NCBI GenBank assembly: GCA_038205245.1
Contig: JBBRCD010000003.1
Span: forward strand, 5,794-69,793
Origin: Burkholderiales bacterium
GTDB taxonomy: Bacteria > Pseudomonadota > Gammaproteobacteria > Burkholderiales > CAIKXV01
DNA: 64,000 nt
Reading direction: 5' to 3'
Positions 1 to 64,000 of the stretch are shown here, one piece after another; position 1 is the stretch's first letter; the number at the start of each line of letters is the position of its first letter. The notes under the pieces were generated by a model. That model searched no databases. It saw only the letters and a list, made by a program, of their open reading frames with translations, and was not told the DNA's origin. Both the position numbers and the translations under genes were made by a program.

Positions 1-1839
1 CAGGATACGACCCTGGAAATAGTTCATCTCGTAATCCTGTGCCGGCACCAGCTGGCGCCGCCCGATCACGATGCCGCTGTCGCGGTCGCGCACTTCCAGA
101 ACCAGCCGCTCCGAGCCGATCGTGATGTCCTGGTTGCGCAGGAAGTAGAGCGATCCGCCGGTACCCCGGAACTCTTCGCGCGACTGCACCGTGCCCGGCT
201 CGGCGGCAAAGCCGTCGATCGTGGTCCGCTTCTCGCCGAGCGCAGTGGTATCCGGGCTGTTGTAGAGCGCACGTGCGCCGTACAGCCCGCGATTGAATGC
301 GGTGAATTCGGTGCCGGTCATGCGGGTGAGAAAACTGCCCCACATCACATGCGAGTCCGCTCGCTCCAGCTTGACGAAGAACTTGCCCTGGGTCGGCGCA
401 TCGTCGATGGTGGTCGAGTCATCGCCATAGGTCGGATAGAACAGGTTCGCATCCAGCCGGCGCAGCAGGAAACGCGGATCCCGGCTGGAGAAGTTCGTGA
501 ACAGGTCGCGCAGCGGCTGCTCCCGCGTGTCGGCACTGGCGGTAAGCAGCGCGTCACCGAATACCCGCCCCTTGGCATAGAAGGCGAGCCGGCCATCGAT
601 GTAACTGGAGCGTGAGCCGTTGCTGCTGCCAGTCACCAGATCGGACGGGCCGGAAGTGTTGTTCATGCCCGCGGTGATATCGGCGATCGCCACATGGAAC
701 CAGTCGCGCGTCGGGATCGCGAGGTTGCGGGCGAAACTGAAGCCCTGGCCGGTGCGGTCCTGCACCGTCACCTCGACCGAATGCGCGCCGGTGGGCAGGA
801 TCTGCTGCATCGCGAAGCGGCCGTTGGCATCCACCGGCACCGAGATACCCATCGTGCTGACCGAGTCCCCCTGCGCCAGATTGCGCCCATTGATGGTCAC
901 CACACCGCCAGTGACCGGAATGTTGGACAGGTTAAGGTTGTTCTGGCCCCAGCCGGTCATGCGCTCGCGTGCGGCGCGCTGCTCGTCGCCGAGCGGGCGG
1001 GCGATGTCGGTGACGAACAGGCTCTTCGGCGCCGTCTCGTCGAAGCGGCCGCGCCGGTCGTAGACCCGCAGCACATAGCGAAGTTCGGTGCCGACCGGCG
1101 CATCCGGCCGCCAGTCGACAAAGCCGTTCGGCGGCACCACGATGATCGCAGCCGGAGTTTGCTGGATTGATTGACCCGGACTGAACACCCGTATCTCGGA
1201 GCGCATCAGCCAGAACTGATAGTTGCTGAAGGTGCCGAAGGTGACTGGCGCGCCACGCACCACGGTAGATGGCGCGGCCCATACGTTGAGGGCCGGGCGC
1301 GCCGCCAGCGAGTCGTACTGGATCTGTACGTCCACTGCGGCCAGCCGGCGGTCGACCCGGCGCTGGGCATCGGCCCCGCTGTCGCCGCGCGCCGACGGCG
1401 GCACCGATTGATCGACGACCTCCCCGTCCACCGTGATCCTGAACGGCACTGGTACCCGGGGCGACGGTGACGGCACGCTGCTGGCTGGCAACGCGTCGTT
1501 ACTGCTCGCCTCGGTGTTCGGCGGCACACCGCGCACGATCACCCGCGAGCGATCGGCCATGCTGCCACGTTCATCTTCGCGGCAGGCGCGCGCCACTCGC
1601 CCATCGGCGGTGACCTCATGACAGAGTTCGCAGCGAAGCGCGCTGTCGTCGATGGCGCATGCGGGTCCCTGCGCCGGTCCCTGCGCCGGTCCCTGCCCCT
1701 GAGCGAAGGCCCCGGGCAGATGGGCCAGGGCGAGCGCGACAGCAGCCGCGATCATCGAGTGGCGAGGGCCGCGCTCAGTGCTCGCAGGTCGCCCACTGCG
1801 ACCGCGGCTGTCGAACCGGAAGCGGGCCGAACGCATCAT
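1..1839 (-). CDS. Probable outer-membrane (beta-rich) partner of the DUF11 protein; partial, runs off the left edge
   Basis: Not in the ORF track because its stop lies outside the window. Manual translation from ATG 1839, which overlaps the upstream TGA as ATGA: signal-like segment MIAAAVALALAHLPGAFA-Q, then FRITVDGE, VDVQIQYDSL, YVLRVYD..GRFDET, DGRLAFYAKG, YPTYGDDST, GTGGSLYFLRNQDITIGSER, DYEMNYFQGRIL. I recognise these motifs from uncharacterised proteins that follow large DUF11 genes. Confidence 0.8.
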   Translation of the reverse strand, partial: MMRSARFRFDSRGRSGRPASTERGPRHSMIAAAVALALAHLPGAFAQGQGPAQGPAQGPACAIDDSALRCELCHEVTADGRVARACREDERGSMADRSRVIVRGVPPNTEASSNDALPASSVPSPSPRVPVPFRITVDGEVVDQSVPPSARGDSGADAQRRVDRRLAAVDVQIQYDSLAARPALNVWAAPSTVVRGAPVTFGTFSNYQFWLMRSEIRVFSPGQSIQQTPAAIIVVPPNGFVDWRPDAPVGTELRYVLRVYDRRGRFDETAPKSLFVTDIARPLGDEQRAARERMTGWGQNNLNLSNIPVTGGVVTINGRNLAQGDSVSTMGISVPVDANGRFAMQQILPTGAHSVEVTVQDRTGQGFSFARNLAIPTRDWFHVAIADITAGMNNTSGPSDLVTGSSNGSRSSYIDGRLAFYAKGRVFGDALLTASADTREQPLRDLFTNFSSRDPRFLLRRLDANLFYPTYGDDSTTIDDAPTQGKFFVKLERADSHVMWGSFLTRMTGTEFTAFNRGLYGARALYNSPDTTALGEKRTTIDGFAAEPGTVQSREEFRGTGGSLYFLRNQDITIGSERLVLEVRDRDSGIVIGRRQLVPAQDYEMNYFQGRIL

Positions 1840-4800
1840 CGGCCACCCCCCGCAATTTCTTCCTCGACCGTCAGCGCATAACAGCAGTTCTGCTTCGACC
1901 AGAGCTTGCGCATCAGATCGCTAAGCGCACGCACCCGGCGCTTGGCCCGGTCGCCATCGCCGGCGAGTGCAGGCGTGATCTGATAGGCGATACGCACCAC
2001 CGAGGTCTGGTCGCGGATGCGCGCCGGCAGCTCGTCGAACTTTGCCTGCCATTCCGACAGCAGGCGCTCGGTGCCGGCCTCGAACGCCTGCGCCGAGACC
2101 TCGACCCGCACCACACGCAACATCGCCGCGCCGAAATTCAGCTGAGCCATCCGGCCGCGCGTCATGCGCACCAGGCCCGGATTCTCGGTGGTCATGCGAA
2201 AGCCCGAGGGCAGCGTGCGCTCGTCGATCTTCAGAACGAAGTTCGCACCCCGCTCCTCGTTCGGCACATCGGCGCAGACGATGTGGTAACGGCCCTCGGC
2301 ATCGGTGGTCACCAACAGCCCGCGCGCGGTCGCGAGGCGCACATTCGGCAGGCCGGGCTCATCGGCGTCCTGGATGCCGTTGGCGTTGCGGTCGTTCCAC
2401 ACCTTGCCGATCAGGTCGGAACAGTCGAAGGTCGGATCGGGCACGATGCGCACCGCGGCGGTGGCGACGTTGGACGCCGCCGAGCCGGTCGTACCATTGA
2501 TCGCGACCACCTGGTTTACATACTCGCCCTCCTGCACGCCGGAACCGATCACCAGCACCATGCGGAAGATCCTGCGCTGCGCGGGCCCGAAACTCTGGTT
2601 GGGCCAGGTGAGCACGCGTCCGTTCACCTGCGGCTCGAGCGGCACCCCATCCAGGGTGGCCGAGCCGAGCCGGTAGCGGAACCCTGGCGGGATGGTGTCG
2701 ACCACGTTGATGCCGGACAGCGGCGCAGACAGCATGCTGGTGGCAGTGATCGTATAAGGCACCAGATCGCCGCGCGACACGTTGATCCTGGGCGTGGTCT
2801 TCACGATCACGATCGCCCCGCCCAACACCGGGTCGATCGGGATGTGGTTGTGGATCACGTTCGCGTTGCCCAGCCCGGTGAAGTTGAACCGGACGTAATA
2901 AGTGGTCGGCGCACCTGCGGCCGGGGGCCCGAAGTTGGCCTGGACCAGGAACGGATCGGGCGGCGTGTTCGGCACCTGCAGGCAGTTGGCGGCAATGCAG
3001 CCAGCGCTCGACGGTGAGGGCGGCAGAAGTGTCGACGGGGCGCCGGGCAGCCCGGTAAGGAAGCCGGGCGGCGTGGAAAAGCGCAGCGTATACACCCCGA
3101 ATGGCGCGCCACCGGCGAAGTTCACATCGAAGCGGTACATGCCGGCAGTGACACCGCTGTTGGCTGTCGTCTGCCCCTGCTGCCCAGGCAGCAGATGCGT
3201 CGCCGGATCGAACCCGGGCGGCCCGTCCAGGAACACCGGCACGCCACCGACCGGTTGCCGCGTGACCGCGTTGTAGATCACGCCGCTCGGATCGAGCGGC
3301 AGGTTCTGGTTGACCACGTTCGCGCCTGGCGCAAGCGTGAGGTTGCGGATCGTGCCATCGGCCAGACTGACACCCGCTTCTGTCGACTGCGCGCGGCCGA
3401 AGACCACGCCGGTGGCCGGATTGCGGAAGCGTATCTGGTAGCCGCTGCCCGGCGTCACCCCACGGAACACATAGTTGCCGGAACTGTCCGTCTGGGTGGT
3501 CGACAGCAGCGCGCCGTTGCGCAGCAGCTCCGCGATCCAGCCCGGCTGTGCCTGGTCCGGGCTGTCGAACACCCGGTTGCTGTTCAGATCGAGATAGACC
3601 AGCCCGGCCACGGTCGAACTGCCGGGCGCACCACCGATCACCACCCGGGTCGGATCGTCATCGTTCGGATTGGCGCCGTCGTTGCCGGTCTCGATGCCAT
3701 CGTCCAGGTCCGAGTCGGAACGCCCGCGCGCCGGCCCATCGCCAGCGCCCGCACCATCGGCCACGAAGAACGACTGGTTGTCGATCACCGTGCCGGTGGG
3801 TGCGGCCGGATTGATCGTCACCCGGAACCGGATCACATGGACCTGGCCGGGCAACAGCGAACCGATGCCCAGACCGCCGACCAGCGCAGACGCCCCGCCG
3901 GCATCGGCCACCGCGACCCCGTTGCTGTTGGTCGAGTTGGGCAGATACACCGTGTTCGCCGGCGGCAGCGCATCGGTGATCACCACGTTGGTGGCCGCGA
4001 CGCTGCCCAGGTTGCGGGTAACGATGACGTACTCCAGCACATCGCCCTGCTGCACCGAGCCGCCATTGAGATCGAGCACGCTCTTGGTCTGGCGCAGCAA
4101 CGGGCTGTTGCCGACCACGATGTCGGTGGGCTGGCTGCCGTTCGAAGGGTCGCCGTCACCGTCCGAACGTATCGGCGGCAACTGGTCCGAGGTGATCACG
4201 GCCTGGTTGGAGACGATCGGTCCGGCAGTCACCGTCACCCGGAACCGCAGCCGTACGCTCTGCCCGGCGGCCAGGCTGCCGACGTTGATGCTGACCGTGT
4301 TGCCGGCGGTCACCCCGAAGTCACCTGCGTCTGCGTCGGCGGCGTCGGTCAGCGTGCCCTCGGATCCGCCGACCGGGGTATAGCGCAGGCTGCCGGGAAG
4401 ATAGGTGGCGTTGACCGGAATCGGATCGGCAAGGCGCACATTGGTGGTCGACGCGCTGCCGCGATTGGTCAGCACGATGGTGTAAGTGAGGGTTTCGCCC
4501 ACCAGCAGGATGCCGCCGTTGTCGTCGACGACGGTCTTCTCACTTTCCAGCACCGGTGCGCCACCGACGAAGATGCGGGTCGGATCCGGCGCGGGCGGGG
4601 TGGTCGGGTCGTCGGACAACTGCGACACCGGCAGGCCACTGCCCTGCCCCTGACCGGACAGCGAGGCCTGATTCGAGATCGCGGTGCCCGGCACCACGTT
4701 CGCATTGACCCGAGTGCGGAAGGTGACCAGGGCGGGTGCGCCGCCGACGGTGAGTACGCCGCTGGGCTGGCCTGGCGTGTTGATTGCCAGGCCACCGGCG

Positions 4801-7800
4801 GCGAGCGGCGAGGTGCCGCCGACATCGGCCACCGCAGCGCCGTTCAGCGTCGTGGTCCCGGGCACATAGGTGGTGTTGGTCGGAATCGAATCGATCAGGC
4901 GCGAATTGATGATCGTCTCGCCGCTCGGGTTGCCGATCGCTATGGTCCAGGTGACCGTCTCGTTGGGCAGCAGCGTGTTGCCGTTGTCATCGACCACGGT
5001 CTTGGCCACCGACACGGTCTGGATCTGGGTCAGCACGGTGGAGCTGTTGTTGCCCGCACCAACGCGCCCGGGATCGTCCGGATCGGCCACCCCGACCGGG
5101 GTCACCACCTGCGCGCGGTTGCTGAGCACGCCGGATGCCGGAGCATTGCCGGTGATGGTGAAGGTGACCGCACCCCCGGCGGGAAGGGTGGCGATCGTAC
5201 TGGTGACGTTCTGGCCAGCCACACCGACCGCGCCGCATACCGCGCCGCCGAGCTCACCACCACAGAGCGCGCTGGTGATCACTACCCCGGTCGGCACCGG
5301 ATCGCTGAACAGCGCGCCGTTGGCCGCACTCGGGCCGAGGTTGGTGATCACGATCGAGTAGACCAGGGCGCCGCCGGGAGACACGGTCGCCGGCCCGGCC
5401 TTCACCGCCCGCAGGTTCGCCACCGGCGTCGGCGTGACCGTGGCAGTCGCCTCATCGTTCTCCAGCGGTCGGGACGGCGAGAAGTTGTTCGGTGTCGAGT
5501 TCGGGTCGAACTGGTCGCTCGCGGTGACCTGCGCCACGTTCAGATACGAGCCGGACGGGTTGACCCGCGCCACCAGCGACAGCGTGGCCGAATTGCCTGC
5601 CAGCAGTGTGCCCACCGTCCATACGCCAGTGGCCGGGTTGAATCCTCCCTGGCCGGGTGCCGCAGACACAAAGGTGTAGCCAGCGGGCAGCTGATCGCCG
5701 ACCCGGACACCGGACGCCCCATCCGGTCCGTTGTTGGTGACGACGATGGTGAAGGTGACGTTGCTGCCCACCGGCGGGGTCGCGTTGCTCACCACCTTGG
5801 TCAGGGACAGGTCGGCCACGCCCTGCGGTACGGTGACCTGCGCGGTGTTGTTGGACAGGTTCGGATCGAATTCGGTCGCCGATACGGTGCCAACGTTGGT
5901 GATCGTCGGTGGCGCGCCCGCCCGGCTGACCGAAATCACCAGCGTCGCCGATGCACCGTTGGCGACGGTGCCGACTGTCCACTGCCCGCTGGCCGGGTTG
6001 TACGAGCCCTGAGTGGCCGAGACCACCGCGTTGAAGGTGAGGCCAGCCGGCAGCGGATCGTTGACCAGCACCCCGGTCGCGGTATTCGGCCCGGCATTGG
6101 TGACGGTCAACGTGTAGTTGTACGGCACTCCGGGCAGCGGGTTCGGATTGCTCGATGCCTTGGCCATCGCCAGATCAGCAGCTGCACGCACCGGGGTGAT
6201 CGCGGTCGCAGACGGGGTGTTGACCGCGCCGCCACCCGAGGCCTGCGCGGTGTTGATCACCTGAGGCACTGCCGCGGCAGTGACGTTCACGGTGAGCGTG
6301 ATCGCATTGCCACTGCCACCGGCCGCGATCACGGTGCTGCTGCTGCAGGTGACTGCCTGGCCGACCGCGCCGCACGCCCATCCGCTGCCGGTTGCCGACA
6401 CGAAGGTGAGGCCTGCGGGCAGGGTATCGGTGACACTCAGCGTACCCACGGTGGCAAAGCCGCCGCTGTTGCTGACCGTGATCGTATAGGTCGCCTGGGC
6501 GCCGGCAGTGAACTCGGCGCTGCCGGCGACCTTGGCGATGGCGAGCGTGGTCGGCGTCAGCACCGTCAGCGGCGCAGAAAAGCCAGCCTGCGAATTTGCC
6601 AGTGGCTCGTCGCTGCTGGTGATGCCACCGGCCGGCACCGTGTTGGTGTAGGTTCCCGCCAGCGGTGCGGTGACGTTGACCCGCACGATGCACGACCCGC
6701 TGGCCGGGATCGTTGCCCCGGACAGGGTGAAGCTGGCCGCGCCAGCCAGCGCAGTCACGCTGCCCCCGGCGCAGGTGGTCGTTGCCGCCGGCAGCGCAGC
6801 CACGACCATCTGCGCCGGCAATGCCGGCAGGTTGTCGGTGACGCTGGTCCCGGTGACCGCGAAGCCGTTGACGTTGTTGAGGGTCAGCGTGAGCTGCGAC
6901 ACCCCGCCGGCGGGTGTCGGATTCGGATTGAACACCTTTACGCCAGTCATCGGCCGAACCACGACCGTTGGCGCGGTGGCGCTGTTGTTGCCCGGCGTCG
7001 GATCCGGGTTGAAGCCGCTGGTCACAGCGGCGGTGTTGATCACGTTCTGGGCAGCGGCGGCAGTCGCGGTGGCCACGATGGTGAGGGTGACCAGGTTGGT
7101 CCCGACCGGCAGCTCGTTGCCGGCGGTCGAAGGAATCACGCAGCTGACCACCTGCCCTGCCGCAGTACAGACCCCGTTGCCGGTGACACCGACGAACGTG
7201 CCCGAGACAAAGGTGAATCCGGCCGGCAACGTGTCGGTGACGGTGACCGAGCGCGCCGCGCCCGGGCCGGCGTTGGACACCTGCAGCGTGTAGGTGGCGT
7301 TTCCACCGACTGCGACCCGCGGCGCGCCAGTCTTGGTGATCGACAGGTCGGCACCCACCCTCGAGGTGGCATCGCGCGACACGCTGTTGTTGGCGGTGTT
7401 CGGGTCGGGAGTATTCGAGCTCGCAGTGGCGGTGTTGGTCTCGGTACCGAGGCCATTGGCAAGCAGCCGATAGGTGACCGTCGCGATCTGTCCGACCTGC
7501 AGGTCGCCGAAGTCGCAGGTCACACTGTTCGGCCCGGGATTGAATGTGCAGGTGCCGGCGGTGGTCGAGAGCGAACCGACGACGAAGGTGAACACGCCAG
7601 CGGCCGGTGGCAGTGCATCGAGTACCGCGCCGTTGCTGGCGCGCGAGGGGCCGTTGTTGGTCACCCGCACGGTGAAGGTGGTTTGCTGCCCCTGTGCCAC
7701 CGGGTCCGGACTGACCGTCTTGTTCACCACCAGGTCGGCGCTTCCCGGCGTGATCGTGTTGTCGACAGTCGCCGTGTTGTTGCTCGCGTCCGGGTCGGTC

Positions 7801-10634
7801 GCGCCGGTCACCACCTCGGCGGTTGCGGAATTGGTGATCGTGATGTTGGTGACGCCGTTGTTCACCGGGAACACGCGGATCACCGCGGTCTGCTGCACAT
7901 TGGCCGCGATCGACGCCCAGGTGCAGGTGACCTGGGTCACTGGTGGAGCATTGGTCGTGCAGACGCCCCCGCCGCTCACCGACTGGATCGAACCGAACAC
8001 CACCTGCGCCGGCAACGTGTCGACGAAACGCACCTGGCCGGAGGCCACGCCGTTGACCGGCGCATTGTTGTTGCGGATGGTGAGTGTGTAGTCGAGCGGC
8101 AGTCCGGCCTGCAGTGTGCCCGGCGGGTTGGCGGTCTTGGCGAGCTGCAGATCAACCGCAGCCTCGATCTGCGTGTTGATCGTGGCCGAGTTGTCGTTGA
8201 GGTTCGGGTCGCCGACATCGGGCGAGATCACGCTGGCGGTGTTCGGTCGGGTTGCCGGAAACGGCCCGTTGTCGCGCGCCCGGATACGCACCGTGATCAC
8301 CGTCTGCGGCGCGCCGCTGGCGATCGTGCCCAGCGGACAGGTGAGGCGCCCGGTGCCACTGTTGAACGAGCAGGCCGGTCCCGCGGGCAACACGGTGGCA
8401 TCGATGAAGCTCGCGTTCAGCAGATCATCGGTGACGCTCACATTGGTTGCGGCGTTCGGGCCGAGATTGTCCACACGCAGGGTGTAGGTGAGGATTGCGC
8501 CCCACTGGGTGGTGCCGCTGTCGGACTTGAGGATGCGCAGGTCGGCCAGGGTCGCGGTGCGAGTGAGCGTGGTCGCGCCGCACCCGGTGGTGCCGGCAAT
8601 GCCGCCGCCCGAGACGGCGGTACAGGCACTGTTGGTGATCGCGTCCGGCCCGACACCGAGCGCTTGCACCACTGCCGTGTACTCGATCGCCGGGAAGTCC
8701 GCACCCGGCCCGAACGGCGCGCCCAGCGTGCGGGTGCAGGTCAGCGTGCGAGTGGGCGCATCGACGCTGCATGACCAGCCAGGTGACAGCACTACAGTTG
8801 GCGCGCTAAGCGAGGCAGGCAGGGTGTCGGTGACCGTCACCGTCGCCCCGGTGGGAATCGGCACATTACCGTTCGCGCGCGGGGTCACCCGATAGCGCAC
8901 GGTGGTGCCGACACCCACGACGCTGGTCGGTGGCGCCGGAATCAGCACCGACTTGCCGGTCGTCATGTTGTTGTTCTGTGCTGCCGCACCGCCGTTGGTG
9001 AAGGTGGAACTGTCGTTCGCCGGATTCGAATCGATCAGCACGCCACCGATCTTGGACACGGTTGCAGTGTTGGTGATGGTCGCGTTGTCGGTCGCGGTCA
9101 CCCGAAGCGTGATGTCCGGCAGCGTGGTCGCCGGGCTGCCGACCACTGCGGCCGGATGCTCGCAGGTGAGCGTCGGCGCGGCGAACACGCATGACCAGGG
9201 CGCGGCCGCGGTCACCGACACGAAGGCGAGATTCGCGGGCAGCGTGTCGACCACCCGGATCAGGCCGTCGGTCGTGGACGGGCCGTTGTTGCGGGCGCGC
9301 AGCATGAAGTTGAACGGCACGCCGACCACCACCGAACCCGGGCCGGTCTTGTCGATCGACAGGTCGGTCCCGGCCGCCTGCACTGTCACCGACTGGGAGG
9401 CGGTGTTGTTCGACAGGTCGGGGTCCGGAGTGGCCGAAGCGATGGTCGCGCTGTTCGGCTGGACGCCGACGCCGGTGGCGGTGGTCTGGTAGCTGATCGC
9501 CGGCAGCGCGCCGGTGCCGACCGGACCCGGGCGGGTACAGGTCAACGTCGGCGCGCTGAACGAACAGGCCCACCCGGCGCCACTCGCCGAGCCGCCGACA
9601 AAGGTCAGGCCGGCCGGGATCGTATCGGTGACCGTGATCGGGCCCGCCGCCGGAGACGGTCCGAAGTTGGACGGGTTCAACGTCCAGTTGACCGCGCTGC
9701 CCTGGGGGACCGGGCTCGGCGTGCCCGTCTTGGCGATGCGCATGTCCGCGCCCGGCTGGATCGGCGTGGTCAGATTGAAGTTGTTGTTGACCGGTACCGG
9801 GTCCGAGGTCACCGTCGACTGGATGTTTGCGCCGTTGGTGATGTTGCCGTCGACCTGGGGCCGGATCTGCACGGTAAACGTCGGCGTGGTCGCACCGACC
9901 GCGAGCGGCCCGGGCCGGTCGCAGGTGAGAATCCCCGGCGCCCCCCCGTTGTGCGAACAGGTCCAGCCGTTCTCGGTGTAATTCGCGGCGCCTGCGTAGA
10001 CCGAGCCCACCGGCAGTGTCTCCAGCACCCGTATCGTTCCCGCAGCCGGGAACGGCCCGGCATTGCTGCCACTGACTGTGTAAGACAGCACCGCGCCGGC
10101 AATGAACGGGCCCGCCCCGACGGTTGCCTTGGTCACCGACAGATCGGCACCGACGGTGACCGTCGTCTGCTCGGTTCGATTCGTGTTGTTGACCGGGTTG
10201 GGATCGACCTGCGCCGCGGTGGCGGTCGAGGTGTTGGTGATCACGTTGCCCTGACCGACGATGTCGGCGGCATTGTCCGGCCGCGCGTTGAACACCACGT
10301 CCAGCGTGTCAGCGAGACCGACCGCCGGGAACCCGGAACAGGTGTAGGTGCGCGGCGGCGTGGTCAGCGCGCAGCTGACCCCGGGCGGCGTGGTGATCGA
10401 TACCAGACTCGTGCCCAACGGAAGGGTGTTCACCAGCGACACGCTGGTCGCCGGATCGGGACCGTTGTTGGTGATGCGCACCGTGTAGGCGACGACCGCT
10501 CCGGCAATCACCGGATCCGGGTTGTCCGACACCTGGACGATCAGGTCGGCCTGGGCGAGTGCCTGCCCGGCCGCGCCGAGCAGGCCGAGGCAGAGCAGCA
10601 GCGCGTGCAGAAAACGGCGCAAGCGAACGCTCAT
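1836..10634 (-). CDS. Giant secreted DUF11-repeat fibrillar adhesin-like protein with SdrD-B-like domains (~2,930 aa)
   Basis: Likely start MSVRLRRFLHALLLCLGLLGAAGQALA-Q (Sec signal). About 17-18 repeats of ADLxxxK...YTxxVxNxGP..A..VxVxDxLP...NTAxV...DPxxxNN. The C-terminal region has GxVxxDxNxNG SdrD-B-like domains and a short alpha/beta tail. Confidence 0.9.
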   Translation of the reverse strand: MSVRLRRFLHALLLCLGLLGAAGQALAQADLIVQVSDNPDPVIAGAVVAYTVRITNNGPDPATSVSLVNTLPLGTSLVSITTPPGVSCALTTPPRTYTCSGFPAVGLADTLDVVFNARPDNAADIVGQGNVITNTSTATAAQVDPNPVNNTNRTEQTTVTVGADLSVTKATVGAGPFIAGAVLSYTVSGSNAGPFPAAGTIRVLETLPVGSVYAGAANYTENGWTCSHNGGAPGILTCDRPGPLAVGATTPTFTVQIRPQVDGNITNGANIQSTVTSDPVPVNNNFNLTTPIQPGADMRIAKTGTPSPVPQGSAVNWTLNPSNFGPSPAAGPITVTDTIPAGLTFVGGSASGAGWACSFSAPTLTCTRPGPVGTGALPAISYQTTATGVGVQPNSATIASATPDPDLSNNTASQSVTVQAAGTDLSIDKTGPGSVVVGVPFNFMLRARNNGPSTTDGLIRVVDTLPANLAFVSVTAAAPWSCVFAAPTLTCEHPAAVVGSPATTLPDITLRVTATDNATITNTATVSKIGGVLIDSNPANDSSTFTNGGAAAQNNNMTTGKSVLIPAPPTSVVGVGTTVRYRVTPRANGNVPIPTGATVTVTDTLPASLSAPTVVLSPGWSCSVDAPTRTLTCTRTLGAPFGPGADFPAIEYTAVVQALGVGPDAITNSACTAVSGGGIAGTTGCGATTLTRTATLADLRILKSDSGTTQWGAILTYTLRVDNLGPNAATNVSVTDDLLNASFIDATVLPAGPACSFNSGTGRLTCPLGTIASGAPQTVITVRIRARDNGPFPATRPNTASVISPDVGDPNLNDNSATINTQIEAAVDLQLAKTANPPGTLQAGLPLDYTLTIRNNNAPVNGVASGQVRFVDTLPAQVVFGSIQSVSGGGVCTTNAPPVTQVTCTWASIAANVQQTAVIRVFPVNNGVTNITITNSATAEVVTGATDPDASNNTATVDNTITPGSADLVVNKTVSPDPVAQGQQTTFTVRVTNNGPSRASNGAVLDALPPAAGVFTFVVGSLSTTAGTCTFNPGPNSVTCDFGDLQVGQIATVTYRLLANGLGTETNTATASSNTPDPNTANNSVSRDATSRVGADLSITKTGAPRVAVGGNATYTLQVSNAGPGAARSVTVTDTLPAGFTFVSGTFVGVTGNGVCTAAGQVVSCVIPSTAGNELPVGTNLVTLTIVATATAAAAQNVINTAAVTSGFNPDPTPGNNSATAPTVVVRPMTGVKVFNPNPTPAGGVSQLTLTLNNVNGFAVTGTSVTDNLPALPAQMVVAALPAATTTCAGGSVTALAGAASFTLSGATIPASGSCIVRVNVTAPLAGTYTNTVPAGGITSSDEPLANSQAGFSAPLTVLTPTTLAIAKVAGSAEFTAGAQATYTITVSNSGGFATVGTLSVTDTLPAGLTFVSATGSGWACGAVGQAVTCSSSTVIAAGGSGNAITLTVNVTAAAVPQVINTAQASGGGAVNTPSATAITPVRAAADLAMAKASSNPNPLPGVPYNYTLTVTNAGPNTATGVLVNDPLPAGLTFNAVVSATQGSYNPASGQWTVGTVANGASATLVISVSRAGAPPTITNVGTVSATEFDPNLSNNTAQVTVPQGVADLSLTKVVSNATPPVGSNVTFTIVVTNNGPDGASGVRVGDQLPAGYTFVSAAPGQGGFNPATGVWTVGTLLAGNSATLSLVARVNPSGSYLNVAQVTASDQFDPNSTPNNFSPSRPLENDEATATVTPTPVANLRAVKAGPATVSPGGALVYSIVITNLGPSAANGALFSDPVPTGVVITSALCGGELGGAVCGAVGVAGQNVTSTIATLPAGGAVTFTITGNAPASGVLSNRAQVVTPVGVADPDDPGRVGAGNNSSTVLTQIQTVSVAKTVVDDNGNTLLPNETVTWTIAIGNPSGETIINSRLIDSIPTNTTYVPGTTTLNGAAVADVGGTSPLAAGGLAINTPGQPSGVLTVGGAPALVTFRTRVNANVVPGTAISNQASLSGQGQGSGLPVSQLSDDPTTPPAPDPTRIFVGGAPVLESEKTVVDDNGGILLVGETLTYTIVLTNRGSASTTNVRLADPIPVNATYLPGSLRYTPVGGSEGTLTDAADADAGDFGVTAGNTVSINVGSLAAGQSVRLRFRVTVTAGPIVSNQAVITSDQLPPIRSDGDGDPSNGSQPTDIVVGNSPLLRQTKSVLDLNGGSVQQGDVLEYVIVTRNLGSVAATNVVITDALPPANTVYLPNSTNSNGVAVADAGGASALVGGLGIGSLLPGQVHVIRFRVTINPAAPTGTVIDNQSFFVADGAGAGDGPARGRSDSDLDDGIETGNDGANPNDDDPTRVVIGGAPGSSTVAGLVYLDLNSNRVFDSPDQAQPGWIAELLRNGALLSTTQTDSSGNYVFRGVTPGSGYQIRFRNPATGVVFGRAQSTEAGVSLADGTIRNLTLAPGANVVNQNLPLDPSGVIYNAVTRQPVGGVPVFLDGPPGFDPATHLLPGQQGQTTANSGVTAGMYRFDVNFAGGAPFGVYTLRFSTPPGFLTGLPGAPSTLLPPSPSSAGCIAANCLQVPNTPPDPFLVQANFGPPAAGAPTTYYVRFNFTGLGNANVIHNHIPIDPVLGGAIVIVKTTPRINVSRGDLVPYTITATSMLSAPLSGINVVDTIPPGFRYRLGSATLDGVPLEPQVNGRVLTWPNQSFGPAQRRIFRMVLVIGSGVQEGEYVNQVVAINGTTGSAASNVATAAVRIVPDPTFDCSDLIGKVWNDRNANGIQDADEPGLPNVRLATARGLLVTTDAEGRYHIVCADVPNEERGANFVLKIDERTLPSGFRMTTENPGLVRMTRGRMAQLNFGAAMLRVVRVEVSAQAFEAGTERLLSEWQAKFDELPARIRDQTSVVRIAYQITPALAGDGDRAKRRVRALSDLMRKLWSKQNCCYALTVEEEIAGGGR

Positions 10635-10914
10635 CTGCACTGACACCCCGAACCTTTGCGCGTGGTGGCACCGACCGACCGACATATTCGATTCAGCAAA
10701 GCAAGACCCTGGTCGTCAACGCGCGCACCTGATATAAGCCCCGCCCAACTGCAACCGTCCAGCGATCGCACCCGGTGTGCACCCTGCAGGCAGATCCGCA
10801 GGCACATCACAACATAGGAAACATCCACCAACCGCGGACGAGTCTAGTGCAGACCGGCACGCAGCGTCGCGCAATAGTTGGCAGGCGATCCAGTGAAACC
10901 TGCGCAGCAAGGCG

Positions 10915-11979
10915 TCACCGATACAGCCCCTGCTTCGACAACCAGTCCTGGATCAGTTGCGCGATCTCGCCGTTATTGCGGTCCATCATCATCATGTGCG
11001 AGTTGCCCCGGATACCGGTCTTGGGCAGATCCACCACCTCGTAGCGCGCGCCGGCGCGCCCGGCAGCTTCGAGAAACTTCACGCCGTTGGCGCGAATGGT
11101 CGGCCAGCGTGCATCCTGCTCGATGTAGTCGCCATAGACCGCGAGCATCGGTACGTCCTTGAGTCGCTCGACCTGTTTCGGGTCACCGACCCCGGCTGGC
11201 TCGACCAGGACCAGCGCGCGCACCAGATCGGGACGCGCCTGCGCAACACGGAAGCCGAACTGACCCGCCTGCGAATGCACCAGCACCACACACGGACAGA
11301 CCTTCTCCACCAGTTGCAGATAGGCGGCGATGGTCGGCGCATCGGTGGTGGTCCAGCGCGGCACAATCTGCCGGGTGAAGTTCATGTAGCCGTCGATCAC
11401 CGGGAACTGGTTGCCCGGCAGCACCTTCGCCCGGGACAGGTCGCGATTGAACGACTTCTCTCCGGTGCCGATGCGGAAGCGCTCGAACGGATTGTCGATG
11501 GTCAGAAACACCGGGTCGCCAGGCAGGATGTCCGGAAACATCGCCCAGCCGGCACGGCCGCGCTCGACTGCGTCCGAGTTGTAGACCGACCAGCCGCGGC
11601 GCAGGAACCAGTTCAGCCAGCCCTCGCGCCCGTCGGGCGTGGTCTCGTAGGTCACCCCGCTCAGCCCGCCGCCATGCCACATCAGGATCGGCACCGCGCC
11701 GCGCCGATTGGCCGGAATGAAGTACTGCACATACATCTGCTCGACCTGATAGATGCCGTTCGGGTCGACCCTGGCCGGTACACCGCCCGGGGTGAACAGC
11801 ACTTCTTTCACCGGCCGGCCCTTTATTTCGACTTCCCGCCCGCCGATATGAAAGGAACCCATGTCCTGCAGCGCGAACGGCGCCTGGGACGCGCAACCGG
11901 CCACCAGCAGTATCGATGCAGCGCTGCCGAGCCGCGCAACGATGCGCGCAACCGATGTCCAACCATTGACGATCGACAT
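10915..11979 (-). CDS. Alpha/beta-hydrolase (esterase-like) lipoprotein
   Basis: GAGGAGG RBS before ATG 11979; lipobox LLVAGC; HGGG oxyanion motif, VHSQAG nucleophile elbow, GNSHMMM catalytic His. Confidence 0.8.
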   Translation of the reverse strand: MSIVNGWTSVARIVARLGSAASILLVAGCASQAPFALQDMGSFHIGGREVEIKGRPVKEVLFTPGGVPARVDPNGIYQVEQMYVQYFIPANRRGAVPILMWHGGGLSGVTYETTPDGREGWLNWFLRRGWSVYNSDAVERGRAGWAMFPDILPGDPVFLTIDNPFERFRIGTGEKSFNRDLSRAKVLPGNQFPVIDGYMNFTRQIVPRWTTTDAPTIAAYLQLVEKVCPCVVLVHSQAGQFGFRVAQARPDLVRALVLVEPAGVGDPKQVERLKDVPMLAVYGDYIEQDARWPTIRANGVKFLEAAGRAGARYEVVDLPKTGIRGNSHMMMMDRNNGEIAQLIQDWLSKQGLYR

Positions 11980-12078
11980 GAAACCTCCTCCGCCCTTCGG
12001 GCTGTTTAGTTGTTGTTGTCTGCCTGCATCCTGCGGTGTGACCCTGCGCGGGGTAATCGGACACCCCGGGAGCAGAGC

Positions 12079-12825
12079 ATGATCGGTCTGACCATCCCGC
12101 TCATCTTCATTCTGGCGATCGCGCTGGCCGTGGTCTACGCCTTGTGGCAACAGGCGAAACGCCAAGCCTTCATCCGCGAGACGCTGCTGCCGCGCGGGCT
12201 GCTCGACTCGTTTATCCTGCCATTTTCCGAACTCGCGCTCAAGGACCGGCAACTGGTGGCGCGCGGGCTGCGCAAGTTCTTTCTGGCATGGGTCAGGGCC
12301 GGAAAACAGCCGGTCGCGATGCGCTCCCGCGTGGTGGATGCGCTATGGCTCGCGTTCTCCCGACAGCAAACCGGGTACGCGCGCTACTGCAGGCAGGCGC
12401 TCGGCCGCACGCTGCCGCTGACACCGACCGTCGCCCTGAGCCAGGCCCCGGAGACCAACGCTGCGCTTCGGCGGTGCTGGTGGCATGCCTGCCGCGAAGA
12501 GAACATCGACCCGCGCAAGCCGACACGGCCGCCGCTGCTGTTCGCCCTGGATACCAAGCTCAAGATCCGCGACGGCGTCTACTACTTCACCGACGACTTC
12601 GCCCGCAGGCGCAAGGTCGAGCGTTCCGACGACAGCGGAAACGGCAGCAGCGTGTCGTACGACAGCGAGCGAAGCTGGACGCCAGAGGACCTGCAAGCCG
12701 CCAAGCTTGGCGAGGTCGACCGGGTCCAGGCCGGCGAACACCGGCACCGCTGCCAGCGCCTGCGCCGCGGCTATCGGCTCCTGTCCGTCATTCATCCATC
12801 CGTTCGTTCGTTCGATCGGCGGTAG
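12079..12825 (+). CDS. Conserved hypothetical membrane-anchored protein (glycine-rich-domain-protein-like)
   Basis: N-terminal TM helix; family-like motifs LVARGLRKFF, MRSRVVDALW, LRRCWWHACREENIDPRKPTRPPLLFALDTKL. Confidence 0.6.
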   Translation: MIGLTIPLIFILAIALAVVYALWQQAKRQAFIRETLLPRGLLDSFILPFSELALKDRQLVARGLRKFFLAWVRAGKQPVAMRSRVVDALWLAFSRQQTGYARYCRQALGRTLPLTPTVALSQAPETNAALRRCWWHACREENIDPRKPTRPPLLFALDTKLKIRDGVYYFTDDFARRRKVERSDDSGNGSSVSYDSERSWTPEDLQAAKLGEVDRVQAGEHRHRCQRLRRGYRLLSVIHPSVRSFDRR

Positions 12826-12849
12826 CCAACCCTGCTCACAAGGACCGCA

Positions 12850-13827
12850 TCAATCGACTCGCAGGCCGAGATCCTTCACCACCCGGGACCACTTGACCCG
12901 CTCGCTTCGGATGAACGCCACGAACGCCTCGGGCGTGCTGCCCACCGGCTCCATGCCATCGCGCAGCATGCGCTCGCGCAGCTCCGGCGTCTTCAGCGCC
13001 TTGGCCACCTCGCCCTGCACCCGGTTGACGATCTCACGTGGCGTCGCGGCCGGGGCGGCAAGGCCGTTGAACGAGACCGACTCGAACCCGGGAAAACCGC
13101 TCTCGGCGATGGTCGGCAGATCCGGCAGGGTCTGAAAGCGCTGGGCGCTGGTGATCGCCAGCGCGCGCAACTTGCCGGCGTTGACCTGCGGCATCGAACT
13201 GACCACCTGGTCGAACATCAGGATCACATTGCCGGCCACCAGGTCCTGGATCGCCTGCGGGCTGCCCTTGTACGGCACATGCACCATCTTCAGTCCGCTG
13301 GCGGCGTTGAACAGCTCGGCAGTCATGTGGGTACCCCCGCCGATGCCGGAGGAGGCGAAGGTGAGATCGCCTGGGCGCTTCCGCGCGATGGCGACCAGTT
13401 CCTTGAGGGTGCGAGCCGGTAATGCCGGGTTGGCCACCAGCACCAGCGGCAGGCCGCCGAGCTGGGTGATCGGGGCGAAATCGCGCTCCGGGTCGTAGGC
13501 CAGCACCTTGTACAGATACTGGTTGATCGACATCACGCCGGTAGTGGCAAGCAGCAGCGTGTAGCCGTCCGGGGGCGCCTTCGCCACCAGCTCGGCACCG
13601 ATATTGCCACCGGCCCCGGCCCGGTTGTCTATCGCGAACGACTGACCGATCTGTTCGGTGAGCCGCTGGCCGATCACCCGCGCGGTGACATCGGTCGAAC
13701 CGCCCGGAGAAAACGGCACCACGATGCGGACCGGTTTTACCGGCCAGGCCGGTGCTGGCTGGGCGGCCGCTCCGGCGGACACCAGAACCGCAATCGCGGC
13801 CGACACAATGCGAAACGGAAGCGTCAT
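12850..13827 (-). CDS. Bug/TctC tripartite tricarboxylate transporter substrate-binding protein
   Basis: Signal peptide; WPVKPVRIVVPFSPGGSTD, NRAGAGGNIG, PPDGYTLL, HVPYKG. Confidence 0.93.
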   Translation of the reverse strand: MTLPFRIVSAAIAVLVSAGAAAQPAPAWPVKPVRIVVPFSPGGSTDVTARVIGQRLTEQIGQSFAIDNRAGAGGNIGAELVAKAPPDGYTLLLATTGVMSINQYLYKVLAYDPERDFAPITQLGGLPLVLVANPALPARTLKELVAIARKRPGDLTFASSGIGGGTHMTAELFNAASGLKMVHVPYKGSPQAIQDLVAGNVILMFDQVVSSMPQVNAGKLRALAITSAQRFQTLPDLPTIAESGFPGFESVSFNGLAAPAATPREIVNRVQGEVAKALKTPELRERMLRDGMEPVGSTPEAFVAFIRSERVKWSRVVKDLGLRVD

Positions 13828-13866
13828 TACAGGCTGCCTTTCTGATTTTCGCTGCGGGTGGTCCAT

Positions 13867-14943
13867 CTACTGGCGTACCGTCCATGGACGAAAGAAGTCG
13901 ACCCGGTCGATCGAACTGACCAGCGCGTCGAGCACCAGGCGACCGCGCAGCACACGCAGCTTTATCTTGCTGCCCGCCGGTCCGGCCGCCCACAGCTTCT
14001 CGTAGAACTCGCGCGGCGTGGCCACCGGCTCGGCCGACACTGCGATGATCACATCGCCCTCACGGATGCCCACGCGCTGCGCTGGCGAACGCTCCATCAC
14101 ATGGGCGACCACCACCTTGTGCTCGTGCTCGGCGGTGTAAACGCCCAGCCAGGGACGCGCCGGCGCCGGGTCGCGGCCATGGGCGATCAGATCGGCCAGC
14201 AGCGGCTTGAGCAGATCGATCGGCACGAACATGTTTCCCGGCAGCGCGGTGCCCTGGTCGAGGGCATCGCCGACCCAGAGCGATGCGACACCGACCAGTC
14301 GCCCGGTCGCATCGACCAGGGCCGCGCCGCTGTGTTCGGAACGGCCGGGCACGGTGAACAACGCCTCGGCGAGCATGTACTCCCAGTAGCCGACGAACGG
14401 CCGGCGCGACACCACAGTAGCGGCGCTGGCGCCACCTGCAGCCTCGTGTGCGACGAAAAACAGCGGCTGCATCTCGCGCACCGCAGACGACTCACCCAGA
14501 CTGAGCGGCTGGTCGGTCACCGGCCCGCTGGCACGCAGCAGTCCGAAGCCGGTCGCATGATCGAAGCCGACCACGGTCGCCGAGAGGATCCGGTTGTCAT
14601 GCGTGATCACCAGCACCGACTGTGCCTCGATGATCAGGTAGCCGATGGTGACGATCAGCGTCCCGTCAGCGCCCACCAGATCGCCGGCGTCGATCGCGAT
14701 GCCGGTGCCCTCGCGTTCGGTACCCAGGGTCTGCCCGGTGCGTGCATCATCTATCGTACGCACACTGAGCTTGACGACGGCACGCGCCACCGGCGCGGGA
14801 AATGCGCGTGTCGCCGTCGGATCGTTCGCTGCGCGCCACGCAGCCAGACTGGCGAGGAACAGCGGCACGCTGACCGGTGGCGCCAGGGGCAGCGCGGGCA
14901 GGGGGATCGATTCCCCGCCAGTGGAGTTGGATGCGTTCTGCAC
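13867..14943 (-). CDS. S1C (HtrA-like) trypsin-fold protein with a PDZ domain
   Basis: GTGIAID..IVTIGYLI, HSGAALVD..GRLVGV; C-terminal PDZ (PWLGV..SPAQRVGIREGDVII). Start uncertain. Confidence 0.8.
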   Translation of the reverse strand: MQNASNSTGGESIPLPALPLAPPVSVPLFLASLAAWRAANDPTATRAFPAPVARAVVKLSVRTIDDARTGQTLGTEREGTGIAIDAGDLVGADGTLIVTIGYLIIEAQSVLVITHDNRILSATVVGFDHATGFGLLRASGPVTDQPLSLGESSAVREMQPLFFVAHEAAGGASAATVVSRRPFVGYWEYMLAEALFTVPGRSEHSGAALVDATGRLVGVASLWVGDALDQGTALPGNMFVPIDLLKPLLADLIAHGRDPAPARPWLGVYTAEHEHKVVVAHVMERSPAQRVGIREGDVIIAVSAEPVATPREFYEKLWAAGPAGSKIKLRVLRGRLVLDALVSSIDRVDFFRPWTVRQ

Positions 14944-15009
14944 GCCGCTACTTTACCTCGTACCGGCCCGGCATGGCGTGGCTGCCATGCGATCGGCGCC
15001 GCACCGGCG

Positions 15010-16047
15010 TTACTCCGGCTTCACCCCGGACAACCGTACCAGCTTGCCGAAGCGATCGATCTCGCGGACGAGAAACTGCGCCAGTTCGGCCGGCGTGCCC
15101 CCAACCGGTTCGGCGCCGTCGCGCTCCAGGGCGCTGCGCATGTCCGGATGCTTCAGCGCGCGCACCACCTCCTGCCAGGCGCGATTGACCACCGGATCGG
15201 GGGTCCCCGCCGGGGCAAACAAGGGATACCAGATCGGCATCTCGTAACCGGGCAGCGTCGCGCCCAGCGTCGGCACGTCCGGCCAGGCTGGCGAAGGCCG
15301 GGCACTGGTCAGGCCGATCGCGCGCAGCTTGCCCGCCTTGACCAGTGGCTGGGCGGTGAACAGGCCGACGAAACCGAAGTCGACCTCGCCGCCGAGGACC
15401 GCACCGACCGCTGGCGCGGAGCCCTTGTACGGCACATGGGTGAGCTCGACGCCGGCCTGGGTACCGAGCAGCACACCGGCGAGGTGAGTGGTGGTCCCGG
15501 ATCCGCTGGACGAGTAGTTCAGCCCGCCCTGCTTCGCCTTTTTCGCCAGGGCAATCAGCTCGCGCGCCGAGCGGGCCGGCACCGACGGGTGGGTGATCAG
15601 CACCAGCGGTGCAGTCGCCACAAGCGACACCGGTGCCAGGTCCCGGGTCGGGCTGAACCCGAGCTTCGCGTACAGGCTCACATTGATCGCGATCGCCGAG
15701 GTGGTGATCAGCAGCGTGTAGCCATCGGGCAGTGACCGCGCGACGAACTCTGCGCCGACATTGCCGCCTGCGCCCGGCCGGTTCTCCACCAGCACAGGTT
15801 GACCGAGCGACTCGGTGAATCGATTGCCGAGCAGCCGGCCAATGACGTCCGGGCCACCGCCTGGCGCAAACGGTGCCACCAGCCGGATCGGCTTGGCCGG
15901 CCAGGACTGCGCGTTCGTCCAGGGCGCGACCAGCGCAAGCGCCAGCAGCAATACGAATGGCACTGGCTGATCGATCGGGCGTCGCATCGGCTGTCGCGCC
16001 GGATAAAGCGTCGGGGGTCGCATCGAGTGTCGCATCAACTGTCGCAT
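15010..16047 (-). CDS. Bug/TctC substrate-binding protein
   Basis: GAGGAGG RBS before ATG 16047; WPAKPIRLVAPFAPGGGPD, ENRPGAGG, DGYTLL, HVPYKG. Confidence 0.9.
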   Translation of the reverse strand: MRQLMRHSMRPPTLYPARQPMRRPIDQPVPFVLLLALALVAPWTNAQSWPAKPIRLVAPFAPGGGPDVIGRLLGNRFTESLGQPVLVENRPGAGGNVGAEFVARSLPDGYTLLITTSAIAINVSLYAKLGFSPTRDLAPVSLVATAPLVLITHPSVPARSARELIALAKKAKQGGLNYSSSGSGTTTHLAGVLLGTQAGVELTHVPYKGSAPAVGAVLGGEVDFGFVGLFTAQPLVKAGKLRAIGLTSARPSPAWPDVPTLGATLPGYEMPIWYPLFAPAGTPDPVVNRAWQEVVRALKHPDMRSALERDGAEPVGGTPAELAQFLVREIDRFGKLVRLSGVKPE

Positions 16048-16122
16048 CGGGTTTTTCTCCTCCTCACTGGCTGTTTTTTGGGTGGGTGCCACAGTGTAGC
16101 GCCATGCTATCGTCGCCGCGCC

Positions 16123-16767
16123 ATGCCCAGACCCCTGCCGCCCTTCGATCGCACCCTGCTCATTCCGGGTGAACTCGCCAGGCTGCGTCCGCTGTCGACG
16201 CCGGCGAAGATCCAGGACTTTCTCACCGATCGCCTGTCCTGCAATCACGAACTCGCCGGTGACACCTGCCTGTCGGTGCGCGCCGTGCTGCGCGAGAAAC
16301 ACGCCCATTGCATTGAAGCCGCGTTCGTCGGCGCCTGCGCGCTCTGGCTGCACGGCGAGCCGCCGCTGCTGCTCGACCTGCATGCCGAGGGCCACGACTA
16401 CGACCACGTGATCGCAGTGTTCAGACGTAATGGCTGCTGGGGTGCGCTGTCCAAGAGCAATCACCTCTGGTACCGCTGGCGCGACCCGGTGTACCGCAGC
16501 CTGCGCGAGCTGGCGATGTCCTACTTCCACGAGTATGTGGACGGGTGCGGCGACAAGACGCTGCGCAGCTACTCGCAGCCGCTCGATCTCTCGCGCATCG
16601 ATCCGGCGTTATGGATCACCAACGCCGGCAACTGCTGGGAGATCGTGCCGCTGCTCGACCGGCTGCGGCATACCCGGCTGCTGCCGGCCGGCCAGCGCCG
16701 CTGGCTGCGCAGGCGCGACCGGTTCGAGCGCAAGGGCAATGCACTGGTCGAGTATCCCGAGCCGTAA
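16123..16767 (+). CDS. Conserved hypothetical protein, transglutaminase/papain-like Cys-His fold suspected
   Basis: Motifs STPAKIQDFL, HCIEAA, DHVIAVF, WGALSKSN, RDPVYRSLRELAMSYFHEY. Confidence 0.65.
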   Translation: MPRPLPPFDRTLLIPGELARLRPLSTPAKIQDFLTDRLSCNHELAGDTCLSVRAVLREKHAHCIEAAFVGACALWLHGEPPLLLDLHAEGHDYDHVIAVFRRNGCWGALSKSNHLWYRWRDPVYRSLRELAMSYFHEYVDGCGDKTLRSYSQPLDLSRIDPALWITNAGNCWEIVPLLDRLRHTRLLPAGQRRWLRRRDRFERKGNALVEYPEP

Positions 16768-16780
16768 AGCAGTTGGCGTT

Positions 16781-16901
16781 GGGGACAGACCCTGAGGGTC
16801 TGGCCCCTGATTCGAGCCATCGGCGTTGGGGACAGACCCTGAGGGTCTGGCCCCTGATTCGAGCCATCGGCGCTGGGGACAGACCCTGAGGGTCTGTCCC
16901 C
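16781..16901. repeat. Three tandem REP-like palindromes GGGGACAGACCC-TGA-GGGTCTG(G/T)CCCC, 47-bp period
   Basis: Copies start at 16781, 16828 and 16875 with near-identical 20-bp linkers, between convergent genes. Confidence 0.92.
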
Positions 16902-17873
16902 CTACCAGCCGCGCGAACTCACCACGGTGTTGCGCAGTACCCCGATACGCTCGAGTTCGCATTCGATGACATCGCCGGGCTGGCAGTAGCCCTTCGCCGG
17001 CACCAGAGGCTCGCCGCCATCGCCACCGATCCACTTGCCACCCAGTTCCGCGTCGGTGGACCAGGCGGTACCCCCGGGCGTGCCGGTGATGATCACCATG
17101 CCAGGCTTCAGGGTGAGGTTGATCGAGAAGAAGTGGATCAGCTCGGCGCAGGACCAGATCATGTTGCCGGTCGAGGCCGACTGACGCAGCTCGCCGTTGA
17201 TTCGGGTACGCAGGCGAAGCGCCTGCGGGTTCGGGATCTCGTCTGCAGTGGTGATCCACGGACCGATCGGTGCTGCGCTGTCGAACACCTTGCCACGGCC
17301 CAGTTCGTACCAGGTCGAGCCGTCCGGTTTCCTGCGCACCTGCCGGTCGCGCGCAGTCACATCGTTGACGATCGTATAGCCGAACACATGCTCCAGCGCC
17401 CGCTCTACCGGGATATGCCGTCCCGGCTTGCCGATGACGATCGCCAGCTCGGTTTCACAATCCAGCTTGGTGGTCAGCCGTTCATCATGAATGATGTTTG
17501 CCTCGGGGCCGATCACGCAGTCGGCGGTCTTGATGAAGAACTCCGGCTCCTTGCCCGAGATCGGCGCCGCCGCCTTCTCCTTGTTGTGATCGTGATAGTT
17601 GCTGCCGCTGCACAGGATGGTCGAGGGCAACAGCGGGGGCGCCAGGCGCAGCGTCTTGAGCGCGCGCACTGCAGCTGCGGGCGGCTGCGAGATCAGCCGG
17701 GCCGCCAGTTCTTGCGCCGGGGCGCCGGCGCGGATGAACGATACACAGTCGGTGAACCATGCCGCCTCGGGCGCCTCGGGCTGGTCAAGCGCGCGCAGGG
17801 CGTCGACCACCCCGGCGCCATTGATCAGCCCGAGCCGCTCGGTCCCGTCCTCTAAATACGTCAACACCTTCAT
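16902..17873 (-). CDS. Fumarylacetoacetate hydrolase family protein
   Basis: ILCSGSNY..H, PEFFIK, DCETELAIVIG, GYTIVNDVTARD, GKVFD..PIGP, TGTPGG. Confidence 0.9.
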   Translation of the reverse strand: MKVLTYLEDGTERLGLINGAGVVDALRALDQPEAPEAAWFTDCVSFIRAGAPAQELAARLISQPPAAAVRALKTLRLAPPLLPSTILCSGSNYHDHNKEKAAAPISGKEPEFFIKTADCVIGPEANIIHDERLTTKLDCETELAIVIGKPGRHIPVERALEHVFGYTIVNDVTARDRQVRRKPDGSTWYELGRGKVFDSAAPIGPWITTADEIPNPQALRLRTRINGELRQSASTGNMIWSCAELIHFFSINLTLKPGMVIITGTPGGTAWSTDAELGGKWIGGDGGEPLVPAKGYCQPGDVIECELERIGVLRNTVVSSRGW

Positions 17874-17919
17874 GCTGAAATCCTCATGTTGTCCTGGCAC
17901 GCACCCGGTGTTGCCAGCC

Positions 17920-18900
17920 CTACTCCAGCTTGCCCATGCGCCGCACCACTTCGGCCAGCCGCTTCGAATCGCGCTGCAGAAACTCGTCGAACTCCGCACC
18001 CTGCAGATGCAGGATCGGGGTCTCGATGGTGGCCATCGTCTTGCGGAACGACTCCTCGCCGACCGACTCCTTCACCACCGCACGCAGCCGGGTGAGTATG
18101 TCTGCTGGCAGCCCGGCCGGCGCGAACAGACCCGACCAGATGTAGAACTCGGCGTCAAAACCCAGCTCACGCATGGTCGGGACTTCCGGGAACGCCTTCA
18201 GTCGCTGCGCACCCCATGAGCCGAGCATACGCACCTTGCCGGCCTTGGCATGCTGACTGCCGACGCCAGGCGCCTGCGCGGTCACCTCGACCTGTCCACC
18301 CAGCAGTGCGGTCATCGACGGACCACCGCCCCCGAACGGCACATGCAGGAGCTGAATACCGGCGGCCTGCCAGAGCATCTCCATCGCGACATGGGTCGCG
18401 CCATAGATGCCGGAAGTACCGAAAGTGATCTTGCCCGGGCGCTCGCGGGCGTCCTTCACCAGATCGGCCACGCTCTTCCACGGACTGTCGGCGCGCACCA
18501 GCAGCACGGTCGGATCGGCTGAAATCAGCGCGATCGGCACGAACTGGTTCACCGTGTAGGACGGTGCGCGGCCATTGAGCCGGTCGGCTTCGGGAATCAC
18601 CAGGATGCTCGACAGCGCCATCAGCAGCGTATAGCCATCCGGCCGCTGCTTCGAGGCATAGGCCATGCCGACGCCACCGCCCGCACCAGGCCGGTTCTCT
18701 ATCACGATCGGCTGCCCGAGCGATTTCGTCATCGCTTGTGCCAGAGGCCGGCCGGTGATGTCCGCAATGCCGCCGGGCGGGAACGGCACCACCATGGTGA
18801 TCGGACGGCTTGGATAGGGCGCAGCCGGCTGCGCCAGCGCGAGCGACGCGCTCGCAGCCAGCGCCAGACCGGCGGCTCGAATGATGGACAGACTGCGCAT
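17920..18900 (-). CDS. Bug/TctC substrate-binding protein
   Basis: YPSRPITMVVPFPPGGIAD, ENRPGAGG, DGYTLL, HVPFGGGG. Confidence 0.92.
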   Translation of the reverse strand: MRSLSIIRAAGLALAASASLALAQPAAPYPSRPITMVVPFPPGGIADITGRPLAQAMTKSLGQPIVIENRPGAGGGVGMAYASKQRPDGYTLLMALSSILVIPEADRLNGRAPSYTVNQFVPIALISADPTVLLVRADSPWKSVADLVKDARERPGKITFGTSGIYGATHVAMEMLWQAAGIQLLHVPFGGGGPSMTALLGGQVEVTAQAPGVGSQHAKAGKVRMLGSWGAQRLKAFPEVPTMRELGFDAEFYIWSGLFAPAGLPADILTRLRAVVKESVGEESFRKTMATIETPILHLQGAEFDEFLQRDSKRLAEVVRRMGKLE

Positions 18901-18972
18901 GGCTCACTTTCCTCCGTTTACCGGTCGACCCGGAAGACTGCGCCTCCTGGGGTGGCCGACCGTCGGGCGGGA

Positions 18973-21690
18973 TTATGCCGTGTCCGCGCTGCCGTGCACG
19001 GCCGAGCGGGCCATGTCGGCGATCGACCGCGCATCGACCCCGAAGAACGCGCGCAGTGCCTGCCGGGTGTCGCTGCGGCCGAAGCCGTCGGTACCGAGAC
19101 TCACATAGCGGCGCGGGGTCCACGCGCGGATGAGGTCGGGCAGCGCGCGCACATAATCGGTCGCGGCGATCACCGGCGCGTCGCTGCCTCGCAGGCACTG
19201 CTCTACCCACGGTGTGCGGCGCTGCTCGGGATGCGCCCGGTTCCAGTCGTCACAGGCCAGGGCGTCCCGGCGCAGTTCGGTGAAGCTGGTGACACTCCAT
19301 ACCTCGGCGTTGATGCCGTGCTCGCGCTCCAGCAGTTCAGCGGCGGCCAGCACTTCGCGCAGGATGGTGCCGCTGCCCAGCAGCGTGACCCGATTCACAG
19401 CCGGCGCCGCATCTGACGACACGGCCGGCGGCGCATCCGACGACACGGCCGGAGGCGTATCTGGCAGCGCTTCTGGCAGCGCATCTTGCGGCGCTCCCGG
19501 CGCACTGGCGTTGTACTCGCGCACCCGGTGCATGCCGCGCAGGATGGCCTGCTCTGCACCCGCCGGCAACGCGGGCTGCGGGTAGTTCTCGTTCATCACG
19601 GTGACGTAGTAGAAGACATCCTCCTGTACTTCGAGCATGCGGCGCATGCCCTCGCGCACGATGGTGGTCACCTCGTAGCCGAAGCAGGGATCGTAGGCGA
19701 CACAGTTCGGATAGGTCGAGGCGATCAGGTGGCTCGTTCCGTCCTGGTGCTGCAGGCCTTCGCCCGAGAGTGTGGTGCGCCCCGCGGTGGCCCCGATCAG
19801 AAAGCCGCGCGAGCGCATGTCGGCGGCGGCCCAGATCAGATCGCCGATGCGCTGAAAGCCGAAGATCGAATAGAAGGTATAGAACGGCAGCATCGGCAGG
19901 CCGTGGGTCGAGTAGCTGGTCGCCGCCGCCAGCCAGGACGAGATCGCCCCGGCTTCGGTGATGCCTTCCTCCAGGATCTGCCCGTCGCGCGCTTCCTTGT
20001 AGTAGACCAGCTCGTCGCGATCCTCCGGTTCGTACAACTGGCCGACGGCGGAATAGATCGCCACCTGCCGGAACAGCGACTGCATGCCGAAGGTGCGTGC
20101 CTCGTCGGCGACGATCGGCACGATCCGCTGGCCGATCGCCGGGTCCTTGAGCAACTGGCCGAGCATCTGCACGAACACCATCGTGGTCGACTGCTCGCGT
20201 CCGTTCGACCCCTCGAGCAGCTTCGTGAAGGTATCGAGCGCGGGCACCGGCAGCACCGGCGCCGCACTGATCCGCTCGGGCAGGTAACCCCCGAGTGCGG
20301 CGCGCCTGGCATGCAGGTAGCGCATCTCGGGACTGTCGTCGTCCGGTCGATGGAAACGAAGCTGCGCCACGTCGTCCCTGGAGATCGGCAGCGCGAAGCG
20401 GTCGCGAAAGGCGAGCAGCGCCTCCTCGTCGAGTTTCTTCTGCTGATGGGTGCCCATCCGGCCCTGGCCCCAGTGGCCCATGCCATAGCCCTTCTTGGTC
20501 TGGGCGAGGATCACGGTCGGCTGTCCGCGATGGCGCAGCGCTGCGTGATACGCCGAATGGATCTTCACCGGGTCATGCCCGCCGCGCCTGAGCCGGTCGA
20601 TGTCGGCATCGGTGAGATGGGCGACCAGCTTCTGCAGTTCCGGATATCGGTTGAAGAAGTTCTCGCGGTTGAACGCGCCATCGGTCGCCGCGTACTTCTG
20701 GAACTCGCCATCGACCGTCTCGTGCAGACGGCGCAGCAGCACATCGTCATGGTCGCGCGCGAACAGCGGGTCCCAGTCAGAGCCCCAGAGCAGCTTGATC
20801 ACGTTCCAGCCGGCACCGGCGAACAGGCCCTCGAGCTCCTGGATGATCGAGCCGTTGCCGCGCACCGGACCGTCCAGGCGCTGCAGGTTGCAGTTGACCA
20901 CGAAGATCAGGTTGTCCAGACCCTCTCGACTGGCCAGCGACAGCCCGGCGAGCGACTCCGGCTCGTCCATCTCGCCGTCACCGACGAAAGCCCATACCTT
21001 GCGGGCGGCGGTTGCGAGCAGACCGCGATGCTCCAGATAGCGAAGGAAGCGTGCCTGGTAGATCGCGTTGATCGGACCCAGGCCCATCGAGGCACAGGCG
21101 AACTGCCAGAACTGCGGCATCAGCCAGGGATGCGGATACGACGGCAGGCCGCGGCCGCCGGTTTCGCGCCGGTAGTGATCGAGCTGATCCTCGCTGATCC
21201 GGCCTTCCAGGAAGGCCCGGGCATAGACGCCGGTGGCCGAATGCGGCTGGAGATAGACCAGATCGCCGTCCTGCCCGGCACGGAAGAAATGATTGAAGCC
21301 GACCTCGAACAGGTCGGCTGCCGAGGCATAGCTCGCGATATGGCCGCCCAGCTCGGGATGCGCGCGGTTGGCCCGCACCACCATCGCCAGGGCGTTCCAG
21401 CGGATGATCGCCGACAGGCGGTTCTCGATATCCAGGTCGCCCGGATACTGTGGCTGATCTTCCAGCGCAATCGAATTGCAGTACGGGGTGTTCAGCACCG
21501 GCGGCAGCGGTACCCGCTTCGCGCGCGCGAGCTCGAACAGTTTTCTCAGCAGGAACGTGGCCCGCTCGGCGCCTTCGCGCGCAATCGTCTGCTCGAAGGC
21601 CTCCAGCCATTCCCGGGTCTCGTCCGGATCCAGGTCAGGCGGCGCGACCCGCAGGAAGGCGCGCGCTGCAAGGTCGGTGAGATTGGTCAT
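18973..21690 (-). CDS. mdeB: Homodimeric 2-oxoacid dehydrogenase E1 (AceE/MdeB type)
   Basis: DLDPDETREWLEA, GGHIASYAS, TPP motif GDGEMDEPES...NCNLQRLDGPV, EGLQHQDG. The divergent Lrp regulator and the absence of aceF/lpd favour the MdeB subtype. Confidence 0.75.
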   Translation of the reverse strand: MTNLTDLAARAFLRVAPPDLDPDETREWLEAFEQTIAREGAERATFLLRKLFELARAKRVPLPPVLNTPYCNSIALEDQPQYPGDLDIENRLSAIIRWNALAMVVRANRAHPELGGHIASYASAADLFEVGFNHFFRAGQDGDLVYLQPHSATGVYARAFLEGRISEDQLDHYRRETGGRGLPSYPHPWLMPQFWQFACASMGLGPINAIYQARFLRYLEHRGLLATAARKVWAFVGDGEMDEPESLAGLSLASREGLDNLIFVVNCNLQRLDGPVRGNGSIIQELEGLFAGAGWNVIKLLWGSDWDPLFARDHDDVLLRRLHETVDGEFQKYAATDGAFNRENFFNRYPELQKLVAHLTDADIDRLRRGGHDPVKIHSAYHAALRHRGQPTVILAQTKKGYGMGHWGQGRMGTHQQKKLDEEALLAFRDRFALPISRDDVAQLRFHRPDDDSPEMRYLHARRAALGGYLPERISAAPVLPVPALDTFTKLLEGSNGREQSTTMVFVQMLGQLLKDPAIGQRIVPIVADEARTFGMQSLFRQVAIYSAVGQLYEPEDRDELVYYKEARDGQILEEGITEAGAISSWLAAATSYSTHGLPMLPFYTFYSIFGFQRIGDLIWAAADMRSRGFLIGATAGRTTLSGEGLQHQDGTSHLIASTYPNCVAYDPCFGYEVTTIVREGMRRMLEVQEDVFYYVTVMNENYPQPALPAGAEQAILRGMHRVREYNASAPGAPQDALPEALPDTPPAVSSDAPPAVSSDAAPAVNRVTLLGSGTILREVLAAAELLEREHGINAEVWSVTSFTELRRDALACDDWNRAHPEQRRTPWVEQCLRGSDAPVIAATDYVRALPDLIRAWTPRRYVSLGTDGFGRSDTRQALRAFFGVDARSIADMARSAVHGSADTA

Positions 21691-21824
21691 GGGCGGCACG
21701 CTCCTGCGCGATTCGGTTCACCACCATGGTAATGGTGGAGCACTGGAAGTTGCTGCCGAACAGGCGTGTCAGAAGTGCTTTTTACGGCATATCATGCTGC
21801 ATTCATCCGTTCTGTTGAAATAAC

Positions 21825-22451
21825 ATGCCGCCAGCACTGCCCCGACCATCGTCACCCCCGACGCGCAGAGCCGCGCTCGATCCGACCGACCTGCGCATCC
21901 TCGACCGCCTGCAGCAGGACGCGCGGATATCGAATGTCGACCTCGCCCAGGCGGTCAACCTGTCGCCCTCGCCCTGCCTCGCGCGGGTGCGTGCGCTGGA
22001 GGCCTCAGGGGTGATCGATCGCCATGTCACCCTGCTCGACCCGGCCTCGGTCGGCCTGGATGTGATCGTATTCATCCAGGTCGCGCTGGAAAAGCAGGTC
22101 GAGCCGATGCTGGACAAGTTCGAGAAGGCGGTGCGCGACCGGCCCGAGGTGATGGAGTGCTACCTGATGACCGGCGACTCGGACTACCTGCTTCGGGTGA
22201 TCGTGCCCGATGTGCGTGCGCTCGAACGGTTCATCGTCGATGTGCTGTCCCGACTGCCCGGCGTGGGCAACATCAAGTCCAGTTTGGCGCTCAAGCAGGT
22301 GAAGTATCAGACCGCGCTTCCCTTGCGCGCGGCCGCCGGGGAGACGCAGGCGCGGCCAGCGGATTTTCGCACCCCCGGTCGCGCTCCCGGCCACACCCCC
22401 GGCCAGAGTCCCAGCCACAATCCCGGTCCGAGTCCTGGCCGCAGGCGCTGA
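21825..22451 (+). CDS. Lrp/AsnC family transcriptional regulator (BkdR/MdeR-like)
   Basis: [45 protein letters not shown]; [15 protein letters not shown]. Confidence 0.93.
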
Positions 22452-22478
22452 CCAGGAAGCCCTTGCACTTCGCCCAGG

Positions 22479-23453
22479 TCAATCGGTGGCGCGTGCCCCG
22501 GAGCGCTTGACCAGTTCCGCGTATTTCGCCACCTCCTTCTTCAGAAACGCGGTGAACTCGACCGGGGGCATGAACACGCCTTCGGCGCCGTCGCGCTCGA
22601 ACGCCGCGCGCACATCCGGGTGCGCATGCACCTTGCGCAGTTCCTCAACCCAGCGGTCGACGATCGGGCGGGGCGTGCCGACCGGCAGCCAGGCGCCGTA
22701 CCAGATGTCGGTATCGAAGCCCGGAAAGAACGACGCCATGGTCGGCACGCCGGGCAGCGCCGCAGCCGGGCGCGGCGTGGTCACGGCGAGCGCCCGCAGC
22801 TTGCCAGCGCGGATATGCGGCAACGCACTGATGCTGGCGACGAAACCCATGTCGACCTCGCCGCCAAGCAGTGCTGCGATCACCGCGCCCGCGCCCTTGT
22901 AGGGAATATGGGTCAGTTCGATGTTGGCTGAACTCTTGAACAGCTCGCCCGACAGGTGGCTGGTGGTGCCGGTGCCATTCGAGCCGAAATTGAGCCCGCC
23001 CTTGCGCTTCTTCGACAGGGCGACCAGTTCCTTCGGCGACTTCACCGGTACCAGCGGATGGGTGACCAGCGTCAGCGGCGCACTGGCCAGAAAAGCGACC
23101 GGCTGCAGATCGTTGAACAGGCTGTAGTTGAGCTTCGGGTAGAGCGAGACGTTCACCGCGATCGAGTTGGTGGTGACCATCACGGTGTAGCCGTCAGCAG
23201 GCGCCTTGGCGGCAATCTCGGCGCCGAGGTTGCCGCCAGCGCCGGCCCGGTTGTCGACCGCGACGGTCTGCCCGAACGATTCGGACAGGCGGGCGGCGAA
23301 CTGGCGGCCGATGATGTCGGTGCCCCCGCCAGGCGCGAATGGCACCACCATGCGGATCGGCTTTGTCGGGAACTGCTGCGCAGAGGCAGTCATCGGGACC
23401 AGCCCGAGCGCGGCTGCGATCAACGCGCTGAAGCAACGCGAGTGTCTGGACAC
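22479..23453 (-). CDS. Bug/TctC substrate-binding protein
   Basis: GTG start after GAAGGAG; FPTKPIRMVVPFAPGGGTD, DGYT, HIPYKG. Confidence 0.9.
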   Translation of the reverse strand: MSRHSRCFSALIAAALGLVPMTASAQQFPTKPIRMVVPFAPGGGTDIIGRQFAARLSESFGQTVAVDNRAGAGGNLGAEIAAKAPADGYTVMVTTNSIAVNVSLYPKLNYSLFNDLQPVAFLASAPLTLVTHPLVPVKSPKELVALSKKRKGGLNFGSNGTGTTSHLSGELFKSSANIELTHIPYKGAGAVIAALLGGEVDMGFVASISALPHIRAGKLRALAVTTPRPAAALPGVPTMASFFPGFDTDIWYGAWLPVGTPRPIVDRWVEELRKVHAHPDVRAAFERDGAEGVFMPPVEFTAFLKKEVAKYAELVKRSGARATD

Positions 23454-23566
23454 GGTATCTCCTTCGAAGGGTACTGATCGGGGGGGCTTGAACGCCACCT
23501 TGCAATACTGACCAAGGATGGTGCACGCGAGCGCTGCGCAAGGCAAGCCGATCGTCTGCCTCAAGG

Positions 23567-23678
23567 GGGGACAGACCCTGAGGGTCCGTCCCCTCGCCGC
23601 TACTCGAGCGCACTCGAAGTTCGAACTCTGCCGCAAGCGGGAGGCCGGGACAGACCCTCAGGGGTCAGGTCTGTCCCC
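23567..23678. repeat. Two REP-like palindromes (23567-23593 and 23647-23678)
   Basis: GGGGACAGACCCTGAGGGTCCGTCCCC and GGGACAGACCCTCAGGGGTCAGGTCTGTCCCC; same family as 16781-16901. Confidence 0.88.
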
Positions 23679-23684
23679 TGGTCG

Positions 23685-24845
23685 CTACTCGGACGCCCGT
23701 GTCCCGCCGCGATCGAACAGGATCGACCGATCGACCTGGCGGATGTCGGTCTTGCCGCAGAACGCCATGGTGATGTCGAGTTCCTTGCGGATGATCTGCA
23801 GGCAGCGGGTCACCCCCGCCTCGCCCATCGCGCCCAGACCATGCAGGAAGGCGCGCCCGATCATCGTCGACTTCGCGCCCAGCGCCACCGCGCGCAGTAC
23901 ATCCTGCCCTGAGCGGATGCCCCCATCGAACCACACTTCGATCCTCGGCCCGACCGCATCGACGATGGCAGGCAACGCTTCGATGGTCGACGGTGCGCCG
24001 TCGAGCTGGCGTCCGCCATGGTTGCTCACGACCAGCGCGTCGACCCCGGCATCGACCGCCAGACGCGCGTCTTCCGCATCCATGATGCCCTTGACGATGA
24101 GCGGCCCACCCCAGCGGCGCTTGATCCATTCCACATCGTGCCAGCCGAGCGTCGGATCGAACTGGGCGCTGGTCCAGGAAGCAAGGCTGGAGGTGTCGCC
24201 GACCCCCTTCACATGACCGACGATATTGCCGAACTGTCGGCGCGGTGTGCCCAGCATGTTGAGGCACCAGCGCGGCTTGGTGAGAAGATTGAGCAGGTTG
24301 ACCAGGGTCGGCCTGGGCGGCGTGGACAGACCGTTCTTCACGTCCTTGTGGCGCTGGCCCATGATGGTCAGGTCTAGGGTGAGCACCAGCGCCGAGCAGT
24401 TCGCCGCCTTCGCCCGGTCGATCAGCCGTTCGATGAACTCGCGATCGCGCAGCACATAGAGCTGGAACCAGAACGGCTTGCTGGTGCGCGCAGCGACATC
24501 CTCGATCGAACAGATGCTCATCGTCGACAGCGTGAACGGCACGCCGAACTGCTCGGCGGCACGCGCAGCCAGAATCTCGCCATCGGCCCACTGCATCCCG
24601 GTCAGGCCGGTCGGCGCCAGCGCGACTGGCATCGACACCGGCTGGCCGACCATCGTCGTCGCCAGCGAGCGGTTGTCGATGTCCATCGCGACCCGCTGGC
24701 GAAACTTGAGCTTCTGCAGATCGGTCTGATTCGAGCGATAGGTGCTCTCGGTCCAGGCCCCGGAGTCGCAGTAGTCGTAGAACATCCGCGGCGCGCGCTT
24801 CTCGTGCAGGACGCGCAGGTCTTCGATGTCGGTGATCACGGTCAA
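23685..24845 (-). CDS. lldD: FMN-dependent alpha-hydroxy acid dehydrogenase (L-lactate dehydrogenase LldD-like)
   Basis: TTG start (LTVITDIEDLR); APTG, STMS, WFQLY, SNHGGRQLD, DGGIRSGQD. Confidence 0.8.
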   Translation of the reverse strand: MTVITDIEDLRVLHEKRAPRMFYDYCDSGAWTESTYRSNQTDLQKLKFRQRVAMDIDNRSLATTMVGQPVSMPVALAPTGLTGMQWADGEILAARAAEQFGVPFTLSTMSICSIEDVAARTSKPFWFQLYVLRDREFIERLIDRAKAANCSALVLTLDLTIMGQRHKDVKNGLSTPPRPTLVNLLNLLTKPRWCLNMLGTPRRQFGNIVGHVKGVGDTSSLASWTSAQFDPTLGWHDVEWIKRRWGGPLIVKGIMDAEDARLAVDAGVDALVVSNHGGRQLDGAPSTIEALPAIVDAVGPRIEVWFDGGIRSGQDVLRAVALGAKSTMIGRAFLHGLGAMGEAGVTRCLQIIRKELDITMAFCGKTDIRQVDRSILFDRGGTRASE

Positions 24846-24858
24846 GGCGGATCCCCGG

Positions 24859-26079
24859 TCAGTTGACCACGCGGCCGGCACGGTAGCGCAGCAGCGACTG
24901 CAGATCGGGCTCCACACCCAGGCCCGCTGCGGCCGACATCACCCAGTGACCGTCTTCGATCAGCGGTGCCGGTTGCGCCAAGGCATCGCGCAGCGGATTC
25001 GGATTCGAATCGACCTCGAGCAGGCCCTCGCCGCCGACTGCAGCAAGCAGGTGCGCCGAGGCATTCAGGCCGATGCCCCCGCCCAGGTAGTGCGGGCAGT
25101 AGACGAGCCCGGCGGCGACGATCGCTGAGCCGACATCGAAACAGCCGCTGATGCCACCCCACTTGATCACGTCCGGTTGCACGTAACTCAGCGCGCCGCC
25201 GGCCAGCGCCGCGGCGAACTCGGCCCGGCCACGCAGGTTCTCGCCTGCAGCCAGCCGGATCGGCGAGCGCTCGGCGAAGCTGCGCCAGGTCTGCACCGGC
25301 GTGTCCGCTGGCATCGGTTCTTCCAGCCAGAGCGGATCGGCTTCGGCCATGCGCGCGGCCATCGCCAGTCCGGTCTCCAGGTCCCAGGCCTGGTTCGCGT
25401 CGATCATCAGGGTCGCAGCAGTCCCGAGCGCGGAGCGCAGATCGCGCAAATTGCCCAGGTCCCGGTCCAGGCCGAACCCGACCTTGAGCTTGAAAGCGCG
25501 AAAGCCGAGGTCACGCTGCGCCAGGGCGACTTCCACCGGGCGGGTGGGATTGATGCCGCTGGCGTAAACAGGCACCCGTGCTGACACCCGCGCTGGGACC
25601 CGCGCCGCCCCGCCCGCCGCCCCATCCGCCGCCCCGTCTGCAGGCAGGCGCGCCGCGGCCTCGGGGTTGAGGCAGCGCCACAGCGGCAGACCGGCGCGGC
25701 GCGACACCAGATCCCAGGCGGCGATATCCAGGCCGGCGATCGCCTGGGCGAACGGTCCCGGCTCGTCGGTCTGCAGGACCAGCACCCGGGTGCGCCGGGT
25801 GAGGTTGTCGAACAGCGCAGCTGGCGATTCATGCGCGCTCTCGAGGGCGAGTGGTGCGAGGACTTCCTCGATCAGCCGCGCACGATGCTCGGCGCCATCG
25901 GGCGGCCAGTTGGAGAACACTTCACCCCAGCCGTGCGCGCCCTCGGTGTCCTCGATGCGTACCGCAAGAGCTGCACGGCTCTTCATCATGCCGAATGAAT
26001 TGCGCACCGGTTCGGCGAGCGGTACACGCCAGACGAAAGTGTCGACGCGGGCAAGGCGAAGCGTGCGCTGGGTCGTCAT
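24859..26079 (-). CDS. Mandelate racemase/muconate lactonizing enzyme family (enolase superfamily)
   Basis: GWGE, AGLDIAAWD, KLKVG, MIDANQ, WLEEP, AGEN, QPDVIKWGG, CPH. Confidence 0.9.
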   Translation of the reverse strand: MTTQRTLRLARVDTFVWRVPLAEPVRNSFGMMKSRAALAVRIEDTEGAHGWGEVFSNWPPDGAEHRARLIEEVLAPLALESAHESPAALFDNLTRRTRVLVLQTDEPGPFAQAIAGLDIAAWDLVSRRAGLPLWRCLNPEAAARLPADGAADGAAGGAARVPARVSARVPVYASGINPTRPVEVALAQRDLGFRAFKLKVGFGLDRDLGNLRDLRSALGTAATLMIDANQAWDLETGLAMAARMAEADPLWLEEPMPADTPVQTWRSFAERSPIRLAAGENLRGRAEFAAALAGGALSYVQPDVIKWGGISGCFDVGSAIVAAGLVYCPHYLGGGIGLNASAHLLAAVGGEGLLEVDSNPNPLRDALAQPAPLIEDGHWVMSAAAGLGVEPDLQSLLRYRAGRVVN

Positions 26080-27071
26080 GCGTCAACTGGGGAGGGTCGG
26101 GAAGACGGCAGCAGATGATAGATCGCGAACGCCCCGTCGGCGTCGCTCCAATAGCGCCGGCAGACATAGCCTGCCTGGGCGGCCAGCGCCACGAACTCAC
26201 TGGGCGCGTACTTGTACGAGTTCTCGGTATGGATCGTTTCGCCGGCCCGGAACTGGAACAGGCGCCCGCCAACCCACACCTGCTGGTCGACCCGGCTCTC
26301 CAGATGCATCTCGACCCGGCCCAGGGCGGCATCGTAGCGGGCACGATGGCGGAACCGCTCGAGTATGAAGCCCGCGTCGAGCTCGGCATTGAGGCGGGTG
26401 AGCAGGTTGAGATTGAAGCGGGCGGTAATCCCCTGCCGGTCGTCATAGGCCGCTTCCAGCCGCGCGGCGTCCTTGCGGGTGTCTACCCCGATCAGCACGC
26501 TGCCCCGGGCGCCGATCCAGCAGGCGACCCGCTCCAGGAAGGTACGGGTCTCCTGCGGTGTGAAGTTGCCGATCGTCGAACCGGGAAAGTACAGGGTGCG
26601 TGGTTCATCGCCCAGCGCAACGTCATTGGGCAGGCGCTCCAGAGCAGTGTAGTCGGCGTGGATCGCCACCACTTGCAGCGCCGGGAACTCGCGTGCGGTC
26701 TGTGCTGCGCCCAGCTCGAGCATCGAGTGCGAAATGTCGATCGCGACATAGGTCGAGGGCGCGGTCGACCGGATCAACAGCCGGGTCTTGATACCGGCGC
26801 CACTGCCCGGTTCGATCAACGTCCCGGCGGTCGGCAGCGATCCGGCAATCTCCTCCAGGTGCTCGCTCAGGATCGCCGTTTCGGTGCGCGTCACGTAGTA
26901 CTCGGGCAGTTCGCAGATCGCCTCGAACAGTTCGCTGCCCAGTGCATCGTAGAACCATTTGGCCGGCAACGACTTCTGGGTCAGCGACAACCCGGCATAC
27001 ACGTCCTCGCGCAGGGAAGCGCCGACGCCGGCGGTCGGGACGAACACGAGGTTGGCGGGCGGGGCGACCAT
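26076..27071 (-). CDS. egtD: L-histidine N-alpha-methyltransferase (EgtD family)
   Basis: KSLPAKWFYDALGSELFEAICELPEYYVTRTE, EPGSG..KTRLL, FPGSTIGNF, AAYDD..GITARFNLNLL, IHTENSYKY. Confidence 0.88.
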   Translation of the reverse strand: MVAPPANLVFVPTAGVGASLREDVYAGLSLTQKSLPAKWFYDALGSELFEAICELPEYYVTRTETAILSEHLEEIAGSLPTAGTLIEPGSGAGIKTRLLIRSTAPSTYVAIDISHSMLELGAAQTAREFPALQVVAIHADYTALERLPNDVALGDEPRTLYFPGSTIGNFTPQETRTFLERVACWIGARGSVLIGVDTRKDAARLEAAYDDRQGITARFNLNLLTRLNAELDAGFILERFRHRARYDAALGRVEMHLESRVDQQVWVGGRLFQFRAGETIHTENSYKYAPSEFVALAAQAGYVCRRYWSDADGAFAIYHLLPSSRPSPVDA

Positions 27072-27244
27072 GACGGCCCGAATGGTACCTGCTCGGTCAG
27101 GGTGGCGGGAAACGCGCAACGCTGATCTTCCGCCTCGCCATCGCCGGACAGACCCGGTTCAGTCAACCCGCATCAGGCCGGCCAGCCAGAAAGACGCGGT
27201 TCCGACCCTGCGGCCGGGCCGCCGTGCTGACCGCTGGCCTGCGG

Positions 27245-28408
27245 TCAGATCAGGCGCAGCGCGAAGCCACTTTCGATCCAGCGGCGGATGCGGGTCGCAT
27301 CTCCGATGCGCGAGGAAATGCCGTCGGAGTCGAGCAACACGAAGATCATCGGCTCGCCGTTGATCTTCACCTGCATGACCAGGCAGCGGCCCGCTTCGCG
27401 GATGAATCCGGTCTTCGACAGGCCGATCTCCCAGTCAGGCCTCGCCACCAGCTGATTGGAATTGTTGAATTGCAGCTGAGCCGCCCGATTGCCGGGCGTG
27501 TCGACCAGCGCACCTGCGGTGGTGCTGAACTGACGGATGGCCGAAAAATCCATCGCTGCACTTACCATCAGCACCAGGTCCTGCGCCGTTGCCACGTTGC
27601 CGCTGTGCAGGCCGGTCGGGTCTTCGAACCGCGACTGGTGCATGCCCAGAGCGCGCGCCTTCATGTTCATCTGCGCGATGAATCCGTGATAGCCGACCGG
27701 CGAGGTCCGTGCCAGCGCTGCGGTCGCGCGGTTCTCCGAGGACATCAGCGACAGGTGCAGCATCTCGCCGCGCGTGAGCCGGGTGCCGGCAGCCAGTCTG
27801 GATGGCAGACGCCGGGTGGCGTCGATGTCTTCCTCGCTGATGGTGATCAGCTCGTCCAGCGGCTGGTTGAAGTCGAGCATCACCATCGCGGTCATCAGTT
27901 TGGTGATCGAGGCGATCGACCGAACCTGGTCGACGTTGCGCGAGAACAGCAGCTGGCCGCTGTTCTGGCCCATCACCAGCACTGCGCTGGAGCGCAGCAC
28001 CAGATCGCCCGGCGCTTCTGCCGAGTGCAGCGTGTCGGGACGCACCCGCATCGATACCGGGGTGGCGCGCATGCTCGTTTTCATCACACCGCCCTGGCCC
28101 TGCGCCGGGATGGTCACCCGGACGCGCTTGGGCTGCCCGGCTGCCGCCTGGCGCGGGCGGGGGGCACGTGAAGCCGCCGACTTGCCGGACGAGACCTTCC
28201 GGGCTGACGGTTTCGCCTGAGCGGGACCAGCCGCCGACCGAGTGGCCTCGGGTTTCTTGGCGGCAGATTCGCGCTGGGCGTGGGCCTGGGACAACGGCAC
28301 GGAGGCGATACCTGCGGCAATACCGAGGGTCACCAGCAATCTCTGGAACGGACGTATCGTCACTATGCTGACCCTCTTGTTGTAGACCCAACCCTGTTCG
28401 ATGGGCAA
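27245..28408 (-). CDS. pbpG: D-alanyl-D-alanine endopeptidase (PBP7/PbpG, peptidase S11)
   Basis: SIASITKLMT (SxxK), SSEN (SxN), KTG triad. Start uncertain. Confidence 0.85.
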   Translation of the reverse strand: MPIEQGWVYNKRVSIVTIRPFQRLLVTLGIAAGIASVPLSQAHAQRESAAKKPEATRSAAGPAQAKPSARKVSSGKSAASRAPRPRQAAAGQPKRVRVTIPAQGQGGVMKTSMRATPVSMRVRPDTLHSAEAPGDLVLRSSAVLVMGQNSGQLLFSRNVDQVRSIASITKLMTAMVMLDFNQPLDELITISEEDIDATRRLPSRLAAGTRLTRGEMLHLSLMSSENRATAALARTSPVGYHGFIAQMNMKARALGMHQSRFEDPTGLHSGNVATAQDLVLMVSAAMDFSAIRQFSTTAGALVDTPGNRAAQLQFNNSNQLVARPDWEIGLSKTGFIREAGRCLVMQVKINGEPMIFVLLDSDGISSRIGDATRIRRWIESGFALRLI

Positions 28409-28528
28409 TTATCGACAGCCCTAGCGTGAACTTTAGGGCACTCACCGCCACGAATTCCCGGATTAGATAACGAAAACCGTGGCTTGGCAACAGTCCTTGA
28501 GACTCGGTCTAATCTCAATGGGCTCCGT

Positions 28529-30406
28529 TCACTGAGTCGAAGCCCCGGCAACCGGGCTTTTCCCACCGACAGACAGGGCTGGATCGGTCCGCTCCTGCTG
28601 CTGCAACGCCCACATCTGCGCATACTGGCCGCCGGCGGTGAGCAAGTCACGGTGGGTGCCGCGCTCGATGATCCGGCCCCGATCCATCACCAGGATCTGG
28701 TCCGCGTCGATGATCGTCGACAGGCGGTGCGCGATCACCAGCGTGGTCCGGCCGCGCGCGATCTGTTCCAGTTCGCCCTGAATCGCCTGCTCGGTCTCGG
28801 AATCCAGGGCCGAAGTGGCTTCGTCGAAGATCATCACCTGCGGATTCTTCAGGATCGCCCGCGCGATTGCCACCCGCTGCTTCTCGCCGCCCGAGAGCTT
28901 CAGTCCGCGCTCACCGACCGCCGATTCATAGCCTTTTGGCAGCGACTCGATGAACTGGTGAATGTGCGCCGACTGGGCCGCGCCTACCACCTCCTCCGCC
29001 GAGGCCGAGGGTCGCCCATAATGGATGTTGTAGCGGATCGAGTCGTTGAACAACACCGTGTCCTGCGGCACGATGCCGATCGCCCCACGCAGGCTGGGCT
29101 GTGCCAGCCTGCGCACATCGATGCCACCGACCGATATGCTGCCCGCCTGAACGTCATAGAAACGGTAGAGCAAGCGCGCCAGCGTGGACTTGCCCGAGCC
29201 GCTGTGGCCGACCACCGCCACCTTGGCCCCAGCGGGCACTTCGAAGCTCAACTGGTGCAGGATCTGGCGCGCCGGGTCATAGCCGAAATCGACCCGGTCG
29301 AAGCGGATCGCCAGGCTTCCGGCCGGCAGCGGCAGGGCGTCCGGGGCATCCTGGATTTCGCGATGCTGGCCGAGCAGAGCGAACATGCGGTCCATGTCGG
29401 TGGTCGCCTGCTTGATCTCGCGGTAGGCCATGCCGAGAAAGTTCAGCGGGATATAGAGCTGGATCAGCAGCACGTTGACCAGCACCAGATCACCCAGCGT
29501 GAGTTCCCTGGCCGCCACACCCTGCGCCGCGAACACCATCAGCACGGTCACCCCGGCGGCAATGATCAGGCTCTGGCCGACGTTGAGCAGGCCGAGTGAG
29601 GCCTCGGTGCGCAACGCCGCGGACTCGTAGCGCTCGAGGCTGCGGTCATAGCGGTTCGCCTCGTACTCCTCGTTGTTGAAGTACTTCACCGTCTCGTAGT
29701 TGAGCAGGCTGTCGACTGCGCGCGTGTTGGCTTTCGAGTCCAGTTCGTTGGCCTCGCGCCGGATCGCGCTGCGCCACTCGGTGACCCAGATGGTGAAGAA
29801 CACATAGAGGCCGACAGCGATGAAGGTGACTGCCGGAAAGCGCCAGTCGAACTTGGTCAGCAGCACCGCAGCCACCAGAGCGAACTCCAAGATCACCGGG
29901 ATGATCGAGAACAGCATGTAGTTGAGCAGGGTGCTGATGCCCCGGGTGCCACGCTCGATGTCGCGCGACATGCCGCCGGTCTGCCGGTCCAGGTGAAAGC
30001 GCAGGCTCAGGCTGTGCAAATGCCGGAACACCGACAGCGCGACCCGACGAATCGCCCGCTGCGCGACGCGCACGAACACCACATCGCGCAACTCGGCGAA
30101 CAGCGTGGTCGACATGCGCAGCAGGCCGTAGGCGAGCAGCAACGAGAACGGCACCATCAGGACTGCACGCTCGGGCGACAGCGAATCGACGATGTTCTTC
30201 AGCACCAGCGGCACGCCCACGTTCGCGACCTTGGCGATCACCAGCAGCGTCATCGCGGCGGCCACCCGCCAGCGGTACTCCCAGAGCAGGGGCAGCAACA
30301 GTTGAACGCGCTCCCAGTCGAAGAAGCGCGCCGGTTTCGCGCTGCCGGTGCCGTCTGCTGCCTCGGGCCGCCTCGAGTGCGCCCCATGTGCCATGCCGCT
30401 GCTCAT
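28529..30406 (-). CDS. ATM1/ABCB7-type ABC exporter, fused permease and ATPase
   Basis: LRFHLDRQTGG, DSLLNYETVKYF, GHSGSGKST, VPQD, LSGGEKQR, DEATSALD. Confidence 0.93.
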   Translation of the reverse strand: MSSGMAHGAHSRRPEAADGTGSAKPARFFDWERVQLLLPLLWEYRWRVAAAMTLLVIAKVANVGVPLVLKNIVDSLSPERAVLMVPFSLLLAYGLLRMSTTLFAELRDVVFVRVAQRAIRRVALSVFRHLHSLSLRFHLDRQTGGMSRDIERGTRGISTLLNYMLFSIIPVILEFALVAAVLLTKFDWRFPAVTFIAVGLYVFFTIWVTEWRSAIRREANELDSKANTRAVDSLLNYETVKYFNNEEYEANRYDRSLERYESAALRTEASLGLLNVGQSLIIAAGVTVLMVFAAQGVAARELTLGDLVLVNVLLIQLYIPLNFLGMAYREIKQATTDMDRMFALLGQHREIQDAPDALPLPAGSLAIRFDRVDFGYDPARQILHQLSFEVPAGAKVAVVGHSGSGKSTLARLLYRFYDVQAGSISVGGIDVRRLAQPSLRGAIGIVPQDTVLFNDSIRYNIHYGRPSASAEEVVGAAQSAHIHQFIESLPKGYESAVGERGLKLSGGEKQRVAIARAILKNPQVMIFDEATSALDSETEQAIQGELEQIARGRTTLVIAHRLSTIIDADQILVMDRGRIIERGTHRDLLTAGGQYAQMWALQQQERTDPALSVGGKSPVAGASTQ

Positions 30407-30446
30407 GCCTTGCTTGCCACCCTTGATGTTGTTCCCCCGGGCCCGT

Positions 30447-30477
30447 AAAAAAAAACGGGCACCGGTGAGGGTGCCCG
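30447..30477 (-). terminator. Rho-independent terminator
   Basis: Minus strand CGGGCACC-CTCACC-GGTGCCCG followed by T9. Confidence 0.88.
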
Positions 30478-30532
30478 AAATCCAAAGGAGGAGGATGAAA
30501 ACAATGAGCGATCACTTGCCCGCTGCCTTCGA
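30447..30532 (-). ncRNA. Probable small RNA with an anti-Shine-Dalgarno loop (Betaproteobacteria toxic sRNA-like)
   Basis: Minus strand: ATCC-TCCTCCTTT-GGAT hairpin exposing CUCCUCC, followed by an intrinsic terminator. 5' end inferred from the upstream sigma54 motif. Confidence 0.72.
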
Positions 30533-30542
30533 CATCCATGTA

Positions 30543-30558
30543 AGCGAATAGCATGCCA
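30543..30558 (-). promoter_or_regulatory. Sigma54 (-24/-12) promoter
   Basis: Minus strand TGGCATGCTATTCGCT, i.e. GG-N10-GC, close to the consensus TGGCAC-N5-TTGCW. Confidence 0.65.
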
Positions 30559-30701
30559 CCCTTTAATAAAACCACGAATCAATGCGTTACCGTCCGCACT
30601 CACTGGGCCATCCGCGGCCTTTGCACCTCGAACGTCCACGATGCCGGCGCGGCGCACCAGGATGGCACCGCCGTTGACGCCGCCTCGCCCCCTGCGGCAG
30701 G

Positions 30702-31235
30702 TCACCGCTGGGGTGCGGCCTGATCTTCGACCGCGGCAGCGGCAGGAGTCGGGGTCGGGGTCGGGGTCGGGATCGGGATCGGGGTTGCGGTTGCTGCAGG
30801 TACGATCGGCGCTGTCGGCCTCGGCCGGCGTTCGAACCCGGCGGCCACCGGCGCCCAGTAGGCGGCGGCAAGCAGCGCGCCCCACAGTATTGCGGCCACG
30901 CTGTCCATCACATAGCCGAAACCGGACAGCAGGAACGGCCCGGACATCGGCGTCGGGATATAGATCAACACCGTTGCCCACAGCGTGAGCCCGCGCGCCC
31001 AGCGCTGGAAGGCCAGCATTCCGAGCAGGCCGATGCACAGCGCCATGAACGCCACCATCGACACCACTGCAGCGACAGACTGCAGCATGCCGGCCGATAC
31101 CAGCGAAGTGGAGGCGAGCCATGCCTGCAGTTCCGGCGGCAGCAGGCGCGGGTCGTGCCTGGAGACGAACATGGCCACTGGAATCAACAGCGCGTTGAAC
31201 AGGACCAGCAGGCGAAACTCGGTTCGGGTATGCAT
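30702..31235 (-). CDS. Hypothetical integral membrane protein
   Basis: Four hydrophobic segments; Pro/Thr-rich C-terminal tail. Confidence 0.6.
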   Translation of the reverse strand: MHTRTEFRLLVLFNALLIPVAMFVSRHDPRLLPPELQAWLASTSLVSAGMLQSVAAVVSMVAFMALCIGLLGMLAFQRWARGLTLWATVLIYIPTPMSGPFLLSGFGYVMDSVAAILWGALLAAAYWAPVAAGFERRPRPTAPIVPAATATPIPIPTPTPTPTPAAAAVEDQAAPQR

Positions 31236-31329
31236 TTCGATCCATATTGAGGACAACCGGACCGAAGCATGCCATGCCTCCCCGCCGATCACCGCCGGCA
31301 TGCGTCTGCAGCATCGGCGATTACAGGCA

Positions 31330-31358
31330 GGGGACAGACCCGATTGGGGTCAGTCCCC
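31330..31358. repeat. REP-like palindrome GGGGACAGACCC-GATTG-GGGTCAGTCCCC
   Basis: Same GGGG(A/T)CAG family, just past the clsB stop. Confidence 0.85.
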
Positions 31359-31367
31359 GCGTTCGCA

Positions 31368-32564
31368 CTAGAGATAGTCGCTTCGCGCCCCGTAGCCGGC
31401 CCAGCCGAGCAGCGCCCGGACCAGACCATAACTCATCCAGCCAGCCGCCCTCGCCAGCAACCCGCGCTGGTGGCCAGCGGCGGTGACCGGCCGCGCGCCG
31501 CCCTGCATCGCGTCCTCCAGGCTGGTGCGCAGCCGTGCGGCGAACGCGCGGTCACGCACGACGACGTTCGCCTCACGCGCGAGCAGCAGCGACATCGGAT
31601 CGATGTTGGACGACCCGACGGTCGACCATTCGCCATCGATCACCGCGACCTTGGCATGCATGAAGCTGCGGTGATACTCGAAAATCTCCACGCCAGCGGC
31701 GAGCAGTTGGTGATACATCGTGCGCGACGCATGGCGGAACAACACATACTCTACGCGCGCCTGCAGCAGCAATACGACGCGTACTCCGCGTCCAGCGGCT
31801 GCGATCAGCGCATGGCGGAACTCGATGCCAGGCAGAAAGTAGGCATTGGCGATCAACACCTCGTTGCGGGCAAGCGCGATCGCTTCCAGGTAGGCGTCCT
31901 CGATATCGCGCCGGTGGCGAAGCGTGTCACGGATCACCAGAGCCGCACTGATCGGCCCCGCAACCGGGGGCATTGGCCGCACAGCCGCCGGTATCTGCTC
32001 CGCGGTGGCGTGGTCGGGCCAGCGATCGGTCCAGCGCTCGTGCAGGTAGGTGCGGGCGACCCCCTCCCAGGTCCGGCGAGCCAGGCTCAGTATGTCGGCG
32101 GTGATCGGGCCGCGCACCTGTACCGCATAGTCCCAGCGCGGCGGTTTCTGGCGAGGGGTATGCATGTCGTCGATGAGGTTGATGCCACCGACGAATCCAT
32201 CCACGCCGTCCACCACTGCGATTTTGTGATGCAACCGGCGCAGGCGGCTGCGCTGGAACTCGAACAGCGACACCTGCGGCCGGAAGAACAGCAGTTCCAC
32301 ACCGGCCGTGCGCAGGGCCTCGCGCATCGATCTGGGCATCGTTCGCCCGCCGAAACCGTCGATCAGCACATGCACCTGCACGCCGCGGCGGGCGGCGCGC
32401 TTCAGAGCCTCGGCGACACTGCGTCCAGCCTGGTCGTCTTCGAATATGTAGGCCTGGACATGGATTTCGCTGCGCGCCTGGTCGAAGGCGTCCTCGAGCG
32501 CCGCGAAGTAGGCACCGCCGCCCTCCAGCAACTGCACTTCATGGCCTTCGACGAAGCGGGTCAA
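31368..32564 (-). CDS. clsB: Cardiolipin synthase B
   Basis: Two HKD motifs (HHKIAVVD, HAKVAVID); lies downstream of a YbhP-like gene. Confidence 0.9.
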   Translation of the reverse strand: MTRFVEGHEVQLLEGGGAYFAALEDAFDQARSEIHVQAYIFEDDQAGRSVAEALKRAARRGVQVHVLIDGFGGRTMPRSMREALRTAGVELLFFRPQVSLFEFQRSRLRRLHHKIAVVDGVDGFVGGINLIDDMHTPRQKPPRWDYAVQVRGPITADILSLARRTWEGVARTYLHERWTDRWPDHATAEQIPAAVRPMPPVAGPISAALVIRDTLRHRRDIEDAYLEAIALARNEVLIANAYFLPGIEFRHALIAAAGRGVRVVLLLQARVEYVLFRHASRTMYHQLLAAGVEIFEYHRSFMHAKVAVIDGEWSTVGSSNIDPMSLLLAREANVVVRDRAFAARLRTSLEDAMQGGARPVTAAGHQRGLLARAAGWMSYGLVRALLGWAGYGARSDYL

Positions 32565-32604
32565 GCGCCGGCCTCCCCGGGGTTCAGCGAATCTGGACAG
32601 CAGG

Positions 32605-33465
32605 TCAGCCGCGGGTCAGTGTGGCCGACAGCGGGGCATGGTCGGACAAGCCCGCCCAGGCGCGGCCGTGATGGACATGGGCATGACGAACCTCGAACCC
32701 GCGCACATAGATCCGGTCCAGGGTGAACACCGGCATGCGCGTCGGGAAGCTGCGCGCCGGATGGCCGCGGGTGACTTCGAACACCTCGGCCATGCCGAGA
32801 TCGGTGACCAGCGAGTCACTCGCCTCCTTGCGCCAGTCGTTGAAGTCCCCGGCGATCACGAGGGGGGATGCCGTGGGCACCAGCGTCTTGATATGTTCGC
32901 ACAGTGTCTTCACCTGCAAGCGGCGGCCACGCGCGAACAGACCCAGGTGCACGTTCACACAGTGCAGACGGTGCGCCCAGCCGGGCACGTCGATCTCGCA
33001 GTGAAGCAGGCCCCGGCTTTCAAAAAAGTAGGCGGACACATCGATGTTGTCCCACTTGGTGATCGGGTAGCGTGACAGGATCGCGTTGCCGTGGTGCCCA
33101 TCGCTGTACACCGCGTTCTTGCCATAAGCGAAATCGCTCCACACCGAGTCAGCGAGGAACTCGTATTGCGAGCTCGCCGGCCAATGCTCATAGCGCGCGG
33201 CATGCCGGTCATGCCGGCCATGGACCTCCTGCAGGAACAGGACGTCAGCGGCCAGCGTATGCAGTTGCGTCCGAAGGTCACGCAGCATCAGCTGCCGGGT
33301 GATCGCGCTGAAGCCCTTGTGGATGTTGTAGGTGGCCACCCGCAGGATCGACGTCTGAGCGCGCGGCGGCACGTTCAGGGGATCGAGCGTGGCGTGTCGT
33401 TCGGCCTGCCGGGGCACCGCGGGCAGTTCGGTGATGGCCGTCTCGCCTGCCGGACCGGCAATCAC
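32605..33465 (-). CDS. Endonuclease/exonuclease/phosphatase family protein (YbhP-like)
   Basis: TYNIHKG, LQEV, GNAILS, GDFNDW, LDRIYVR, SDHAP. Confidence 0.9.
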   Translation of the reverse strand: MIAGPAGETAITELPAVPRQAERHATLDPLNVPPRAQTSILRVATYNIHKGFSAITRQLMLRDLRTQLHTLAADVLFLQEVHGRHDRHAARYEHWPASSQYEFLADSVWSDFAYGKNAVYSDGHHGNAILSRYPITKWDNIDVSAYFFESRGLLHCEIDVPGWAHRLHCVNVHLGLFARGRRLQVKTLCEHIKTLVPTASPLVIAGDFNDWRKEASDSLVTDLGMAEVFEVTRGHPARSFPTRMPVFTLDRIYVRGFEVRHAHVHHGRAWAGLSDHAPLSATLTRG

Positions 33466-33815
33466 CGGTTCACTCGTGCATCGGTGGTCCCGGCAGCATC
33501 CCCCGGCACAGCCGCGGCGCGTCGCAGCATTTCCGCGTCATCCCCATCGAGCGCGCGCTGAAGCTGGCGCGTGAGCACCGCGCGCACGATCACCCTGGGT
33601 ACCGGGACTGGCATTGAAGGCGGTCCGAAATAGCCCGAGTGCGCAAGCCGCACCGACTCAGAGGGACTGGCCGCCGCATCGACGCCGGCTGCCGGCCTTG
33701 TCTCGAGTCGCCATTCGCCGCGCATCGCTTCGACATTGCCGGACACCATCTCGATCCTGATCGCGGTCTGGGGGGTCTCCTCGACCTGCATCACCAGATC
33801 GAGCCGCAGGCTCAC
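33462..33815 (-). CDS. Small or truncated SRPBCC (polyketide cyclase)-like protein
   Basis: IRIEMVSGNVEAMRGEWRLE and PVPRVIVRAVLTRQL resemble the C-terminal half of SRPBCC proteins. No clear start codon. Confidence 0.35.
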   Translation of the reverse strand: MSLRLDLVMQVEETPQTAIRIEMVSGNVEAMRGEWRLETRPAAGVDAAASPSESVRLAHSGYFGPPSMPVPVPRVIVRAVLTRQLQRALDGDDAEMLRRAAAVPGDAAGTTDARVNR

Positions 33816-33829
33816 CCTGTAGGCCGGGA

Positions 33830-34930
33830 CTATGACACCTCGAGCATGCGGGTGAGCGCGAGCCGCGCCAGGCCAGCCTCGCGTTCCGGCACGCTGATCC
33901 GGTTCACCACCCGGCCCTCGGCCAGATTCTCCAGGCACCAGGCGAGGTGCTGCGGATCGATACGCGCCATCGTCGAACACATGCAGACCGTCGGCGACAT
34001 GAACTGTATGACCTTGCCCTGCCCCTTGAACTGGTCGGCGAGGCGGTTCACCAGGTTCAGCTCGGTGCCGACCAGCCAGCGCGTGCCAGGCGCACTCTGC
34101 GCAATCGAGCGGATGATGAAGTCGGTGGAACCGACATAGTCGGACAGCTTGCAGACATCGAACCGGCACTCCGGGTGGCTGATCACCATGCCGGAAGGGT
34201 TCTGTTCCCGCCAGCGCAGGATGTGCTGTGGCTGGAACATTTGATGCACCGAACAGTGGCCTTTCCACAGCAACACCTTCGCCATCTTGATCTGCTGCGC
34301 GCTCAGGCCGCCCATCGGCTCGTCCGGATCCCACACCAGCATCTCGGACACCGGGATGTCCATCAGGTAACCGGTCCACCGTCCAAGATGCTGGTCCGGG
34401 AAGAACAGCACCTTGTCGCGCCTGGCGAACGCCCACTCCAGAATACTGCGCGCATTGCTCGAGGTGCAGACGATGCCGCCGTGCTCGCCGCAGAACGCCT
34501 TCAGATCGGCCGCCGAATTGATGTAGGTGATCGGGGTGATGTGCTCGTCCGGGTCGAGCACTTCGGCGATCTCGCGCCATGCCCGCTCGACCTTCGCCAG
34601 GCTCGCCATGTCGGCCATGGAGCACCCCGCCGACAGGTCGGGCAGGATCGCGACCTGATCCGGTCCGGTCAGAATGTCGGCGACCTCGGCCATGAAATGC
34701 ACACCGCAAAATACGATGTACTCGGCCTCGGTGTTGGCGGCGAGGCGCGCCAGGCCGAGCGAGTCGCCGGTCAGGTCGGCATGCTGGTATACGTCGGCGC
34801 GCTGGTAATGATGACCGAGGATGGTCGCGCGGCTGCCCAGCCTCGCCCGCGCCGCGCGGATGCGCTGCTGGCAGGCGTCGTCTTCCAGGGTCTTGTAGCT
34901 GTCGAACGACAGCAGCTCGGTCGTGGTCAT
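33830..34930 (-). CDS. nadA: Quinolinate synthase
   Basis: ILGHHYQR, TGDS, FCGVHFMAE, GCSMADMA, YINS, CTSSNA, PDQHLG, CSVH, HPEC, GTE, CSTM. Confidence 0.95.
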   Translation of the reverse strand: MTTTELLSFDSYKTLEDDACQQRIRAARARLGSRATILGHHYQRADVYQHADLTGDSLGLARLAANTEAEYIVFCGVHFMAEVADILTGPDQVAILPDLSAGCSMADMASLAKVERAWREIAEVLDPDEHITPITYINSAADLKAFCGEHGGIVCTSSNARSILEWAFARRDKVLFFPDQHLGRWTGYLMDIPVSEMLVWDPDEPMGGLSAQQIKMAKVLLWKGHCSVHQMFQPQHILRWREQNPSGMVISHPECRFDVCKLSDYVGSTDFIIRSIAQSAPGTRWLVGTELNLVNRLADQFKGQGKVIQFMSPTVCMCSTMARIDPQHLAWCLENLAEGRVVNRISVPEREAGLARLALTRMLEVS

Positions 34931-35103
34931 TTCCATCCTCCCGTGGCGCAGTTGGGCGGCAAAAAAGTTGCAATCAACACTGCTGGATACGAAGCCCGGG
35001 ACGCAATCACTGCGCCCGGCAATCGAGACTTGCGTGCAGCCAAATACGTCGAACACAATGCGAATCGGGCGAGAAAGTTAACACAACACGCCTTGCTGGG
35101 ACA

Positions 35104-35559
35104 TCAACCGCCCTCTGTTGGTTCCTTCAGCCGCCGAATCGCCTCCGCGTTGCTCGCGGAGAACACCCGGCCGGCCGCTTCATCCCGCGGCAGCCACTCA
35201 TATCGGGTGTGTTCGCGCGCAGACAAGGCCACCGGGACCCGCGCCGGCAGGGTCAGGCCGAACACATGCTCGACATTCTCGGTGACGCCGGGCCCGTAAC
35301 GGGCCCGCCAGTGCAGATAGATCTCGTAGCGATTCGAGTACTGCCAATCCACCAGACAGCCGAAGCCGGCCTCGATACCCGTTTCTTCCAATACCTCGCG
35401 CCGGGCGGTCAGGTCCAGCGGTTCATCGACCCGGTCCAGGCTGCCGGTCACCGACTGCCAGAACCCCGGGCGGTCTGCACGCTCGAGCAGCAGGACCTCC
35501 AGATTGCGGGTGTGGATGACCACCAGCACGGAAATCGGAATCTTCCAGGAAGTCGCCAT
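35104..35559 (-). CDS. nudB: Dihydroneopterin triphosphate diphosphatase (Nudix)
   Basis: KIPISVLVVI, FWQSVTGS, REVLEETG, RYGPGVTENVEHVF. Confidence 0.93.
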   Translation of the reverse strand: MATSWKIPISVLVVIHTRNLEVLLLERADRPGFWQSVTGSLDRVDEPLDLTARREVLEETGIEAGFGCLVDWQYSNRYEIYLHWRARYGPGVTENVEHVFGLTLPARVPVALSAREHTRYEWLPRDEAAGRVFSASNAEAIRRLKEPTEGG

Positions 35560-35603
35560 CGGAAAGTGGGCTTCGCGCGCTGCGCCTCAGGCTGGCAGGC
35601 GGG

Positions 35604-36137
35604 TCAGGGGCGGGCTTCGTCGAATGCGGGCAGGGCTTCCAGGCCGAACTCGTCTGGGTGATCGGTGGCCACCAATACCCAGCAGGCGATACCTCGGTCG
35701 CGCCAGGACTCGACCGCGTCATCGAGCAGTTCCACCATCGTCTCGAACGCCTCCGGGGCGGCGCCGGCCGCCGACGCCGCGCCATCGATGCGCAACATCA
35801 GACCTCCGCGCGCAGCATCGCGCGGCTCGTGCCAGGCGTTGTCGCGCAGGCACTCATCCAGGGCGTCCCAATTGCCGCCAAAATACTCAGGCAGGCCGAG
35901 CGCATCGGCGAACGCGTCCAGGACGGCCCGCTTGCTGCCAGCATGCTCCAGGTCGACCACCACGGTCAGCAGTCCGGCAGCGCCGGCAGCGGCGTACCAG
36001 CGTTCGATACCGTGGTCCGGGTCGCAGGCATAGAGTCCGGCACGCCCAGGATCGTGCAGCAGCGCGGCAAACCGGTCGCCCGAGGCGGCGCCCTCAGCGC
36101 CACCGGCGGACGGATCAAGACCGGACGGATCACTCAC
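35604..36137 (-). CDS. Barstar family ribonuclease inhibitor
   Basis: LGLPEYFGGNWDALDECLRD motif; the GTG start overlaps the end of the RNase gene. Confidence 0.88.
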   Translation of the reverse strand: MSDPSGLDPSAGGAEGAASGDRFAALLHDPGRAGLYACDPDHGIERWYAAAGAAGLLTVVVDLEHAGSKRAVLDAFADALGLPEYFGGNWDALDECLRDNAWHEPRDAARGGLMLRIDGAASAAGAAPEAFETMVELLDDAVESWRDRGIACWVLVATDHPDEFGLEALPAFDEARP

Positions 36138-36567
36138 GGACGCGCCTGAAACTGTCATAGTGATCGTCGGTGTAATAGAGCTCGCCCGCCTGACCAGCGA
36201 CGATTCGGCGTGCGCCCCGGGTACGCACGCCGGGAGTCTTCACCGTGTATTCGCGATAGTAGCCACGTGCGCGCATCGGCAACCGCTTCTCGCGATTGGC
36301 GAACACGATGCCGTCGCGATCGAAGGGAAACGGCCCACCGGCGCGGATCAGGACCAGGGTGGCACGCGCCTCCGCCGGCAGCGCAACCAGTGCCACCTCG
36401 GGCAGGCCGGCAGCATCCACGCTGCGCGTCGACGTGTCCCGAGCCTGGCCGGTAGCCGGCAGGGCCAGTGCCATGGCCAGCGCCGCCAGCACCGCCAGCA
36501 CCGTGATGGCGACGGACGCCAGCGTCACCCAGGGCGCGGGTCTGCGGCCCGGCTGCAGAAGGTCCAC
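36130..36567 (-). CDS. Secreted guanyl-specific ribonuclease (barnase/RNase Sa family)
   Basis: N-terminal hydrophobic signal; GGPFPF..DGIVFANRE..LP, YYREYTV, RGARRIV, YYTDDHY. Confidence 0.92.
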   Translation of the reverse strand: MDLLQPGRRPAPWVTLASVAITVLAVLAALAMALALPATGQARDTSTRSVDAAGLPEVALVALPAEARATLVLIRAGGPFPFDRDGIVFANREKRLPMRARGYYREYTVKTPGVRTRGARRIVAGQAGELYYTDDHYDSFRRVRE

Positions 36568-38330
36568 TACCGAACCTTGATATGCAGCTCGCGCAACTGC
36601 TGCTCGTCAACCGGCGATGGCGCCTGGGTGAGCAGGCACTGTGCGCGTTGGGTCTTGGGAAAGGCAATCACGTCACGGATCGAGTCGGCACCGGCCATCA
36701 TCGCGACGATCCGGTCAACGCCGAAGGCAATGCCGCCATGGGGTGGCGCGCCGTACTGAAGCGCGTCGAGCAGGAAGCCGAACTTCAGGCGCGCTTCCTC
36801 GCGGGTAAGGCCGATGGCCGCGAACACCTTGGACTGAACATCCTCGCGATGGATACGCACCGAGCCGCCGCCGATCTCGGAACCGTTCAGCACCATGTCA
36901 TAGGCCTTGGCCAGCGCCTTTCCCTGATCGGCTTCGAGCAGGTCCTCGTGCCCGTCCTTGGGCGCGGTGAACGGATGATGCATCGCAGTCCAGCGCTTCG
37001 AATCCTCGTCGAACTCGAACATCGGGAAGTCGACTATCCATAGCGGCGCCCATGCCCGGCCGTCGACATGCCCTTTCTCGTGCCCGACGCGCAGCCGCAA
37101 TGCGCCCATCGCGTCATTGACCACCTTGCCGCGGTCGGCACCGAAGAAGATGAGGTCACCACTCTGCGCGCCGGTGCGCTCGATGATCGCGGCGAGCGAC
37201 TGCGCGTGCAGGTTCTTCACGATGGGCGACTGCAACCCCTCTTCGTTCAGCTTCGAAGCGTCGTTGACCTTGATGTAGGCAAGACCACGCGCGCCATAGA
37301 TCTTCACGAACTCGGTGTACGCGTCGATCTCGCCGCGGGTCATCGACGCCCCGCCGGGCACACGCAACGCGGCCACCCGGCCGCCGGGCGCGGTCGCCGG
37401 GCCGGAGAACACCTTGAACGCGACATCGCGCATAACATCGGTCAGTTCGGTGAGCTCGAGCGTGACCCGCAGGTCGGGCTTGTCGCTGCCGTACCGGTGC
37501 ATCGCCTCCTGCCAGGTCATCCGCGGAAAATCAGGAAGATCGATATTCACCACTTCCTTGAACACGCTGCGGATCATTCCTTCCATGATGTCGTTGATCT
37601 CGCGCTCGGTAAGGAACGAGGTCTCGACGTCGATCTGGGTGAATTCAGGCTGGCGATCGGCGCGCAGGTCTTCGTCGCGGAAGCACTTGACGATCTGATA
37701 GTAGCGGTCGAAACCGGCCACCATCAGCAACTGCTTGAACAATTGCGGCGACTGCGGCAGCGCGAAGAACTCGCCATGATGCACGCGCGATGGCACGAGG
37801 TAATCGCGTGCACCCTCGGGAGTGGACTTGGTGAGCATCGGCGTCTCGACATCGATGAACCCCTGCGCATCGAAGTAGCGGCGCACGGCCATCGTGAACC
37901 GGTAGCGCAGCCGCAGGTTGTCCTGCATCTGCGGGCGGCGCAGATCGATCACCCGGTGCGTGAGACGGACCGTTTCGGACAGGTTTTCGTCGTCGATCTG
38001 GAATGGCGGGGTCAGCGCAGGATTGAGGACCTCGATCGACTTCGCCAACACCTCGATCTGCCCGCTGACGATGCCAGCGTTGGTCGTGCCTTGCGGGCGC
38101 CCGCGCACCCTGCCCTCGATATGCAGCACGAACTCGTTGCGGATCCGGTCTGCAGCGGCGAACGCCTCGGGCGTATCCGGGTCGATCACCACTTGCACCA
38201 GACCTTCGCGATCGCGCAGGTCGATGAAGATCACGCCGCCATGGTCGCGACGACGATGCACCCAGCCGTTCAGATGCACGGTCTGGTCGAGATGGCGTTC
38301 GGAAATCAGGCCGCAGTAGTCGGTTCGCAT
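36567..38330 (-). CDS. aspS: Aspartate--tRNA ligase
   Basis: [63 protein letters not shown]. Confidence 0.98.
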
Positions 38331-38341
38331 CGATCTGTCTG

Positions 38342-38394
38342 TCAGTAAGTAAGTAAGTAAGTATTCGAACAGGTATTCGAACAAGCGTTCGAAT
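38342..38394. repeat. Short tandem repeats (AGTA)x5 and ~12-bp TTCGAAC-containing units upstream of aspS
   Basis: Read directly from the sequence. Confidence 0.7.
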
Positions 38395-38492
38395 CAGTCT
38401 TCTGGTTTCGAGGGCGCAGCAATGAAGGCGCGCGATGATGAGGTGTCAATGATGAGGTGGGACTGGCGGCCACAGCCGCTGTCGCGCGATGT

Positions 38493-39095
38493 TCAGGCGC
38501 CAGAGCGCGGCGGCACGATGCCCATCGAGATGATGTACTTGAGCGCCTCCTCGACGCTCATCTCCAGTTCGATCACCTCGCTGGCAGGCAGCAGCAGGAA
38601 ATAGCCTGCCGTCGGATTCGGCGTCAGTGGAATGAAAACGCCGACCGAATCGCTGGGCAGGTGCGCGGCCACTTCACCCCCAGGCTTGCCGGTGACGAAG
38701 CCGATCGTCCACGAACCCGGCCGCGGGAACTGCAGAAGCACCGCCTTGCGGAACGACTGTCCGTTGCTGGCGAGCAGCGAGTCGCTGACCTGCTTCACGC
38801 CATAGTAGATGGAACGCACGACCGGGATCCGGGCGAGCAGGCCTTCCCAGAACCCGATCAACCGCTGTCCGAAGTAGTTCGCAGCAATCACGCCGGTGAG
38901 GGTGACGATGGCGAGGGTGAGCAGCACGCCCATGCCGGGAATGTGGAAACCCAGCCATGACTCGGTGCGCCAGGTCTGCGGCAGCAGCGCGAGCGACTGA
39001 TCCAGCGTGCCGACCAGGAAGTCCATCACCCAGAAGGTGATGCCGATCGGAATCCAGATCAACAGGCCGGTGATGAAGTAACGGCGAAGGTTCAA
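38493..39095 (-). CDS. DUF502 family membrane protein
   Basis: RRYFITGLL, RIPVVRSIY..VKQV, PLTPNPTAG, MSVEEALKYIISMG. Confidence 0.92.
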   Translation of the reverse strand: MNLRRYFITGLLIWIPIGITFWVMDFLVGTLDQSLALLPQTWRTESWLGFHIPGMGVLLTLAIVTLTGVIAANYFGQRLIGFWEGLLARIPVVRSIYYGVKQVSDSLLASNGQSFRKAVLLQFPRPGSWTIGFVTGKPGGEVAAHLPSDSVGVFIPLTPNPTAGYFLLLPASEVIELEMSVEEALKYIISMGIVPPRSGA

Positions 39096-39130
39096 GGGCG
39101 GTCACTCAGTGTCGACAGTCAGCACACCGC

Positions 39131-39607
39131 TCACTGCCCAGGCGGCTTGCTGCCGGCGGTCGACGCCGCTGCCGGCACCGCCGACGAGGGTTTGCTGCTG
39201 GCAGCGTCGGTCGCTTTGCTCTTGGCGGCCGCCCCCGCCGAATCGGACTTGGTGTCGGAACCGGCGTTGGTCCTGGACGTCGAGTCAGCAGACGTCGAGT
39301 CAGTGGATGTCGACCCAGTCGACTTCGAGTCAGAGGACTTCGAGTCAGAAGACGTCGATTCAGCGGACGTGGATTCAGACCCGGCACCGGACTTCGAATC
39401 GGACTTGGACTCCGGCTTCTTGCCGCCGTCGCGAAAGTCGGTGACATACCAGCCCGAGCCCTTGAGCTGGAAACCAGCCGCGGTCACCTGCTTCTCGAGG
39501 CTTGGCTTACCGCAGGACGGGCAGTCTGTAAGGAGCGCCTCGCTCACCTTCTGCAGGGCCTCGTGCTCGAAGCCGCAGGCGGCGCATCGATAAGCGTAAA
39601 TCGGCAT
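39131..39607 (-). CDS. FmdB family zinc-ribbon protein
   Basis: MPIYAYRCAACG..CPSCG..FQLKGSGWYVTDF followed by a Ser/Thr/Asp/Lys low-complexity tail. Confidence 0.92.
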   Translation of the reverse strand: MPIYAYRCAACGFEHEALQKVSEALLTDCPSCGKPSLEKQVTAAGFQLKGSGWYVTDFRDGGKKPESKSDSKSGAGSESTSAESTSSDSKSSDSKSTGSTSTDSTSADSTSRTNAGSDTKSDSAGAAAKSKATDAASSKPSSAVPAAASTAGSKPPGQ

Positions 39608-39714
39608 TGCGCACTCCGAAGACAAAAATGGAACGGAAACGAAGAATTGAAAAAACCCAAGCGAATCAATTATACCGTGCGCACCGGCAGAAACCGTGCC
39701 ATGAATCATGGTGG

Positions 39715-39779
39715 CGTTGCGACAGACGTTGCGACAGACGTTGCAACAGACGTTGCAACAGGCGTTGCGGCAGGCGTTG
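39715..39779. repeat. 12-bp tandem repeat CGTTGCRACAGR, about 5 copies
   Basis: Read directly; lies in the divergent intergenic region between the FmdB and YvlD-like genes. Confidence 0.8.
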
Positions 39780-39860
39780 AACCAGGCGGCGCGCTCGAGG
39801 CTCGACAGCCCAGCACACCGGCTCGTGTATCCTCGGTCGATTGTCCTGGATGACTGCACG

Positions 39861-40202
39861 ATGAAACTCCTGGTGCGCTGGCTGATCAACGCAATCGGGC
39901 TGTGGGTGGCCACCGAGATCGTGCCCGGCGTCGATGTGACCGGCTGGCAGCCGCTGCTGGTCGCGGCGCTGTTGCTCGGGCTGGTGAACGCGGTCATCCG
40001 CCCGGTGCTGGTGTTACTGACCCTGCCCGTCACCCTGCTCACCCTGGGCCTGTTCCTGGTGGTGATCAATGCCGGCATGCTGTTGCTGGTCGCCTGGCTG
40101 GTACCCGGGTTCTCGATCGCCAACCTGTTCTGGGCTGGCGTTCTGGCCGCGCTGTGGATGTCACTGTTCGGGCTGCTCACCCAGGCCGCGCTGAAGACAT
40201 GA
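39861..40202 (+). CDS. YvlD/4TM 'phage holin family' membrane protein
   Basis: LLGLVNAVIRPVL.LLTLP.TLLTLGLFL.VINA. Confidence 0.9.
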   Translation: MKLLVRWLINAIGLWVATEIVPGVDVTGWQPLLVAALLLGLVNAVIRPVLVLLTLPVTLLTLGLFLVVINAGMLLLVAWLVPGFSIANLFWAGVLAALWMSLFGLLTQAALKT

Positions 40203-41167
40203 GCGCTGATATGGAACCTGCCGATATGCCGAAAAAACCCTCACCCCCCGCCGTCGATGGTGAGGATCACCTTGGCACGATGCTCGCCCGCGCCGCTGCA
40301 GCCGCGCCGGTTGCCACTGCAGTGGCCTGGCCACTGTCGGCAGACGCCCTGGGCGGGCCGCTGGACGCCGCCGCCCAGCGGCTGATCGACCCGGTGCTGA
40401 TCGGACCCGCCAAAGAGATCCGGGCACTTGCCGAACGCGAGCGGCTCGATCTGGGCCGCCATCGCCTGATCGAGGCCGCCGATGCAGGGCAGGCGGCCCT
40501 GATCGCCGCGCATCTGGCCCGCGACGGCAAGGTAGGCGCGATCATGAAGGGCAGCCTGCATACCGACGAGTTGATGGCGGCAGTGGTGGCCCGGGAGTCC
40601 GGGCTGCGCACCACGCGCCGTATCAGTCATGCGTTCGTGATGGGCGTACCCGGCCATCCACGCCTGTTGATCATCACCGACGCGGCGGTGAACATCGCAC
40701 CAGACCTGGATGCCAAGCGGGATATCGTGCAAAACGCCATCGACCTGGCGCGCGCTCTCGGCATCGCGCAGCCGAAAGTCGCGCTGCTGGCGGCAGTCGA
40801 GACCGTGAACTCGAAGATGCCGGCCACCATCGATGCGGCGGCGCTATGCAAGATGGCCGATCGTGGGCAGATCGAAGGTGGCGTGCTGGACGGTCCATTG
40901 GCTTTCGACAATGCGATGTCTGCAGAGGCGGCGCGAGTCAAGGGCATCGTTTCACCGGTGGCCGGTTCTCCCGACATCCTGGTCGCGCCCGACATCGAAG
41001 CGGGCAACATGCTCTACAAGCAACTGGTTTTCTTCACCGCTGCGTTTGCCGCCGGCATCGTGCTGGGCGCGAAGGTGCCGGTGATCCTGACCAGCCGCGC
41101 CGACAACAGGACATCGCGAATCGCCTCCTGCGCGGTCGCGCAGCTGATGGCGCGCGCTCACCCTTAG
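40199..41167 (+). CDS. Phosphate acetyl/butyryltransferase
   Basis: MKGSLHTDELM, RRISH, ITDAAVNIAP, DGPLAFDNA, PDIEAGN, LTSRAD. Confidence 0.9.
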   Translation: MSADMEPADMPKKPSPPAVDGEDHLGTMLARAAAAAPVATAVAWPLSADALGGPLDAAAQRLIDPVLIGPAKEIRALAERERLDLGRHRLIEAADAGQAALIAAHLARDGKVGAIMKGSLHTDELMAAVVARESGLRTTRRISHAFVMGVPGHPRLLIITDAAVNIAPDLDAKRDIVQNAIDLARALGIAQPKVALLAAVETVNSKMPATIDAAALCKMADRGQIEGGVLDGPLAFDNAMSAEAARVKGIVSPVAGSPDILVAPDIEAGNMLYKQLVFFTAAFAAGIVLGAKVPVILTSRADNRTSRIASCAVAQLMARAHP

Positions 41168-41182
41168 CATGATCTGTCCCCG

Positions 41183-42388
41183 ATGAAGGATGCCGTCCTG
41201 ACCTTCAACGCCGGGTCATCCAGCCTCAAGTTCGCGCTGTTCACCTGCGGCGCGAGCGGGTTGTCGCCGCTGTTCCGCGGGCAGATCGAGGCCCTGAACC
41301 AGGACCCGCACCTCGCCGTACGCGACGCGCAGGGCAGGCTGGTCGCCGACGAGCTGGTCGCCCATGAGGGGGACGTGGAACTGTCGAACACTGCGGCGCT
41401 GGACCATCTGCTGCGCTGGATCGACCGCCATGACGACGCTCTGCGACTGCTTGCCGCCGGCCACCGGGTGGTGCACGGGGGACGCGACCTGCGATTGCCG
41501 CGCCTGATCGATGCCGGGCTGCTGAAACAGATCGAGGCGCTCTCGGTGCTGGCTCCGCTGCACCAGCCGCTCAACATCGCGCCGATCCGGGCGCTGAGCG
41601 CACTGCGCCCTCATCTGCCCCAGGTCGCCTGCTTCGACACCGCGTTCCACGCCACCATGCCTGAGGTCGAGTGCCTGCTGCCGCTGCCGATTGCAATGCG
41701 CGATCTGGGCCTGCGCCGTTACGGGTTTCACGGCCTGTCCTATGCTTACATCGCCTGCCGGTTGCCGGAACTTCTGGGCGCGCAGGCCGACGGTCGGGTG
41801 ATCGTCGCCCATCTGGGCAACGGCGCCTCGATGTGCGCCATGCGCGAGCGGCGCAGTGTCGCCACCACGATGGGCTTCTCCACCCTGGATGGACTGATGA
41901 TGGGCACGCGCTGCGGCACGCTCGATCCGGGCGCGATGCTGCACCTGATCCAGCATTGCGGTTACCCACCGGCGCAACTGGAGCATGAGCTGTACCGGCA
42001 GTCCGGGCTGCTCGGCGTGTCCGGCATCTCCAACGATATGCGCACCCTGCTCGCCTCGAGCGCGCCCGCCGCGGCGCAGGCGGTTGATCTGTACTGCTAC
42101 CGGATCGTGCGCGAACTGGGCGCGCTGGCAACCGCGCTGGGTGGTCTGGATGCGATCGTGTTCACCGCCGGGATCGGCGAGAACTCCCCGCTGCTGCGCG
42201 AACGGGTGCTGCGCGCGGTGCAGTGGCTCGGGGTGGATCTGGACGCTGACGCAAACGCCGCGCAGGGGCCGCGACTGAGCACGGCAACCAGCCGCGTCTC
42301 AGCGTGGGCGATTCCGACCAATGAAGAACGGGTCGTTGCCGAGGCCACGCTTGCCTGCCTTGCGCAGAGCCGGACTGGCGCGACGTGA
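41183..42388 (+). CDS. ackA: Acetate/propionate kinase
   Basis: NAGSSSLK, GHRVVHGG, APLH, FDTAFH, RRYGFHG, HLGNGAS, GTRCG, PTNEE. Confidence 0.92.
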   Translation: MKDAVLTFNAGSSSLKFALFTCGASGLSPLFRGQIEALNQDPHLAVRDAQGRLVADELVAHEGDVELSNTAALDHLLRWIDRHDDALRLLAAGHRVVHGGRDLRLPRLIDAGLLKQIEALSVLAPLHQPLNIAPIRALSALRPHLPQVACFDTAFHATMPEVECLLPLPIAMRDLGLRRYGFHGLSYAYIACRLPELLGAQADGRVIVAHLGNGASMCAMRERRSVATTMGFSTLDGLMMGTRCGTLDPGAMLHLIQHCGYPPAQLEHELYRQSGLLGVSGISNDMRTLLASSAPAAAQAVDLYCYRIVRELGALATALGGLDAIVFTAGIGENSPLLRERVLRAVQWLGVDLDADANAAQGPRLSTATSRVSAWAIPTNEERVVAEATLACLAQSRTGAT

Positions 42389-42399
42389 GCTGCCGTAAT

Positions 42400-42477
42400 C
42401 CGCCCGCCCGACCCGCCCGACCGACCCGCCCGACCGACCCGCCCGTCCGACCCGCCAGATCAGACCCGCCAGATCAG
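42400..42477. repeat. 13-bp degenerate tandem repeat GACCCGCC(C/A)GA(C/T)C(A), about 5 copies
   Basis: Read directly, downstream of ackA. Confidence 0.75.
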
Positions 42478-42551
42478 TTGCCTTGCCCGCGCCCGCGCAC
42501 TACGCTGCACATCATTGACCACGCACCACACTACATACGGAGTCGCGCCAG

Positions 42552-43832
42552 ATGACCTCACCCCATCAGCTCACCGCCATCGAGGCCGGCCGGCAGATCG
42601 ATGCCGGCACGCTCACCTCCGAGGCACTCGCCCGCGACTGCCTGGAACGGATCGCCGAACGCGAACCCTCGATCGACGCCTGGCACCATCTGGCGGTGGA
42701 CGCCGCCCTGGCCCGTGCGCGCGAGCTTGATCGCGGACCGCGGCGCGGACCACTGCACGGCATCCCGTTCGGGGCAAAGGACATCATCGACACCTTCGAC
42801 ATGCCGACCGAGTACGGCTCCCCGATCTACAAGGGCAACCAGACTGCGAACGACGCCGCCTGCGTCGCCCTGATGCGCGAAGCCGGCGGCAATCTGTTCG
42901 GCAAGACGGTGACCACCGAGTTTGCCAACATGTTCCCGGGCAAGACGAAGAACCCGCATGATCCGCAGCGCACGCCCGGTGGGTCGTCCAGCGGATCGGC
43001 CGCCGCGGTAGGCGCGCAGATGGTGCCGCTCGCGCTCGGCACCCAGACCACCGCATCGACGATACGTCCCGCCGCCTTCTGTGGCGTGGTCGGCTACCGG
43101 CCGAGCTGGGGTGACCTCAGACTGTCCGGCGTGCGCGAGGCGGCCGGCTCGCTCGACACGCTCGGATTGATGGCGCGTTCGATCGAGGATATCTCGCTGC
43201 TGCGCGACGTGCTGCTAGGGCGCACCTGGGAGCCGCTGGAGGGCGAACCGCGGGTGCCGCGCATCGGCTTCTGCCGCACTGCCCTGTGGCCGCAGATCGA
43301 GCCGGCCGCGGCCGTCTTGCTCGAGGATGCAGCCCGCCACCTCGCCGCCGCGGGTGCCGTGGTGGAGGACGTCGACCTGCCGCCCGGGTTCGGCCAAATA
43401 CTCGATGCCCACCGCTGGGTGTCGAGCTTCGAGTTCAGCCGCAACTTCCGCCACGAAGTGGTCAACCACTGGGAGCTGATCAGCCAGACCCTGCGCGACG
43501 GACGGCTCAAGGACGGCCTCGGCTGCACCTGGGAGCGCTATGTCGAGGCGCGCAGCTTCCTCGACACCTGTCGCGGGCAGCTCACCGGCGTGTTCGCCGA
43601 CTACGACCTGCTGCTGACTTCACCCTGCAACGGCGAGGCACCGATCGGCATCCAGACGACCGGCAATCCCTATTTCTCGGCGATCTGGACTGCGCTGCAT
43701 GTGCCCTGCCTTACCGTACCCGCGTTTACCGGCCCTAATGGCATGCCGATCGGCGCGCAGCTCATCGGCCGCCCCCGTCACGACCGGCAGCTGCTCGATG
43801 CGGCGCGCTGGGTGTGGCGGTCAATCGGGTGA
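42552..43832 (+). CDS. Amidase signature family enzyme
   Basis: GPLHGIP..KD, GKTVTTE, TPGGSSSGSAAAV, GTQT..S.IRPA.FCG. Confidence 0.93.
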   Translation: MTSPHQLTAIEAGRQIDAGTLTSEALARDCLERIAEREPSIDAWHHLAVDAALARARELDRGPRRGPLHGIPFGAKDIIDTFDMPTEYGSPIYKGNQTANDAACVALMREAGGNLFGKTVTTEFANMFPGKTKNPHDPQRTPGGSSSGSAAAVGAQMVPLALGTQTTASTIRPAAFCGVVGYRPSWGDLRLSGVREAAGSLDTLGLMARSIEDISLLRDVLLGRTWEPLEGEPRVPRIGFCRTALWPQIEPAAAVLLEDAARHLAAAGAVVEDVDLPPGFGQILDAHRWVSSFEFSRNFRHEVVNHWELISQTLRDGRLKDGLGCTWERYVEARSFLDTCRGQLTGVFADYDLLLTSPCNGEAPIGIQTTGNPYFSAIWTALHVPCLTVPAFTGPNGMPIGAQLIGRPRHDRQLLDAARWVWRSIG

Positions 43833-43840
43833 GCAGGGCA

Positions 43841-43894
43841 GAAAGGGGACAGAGCCGGCGAAAAGGAAAGGGGACAGACGCTCAGGGTCTGTCC
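43841..43894. repeat. REP-like half copy plus degenerate palindrome GGGGACAGACGCTCAGGGTCTGTCC
   Basis: GAAAGGGGACAGA repeated at 43841 and 43866; palindrome at 43870-43894. Confidence 0.8.
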
Positions 43895-44250
43895 GCATTG
43901 ATCGACGCGGTCGACACGTTGCTCACCAGCACGGTGTAGCCGTCCGGCGGGGCACGGGCCACGATCTCCAGCGCGATGTTGCCGGCTGCCCCGGAACGGT
44001 TTACCACCACGGTCGGCTGGCCGCGCGCCTCGGCCAGCGGGGCCGACTACAACGGCGCGACGATATCGGTGCCTCCGCCTGGCGCGAAGGGCACGACCAG
44101 ACGGATCGGCCGCTGCGGCCAGTCTCGCGCCGCCGCCTCGCGGGCCTGGGCATGGACGCTGGAAGCCGCTGTGTTCAGCAGCGCGCACCCCGCCAGCGCG
44201 ACGATGGTGATTGCGGCACCGCCGCGGCGGCGCGCGGCCGACCGTGCGCC
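43882..44250 (-). pseudogene. Truncated Bug/TctC pseudogene
   Basis: Signal peptide + WPQRPIRLVVPFAPGGGTDIVAPL, in-frame TAG (44047-44049), then NRSGAAGNIA..PPDGYTVL. It ends inside the REP-like palindrome; roughly the C-terminal two-thirds is missing. Confidence 0.85.
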
Positions 44251-44507
44251 ATCCCGGCGCAGGGAGGAACCATCGTATCTCCTCGCGTGCAAGTCGCGAC
44301 GAGCGCCCTTCTTCGAGGACGCTGTCGTGGCAACCGAGCCACGTCTTTGTCCGCAATGCGGCCAGGCGTCAACCGGGCTTGCCACGCCAATGCGCCCCCA
44401 ACACCCCCCTCACTGCGCCACCCAACTGCGCGAGCCGACTGCACAAGCGAACTGCGCAAGCGAACTGCGACACGAATGATAGAATCGCGTCTGACGGAGG
44501 ATGGACA

Positions 44508-45665
44508 ATGAACTTCGAACTGTCTGGGGATCAACGGCTTTTCCAGGACGCGGTGCGTGGCTTCGCCGAGCGCCACCTGCGGGCTGACTCCCTGAAGCGC
44601 GCCCACGCGGCAGAACACCCGTTCGATGTCGGCCGGCTGATGGCCGAGCAGGGTCTGCTCGGAATCACCATTCCGGAGGCCGATGGCGGCCAGGGCGGCA
44701 CGCTGCTCGATGCGGTCATCGCCATCCAGGAAGTCGCCAAGGTCTGCCCGCGCAGCGCTGACGTGATCCAGGCCGGCAACTTTGGCGGCATCCGGGTGTT
44801 CGCCGAGTACGGCACGCCGGCGCAGAAAGAGAAGTACCTCAAGCCGTTGCTCGCCGGCGCCAAGCTGCTCTGCCTGGGCATGACCGAGCCCGAGGCCGGC
44901 TCTGCGGTGACCGATCTGAAGACCGCGGCCACCCCGGACGGCGCCGGCTACCGTATCAATGGCACCAAGGTGTTCAACACCCACAGCCCTTATGCGGACA
45001 TCTACCTGGTGTATGTACGATACGGGCCGGGCGTGAACGGCATCGGCTCGGTGCTGATCGATCGCGGTGCGGAAGGCTTTCGTATCGGCAAGACCTCGAA
45101 GTTCCTGTCCGGTGAGGAATGGGCGCAGCTCTACTTCGAGAACGTTCACGTCCCGCCGGAAGACGTATTGCTGAAGGAAGGTGGCTTCAAGAAACAGATC
45201 GCTGGCTTCAATGTCGAACGCATGGGCAACTGTGCGCGTTCGCTCGCCTACGGCCAGCTCGCGTTCGAGACCGCGCGGCAGTGGGCGATCGACCGCAAGC
45301 AGTTCGGCCGTCCGCTGTGCGAGTTCCAGGGCCTGCAGTGGCAGTTCGCCGAGATCAAGATGCGCCTGGAAGCGGCCCAGCTCCTTCTCTACCGGGCGGC
45401 CCTGTCCGGCGAAAACGGCATTCCGACCCAGATGGATACCGCCATCGCCAAGCACACCTGCAATCAGGTCGGCTTCGATGCCTGCAACTTCGCCATGCAG
45501 GTGATGGGTGGCATGGGCTACAGCGATGAGTCGCTGATCGAGTACATGTTCCGCAAGACCCGCGGCTGGATGATCGCTGGCGGCTCGATGGAGATCCTCA
45601 AACAGCGAATCGCCGAAGGTGTGTTCGGGCGCAGCTTCGACCAGCGTCCGCCGAAGGTCGGCTAG
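44508..45665 (+). CDS. Acyl-CoA dehydrogenase
   Basis: GGAGG RBS; MTEPEAGS, INGTKVF, RKQFGRPL..FQ, QVMGGMGY. Confidence 0.93.
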   Translation: MNFELSGDQRLFQDAVRGFAERHLRADSLKRAHAAEHPFDVGRLMAEQGLLGITIPEADGGQGGTLLDAVIAIQEVAKVCPRSADVIQAGNFGGIRVFAEYGTPAQKEKYLKPLLAGAKLLCLGMTEPEAGSAVTDLKTAATPDGAGYRINGTKVFNTHSPYADIYLVYVRYGPGVNGIGSVLIDRGAEGFRIGKTSKFLSGEEWAQLYFENVHVPPEDVLLKEGGFKKQIAGFNVERMGNCARSLAYGQLAFETARQWAIDRKQFGRPLCEFQGLQWQFAEIKMRLEAAQLLLYRAALSGENGIPTQMDTAIAKHTCNQVGFDACNFAMQVMGGMGYSDESLIEYMFRKTRGWMIAGGSMEILKQRIAEGVFGRSFDQRPPKVG

Positions 45666-45735
45666 CCATCGTCGTCACCGCACCAACACCGATGGCGCAG
45701 GCCGATGCTTCGCCATCGGTCGCGCCCGATAAGCC

Positions 45736-47832
45736 ATGACCTCCCTTTCTGAAGCACTGTTCGCCCCGAAGTGCGTCGCATTGATCGGCGCCTCGGGAGA
45801 CGCGACCAAGAACACCGCCCGTCCGCAGCGCTTCATGCGCAGGCACGGCTTCACCGGCACCCTGCTGCCGATCAACCCGGGGCGATCGACCATCCTCGGC
45901 GAGCCTGCCTATCCGACCCTGGACGCCGCTCAGGCGGCGGCAGACCGCCCGATCGACCATGTGTTCATCATGACCCCGGCGGACACCGTGCTTGCCATCG
46001 TGCGCGACTGTGTTCGGCTGAAGGTGCCGGTGGCCACCATGTTCAGCGACGGCTTTGCCGAGCGCGGCGAACTCGGGCGCAGACTGCAGGGCGAAATCGT
46101 GTCGGCCGCACAGGCCGGCGGCCTGCGTCTGCTCGGCCCGAACGCGATCGGCGTCATCGACACCCATGCCAACTCACCGCTCACCTGCAATGCCACCTTC
46201 GAGGGCGATCTTCTGATCCGCGGCAACCTGGGCATCGTCTCCCAGAGCGGCAGCATGATGGGCTCGGTGATGTCCCGGGCACAGGCGCGTGGATTAGGCT
46301 TCTCGCGTCTGGTCTCGGTCGGCAACGAGTGCGACATCGGGGTCGGCGAACTGGTCGAGATGCTGGTCGACGATCCGCATACCAGCGCGATCCTGCTGTT
46401 TCTCGAGACCTTCCGCGATGCGCCCCGGCTCGCCGCTGCAGCACGTCGCGCGCATGCCGAGGGCAAGCCGGTGATCGTCTACAAGCTGGGACGGTCGGCG
46501 ATCGGCCAGGAGCTCGCGGCCTCGCACACCGGGGCGATGACCGGCGCCGACGATACTGCCGATGCCTTTTTCCGGGCGAACGGGATCGTCCGGGTGAACA
46601 CGCTCGAAGGCCTGCTGGAAACTGCCGCGTTGCTGATCCGTTTTCCGCTCTCGAAACGTCCGGCCGCGGCGCGGCGCCGGGTGAGCGTGGTCACCACGAC
46701 CGGTGGCGGCGGCGCGACGGTGGTCGATCAACTCGGGCTGTATGACATCGAGATCGTGCCACCGAACGCGACGGTCATCGCGCATCTGGCGGAAAAGAAC
46801 ATCCATGTCGGCCAGGCGCCGATGGTCGATTTGACCCTCGCCGGCACGAAAAAGGAGATCTACAGCGCGGTCCTGGAGGCGCTGCTCGCCTCGGACGACT
46901 GCGACGCAGTGCTTGCCGTGGTCGGCTCGAGCGCGCAGTTCCATCCTCAACTCGCGGTCGAGCCGATCCTCGGCGCTCGCCCGACCAAGCCGTTGTTGGT
47001 GTTCATCGCTCCGGCTGCCGAGATCTCGCTCGACCTGCTGCGCGCCGGGCAGGTGCCGGCGTTCCGCACGCCTGAGAGCTGCGCCGATGCCCTGCGCAGC
47101 TATTTCGACTGGCAGCCGCCGGCCGCATTGCCGGTCGCGGCTGCTGGCGTGCTCGACGCAGCCCGGCCATTGCTCGACGCCGCGCGCGGCACCACGCTCA
47201 ACGAGCGTGACGCGAACGCGGTGTTCGCCGCCCTTGGCATCCCGGCGGCCGCCTCGCAGGTGCTGACCCGGCCGGACGAGCTGTCATCGATCGACTATCC
47301 GGTCGTCGCCAAGGTGCTCTCGCCTGATGTGCTGCACAAGACCGATGCTGGTGGCGTGGTGCTCGGCATCCCTGACGCGGCGCGGCTGAAGGACGCCTGT
47401 GGCCGCATCCTGGACAACGTGCGCGCGAACCACCCGCACGCCCGGATCGACGGATTGCTGGTGCAGAAGATGGAGCGCGGCCTGGCCGAGGTGATCCTGG
47501 GCTACCGGCGCGACCCGCTGGTCGGTCCGGTGGTGATCGTCGGCGCTGGCGGTACGCTGGCCGAAATCTACAAGGACTACTCGATCCGCTGTGCCCCGGT
47601 CGACTACGCCGAGGCCTGCCGGATGATCGCCGAGGTAAAGGCGCTGGCGCTGGTGCGCGGCTATCGCGGTCTGCCAGAAGGCGATGTCGATGCGCTGGCT
47701 GCGGCTGTGGTTGCCTTTTCCGCATTGGCTCAGGACACCCGGGTACTCGAGGCCGAGATCAACCCGCTGCTGGTCAAGCCTGCTGGCGATGGCGTGATCG
47801 CAGTCGACGGACTGCTGGTGAGCGGCCCCTGA
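45736..47832 (+). CDS. Acetate--CoA ligase family (NDP-forming acyl-CoA synthetase)
   Basis: ALIGAS, GPNAIG, SQSG, SVGNE, SHTGAM (phospho-His), HKTDAGGV, EINPL. Confidence 0.92.
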   Translation: MTSLSEALFAPKCVALIGASGDATKNTARPQRFMRRHGFTGTLLPINPGRSTILGEPAYPTLDAAQAAADRPIDHVFIMTPADTVLAIVRDCVRLKVPVATMFSDGFAERGELGRRLQGEIVSAAQAGGLRLLGPNAIGVIDTHANSPLTCNATFEGDLLIRGNLGIVSQSGSMMGSVMSRAQARGLGFSRLVSVGNECDIGVGELVEMLVDDPHTSAILLFLETFRDAPRLAAAARRAHAEGKPVIVYKLGRSAIGQELAASHTGAMTGADDTADAFFRANGIVRVNTLEGLLETAALLIRFPLSKRPAAARRRVSVVTTTGGGGATVVDQLGLYDIEIVPPNATVIAHLAEKNIHVGQAPMVDLTLAGTKKEIYSAVLEALLASDDCDAVLAVVGSSAQFHPQLAVEPILGARPTKPLLVFIAPAAEISLDLLRAGQVPAFRTPESCADALRSYFDWQPPAALPVAAAGVLDAARPLLDAARGTTLNERDANAVFAALGIPAAASQVLTRPDELSSIDYPVVAKVLSPDVLHKTDAGGVVLGIPDAARLKDACGRILDNVRANHPHARIDGLLVQKMERGLAEVILGYRRDPLVGPVVIVGAGGTLAEIYKDYSIRCAPVDYAEACRMIAEVKALALVRGYRGLPEGDVDALAAAVVAFSALAQDTRVLEAEINPLLVKPAGDGVIAVDGLLVSGP

Positions 47833-47834
47833 CT

Positions 47835-47915
47835 CGCCAGGTCTGAACGTCGCCAGGTCTGAACGTCGCCGGGTCTGAACGTCGCCGAGTCTCAACTGCG
47901 CTGAGTCTGAACCCC
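47835..47915. repeat. 16-bp tandem repeat TCGCC(A/G)GGTCTGAACG x3 plus degenerate copies
   Basis: Read directly, immediately after the ligase stop codon. Confidence 0.8.
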
Positions 47916-48033
47916 ACTTTGTGATAACCGGGGTATCGGAACGAACCGCGCCGCGCTAGCATGCTGGGTCTCAGCGGCTGATTACATGCTTCGTGGATGT
48001 TCGGCTCGCTGCGCGTTGAAAGCGTGGGTGCCG

Positions 48034-49230
48034 ATGGCTGTGCTGCTGAAGAACGGGCCGGACGAACTCCAGCACTGGGTCGAAGACCTGGGCAGACGTC
48101 TGCTCGACCCTGCCGTGGACGCGCTGGCCCCACCGCTGGCCGGCGTGCGCCTTCCCCGGCCGGCACGGGCATTCACCGAATTCGCGGTCTCGGGCCTGCC
48201 TCCGCGGGACGACGACGACATGCTGGCGATGTTTACGCTCGCGCGAGCCGGCATCCGGATTGCGCATGTCGTCACCTCGCCCTGGTACTTCACCTTCAGC
48301 CGGGACATCGCCAGGCGCGCACGCTGGGCTGCCGACTGGCAGGCGTCGCGCAGGCCGCTCGGGCAAGGCGAGGCAGACAAGGCGCGTGGCGACTTTGCCC
48401 GTCTGACTGGCGCGCTGTTCGACCGCAGCGAAGGCTTCAGCGTGCACGATATCCTGGAGACACATGCAATCGTCGATGGCCTGCAGGCTTCGATGGCACG
48501 ACCGACCCCGCTGGCACAGTATCAGCTCGCCCTCGAGCTATACCGCGAATCGCCCGCCAGTCTGGCGCTGATTTCGCACCTCATCGAGCAGTGCGGGGTG
48601 GACATCGCGCTGCCGCTGGCAACGCGCCTGTGCACGGTCGCGCTGAAGTTCCCGTTCCCGTCCATCGCGCTGCGCGATCTGCTGCACTCGGTCGAAGTCA
48701 AGCGCGAGCGTGCTGGCGATCTGGTCGCTATGGACGCCCAACGGTTCTTCGCGGCGTGCCGGCTGGACCCGGCCGGCTCTGCGAAGTCGACCCGGGAATT
48801 GCGGGTCGAGCGGCGCTCCAGCCGTGGGGCTGAGCCCGCCGACGGCCAGTCGGAGCGCAGGTCCAGCCCGGTTGCAGCCCGATCGACGAAACGGCAGACC
48901 GATCAGCCTTTGCTCGAGACCCGGGGTTGGGGCGAGACCATGCGCCAGTATTTCGACCGCTACGAGGCACTGCCCAGCACAGAGGACAAGCTGCTCTCGG
49001 CGATTCACCCGATGCGCCCGGTGGCCGCTGAAGCCACGGTTGACGCCAGCCCGCCGTTTCGCCCAGCCTGGGTGCTATACGCCGACGGCCAGATCGCCGA
49101 CCTGAGAGCCGACGCCGGCGATCTGGCCGACCTTGCGCGCTGGGTCACGGCGGCGCTTCATTTGTTGGACGGATTGGCCTGGCTCAGTCAACCGGCGGGC
49201 AGCCCCCCCCGACCTTCGCCCTCACCGTAA
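48034..49230 (+). CDS. Hypothetical protein
   Basis: About 400-codon ORF with protein-like composition filling an otherwise empty region; no motif recognised; start uncertain. Confidence 0.6.
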   Translation: MAVLLKNGPDELQHWVEDLGRRLLDPAVDALAPPLAGVRLPRPARAFTEFAVSGLPPRDDDDMLAMFTLARAGIRIAHVVTSPWYFTFSRDIARRARWAADWQASRRPLGQGEADKARGDFARLTGALFDRSEGFSVHDILETHAIVDGLQASMARPTPLAQYQLALELYRESPASLALISHLIEQCGVDIALPLATRLCTVALKFPFPSIALRDLLHSVEVKRERAGDLVAMDAQRFFAACRLDPAGSAKSTRELRVERRSSRGAEPADGQSERRSSPVAARSTKRQTDQPLLETRGWGETMRQYFDRYEALPSTEDKLLSAIHPMRPVAAEATVDASPPFRPAWVLYADGQIADLRADAGDLADLARWVTAALHLLDGLAWLSQPAGSPPRPSPSP

Positions 49231-49265
49231 GCCGGGGCCCACCTCGGCCAATGAACGCGGGCGCG

Positions 49266-51167
49266 TCACCGCTGCCGCTGGATAAACTCGATCACCCGCT
49301 GCATCGTGGGCGTGTCGTCATCGAACCCGCCATGGGTAGTGCTGGTGCTGGTTTTCCCGGGCGCCTCATGGATCACGGTATTGCGAGGTGTGGTGAGTCT
49401 GTCGAAATACTTCTGCATGCCAAGAATCGGCGTCCGCTTGCCGCCTTCGAACGATTCCGACACCAGATAGAGCAATGACCGGCGGTAGGGTCCACAGGTC
49501 GGATCCTCCTGCTCGGCCTTGTCGGTCAGGTGGAACTGCTGATAGCGCCGCACTGCCCCGTCGTCCAGCCGTTTTCGAATCGTTGCGTCGAACAGGCGCG
49601 TGGTAACTGCGGGTGCCATGAAGCTGACCGATTCGAACTTCATGCCAGCAGCCGCCAGACGATCGGCGATGTAGCAATGCACGATGCTGCCCGCCGAGTG
49701 CCCAACCAGATGGAAGCGCACCGGTTGGGTGGCATTCTGCGAGGCGGCGAACGCCTGGTAGAGGAGGATCGCGCCGGAATCGGCATGGGCCGGATCGCTG
49801 ATCGCCTCGGCGTTCTGCTTCATCTCGCCCCACAGTTGCGTGCCCCAGGAGGCGAGTGCGCGCTCCAACCGGGTGTTCCACCAGCGCCCGATGCTGGCCC
49901 AGAACCCGTCACCGGCACCGGTTGTCCGGGGCACATAGCGCAGATGATCTGACAGGCGGTCGACCACGGTGCTCAGGAAATCGGTCTCCCACATCAGGAC
50001 CACCGGGAATATCTTCCGGTCGTACAGCGCAGGCACCCAGCGCGCGGCAGTCGCCGCCGCAGCGCTTTCGCCGACCAGTCCGCCATCGGCATAGACGCAT
50101 ACGTCGATCGGACCACTGCCCAGCCGCCAGCGCCTGCGCGCCTCGGCCAGATGCACGCCGACCAGGGCCTCGATGTCGCCAGGCGTGGTACGGAACTGGC
50201 CGCTGGTCGACAACTTGCCGTTGTTCTGCATGTTCACTATGAACGGCGAGATCTCCCGATCGCGCAAGGTCGTGTTGAAGGACACCTTGACATGCCGGCG
50301 ATCGTCCAGGCGCAGGGTGACATTGCGGGCGATCTCCATTCGCTCCTGGGTCGAAACGCCCAGTTGCGCGACCCAGCAGTCCATCGCGTTGGCAAGCCAG
50401 TCCCGGTAAGTGAGGATCGCGTAGCCATAAGCGCCCCAGGCGGTATCCCAGGAGTTCTGGATCAGGAAGCCCTGGTCGTTGTAGCCGACAAGCGCGATCG
50501 CGTGCCCGCCTGCGCTGCCTGGCTTGTACGGGATTACGAACAGGTTCTGGTCGAACGATTTCGGGCGGGCTTTCCAGATTCCCTCCTTGCGCCCGCCCGC
50601 ATTGCCAGCGTCCCAGCCCTTGTGGGTATCGGTGCTCGCATAGACGATGCCGACCTCGTTCAACGCGGCATGAATGTCGGCAATCTGCTTGATGTCGATT
50701 CGGTAGTAGGCCCCGAGGGGTCGGGTGACCGCATCCAGCCACCAGTCGTCCGCGGGGTCCTGGGTTGCCGGCGGCATGCTGCCGACACCGGTCGTCCACA
50801 GGCGGTCTGCGCAGGCGCCATGCTTCTGCCAGCCCTTGAGTGCGGCGCGCAACGTCGAGCCCTCGTCCTTCGATCCCGGAAATTCATCGTAGCGGCGCGC
50901 CATCCAGTACAACATGTAGGGCGAGATCGCCGCGCCCTTGTCGCGGGCGGACCGGCGCAGCAGGTATTCGACCACCAGCGACAGCGAGAAGCCGGTGCAG
51001 GCGCTCGTGTCATGCTGATTCTTGACCGGCAGCGGCAGGTCTGGAAACAGTGACGGCCTGGGCGCCACGCCGACCGCGGCGCGAAACGGCAGATCGCGAA
51101 AATCGACTGCGTCGGGCTGCACATTGCGCACCCTGGGTCGCCTGGGTAGCGCTTTCCTGGCGGCCAT
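49266..51167 (-). CDS. Papain-like C1 cysteine peptidase fused to a C-terminal alpha/beta-hydrolase-like domain
   Basis: Q.....CTGF, GGHAIALVGY, QNSW (intact Cys/His/Asn); C-terminal HLVGHSAGS elbow and HGGFDDD; GGAGG RBS. Confidence 0.85.
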   Translation of the reverse strand: MAARKALPRRPRVRNVQPDAVDFRDLPFRAAVGVAPRPSLFPDLPLPVKNQHDTSACTGFSLSLVVEYLLRRSARDKGAAISPYMLYWMARRYDEFPGSKDEGSTLRAALKGWQKHGACADRLWTTGVGSMPPATQDPADDWWLDAVTRPLGAYYRIDIKQIADIHAALNEVGIVYASTDTHKGWDAGNAGGRKEGIWKARPKSFDQNLFVIPYKPGSAGGHAIALVGYNDQGFLIQNSWDTAWGAYGYAILTYRDWLANAMDCWVAQLGVSTQERMEIARNVTLRLDDRRHVKVSFNTTLRDREISPFIVNMQNNGKLSTSGQFRTTPGDIEALVGVHLAEARRRWRLGSGPIDVCVYADGGLVGESAAAATAARWVPALYDRKIFPVVLMWETDFLSTVVDRLSDHLRYVPRTTGAGDGFWASIGRWWNTRLERALASWGTQLWGEMKQNAEAISDPAHADSGAILLYQAFAASQNATQPVRFHLVGHSAGSIVHCYIADRLAAAGMKFESVSFMAPAVTTRLFDATIRKRLDDGAVRRYQQFHLTDKAEQEDPTCGPYRRSLLYLVSESFEGGKRTPILGMQKYFDRLTTPRNTVIHEAPGKTSTSTTHGGFDDDTPTMQRVIEFIQRQR

Positions 51168-51231
51168 GCTGTCCTCCCGGGTTTGCCGATCAGTGTGTGC
51201 GCAACGCTAGTCCTCGCTTCAGGGCGAGTCA

Positions 51232-51275
51232 ATCCTGGGCTGCCGACATCCTGGGCTGCCGACATCCTGGGCTGC
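51232..51275. repeat. 16-bp tandem repeat ATCCTGGGCTGCCGAC, about 3 copies
   Basis: Read directly. Confidence 0.8.
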
Positions 51276-51287
51276 GGCCCGAGCGCT

Positions 51288-51380
51288 GGCTCGGCGCTGG
51301 CCATGGTTGGCTGCGTCGAAAGCGAGAAGTCGGACCTGATCATCATCGGCACCGAAAGTCCGAGCCGCGACACGGTGAAC
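51288..51380 (+). pseudogene. Internal fragment of a NasT-like (ANTAR) response regulator
   Basis: VESEKSDLIIIGTESPSRDTV resembles the NasT receiver segment (V....PDVI.IDTESP.RD). Confidence 0.5.
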
Positions 51381-51452
51381 AGCCCGGAGTCACCACCAGC
51401 GGCGCTTCACGGAACGACATCAGATCGAAAGCAGCGCAGAATCACCCGCAGG

Positions 51453-51682
51453 ATGAATGCGATCGAAGCAATCAAGGAAGTCGGCCGAGGCCGTGAGCCG
51501 GCGCGCGCCCTGGATCGCGACCAGGCGCAGGCGATCTTCGGGCAGATGCGGGGCGGCAGGAGTCGGCGCTCGCCCACCGCGAGCGGGTGCCCGCGCCGAT
51601 CCAGGCAAAGGCCGACTGCATCATGCGTGGCGCAGCCACTTCGAGCATGCCGCGCCCTGCCATGGAGGAAAGCCTGAGATGA
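51453..51682 (+). pseudogene. ybiB: Internally deleted YbiB (TrpD2-like) gene
   Basis: N-terminus MNAIEAIKEVGRGREPARALDRDQAQAIFGQM is joined out of frame to a C-terminus-like ESALAHRERVPAPIQAK, which ends at a TGA overlapping the trxC ATG. Confidence 0.65.
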
Positions 51683-52116
51683 GCGAGTCACTGCACCTGG
51701 TCTGCCCGCACTGCCAGTCAATCAACCGCGTGCCTGAGGCGCGCCTTGCCCAGGCGCCCAAATGCGGCCAATGCCATGAAGCGCTGTTCACCGGCCAGCC
51801 GACGGCGCTCACCGAAGCGACCTTCGACCGGCAGATCGGGCGCAACGACATCCCGGTGCTGGTGGATTTCTGGGCACCCTGGTGCGGTCCATGCCGGATG
51901 ATGGCGCCCCACTTCGCGCAGGCGGCCGCACAACTCGAACCGCGGATGCGTCTGGCCAAGGTGGACACCGAGGCCGAGCCCGGACTCGGATCCAGACATG
52001 CCGTGCGCAGCATCCCGACCCTGGCGCTGTTTCGCCACGGCCGCGAGGTCGCCCGGCAGGCGGGCGCGATGCAGCTTCAGGATATCGTGCGTTGGGCGGG
52101 CAGCCAGGACAGTTGA
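51679..52116 (+). CDS. trxC: Thioredoxin 2 (zinc-finger thioredoxin)
   Basis: CPHC..CGQC zinc site, WCGPC active site; GGAGG RBS. Confidence 0.95.
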   Translation: MSESLHLVCPHCQSINRVPEARLAQAPKCGQCHEALFTGQPTALTEATFDRQIGRNDIPVLVDFWAPWCGPCRMMAPHFAQAAAQLEPRMRLAKVDTEAEPGLGSRHAVRSIPTLALFRHGREVARQAGAMQLQDIVRWAGSQDS

Positions 52117-52338
52117 GGCGGTCGCTACGGCCTGCGCGGAATCTCGCCCGCCTGCCTGCTCGGAGTGCTTCACGAACCATCAGCGGCAGTGTGCCGGCAA
52201 GCAGGATTCGCCGGACGTTCCTGCACCATGACGATATCGTCAGTGGATCGGCTATCCTCCCGCGTTCGCCGGTCAGCGGCTGTTGCCACCGACCGGTCGT
52301 CCGTTACCTGCTTTCCATCGACCTGGGAGTGTTTCTCC

Positions 52339-53310
52339 ATGCCTACCCGCCGCGATCTGCTGATCGGAACGACCGCCTTTGCCTCCGCCTATGTTGCCGG
52401 CACGATGATGCCGTTGTGGGCACAGAACGCCCCCAACTTCGGCGTGCCAACCCCGCCGGTGGTCGGCTTTCGCCGGATGAAGATGGGTGATGTCGAGATC
52501 ATCGCGCTCAACGATGGGGTGGTACGCCGTCCGCTGGCGGAGGAGTTCGTGCGCAACGCGCCGATGACGCAGGTGCAGGAGGCACTCAAGGCGCAGGCCC
52601 TGCCCACCGAGTTCATCGACATCCCGTACACCGCATTTCTGGTTGTCGCCGGCAATCGGCGCATCCTGATGGACGTTGGATTCGCCGACAACGGACCGTC
52701 GACCACCGGGCGCCTGGCGATGAACCTCGCGGCCGCCGGCTTCAAGCCGGAGGATATCGACACCGTGCTGATCAGCCACTACCACGGCGATCATATCGGT
52801 GGCCTGCGCAACAAGGCCGGCCAGCTCTCGTTCCCGAAAGCACGCATCTTCGTGCCGGCAGCCGAGCACGCCTTCTGGATGGACGACGCCAGAATGAACG
52901 CCGCCCCTGAAGGCGCGCGCGGTGGCTTCATGACTGCCCGCCGTGTGTTCGGCGGCCTGACCCCGGAGCAGCTGACGTTGTTCACCCCGGGTGGTGAAAT
53001 GGCCCCGGGCGTCGCCTCGATGGCAGCCTACGGCCATACGCCCGGACATACGCTCTACACAGTACGCTCAGGCGGCCAGAGCTTCATCTTCGTCGCCGAT
53101 CTCACCAATATCCCGCAGCTCTTTGCACGCAACCCGGACTGGGCGGTGCAGTTCGACATGAACGCCGAGCAGGCACGCGATGTCCGCCGCAAGGTGTTCG
53201 AGATGGTGGTCAAGGAGAACATGCTGACCGGTGGCTACCACTTTCCATTCCCGGCATTTGGCACCGTGAGTCGTCTGGGCAGCGGCTTCGAGTTCAAGGC
53301 GGTCGCCTAG
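52339..53310 (+). CDS. Tat-exported MBL-fold metallo-hydrolase
   Basis: TRRDLL twin-arginine signal; SHYHGDHIGG, GHTPGH, HFPFP. Confidence 0.9.
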   Translation: MPTRRDLLIGTTAFASAYVAGTMMPLWAQNAPNFGVPTPPVVGFRRMKMGDVEIIALNDGVVRRPLAEEFVRNAPMTQVQEALKAQALPTEFIDIPYTAFLVVAGNRRILMDVGFADNGPSTTGRLAMNLAAAGFKPEDIDTVLISHYHGDHIGGLRNKAGQLSFPKARIFVPAAEHAFWMDDARMNAAPEGARGGFMTARRVFGGLTPEQLTLFTPGGEMAPGVASMAAYGHTPGHTLYTVRSGGQSFIFVADLTNIPQLFARNPDWAVQFDMNAEQARDVRRKVFEMVVKENMLTGGYHFPFPAFGTVSRLGSGFEFKAVA

Positions 53311-53326
53311 CCCAAGTTTGTCACTT

Positions 53327-53401
53327 GGCACTACGACATCCAATGGAATCAACAAGTTAGGCCGGGATTGCGGCGCGTATGGCACTACTTCTGTGTTGTG
53401 C
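53327..53401 (+). other. Candidate attI-like tyrosine-recombinase site
   Basis: GCACTAC-6 bp-GTTGTGC inverted core at 53382-53401, GTTAGGC at 53356, and a direct repeat of GGCACTAC at 53327. Confidence 0.4.
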
Positions 53402-53488
53402 CGCGCGCTGTCGTGCTGAGCGCCGGACTGCCCTCACACGACCACTCGATGGCTACCGCCAGCCAGCGTGATGGGGGTCACGCGTGAT

Positions 53489-54420
53489 GGGGGTCAGGTC
53501 TCCCTTTTCCCCTCCCGCTGCACGATTCGGCCGATCTGGGATACCGACAGATCCGTGAACCGACCAATCGCGCTCATCGTATGACCCCCGCCGCGGTAGG
53601 CAAGGGAGATGGCCCGATCGCGATCACCTTGGCACTGCTGCAGACAGCGCGCCCAGTCGATGCGCGGCTGGCGATGCGCGCGTGGAACTTCTCGATCAGA
53701 ACGCAGCGCCGGGGCGGCCAGCGCCTGCATGCGTTCAACGAAATCTTCGTCGCCAAGGAACACTTGCGACCGCAAGGCTGCTTGCCAGAAGCTGGTGTCG
53801 TCGTCCCTGGCGCTGTCCACTAGAGTGGCATAGCGTCTTTGGGCCCACGTGCGATCGCGCGCGCTGGCCACAGGGCGGCCCATCAGGTAGCCGTACAGGC
53901 CGGCGCAATCCAGCCAGGCCGGTGCCGGCGCCGCGCCGATGTGGGCACGGTAGCTGGACCAAGCCCAGTCCTCGGGCCGCGCTACCAGCCCGGCGGCCAC
54001 CGGGTTACGCTCGACGTAACGGCATAAGGCAAGCAAGTAAGCGTCGCGGTCAACGATGATGGCTTTGAACCGCCCCTGCAGCAAATGCCCCACCAATGCG
54101 TGGCGTCGGTTGAAGGCCTGCGTATAGACCCCGTTGAGATGCCGCATCAGGCGCGATAAGTTCGGCTGTCGCGTGTGCAGGACGAGGTGATAGTGATTAC
54201 CCATCAGGCAGTGGCTGAGCACCTCGCCATCAAAGCGGTCAAGCGCCGTCCCCAACACGTCGAGAAAGCAGAGCCGATCTTCTTCGTCGCGGAAGATCGG
54301 TTCGCGCCGGTCGCCCCGCGACGTCACGTGATAGACGGCGCCTGCGAACTCGATGCGTAGGGGACGACTCATGGTAAGGAGTGTCGGGCGAAGAGAGGGG
54401 AAATGCAAGACCTGACCCCC
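53489..54420. mobile_element. Y1/RAYT gene unit bounded by 26-bp imperfect terminal inverted repeats
   Basis: Left end GGGGGTCAGGTCTCCCTTTTCCCCTC versus reverse complement of the right end GGGGGTCAGGTCTTGCATTTCCCCTC (23/26 identical). Each end is locally duplicated (53466-53496; 54406-54452). Confidence 0.75.
53494..54372 (-). CDS. Y1 HUH transposase-like (REP-associated tyrosine transposase type) protein with a C-terminal HTH
   Basis: MSRPLRIEF.GAVYHVTSRG, LMGNHYHL (HUH), QGRFKA, RYVERNPV (catalytic Tyr), WAWSSY; C-terminal HTMSAIGRFTDLSVSQIGRIV HTH. Confidence 0.9.
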   Translation of the reverse strand: MSRPLRIEFAGAVYHVTSRGDRREPIFRDEEDRLCFLDVLGTALDRFDGEVLSHCLMGNHYHLVLHTRQPNLSRLMRHLNGVYTQAFNRRHALVGHLLQGRFKAIIVDRDAYLLALCRYVERNPVAAGLVARPEDWAWSSYRAHIGAAPAPAWLDCAGLYGYLMGRPVASARDRTWAQRRYATLVDSARDDDTSFWQAALRSQVFLGDEDFVERMQALAAPALRSDREVPRAHRQPRIDWARCLQQCQGDRDRAISLAYRGGGHTMSAIGRFTDLSVSQIGRIVQREGKRET

Positions 54421-54510
54421 CCGCACGGCACAAGACCTGACCCCCCGCACGGGCCAGCGTGCCGCCAGCCACAGCCGCCGCAGGGGCTGCACGCGCTGAT
54501 GCCACTGGCT

Positions 54511-55575
54511 TCAACGGGCGAACGTGGTCTTGAGAAAGCCGACGATCACCTCGGCAGCCTTGGCACGATGCCCAGTGTTGCCCTCGACATTGGCACCGGT
54601 CGCGCTGCACAACTTCTTGCTCACCGCGCCGATCTGATCACCGGGGATGCGCTGGCCGGTGAACCGGTCGATGACCACGCCTGCTTCCAGGTCGAACTCG
54701 AGCGGACAGGTTTCCAGGACGCGCTGCGCGGCCGCAACGAAGAAGCGGCGGGGATCGTCTTCATCGAACTTGTGCCGGGCACCCGCGATGGTGACGAACT
54801 GCACTGGCGTACCCGCCTTGCCGATCTGCTCGGCGTATTCGCGGCAGGCACCGACAGGCGTGTAGTCGTCGGCATCGCCGTGTACCCAGAGCATCGGCGC
54901 CTTGCCATAGACGCCCGGGCGAACCGTGGTGCGGAACAGCCCGAGACAGCCGCCGGAGTAGACCGGTATGTGCGCGGCAAAGCGCAGACCGCCCGGCAGC
55001 TTCTGGCCGGCAACCACCCGCTCAAGGTTACTGCGAAACGCCGTGATGCCACCGCGCGAGAAGCCCATCACGGCAATACGCGAGGCATCGATACGCGGGT
55101 GCGTCGCCAGCAGCTGTAGCGCCGCGAAAGCGTCCGCGGTATCGGCGGCGAACGGCACGAGCGACTGGTCTTCCGCCGTCCCCTGCACGCCACGCGGCCC
55201 GAATGAATCCACCGACAGCACCGCGATGCCGGCGGCGTTGAACTGTCGGGGCCAGAACTCGAGCATCGCCTTGTAGATGCCACCCGAGCCATGAATCAGT
55301 ATCACCGCGGGTACCTTGGCGTCGCTGCCTGCGGGCAGAAACAGGTGGCCGGTGACGTTCACGCCGTCCGCGCCTGGGTTGCCCTTGATCAACTCGCCGA
55401 TGGTCTTCGGCGTCCAGCTGACGAAACGGTAGGTGCCGCTCGGCTGCCCGGCGGAGAAGTCGGTCACCGGGCTCTGGGCGGCGGCCAGCATGGCGAACAC
55501 ACTCAGCGCCCCGGTCATCGTCAAAACGAGCAAACGACGGATAGGGACCGGCACGGGCTGCACCAGGATACGCAT
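54511..55575 (-). CDS. Secreted dienelactone-hydrolase-like alpha/beta hydrolase
   Basis: Signal peptide; HGSGG, GFSRGG, HGDADDY, ARHKFD. Confidence 0.88.
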   Translation of the reverse strand: MRILVQPVPVPIRRLLVLTMTGALSVFAMLAAAQSPVTDFSAGQPSGTYRFVSWTPKTIGELIKGNPGADGVNVTGHLFLPAGSDAKVPAVILIHGSGGIYKAMLEFWPRQFNAAGIAVLSVDSFGPRGVQGTAEDQSLVPFAADTADAFAALQLLATHPRIDASRIAVMGFSRGGITAFRSNLERVVAGQKLPGGLRFAAHIPVYSGGCLGLFRTTVRPGVYGKAPMLWVHGDADDYTPVGACREYAEQIGKAGTPVQFVTIAGARHKFDEDDPRRFFVAAAQRVLETCPLEFDLEAGVVIDRFTGQRIPGDQIGAVSKKLCSATGANVEGNTGHRAKAAEVIVGFLKTTFAR

Positions 55576-55696
55576 ACTTGAATCTCCCTTGGTCAGACTG
55601 ACTGTCGAGGTCATGGTCGGATGCACGCAACTCACCGACAACGCCTCCCCAAAGCAGTCAACACCGGCAGTCAATACCGGCAATCAACACCCGCGA

Positions 55697-57058
55697 TCAA
55701 CACTCGATCAGTCCCGCGAACCCCAGCAGCCGCTCGCACCACGCGGCCACTGCGAGCACCCGGTCATCATCGCCCCGGGCGCCGACGATCTGAAGTCCAA
55801 GAGGCAGGCCGGTTGGTCCGAGTCCGGTCGGCACGGTGATCGCCGGCGTGCCAAGCAGGGTCCAGATCGAACAGAACACCGGGTCGCCACTGGTCTCGAT
55901 GCCGGCCGGCGCCTCGCCGCGCGCCGGCGGAGTCAGCACGGCATCCTGCCCTGCGATGAATCCGGCGAAGTCATGCTGCAGCGACTCGCGCACGCCGAGC
56001 GCCTCCCGGTAGGCGGTGCCAGGGATCGCTGCCGCCTGGTCGAGATAGCGGTTCAGCCAGTCGCTGAGCAAGCCGCGGTGGGCCGCCTGTACCGAAACGA
56101 AGTACCGGCTTGCTTCGAAGCCCATGATCAGCCGGTGGACCTCATGCGCTTCACCGAACGCGGCTGGCAGGTCCTGCGACTCGACGCGCGCACCGGCTGC
56201 GACGAACCGCGCGCAGACACGCTCGAACTCGGCCTGCATTGCCAGGTCGGCAAGCGGCCAGGCCGGGGTGCGCACCGCGATCAATCGAGGGCGGACACTT
56301 GCAGCCGGCGCAGCCGGGATCCTGAATCCGGCCTCCGCCAGCACGCTGGACACCCGCGCAACGTCGGCGACGCTGCGTGAAAGGCAACCCGGCTGATCCA
56401 GCGTCGGGGCGTAGCTGAGCACGCCCTCGGCACTGAACGCGCCGAGCGAGGGCTTGAAGCCGACCACACCGCAGAACGCCGCCGGCCGGATCACCGAGCC
56501 GTTGGTCTGGGTGGCCAGCGCAACCGGCACGCAGCCGGCCGCCACCGCGGCCGCCGAACCGCTGGACGATCCGCCCGGGGTGTGCGCCGGGTTCCAGGGG
56601 TTGCGCGTCTCGCGCGGATGCATGAAGGCGAACTCGGTGGTCACCGTCTTGCCGAAAACATAAGCGCCGGCCGCCTTCAGCCGCGCGACCAGGCGCGCAT
56701 CACGCGCTGGCATGCTGTGCTCATGGATCGGCGAGCCCATGCCGGTCGTCCAGCCCTGCGCGTCGATGATGTCCTTCACGCCGACCGGCACCCCGCTGAG
56801 CGGACCGGTACGATCGTTGCTCTCGGTACCGGCGACCGCTGACGCGTCGATCGCCTGCGCCTGTGCCACCACTCGCGCCGGGTCGATGCCGTTGAACGCA
56901 TGGATCACCGGCTCGACCGCCAGAGCGCGCTCGAGGAACGCCCGCGCATGCTCGAGCGCACCGCCCTGGCGTGCCCGGGTCGAAGCGACGATACGATCGA
57001 CGCTGTGCCTGACCGGTGAATCTGCAGGCACACCAGCCACCTTGCCGCTGGTGCTCAC
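55697..57058 (-). CDS. Amidase signature family enzyme
   Basis: GVKD, GKTVTTE, TPGGSSSGSAAAV, TQTNGSVIRPA. Confidence 0.92.
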   Translation of the reverse strand: MSTSGKVAGVPADSPVRHSVDRIVASTRARQGGALEHARAFLERALAVEPVIHAFNGIDPARVVAQAQAIDASAVAGTESNDRTGPLSGVPVGVKDIIDAQGWTTGMGSPIHEHSMPARDARLVARLKAAGAYVFGKTVTTEFAFMHPRETRNPWNPAHTPGGSSSGSAAAVAAGCVPVALATQTNGSVIRPAAFCGVVGFKPSLGAFSAEGVLSYAPTLDQPGCLSRSVADVARVSSVLAEAGFRIPAAPAASVRPRLIAVRTPAWPLADLAMQAEFERVCARFVAAGARVESQDLPAAFGEAHEVHRLIMGFEASRYFVSVQAAHRGLLSDWLNRYLDQAAAIPGTAYREALGVRESLQHDFAGFIAGQDAVLTPPARGEAPAGIETSGDPVFCSIWTLLGTPAITVPTGLGPTGLPLGLQIVGARGDDDRVLAVAAWCERLLGFAGLIEC

Positions 57059-57061
57059 CGG

Positions 57062-57889
57062 TCAGCGCCCGGAAAAGCGCGCGCCACGCTTCTCCAGGAA
57101 GGCCAGAACACCTTCAGCGTAGTCCTCGGTGAAGCCCAGTTCGCGCTGGCCTTCAGCTTCCAGGGCGAGGACCGCCTCCAGAGGCTGCTCTACCCCGGCC
57201 TTGATGGCGGCCGAGATGCGCCGATACGACCGGGTCGGCCCCGCTGCGAGCCTGGTGGCGATCGCGGCGGCCTCTTCGGAGAGCGCGGCATCGTCCACCA
57301 CCCGCCAGATCATGCCCCAGGCCTGCGCCTGCTCGGCGCCGATCTTCTCGCCGAGCAGGGCGGCGGCGTTGGCGCGCGCCGTGCCGATCAGACGCGGCAG
57401 GAAGAAACTCACGCCGCAGTCGGGCATCAGGCCGATCCGGCTGAACGCCAGCACGAAGCTCGCGCTCTTCGCCGCGATGACGATGTCGGCGGCCAGCGCC
57501 AATCCGACACCCATGCCGGCGGCCACGCCATTGACCGCGCACACCACCGGAATCGGCGAGTGATAGAGCTTCGAGAACAGCGGGTTCTTCGCCTCCAGGG
57601 ACGCACCCAGATCATGCTTCTGTCCGGCAGGCATCGGCTTGCGATCGGTGAGGTCGACCCCAGAGCAAAAGCCACGACCGCTGGCGGAAAGCAGCAGCAC
57701 ACGCGCGCCGCTGTCCGGCGCCTCGATCCTGGCCATGGCGTCGAACAGCTCGTCCTGCATCTTCACGTTGAACGCGTTCAACCGGTCCGGGCGGTTCAAG
57801 GTGATGCGGGCGACGCCGGCATCGATCGAAAAGGCGATGGTTTCGTAACCCGTCTCGTAACCCTTCCCGGAGCGCGTCTCTTTACTCAT
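57062..57889 (-). CDS. Enoyl-CoA hydratase/isomerase (PaaG-like)
   Basis: ITLNRPDRLNA, FCSGVDL, AVNGVAAG.G, GLMPDCG, EDYAEGV.AF.EKR. Confidence 0.9.
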   Translation of the reverse strand: MSKETRSGKGYETGYETIAFSIDAGVARITLNRPDRLNAFNVKMQDELFDAMARIEAPDSGARVLLLSASGRGFCSGVDLTDRKPMPAGQKHDLGASLEAKNPLFSKLYHSPIPVVCAVNGVAAGMGVGLALAADIVIAAKSASFVLAFSRIGLMPDCGVSFFLPRLIGTARANAAALLGEKIGAEQAQAWGMIWRVVDDAALSEEAAAIATRLAAGPTRSYRRISAAIKAGVEQPLEAVLALEAEGQRELGFTEDYAEGVLAFLEKRGARFSGR

Positions 57890-57907
57890 GGTGAACACTC
57901 CATCAGG

Positions 57908-58876
57908 TCAATCGGCAGGGGCGAGCGCGAGCGCGCGCCTGGCAGCTGCGTACTCGAGCTTCAACCGGGCGACAACCTGGGCGGTGGGCTCGACCGCTTC
58001 GATCATGCCCACGCCCTGCCCCGCACCCCAGACCGTCTTCCAGGCTGGCGGGCGATCGTCGCGCTTTCGGTAAGCGCCGCCCGGCTCAGGCTGCGGCAGG
58101 TTGTCCGGGTCCAACCCGGCCGCTGCGATCGATGGCTTGAGATAGTTGCCGTTGACACCAGAGAACAGCGGAGTCAGCACGATGTCGGCGGCGGTCGAGT
58201 CGACGATCATGGCCTTGTAGGCGTCGGCCGCACTGGATTCTGTGGTGGCGATGAAGCGGGTGCCGATATAGGCGAGATCGGCGCCCATCACCTGGGCTGC
58301 GAGCACCGACTGGCCGCTGCTCATCGCCCCGGACAGTACGATCAGCCCGTCATGGAAGGCGCGCACTTCCGACACCAGCGCGAACGGCGACAGCACGCCG
58401 GCATGGCCGCCAGCGCCAGCGCAGACCAGGATCAGGCCGTCCACCCCGGAGCGCAGCGCGCGCCGGGCATGCCGGACGCTGATCACGTCATGCAGAACGA
58501 GGCCACCGTAGGCATGGATGCGCGGCACGATGTCGTCCGGCGCGGACAGTGACGTGATCACGATCGGCGCTTCGTTGGCGACAACCACCTCCAGGTCGTG
58601 CTCGAGGCGGCTGTTGGCCTTGTTGACGATCAGGTTGACCGCATACGGCGCGACCCGCTCGCCCGGATGCGCGGCCGCATAGTCTGCGCAGCCTGTCTTG
58701 ATCTGTTTGAGCCAGCCGTCAAGCGACTCCTGCGGCCGCGCGTTGAGCGACGGTATCGCGCCAACGATGCCCGAGGTGCACTGGGCGATCACCAACTGCG
58801 GATTGGACACGATGAACATCGGCGCGCCGATCACCGGCAGCGCGAGCCTGCCCCTGAGCTGCGCTGGCAGCGTCAA
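57908..58876 (-). CDS. Nitronate monooxygenase family flavoprotein
   Basis: PVIGAPMF, GAGGHAG, GADLAYIGTRFIAT.ES, WGAGQG. Confidence 0.9.
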   Translation of the reverse strand: MTLPAQLRGRLALPVIGAPMFIVSNPQLVIAQCTSGIVGAIPSLNARPQESLDGWLKQIKTGCADYAAAHPGERVAPYAVNLIVNKANSRLEHDLEVVVANEAPIVITSLSAPDDIVPRIHAYGGLVLHDVISVRHARRALRSGVDGLILVCAGAGGHAGVLSPFALVSEVRAFHDGLIVLSGAMSSGQSVLAAQVMGADLAYIGTRFIATTESSAADAYKAMIVDSTAADIVLTPLFSGVNGNYLKPSIAAAGLDPDNLPQPEPGGAYRKRDDRPPAWKTVWGAGQGVGMIEAVEPTAQVVARLKLEYAAARRALALAPAD

Positions 58877-61344
58877 CGCCGCCTTCCTTCGCTCGCGGCA
58901 GGCGCGCGGCCCACCCCGGCAACGCGCATGCCGCTGGCGTCGCCATCGAGCGCCGGCGCACCGAAGAAATAGCCCTGCGCCCAGTCAACGCCCAGATCGC
59001 ACAGCACCTGCGCAGTACTTGCCTCCTCGACGCATTCAGCGATCGTGATCAGCTTGAACTTCTGCGCGGTGGCGACGATCGTCTCCAGCAACTGCCGGAT
59101 ACGGGAATCACCAACCGCGCGCGCAACCATCCAGCCCTCGACCTTCAGATAGCCGATGGGCAGGTCGGCAAGGTACTGGAACGACGAGTAGCCGCTGCCG
59201 AAATCGTCCAGCGCGAGGTTGAACCCCGCCTCGACCAGCGGCTGCAGGTGCTTCTTCAGCGATTCCAGGTCGCCGCTCTGGCGTTCGGTGATCTCGAGCA
59301 CATAGCGGCCATTGCGTGCCTCGGCAAGGCCGGACGACTTTGCCTGCACGATCAGCGCATCGACGCTCTCGCGGCTGGCCAGAAACTGTGGCGACAGATT
59401 GATGAAGTGGGTGAGGCGCAGCGTGGATTGCGAAGCTGCCAGCCGGCTGCTCGCGGCGGCGCCATGCTGCAGGGCGTGACTGGTGATCGCCTCGTCGATC
59501 GATGCCGAAAGCTGCAGCGACTCGGCCGCTTCGATGAACCGCGCTGCCGGGATCACGCTGTTGTCTGGCGCGATGATGCGCGCGAACGCCTCGTCACCGA
59601 CCTGCACGCCAGTGCGAAGATCGACGATCGGCTGATAGGCGGGGACCACGCGCGAATCCTGCAACGCGCTCTGCACCCGGGTGCCTTCCCAGATGACGCT
59701 GTTACGGCGCCCCTCGGCCGCCCCGGCGCACAGCACCTTGTCCCGACCGCCCTGCTTCGCCTCATAGAGCAGCCCGTCGGCTTCGGCCAGCATCTGCGCA
59801 ACTGTCTCCAGCGCGGGACGGTACACCGAGATGCCCAGACTGACGGTGAGCGGCAGTTCGCCGACACCGGTATCGAGCGGCCGCGCCTTCACCTGCTTGC
59901 GCGTACGTTCGCCCGCGACCAGCGCACCCGGGGCATCCAGGTCGTGGAAGCAGATCAGGAATTCCTCGCCGCCCCAGCGCGCCACCCAGTCGCCACCGCG
60001 CAGGTTCGACTGCACCACCTGCGCGATATGGCGCAGCGCCCGATCGCCGAGCTCATGCCCATGCTTGTCGTTGACCAGCTTGAAGCGGTCGATATCGACC
60101 AGCCCGATAGCAAACTTGCCGCGATTGCGTCTTGCCCGGTTCCACTCCAGCTGCAGCCGCGCCTCGGCCGCGCGCCGGTTGGGCAGCCCGGTCAGGTAGT
60201 CTTCCATCGCCAGCCGGGTGATTTCCTGCTCGGCCTGCTTGCGCTCTGACACATCGCGCCCGACCGAGACCCAGTGCTCGATCGCAGCACCGGCACCGGC
60301 GACCGGCACCACCGACAGGTCGATCCAGAACGGTTGACCGTCCTTGCGGTAGTTGATCAACTCGGCGCGCACTGGCTCACCGCCCTTGAGTGCAACGCGC
60401 ATCCGGTCGAGCGCGGCACCGGGCGTGTCGCGGCCCTGCAGGAAGCGGGGGTGACGGCCGAGCACTTCATCCGCCTCGTAACCGGTGATCCGCCAGAAAG
60501 CGGGATTTACATAGACGATGTTGAACGCCGGGTCGGTGATCAGCACCAGATCGTCGGATGCTTCGATCGCTGCCGAGAGCAATCGGCGTTGAATGACCTC
60601 ATCGTCCGAGGCGGAGACGTTGACCGCCATGAACTGGAGTTCATCCTGATCAGCCGCCTGCTGCATGAACGCGATGATGTCGAGCGTCACCGGCGCACGA
60701 TCCAGGCCCAGCGTGCGTACCCTCGCGCGGCCAGGACGGCCGCTCTTCAGCGACGCCTCGACGATCTCGACCAGCTTCTCCTGCGCAATGAAGCGTCCCG
60801 CAGGCACACCGACAAGATGCCCGGGGTCGGTGCCCAGAAAGCTCGCGAATGCCTCATCGGCCTGAACGATCAACCCGTCGGCGATACGCAGCGAGAAGCG
60901 ACCGACACGCATCGCGTCCAGAAACTCGCTCTGCAGCCGTTCGGTGAGCGTGCGTTCGCGCTCGCTGAAAACCGCGATGATTTCGGCCAGCGATTGATCG
61001 ACCACGCCGACCGTCAGCCGGTCGGACTGCTCGAGCGCCTCGCCAACTGCCGTCCACATCTTGCCGACATCGCCGCGCGCGGCGGCTGACCTGGCGGCAT
61101 CCAGCGCGCTGCGCACCGACTGGTCGAGCGCGGCAAGCGCAGACTGGGCTGGACCGGGCACCCCGGCGGCGCCGGGTATCGGCAGGGCCGGGGCTGGATT
61201 GGGCAACGGCATGCCTGCAGCGGCGGCGGCAAGAGCCTCCCTCAACACCCGTCGATGCGCGTCGAGCAGCCCGAGCAGAGGTGCGAACCGAAGCGAAGCC
61301 AGCACATCCGGGGCCGCCTCTGCCGATCGGTCGACGCCGGCCAT
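58873..61344 (-). CDS. PAS-PAS-GGDEF-EAL c-di-GMP turnover protein
   Basis: YVNPAF..ITGY..PRFLQG..NYRKDG PAS; DYLTGLPNRR, DIDRFK.VND..GH..GD, RWGGEEF; YQPIVD..EAFAR, DDFGSGYSS. Confidence 0.93.
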   Translation of the reverse strand: MAGVDRSAEAAPDVLASLRFAPLLGLLDAHRRVLREALAAAAAGMPLPNPAPALPIPGAAGVPGPAQSALAALDQSVRSALDAARSAAARGDVGKMWTAVGEALEQSDRLTVGVVDQSLAEIIAVFSERERTLTERLQSEFLDAMRVGRFSLRIADGLIVQADEAFASFLGTDPGHLVGVPAGRFIAQEKLVEIVEASLKSGRPGRARVRTLGLDRAPVTLDIIAFMQQAADQDELQFMAVNVSASDDEVIQRRLLSAAIEASDDLVLITDPAFNIVYVNPAFWRITGYEADEVLGRHPRFLQGRDTPGAALDRMRVALKGGEPVRAELINYRKDGQPFWIDLSVVPVAGAGAAIEHWVSVGRDVSERKQAEQEITRLAMEDYLTGLPNRRAAEARLQLEWNRARRNRGKFAIGLVDIDRFKLVNDKHGHELGDRALRHIAQVVQSNLRGGDWVARWGGEEFLICFHDLDAPGALVAGERTRKQVKARPLDTGVGELPLTVSLGISVYRPALETVAQMLAEADGLLYEAKQGGRDKVLCAGAAEGRRNSVIWEGTRVQSALQDSRVVPAYQPIVDLRTGVQVGDEAFARIIAPDNSVIPAARFIEAAESLQLSASIDEAITSHALQHGAAASSRLAASQSTLRLTHFINLSPQFLASRESVDALIVQAKSSGLAEARNGRYVLEITERQSGDLESLKKHLQPLVEAGFNLALDDFGSGYSSFQYLADLPIGYLKVEGWMVARAVGDSRIRQLLETIVATAQKFKLITIAECVEEASTAQVLCDLGVDWAQGYFFGAPALDGDASGMRVAGVGRAPAASEGRRR

Positions 61345-61357
61345 CAGCGGTGTGGGA

Positions 61358-62392
61358 TCAGCTGCACGCCGCGCCGCCTGCAGTCGCCAGGGCCGGCCGG
61401 GTGGGCAGCAACCGGTCGGCAATCCCGGCCTCGAGCACCCCGCGGCGCACCGCGGTCATCTCGGCCAGAATCGATACCGCGATCTCGGGCGGGCTCTTGC
61501 TGCCGATCGCCAGACCCACCGGGCCGAACAGGCGGGCGATCTCGGCCTCGGACAGGTCGAACTCGGCCAGCCGGCGCCGGCGCTTCTCGTTGTTGGCCCG
61601 CGAACCGAGCGCACCGACATAGAACGCCGGGGACTTCAACGCCTCCATCAGCGCCAGATCATCGAGCTTGGCATCATGGGTAAGTGCCACCACCGCGCAA
61701 CGGCTGTCCGGCTCCATCGCGACCACCGTGTCATCGGGCATGGTTCTGACCAGATCGACACCCGGCAAATCCCAGCCGAAGACATACTCCTCGCGCGGGT
61801 CGCACACGGTCACCCGATAGTCCAGGGTACGTGCCATCTCGGCCAGATAGCGCGACAGCTGGCCGGCGCCGATCAGCAGCAGGCGCCAGAGCGGCCCGTG
61901 CACGGTGACCAGTTGCCTGCCGTCGAACTGGAGCACCGCGTCGCGGGTGCCGGGTGCGAGGCTCATCCTGCCGGTCTGCATGTCGAGTGTGCGCAGCGTC
62001 AGCTCACGACGGTCGCTGTTGGCGATCAGCTGCTCCAGCATCTGCAGGGGCTGCGCATCGAGCGCCGGGTCGGCCACCGGCTCGACCACGATCGCCAAGC
62101 GCCCGCCGCAGGGCAGACCGAACCGCTCTGCCTGCTCGCGGGTGACGCCATAGGTGAGCAACTGCGGCGCGGTCGGCGCCGCACTGCCGGTCAGCTTGGC
62201 GATCATGTCGTCTTCGACACAGCCACCGGAGACCGAACCGGACACCATGCCATCGTGGCGAATCGCCAGCATCGCGCCCACCGGGCGAGGCGCCGAACCC
62301 CAGGTCTCGACCACGGTGGCGAGGGTCACGCCGTGGCCGCTCCGGCGCCAGGCGATCGCCGAGCGCAGTACTTCGAGATCGACGCTGTCCAT
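61358..62392 (-). CDS. XdhC/CoxI family molybdoenzyme maturation factor
   Basis: WGSAPRPVG, GSVSGGCVE, GLPCGG, THD..LD, YVGALGS, GPVGL.IG...P.EIAVSI.AE. Confidence 0.92.
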   Translation of the reverse strand: MDSVDLEVLRSAIAWRRSGHGVTLATVVETWGSAPRPVGAMLAIRHDGMVSGSVSGGCVEDDMIAKLTGSAAPTAPQLLTYGVTREQAERFGLPCGGRLAIVVEPVADPALDAQPLQMLEQLIANSDRRELTLRTLDMQTGRMSLAPGTRDAVLQFDGRQLVTVHGPLWRLLLIGAGQLSRYLAEMARTLDYRVTVCDPREEYVFGWDLPGVDLVRTMPDDTVVAMEPDSRCAVVALTHDAKLDDLALMEALKSPAFYVGALGSRANNEKRRRRLAEFDLSEAEIARLFGPVGLAIGSKSPPEIAVSILAEMTAVRRGVLEAGIADRLLPTRPALATAGGAACS

Positions 62393-62546
62393 GTCGGCAG
62401 GCCTTTGCTTCAGAAAGCCGATAGTTTATCCCTTGCGCCCGGGGCTGTCCGCATTCGGCGAGCACTTCGGTGCGTAGCGAGCACTGCAGTGCGTTCTCCG
62501 GTGCGCCCTTCGGTGAGCACCCCGGCGCAGACGGCGGTGCGCCGCC

Positions 62547-63803
62547 TCAGCCGGGGGTGAACACCCCGACCAGCGCGGCAGTGATGCAGGTGGCAAGGGT
62601 GCCGGACACGATCGAGCGCACCCCGAGGGCAGCGATCTCGGCGCGCCGGTGCGGAATCATCGTAGCCAGTCCGCCGATCATGATGCCCACGCTGCCCAGG
62701 TTGGCAAAGCCGCACAAGGCATAGGTCATAAGCAGCTCGGAGCGCGGGGACAACGCCGCGGGTGGCAGCGCGGCCAGCTCGAGGTAGGCCAGCAACTCGT
62801 TGAGCACGGTCTTCGTGCCAAGGAGCGCACCTGCGGTGGACGCTTCGCTCCACGGCACGCCGATCAGCCAGGCAACCGGCGCGAACGCCGCGCCGAGAAC
62901 ACGCTGCAGGCTGAGCGGCGCGCCAGCCAGTTCAGGCAGCAGCGCGAGCAGGTGATTGACCAGGGTGGCCAGTGCCACGAACACGATCAGCATGGCGATG
63001 ATGTTGATCAGCAGTGCGACCCCGTCCAGAGTGCCCCGGGTCAGCGCATCGGCCGACGAGGCGGCTTCGGACATCAGCCGCGGGATCGGGTCATCAGGCG
63101 CCGAGGGCGCCACCGGCACCATGATCACCGCCACCGCGATCGCCACCGGGGTGGCGATCACCGATGCCGCGATGATGTGGCCCAGGGCGTCCGGGAGTAC
63201 CGGACCAAGCACGCTGGCATAGAGCACCATCACCGTGCCGGCGATGGTGGCCATGCCGCCGGTCATCACGATGAACAGCTCGCCCCGCGTCATGGTCTGC
63301 AGATAGGGCCGTACGATCAACGGCGCCTCGACCATGCCGAGCAGCGTGTTCGCCGCCGCCGACACCCCGACCACACCGCTCACCCTGAGCAGCCGGGTAA
63401 GCAGGCGCGCGAACAGCGCCACCAGCCAGGGCAGCACACGCCAGTGAAACAGCAGCGCGGACAGCGCACTGATCATCAGCACGATCGGCAACGCGCGAAA
63501 GGCCAGGATGAAGGTCGATCCGGTGTTGGATTCGACGAATGGCGACGGTGCGCCGCCCAGATACCCGAACACCATTGCGGTGGCGCTGCCGGTAGCCGCA
63601 TCCAGCGCCAGCACCGCATCGTCGAGTAGCGAGAACAGACTGCGCACGAACGGAATGGTGATCAACGCCACGCACAAGGCCAGCCCGAGCGCAAGGCTGG
63701 CAGCGACCGTCCTCCAGGGAATGCGCGCGCGATCCTCACTGAGCGCCCAGGCGACGGCCAGCAGCCCGGCCAGGCCGAACGCACTTTGCAGCGAACCGCT
63801 CAG
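62547..63803 (-). CDS. Concentrative nucleoside transporter (NupC/CNT family)
   Basis: [19 protein letters not shown]-terminus, [32 protein letters not shown]. The only start option that keeps the conserved N-terminus is CTG. Confidence 0.85.
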
Positions 63804-64000
63804 GCGCGCCGCCAGACGGTACCAGCGGCGCTATCCTCGAGCACCACGCCCTCAGCGAGCAGTTCGGCCCGGATCCGGTCGGCGGTGGCAAAGTCGCGCG
63901 CCTGCTTCGCCGCGGTGCGTGCCGCGATCCGCACCTCGATCGCCACGGCGGCCGCGCCCGGATCGGTCGCGTCGGCTGCGCCGGGCAACGCCTGCAGAAA
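63800..64000 (-). CDS. cysS: Cysteine--tRNA ligase, C-terminal end (partial)
   Basis: [31 protein letters not shown]....TVWRR. Confidence 0.9.

Follow-up and report, generated by a model that had tools for sequence, protein, structure and literature searches.

A giant CLIPPER/DUF11 fibrillar adhesin and a coupled partner predicted to form a giant outer-membrane barrel: a candidate surface-display gene pair in a Burkholderiales bacterium

The export of Gram-negative fibrillar adhesins is commonly attributed to type I or type V secretion. The gene pair described here addresses the question of how CLIPPER/DUF11 fibres without a type I or type V signature reach the cell surface and stay on it. 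The analyzed DNA stretch of 64,000 nucleotides (the window) carries a giant adhesin gene, whose stop codon overlaps the start of a second gene, the partner. The features of the pair, in window coordinates, are the following:

1836..10685, minus strand: giant fibrillar adhesin gene (P0001), 2,949 aa, from the ORF list and translation
10554..10634, minus strand: Sec-type signal peptide of the adhesin, aa 18-44, ending in GQALA before QA, read by eye from the translation
3786..10553, minus strand: variable stalk, aa 45-2300, about 17-18 CLIPPER/DUF11-type Ig-like domains, from Pfam, NCBIfam, motif and Cys positions
1839..3485, minus strand: conserved C-terminal module of the adhesin, aa 2401-2949, with SdrD_B-type, CLIPPER-type and SdrD_B-type beta-sandwiches followed by an alpha/beta domain
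1851..2117, minus strand: terminal beta-alpha-beta-alpha-beta domain, aa 2857-2945, from DSSP of the AF2 model
1836..1839, minus strand: ATGA stop/start overlap of both genes (GGC CGA TGA / ATG ATG CGT), from the sequence
1..1839, minus strand: partner gene, first 613 codons, open to the window edge
1702..1839, minus strand: partner N-terminus, signal-peptide-like stretch, aa 1-46, ending in LPGAFA before QG, read by eye from the translation
700..1452, minus strand: partner N-terminal beta-rich domains, aa 130-380, conserved in homologues (BLASTP to the homologue P0122 starts at aa 131)
1..702, minus strand: first part of the predicted giant beta-barrel (aa 380-613; the whole barrel is aa 380-1410 and extends beyond the window), with the segment of highest conservation (YPTYGDDST...)

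The likely start of the adhesin is the internal Met18 (nt 10634), which precedes a classic signal peptide, MSVRLRRFLHALLLCLGLLGAAGQALA followed by QA, and gives a protein of ~2,932 aa. The Pfam scan (E<=0.01, 11 families found) detected DUF11 (PF01345) in 14 stretches (E 1.9e-235), three DUF7933, one DUF7927 and two SdrD_B domains, and NCBIfam detected the DUF11-type repeat in 15 stretches and five isopeptide-forming fimbrial domains. Together with the motif spacing of ~130 aa, these counts give a total of ~20 Ig-like domains. Most of the stalk domains carry a closely spaced Cys pair, with a spacing of 8-14 residues in 12 of 14 pairs, and tblastn matches to the stalk in related loci were weak or absent. 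No RTX (HemolysinCabind), autotransporter, TPS or POTRA family was found on the adhesin in the Pfam scan to E 0.01. By its tandem DUF11 domains, signal peptide and fold match to 9ifr it is a CLIPPER/DUF11 fibrillar adhesin with putative isopeptide bonds, and the stalk is probably outside the cell. The initial annotation had described a ~2,930-aa Sec-signal adhesin with 17-18 Ig-like repeats, two SdrD_B-like domains and a short C-terminal alpha/beta tail; the length and the end coordinate agree with ours, the repeat number is close to our total and both SdrD_B domains were recovered, while the tail, which is present in the AF2 model, looks like a degenerate OmpA-like domain.

This last reading comes from the analysis of the C-terminal module, which is 39-58% identical to 50 upstream ORFs of related loci in the alignment and was modelled by AF2 with a mean pLDDT of 86.2. 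Its fold matches are Gram-positive pilins, SdrD and CLIPPER 9ifr, the tail CLIPPER-type domain aligning to 9ifr with Z 12.8 and rmsd 2.8 (117 of 123 residues, 21% identity). The terminal domain matched the OmpA domain of the partner homologues by hhalign (probability 60%, E 8.8e-5), and six of the ten PDB matches of its profile, the top six among them, were PomB or Omp38 OmpA-like domains (E 0.018-0.19). The match is weak but consistent, and the terminal domain looks like a divergent or degenerate OmpA/MotB-like domain, suggesting that the adhesin C-terminus is probably periplasmic. The tail SdrD_B domain has an invariant Cys pair 49 residues apart; the stalk pairs being mostly close and this tail pair far apart, the Cys spacing may act as a constraint on threading. 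A covalent tether of the adhesin to its partner, through CC (aa 2934-2935) pairing with partner Cys 61, 70, 73 or 86, was considered and rejected, since just 21 of 65 loci have CC, and its presence is not associated with Cys in the partner N-region.

The partner gene (P0003) is complete in the assembly, where it encodes 1,410 aa (4,233 nt, L002 3400..7632, to G000:C3:3400). AF2 modelled its last 1,031 residues (aa 380-1410) as an all-beta outer-membrane barrel (pTM 0.79, mean pLDDT 78.7), with long antiparallel strands throughout apart from one disordered loop. We estimate ~38-42 strands from the secondary structure of the model, with a beta-sandwich inserted at aa ~487-630; the closure of the barrel and the strand count are both predictions of this model. 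Foldseek returned 241 PDB matches at E<=1e-3, and the 44 listed were all outer-membrane barrels (Cir, BtuB, LptD, SlpA, MtrB, FimD and others) with TM of only 0.1-0.2; the structural matches listed are outer-membrane (or organelle) barrels, except for a few local domain matches. In the VIA fold comparison the alignments of small porins stretch over the model from residue 1 to residue 1031 and that of TamA spans the loop (376..821), suggesting that the two barrel halves belong to one closed sheet. Of 56 homologues, 42 have a turn of at most 17 residues in place of the loop, and 50 end in an aromatic residue.

No Pfam or NCBIfam model, including those for TpsB, Omp85 and TonB receptors, was found on the partner above cut-off. 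With the Pfam threshold relaxed to E<=1, four sub-threshold matches appeared, NtrZ, Glucodextran_B, OMP_b-brl and DUF7840; the Glucodextran_B-like match lies at aa 313-365, and the NtrZ match (26.6 bits) was dismissed as noise. The barrel profile searched against PDB sequences gave one chance-level match (E 0.33), and SlpA, LptD and MtrB were rejected as specific relatives because they are generic barrel matches (TM<=0.21). Much of what the initial annotation had proposed from the DNA letters is borne out by these results and by the gene structure: the ATGA overlap is read in the sequence, the second signal-peptide gene of more than 613 codons contains the motifs DGRLAFYAKG, YPTYGDDST and GTGGSLYFLR, neither protein shows an RTX, autotransporter, TPS or POTRA signature in the Pfam scans (E 0.01 for the adhesin, E 1 for the partner), and the partner is a predicted membrane beta-barrel outside the TpsB and TonB-receptor families. 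The barrel part of its description stands, to which we add an N-terminal OmpA domain (PF00691) ahead of the beta-rich region, found in 94 of the 120 best homologue matches and missing here.

The partner family comprises 2,928 cluster representatives at E<=1e-3, and the partner is 47% identical to P0122 over 1,315 alignment columns; in the ESM Atlas this homologue falls in 'OmpA/MotB family' or 'hypothetical' clusters only. PF00691 was not detected on P0003 itself at E<=1, and since the partner lacks this domain of most relatives, a peptidoglycan tie is less clear here. The initial annotation had proposed a neighborhood survey for co-occurrence or fusion of the two genes, and both were found. 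The adhesin tail module (~550 aa) lies directly upstream of the barrel gene and on the same strand in 65 of the 66 loci with upstream DNA (80 loci examined). Of 300 genomes sampled from the class, 35 contained the barrel, 30 the tail and 28 both, mostly on one contig and within a few kb. Among the 150 best cluster representatives, 32 are longer than 2,000 aa, and all eight of these that were inspected are fusions with DUF11 N-terminal to the barrel, in the colinear order of tail and then partner, with no hydrophobic signal-peptide stretch at the tail/partner junction. According to the junction sequences, OmpA-type repeats stand in tandem between tail and barrel in two fused forms, P0176 and P0168, and Pfam names OmpA in both. 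In a distant branch of ~2,000-aa fused proteins, the flanking genes encode proteins with a single DUF11 domain at the C-terminus.

By sequence, the partner belongs to a predicted giant-barrel family, defined by a C-terminal barrel region of ~1,000 aa that can be aligned over its whole length and by a gene that directly follows, or is joined to, that of a DUF11/SdrD_B protein with the conserved ~550-aa module at its end. The neighboring genes have metabolic or transport functions, and no T1SS (ABC, MFP, TolC), T2SS, TPS, chaperone or pilin parts were found among them. Scans for promoters and terminators at the ends of the two genes scored no better than shuffled sequence, and the sequencing-run search for the locus returned 19 DNA metagenomes and no RNA run. 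The full-text literature search, covering main texts, found no description or published name of the adhesin-barrel pair; the 'DUF11' matches in a T11SS paper proved to be DUF1194. Cultured and non-pathogenic carriers of the family include Methylobacillus (e.g., M. arboreus), Herbaspirillum (e.g., H. autotrophicum), Polaromonas and Microbulbifer.

We suggest that the gene pair is a self-contained two-gene surface-display module, with a type V-like logic and an unrelated and much larger barrel family, and we lean, by a modest degree, to the reading that the barrel is both the conduit and the anchor of the fibre. Both proteins would reach the periplasm via Sec, and the partner would form one very large outer-membrane barrel of ~38-42 strands, in which the conserved inserted beta-sandwich may serve as a plug, while the N-terminal beta domains of the partner would face the periplasm. 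The isopeptide-type CLIPPER/DUF11 stalk would pass outward through the barrel, and the last ~550 aa of the adhesin (three or four beta-sandwiches and the degenerate OmpA-like domain) would stay in or under it and hold the fibre on the cell. The gene coupling, the domain content, the confident barrel prediction, the near-obligate adjacency and the same-order fusions have been observed; from them we infer the route of the stalk through the barrel rather than another one, and the role of the C-terminal module as a retained stopper or anchor. Two points count against the barrel as conduit. An N-terminal signal peptide together with a retained C-terminal end requires N-terminus-first or hairpin threading, which to our knowledge is without precedent in type V systems, and an energy source for the export is not evident.

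The type V systems (Va, Vb TpsA/TpsB and Ve intimin/invasin) are similar to the pair in that a large Sec-exported passenger has an outer-membrane barrel of its own, the two occur both as separate genes and joined in one chain, and the stalk cysteines are mostly closely spaced; the fused forms have the passenger N-terminal to the barrel as in type Va, and a periplasmic wall-binding domain beside the barrel as the LysM of type Ve. The differences are the predicted barrel of ~1,000 residues and ~40 strands versus 12 strands (Va, Ve) or 16 (Vb), the C-terminal multi-domain module with its OmpA-like domain that the pair would retain from the passenger, and a stalk of isopeptide-type CnaA/CnaB-like domains. 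The autotransporter beta-domain PF03797 of type Va is absent from the Pfam families of the adhesin (E<=0.01), which ends in an alpha/beta domain. For type Vb, Pfam detected no TPS domain on the adhesin and no POTRA or Omp85/ShlB on the partner; for type Ve there was no IAT_beta match on either protein, and the fused relatives have the passenger first and then the barrel, whereas the Ve barrel is N-terminal.

The TonB-dependent receptor barrel (TonB_dep_Rec) is 22-stranded; PF07715 and PF00593 were not found on the partner by Pfam or NCBIfam, and in the fold search Cir and BtuB reach a TM of only 0.16. The LapA-type T1SS adhesins are giant repeat adhesins kept at the surface since one terminal module cannot pass the outer-membrane channel. 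The adhesin described here is likewise a giant repeat protein that would be retained via a terminal module, but it has a Sec signal peptide and no RTX/T1SS signal, and no ABC, MFP or TolC genes are nearby. The chaperone-usher systems (FimD/PapC) share a large barrel with an inserted beta-sandwich, and ushers pass folded Ig-like units; they differ by 24 strands versus the ~40 predicted here, and no PF00577 match, chaperone gene or set of pilin genes was found in our locus. The Acinetobacter silvestris protein B9T28_05395 (PDB 9IFR) is described as a single 2,129-aa CLIPPER fibrillar adhesin with a cell-proximal 'OmpA-like anchoring domain' (bioRxiv 10.1101/2025.04.25.650565); it is similar in its CLIPPER/DUF11 stalk and in the 9ifr match of the tail CLIPPER-type domain, but the text available to us names only the OmpA-like anchor, with no barrel or partner gene and zero occurrences of 'outer membrane'. 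The T9SS translocon SprA, the largest known single-chain barrel with 36 strands according to the accessible part of its source (bioRxiv 10.64898/2026.03.07.710327), is also a very large single-chain outer-membrane barrel wide enough for folded domains; it differs from the partner in that the two match no common sequence family, the bacterium here is a proteobacterium and not one of the Bacteroidota, and the cargo has no Por_Secre_tail. SprA was not among the fold matches listed for the barrel, and the two may still be similar.

The barrel could instead be a docking platform, with the adhesin exported by a general route elsewhere (e.g., T2SS) and then bound to barrel loops or periplasmic domains. 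The conserved pairing and the fusions do show physical association and not transport, and the wall-binding OmpA domain of most of the best partner matches is typical of anchors. We consider this unlikely, because in the fused chain the stalk is N-terminal to the periplasmic OmpA domains and the barrel and must therefore cross the outer membrane beside or inside its own barrel, and because ~1,000 residues of barrel far exceed the need of an anchor. It is less probable still that the fibre is not displayed but periplasmic, tying the outer membrane (barrel) to the wall (OmpA-like domains). Such a brace is consistent with the OmpA-like domains that both proteins carry in most relatives and with disulphide pairs that fit periplasmic folding, but ~20 tandem Ig-like domains would, by our estimate, be several periplasm widths long, and a variable stalk with a conserved tail among relatives is expected of an exposed fibre. 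CLIPPER/DUF11 stalks are also described as surface fibrillar adhesins in the part of the source available to us (bioRxiv 10.1101/2025.04.25.650565).

Among the structural matches of the barrel, FimD ranks first (9fxb_D, Z 14.1, rmsd 9.0, 306 aligned; Z 12.1 in a second comparison), and the inserted beta-sandwich resembles an usher plug, raising the idea of an assembly pore that polymerises or exports several subunits, the giant protein being the first or basal one. The flanking genes of the distant fused branch, with their single DUF11 domains, also fit this idea. We regard it as improbable: all 15 DUF11 matches of the genome fall in the adhesin gene, so no further subunits are seen, the FimD Z is only ~2 above that of plain porins, and no usher or chaperone Pfam family was matched. 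An unrelated porin, i.e., a solute channel that merely shares the operon with the adhesin, is the reading that we credit least and was already disfavored; porins are among the best fold matches, but the pair is kept in all but one of the 66 loci, fusions are recurrent, and the barrel is present in 28 of the 30 tail-positive genomes.

The barrel as conduit and anchor also leads to a wider proposal, which we put forward tentatively and hold to be possible rather than probable. It is an undescribed secretion-and-anchoring pathway, in which a single-chain ~40-strand barrel would pass a folded, isopeptide-locked fibre of Ig domains N-terminus first and keep it by the conserved C-terminal module, the degenerate OmpA-like domain of this module would be the periplasmic stopper and an usher-like sandwich would gate the pore. 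Such a pathway would be widespread in Pseudomonadota and would also occur in Desulfobacterota-type bacteria, Nitrospirota and Acidobacteriota.

The size class of the barrel is so far known only from the T9SS translocon, and the barrel described here is predicted to be as large as SprA or larger. If true, the proposal would mean one more secretion/anchoring type and a wider known size range for outer-membrane barrels, the assembly of such barrels by BAM would call for an explanation, and the 'OmpA family' and 'MotB' labels on the named family members would need correction. The cultured carriers make the question directly testable.

The adhesin, the giant DUF11 fibre protein P0001, is encoded directly before its partner P0003, predicted to be a large outer-membrane barrel protein, and the adhesin TGA overlaps the partner ATG (sequence at the overlap …CGATGATGCGT…). 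The features below are placed on the window (G000:C3:5794-69793) or on L002, a stretch of the same contig.

Window 1836..10685, minus strand: adhesin ORF P0001, 2,949 aa (ORF and translation)
Up to the first base of the window, minus strand: window part of the partner ORF, open for 613 codons (ORF and translation)
L002 3400..7632: partner gene P0003 in the assembly, 1,410 aa
Window ~1-550, minus strand: conserved region of the inserted beta-sandwich, P0003 aa 430-630
L002 ~4606-5016, minus strand: P/Q/S/T-rich disordered loop, P0003 aa ~873-1009

The adhesin ORF has an internal Met18 at nt 10634, followed in translation by a typical Sec signal peptide ending ...GQALA-QA, and this is the end coordinate of the initial annotation. 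The Pfam scan detected DUF11 in 14 stretches (E 1.9e-235), DUF7933 three times, DUF7927 once and SdrD_B twice; the NCBIfam scan detected 15 DUF11-type repeats and five isopeptide-forming fimbrial-type domains. The whole 4.79-Mb genome has 15 DUF11 matches, every one inside the adhesin gene. Translation, Pfam and NCBIfam upheld in every particular the earlier description of a Sec-signal DUF11/SdrD_B adhesin with a start/stop overlap and an open second ORF. An aldehyde dehydrogenase gene comes after the partner gene, and upstream of the pair are an ORF without Pfam family, TctC-family binding proteins, a trypsin-PDZ protease, FAA hydrolase, pyruvate dehydrogenase E1 and an Lrp/AsnC regulator; no secretion machinery was found among these neighbouring genes. 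The protease gene (window 13870-14943, minus strand), of the periplasmic DegP type, has TctC-family genes on both sides and is 3 kb away from the adhesin, on its upstream side.

The linkage of the two genes was analyzed with the barrel alignment against one genome per species, which gave at least 600 stretches (590 of those listed were confirmed); 80 loci were kept and searched by tblastn with pieces of both proteins. At 65 of the 80 loci the last 130 aa of the adhesin were detected directly upstream of the barrel, in the same orientation; of the other 15 loci, 14 are cut off within the barrel gene by the end of the contig. Leaving these 14 out, the pair is retained at 65 of the 66 loci for which there is upstream DNA: 64 have two frames, mostly overlapping or abutting, and one is fused (L067). 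The remaining locus (L069, Stutzerimonas stutzeri A563/77, 9974-10933) retains just the C-terminal ~320 aa of the barrel, with the adhesin tail absent upstream, and is apparently a remnant. The carriers belong to Beta-, Gamma- and Alphaproteobacteria, Syntrophaceae, Geobacterales, Desulfuromonadales, Nitrospiraceae and Mesoterricola, and the cultured ones include Herbaspirillum, Polaromonas, Methylobacillus, Microbulbifer, Rivihabitans, Herminiimonas and S. stutzeri. Microbulbifer sediminum has two adhesin-barrel pairs on one contig, ~16 kb apart (L074/L075). Among 300 evenly drawn genomes of the class, barrel and tail profiles (E<=1e-20) matched in 35 and 30 genomes, respectively, and both in 28. 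The tail-only genomes are G215, where a fragment is cut by the end of its contig, and G296, which is flagged as unpublished; in the seven barrel-only genomes the matches are weak and partial, and fall in ~2,000-aa frames that belong to a distant fused branch.

Fused forms were inspected in 8 of the 32 cluster representatives (among the 150 best) longer than 2,000 aa, the maximum being 6,889. N-terminal to the barrel, DUF11 was detected in 8/8 and SdrD_B in 7/8. The alignment to the adhesin tail is colinear and followed by the partner in all eight, and the last ~550 aa align fully or nearly so (to tail residue 530-545) in six; P0157 is without the terminal alpha/beta part and P0187 aligns to tail residues 225-464 only. 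No hydrophobic signal-peptide stretch was found at the junctions of the inspected fusions, so these are real fusions, not frameshift artefacts. The initial annotation had coupled the two genes, and the neighbourhood survey agrees with it, in co-occurrence (65/66) and in these natural fusions. A distant single-chain branch at L083 (G284:C20:135000-150000, 2331-14362, minus strand) combines SdrD_B, DUF11, CarboxypepD_reg, OmpA and the barrel in 2,070 aa; the genes flanking it encode 912 and 1,002 aa, each product ending in one DUF11 domain, and the same flanking pattern follows the 5,018-aa fused giant at L084. These DUF11-ending proteins may be add-on subunits.

P0003 has no Pfam match above the curated cut-offs (four sub-threshold matches at E<=1: NtrZ, 26.6 bits; Glucodextran_B; OMP_b-brl, E 0.13; DUF7840) and no NCBIfam match, and it ends in ...VNAVSVW. 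Among the candidates scored, 799 proteins belong to its family at E<=1e-3; the cluster representatives number 2,928 at E<=1e-3, 854 of them at E<=1e-30; named members are labelled 'OmpA family protein', 'flagellar motor protein MotB' or 'hypothetical'. The OmpA domain PF00691 is near the N-terminus (aa ~95-220) in 94 of the 120 best homologues, and is absent from P0003 and its five closest cluster representatives. P0003 is 47% identical to the Herbaspirillum homologue P0122 from aa 131 to the last residue. Where most homologues have the OmpA domain, P0003 aa 47-130 (window 1450-1700, minus strand) is of low complexity and has four Cys (61, 70, 73, 86), including a CxxC.

The AlphaFold2 model of P0003 aa 380-1410 (70-sequence alignment; model residue 1 is aa 380) has mean pLDDT 78.7 and pTM 0.79, with low confidence limited to model residues 79-90, 494-591, 604-623 and 890-900. 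It is all-beta, with ~27 strands, some short, before the loop and 22 long strands after it. Foldseek gave 241 PDB matches at E<=1e-3, and all 44 listed are outer-membrane barrels, with TM-scores low at 0.1-0.2. In VIA-align, the alignments of many 12-18-strand porins run from model residue 1 to 1031, the TamA barrel spans the loop (376..821) and SlpA aligns over 108..822 (437 residues), placing the N- and C-terminal strands in one sheet with continuous halves. In place of the 144-residue loop, which by strand parity would face the periplasm, 42 of 56 homologues have a turn of <=17 residues. Taken with the sheet continuity and alignment spans, this favours reading the modelled region as one closed barrel of ~38-42 strands, an estimate from the DSSP string, not measured on coordinates. 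The largest known barrel stated in a 2026 preprint (10.64898/2026.03.07.710327) is SprA, with 36 strands; according to the same source, AFDB surveys leave out proteins >1,280 residues, and partner-family members are mostly longer. Model residues ~110-390 contain a small beta-sandwich, with a local match to phage tail domains (8ck1_B, Z 8.2, rmsd 2.5, 74 aligned). Model residues 51-250, with the motif YP.YGDDST..DAPTQGKF and several invariant Gly/Asp/Arg, are among the most conserved stretches, only the last 31 residues ranking higher in the conservation profile, and the sandwich region is a candidate plug or adhesin-binding site.

The adhesin tail is 39-58% identical over the last ~550 aa across 50 loci, and stalk matches between loci are weak or none. 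The AlphaFold2 model of aa 2401-2949 (mean pLDDT 86.2) comprises several beta-sandwiches and closes, at aa 2857-2945, with a beta-alpha-beta-alpha-beta unit. Structural matches of the sandwiches are Gram-positive pilins (BcpA, EbpB, SpaD), SdrD and the CLIPPER domain of the Acinetobacter fibrillar adhesin (9ifr; Z 12.8, rmsd 2.8, 117/123 residues). CLIPPER is the new name of DUF11, a Lys-Asn isopeptide was shown in the domain, and the Acinetobacter adhesin is drawn with an 'OmpA-like anchoring domain' (10.1101/2025.04.25.650565). By hhalign, the terminal unit matched the OmpA domain of partner homologues with probability 60% (E 8.8e-5), and the profile of 48 tails had 10 PDB matches at E<=10, the top six being PomB and Omp38 OmpA-like domains (E 0.018-0.19) aligned at beta1-alpha1-beta2. 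These two concordant tests weakly suggest a divergent OmpA/MotB-like domain. Stalk Cys pairs are spaced by 8-14 residues in 12 of 14 (the others 26 and 13-14) and the invariant pair of the tail SdrD_B domain is 49 residues apart, an informative difference. A 'CC' doublet at aa 2934-2935 (window 1881-1886, minus strand) is present in 21 of 65 related loci and had no association there with the Cys content of the partner N-region.

The logic of the pair is similar to type V secretion. The Pfam and NCBIfam scans did not find in it the defining features of types Va, Vb and Ve, nor those of TonB receptors and T1SS adhesins, and full-text literature searches found no description of the pair or the barrel family. 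On balance we favour the barrel as both conduit and anchor of the fibre, a function that is inferred. Two fused forms, P0176 and P0168, carry OmpA-type repeats in tandem where tail and barrel join (three counted), and Pfam assigns OmpA to each of them. A chain of this layout must have its OmpA domains in the periplasm, with the barrel in the outer membrane; if its stalk lies outside the cell, there is a single membrane crossing, immediately ahead of the periplasmic domains. It is unlikely that the barrel only anchors the fibre, and still less likely that the fibre is a periplasmic brace. The top structural match of the barrel model is the FimD usher, itself a barrel with an inserted plug (Z 14.1, rmsd 9.0, 306 aligned), only ~2 Z units above plain porins; Pfam matched no usher family in P0003, and chaperone or pilin genes were not found in the neighbourhood. 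We regard an usher-like multi-subunit pore as improbable, and an unrelated porin as very improbable.

With the barrel as conduit and anchor, the variable stalk would be displayed and the conserved C-terminal module would be seated inside or below the barrel, its OmpA-like end being periplasmic. To this family the copy studied here contributes an OmpA-less partner and a long disordered barrel loop.
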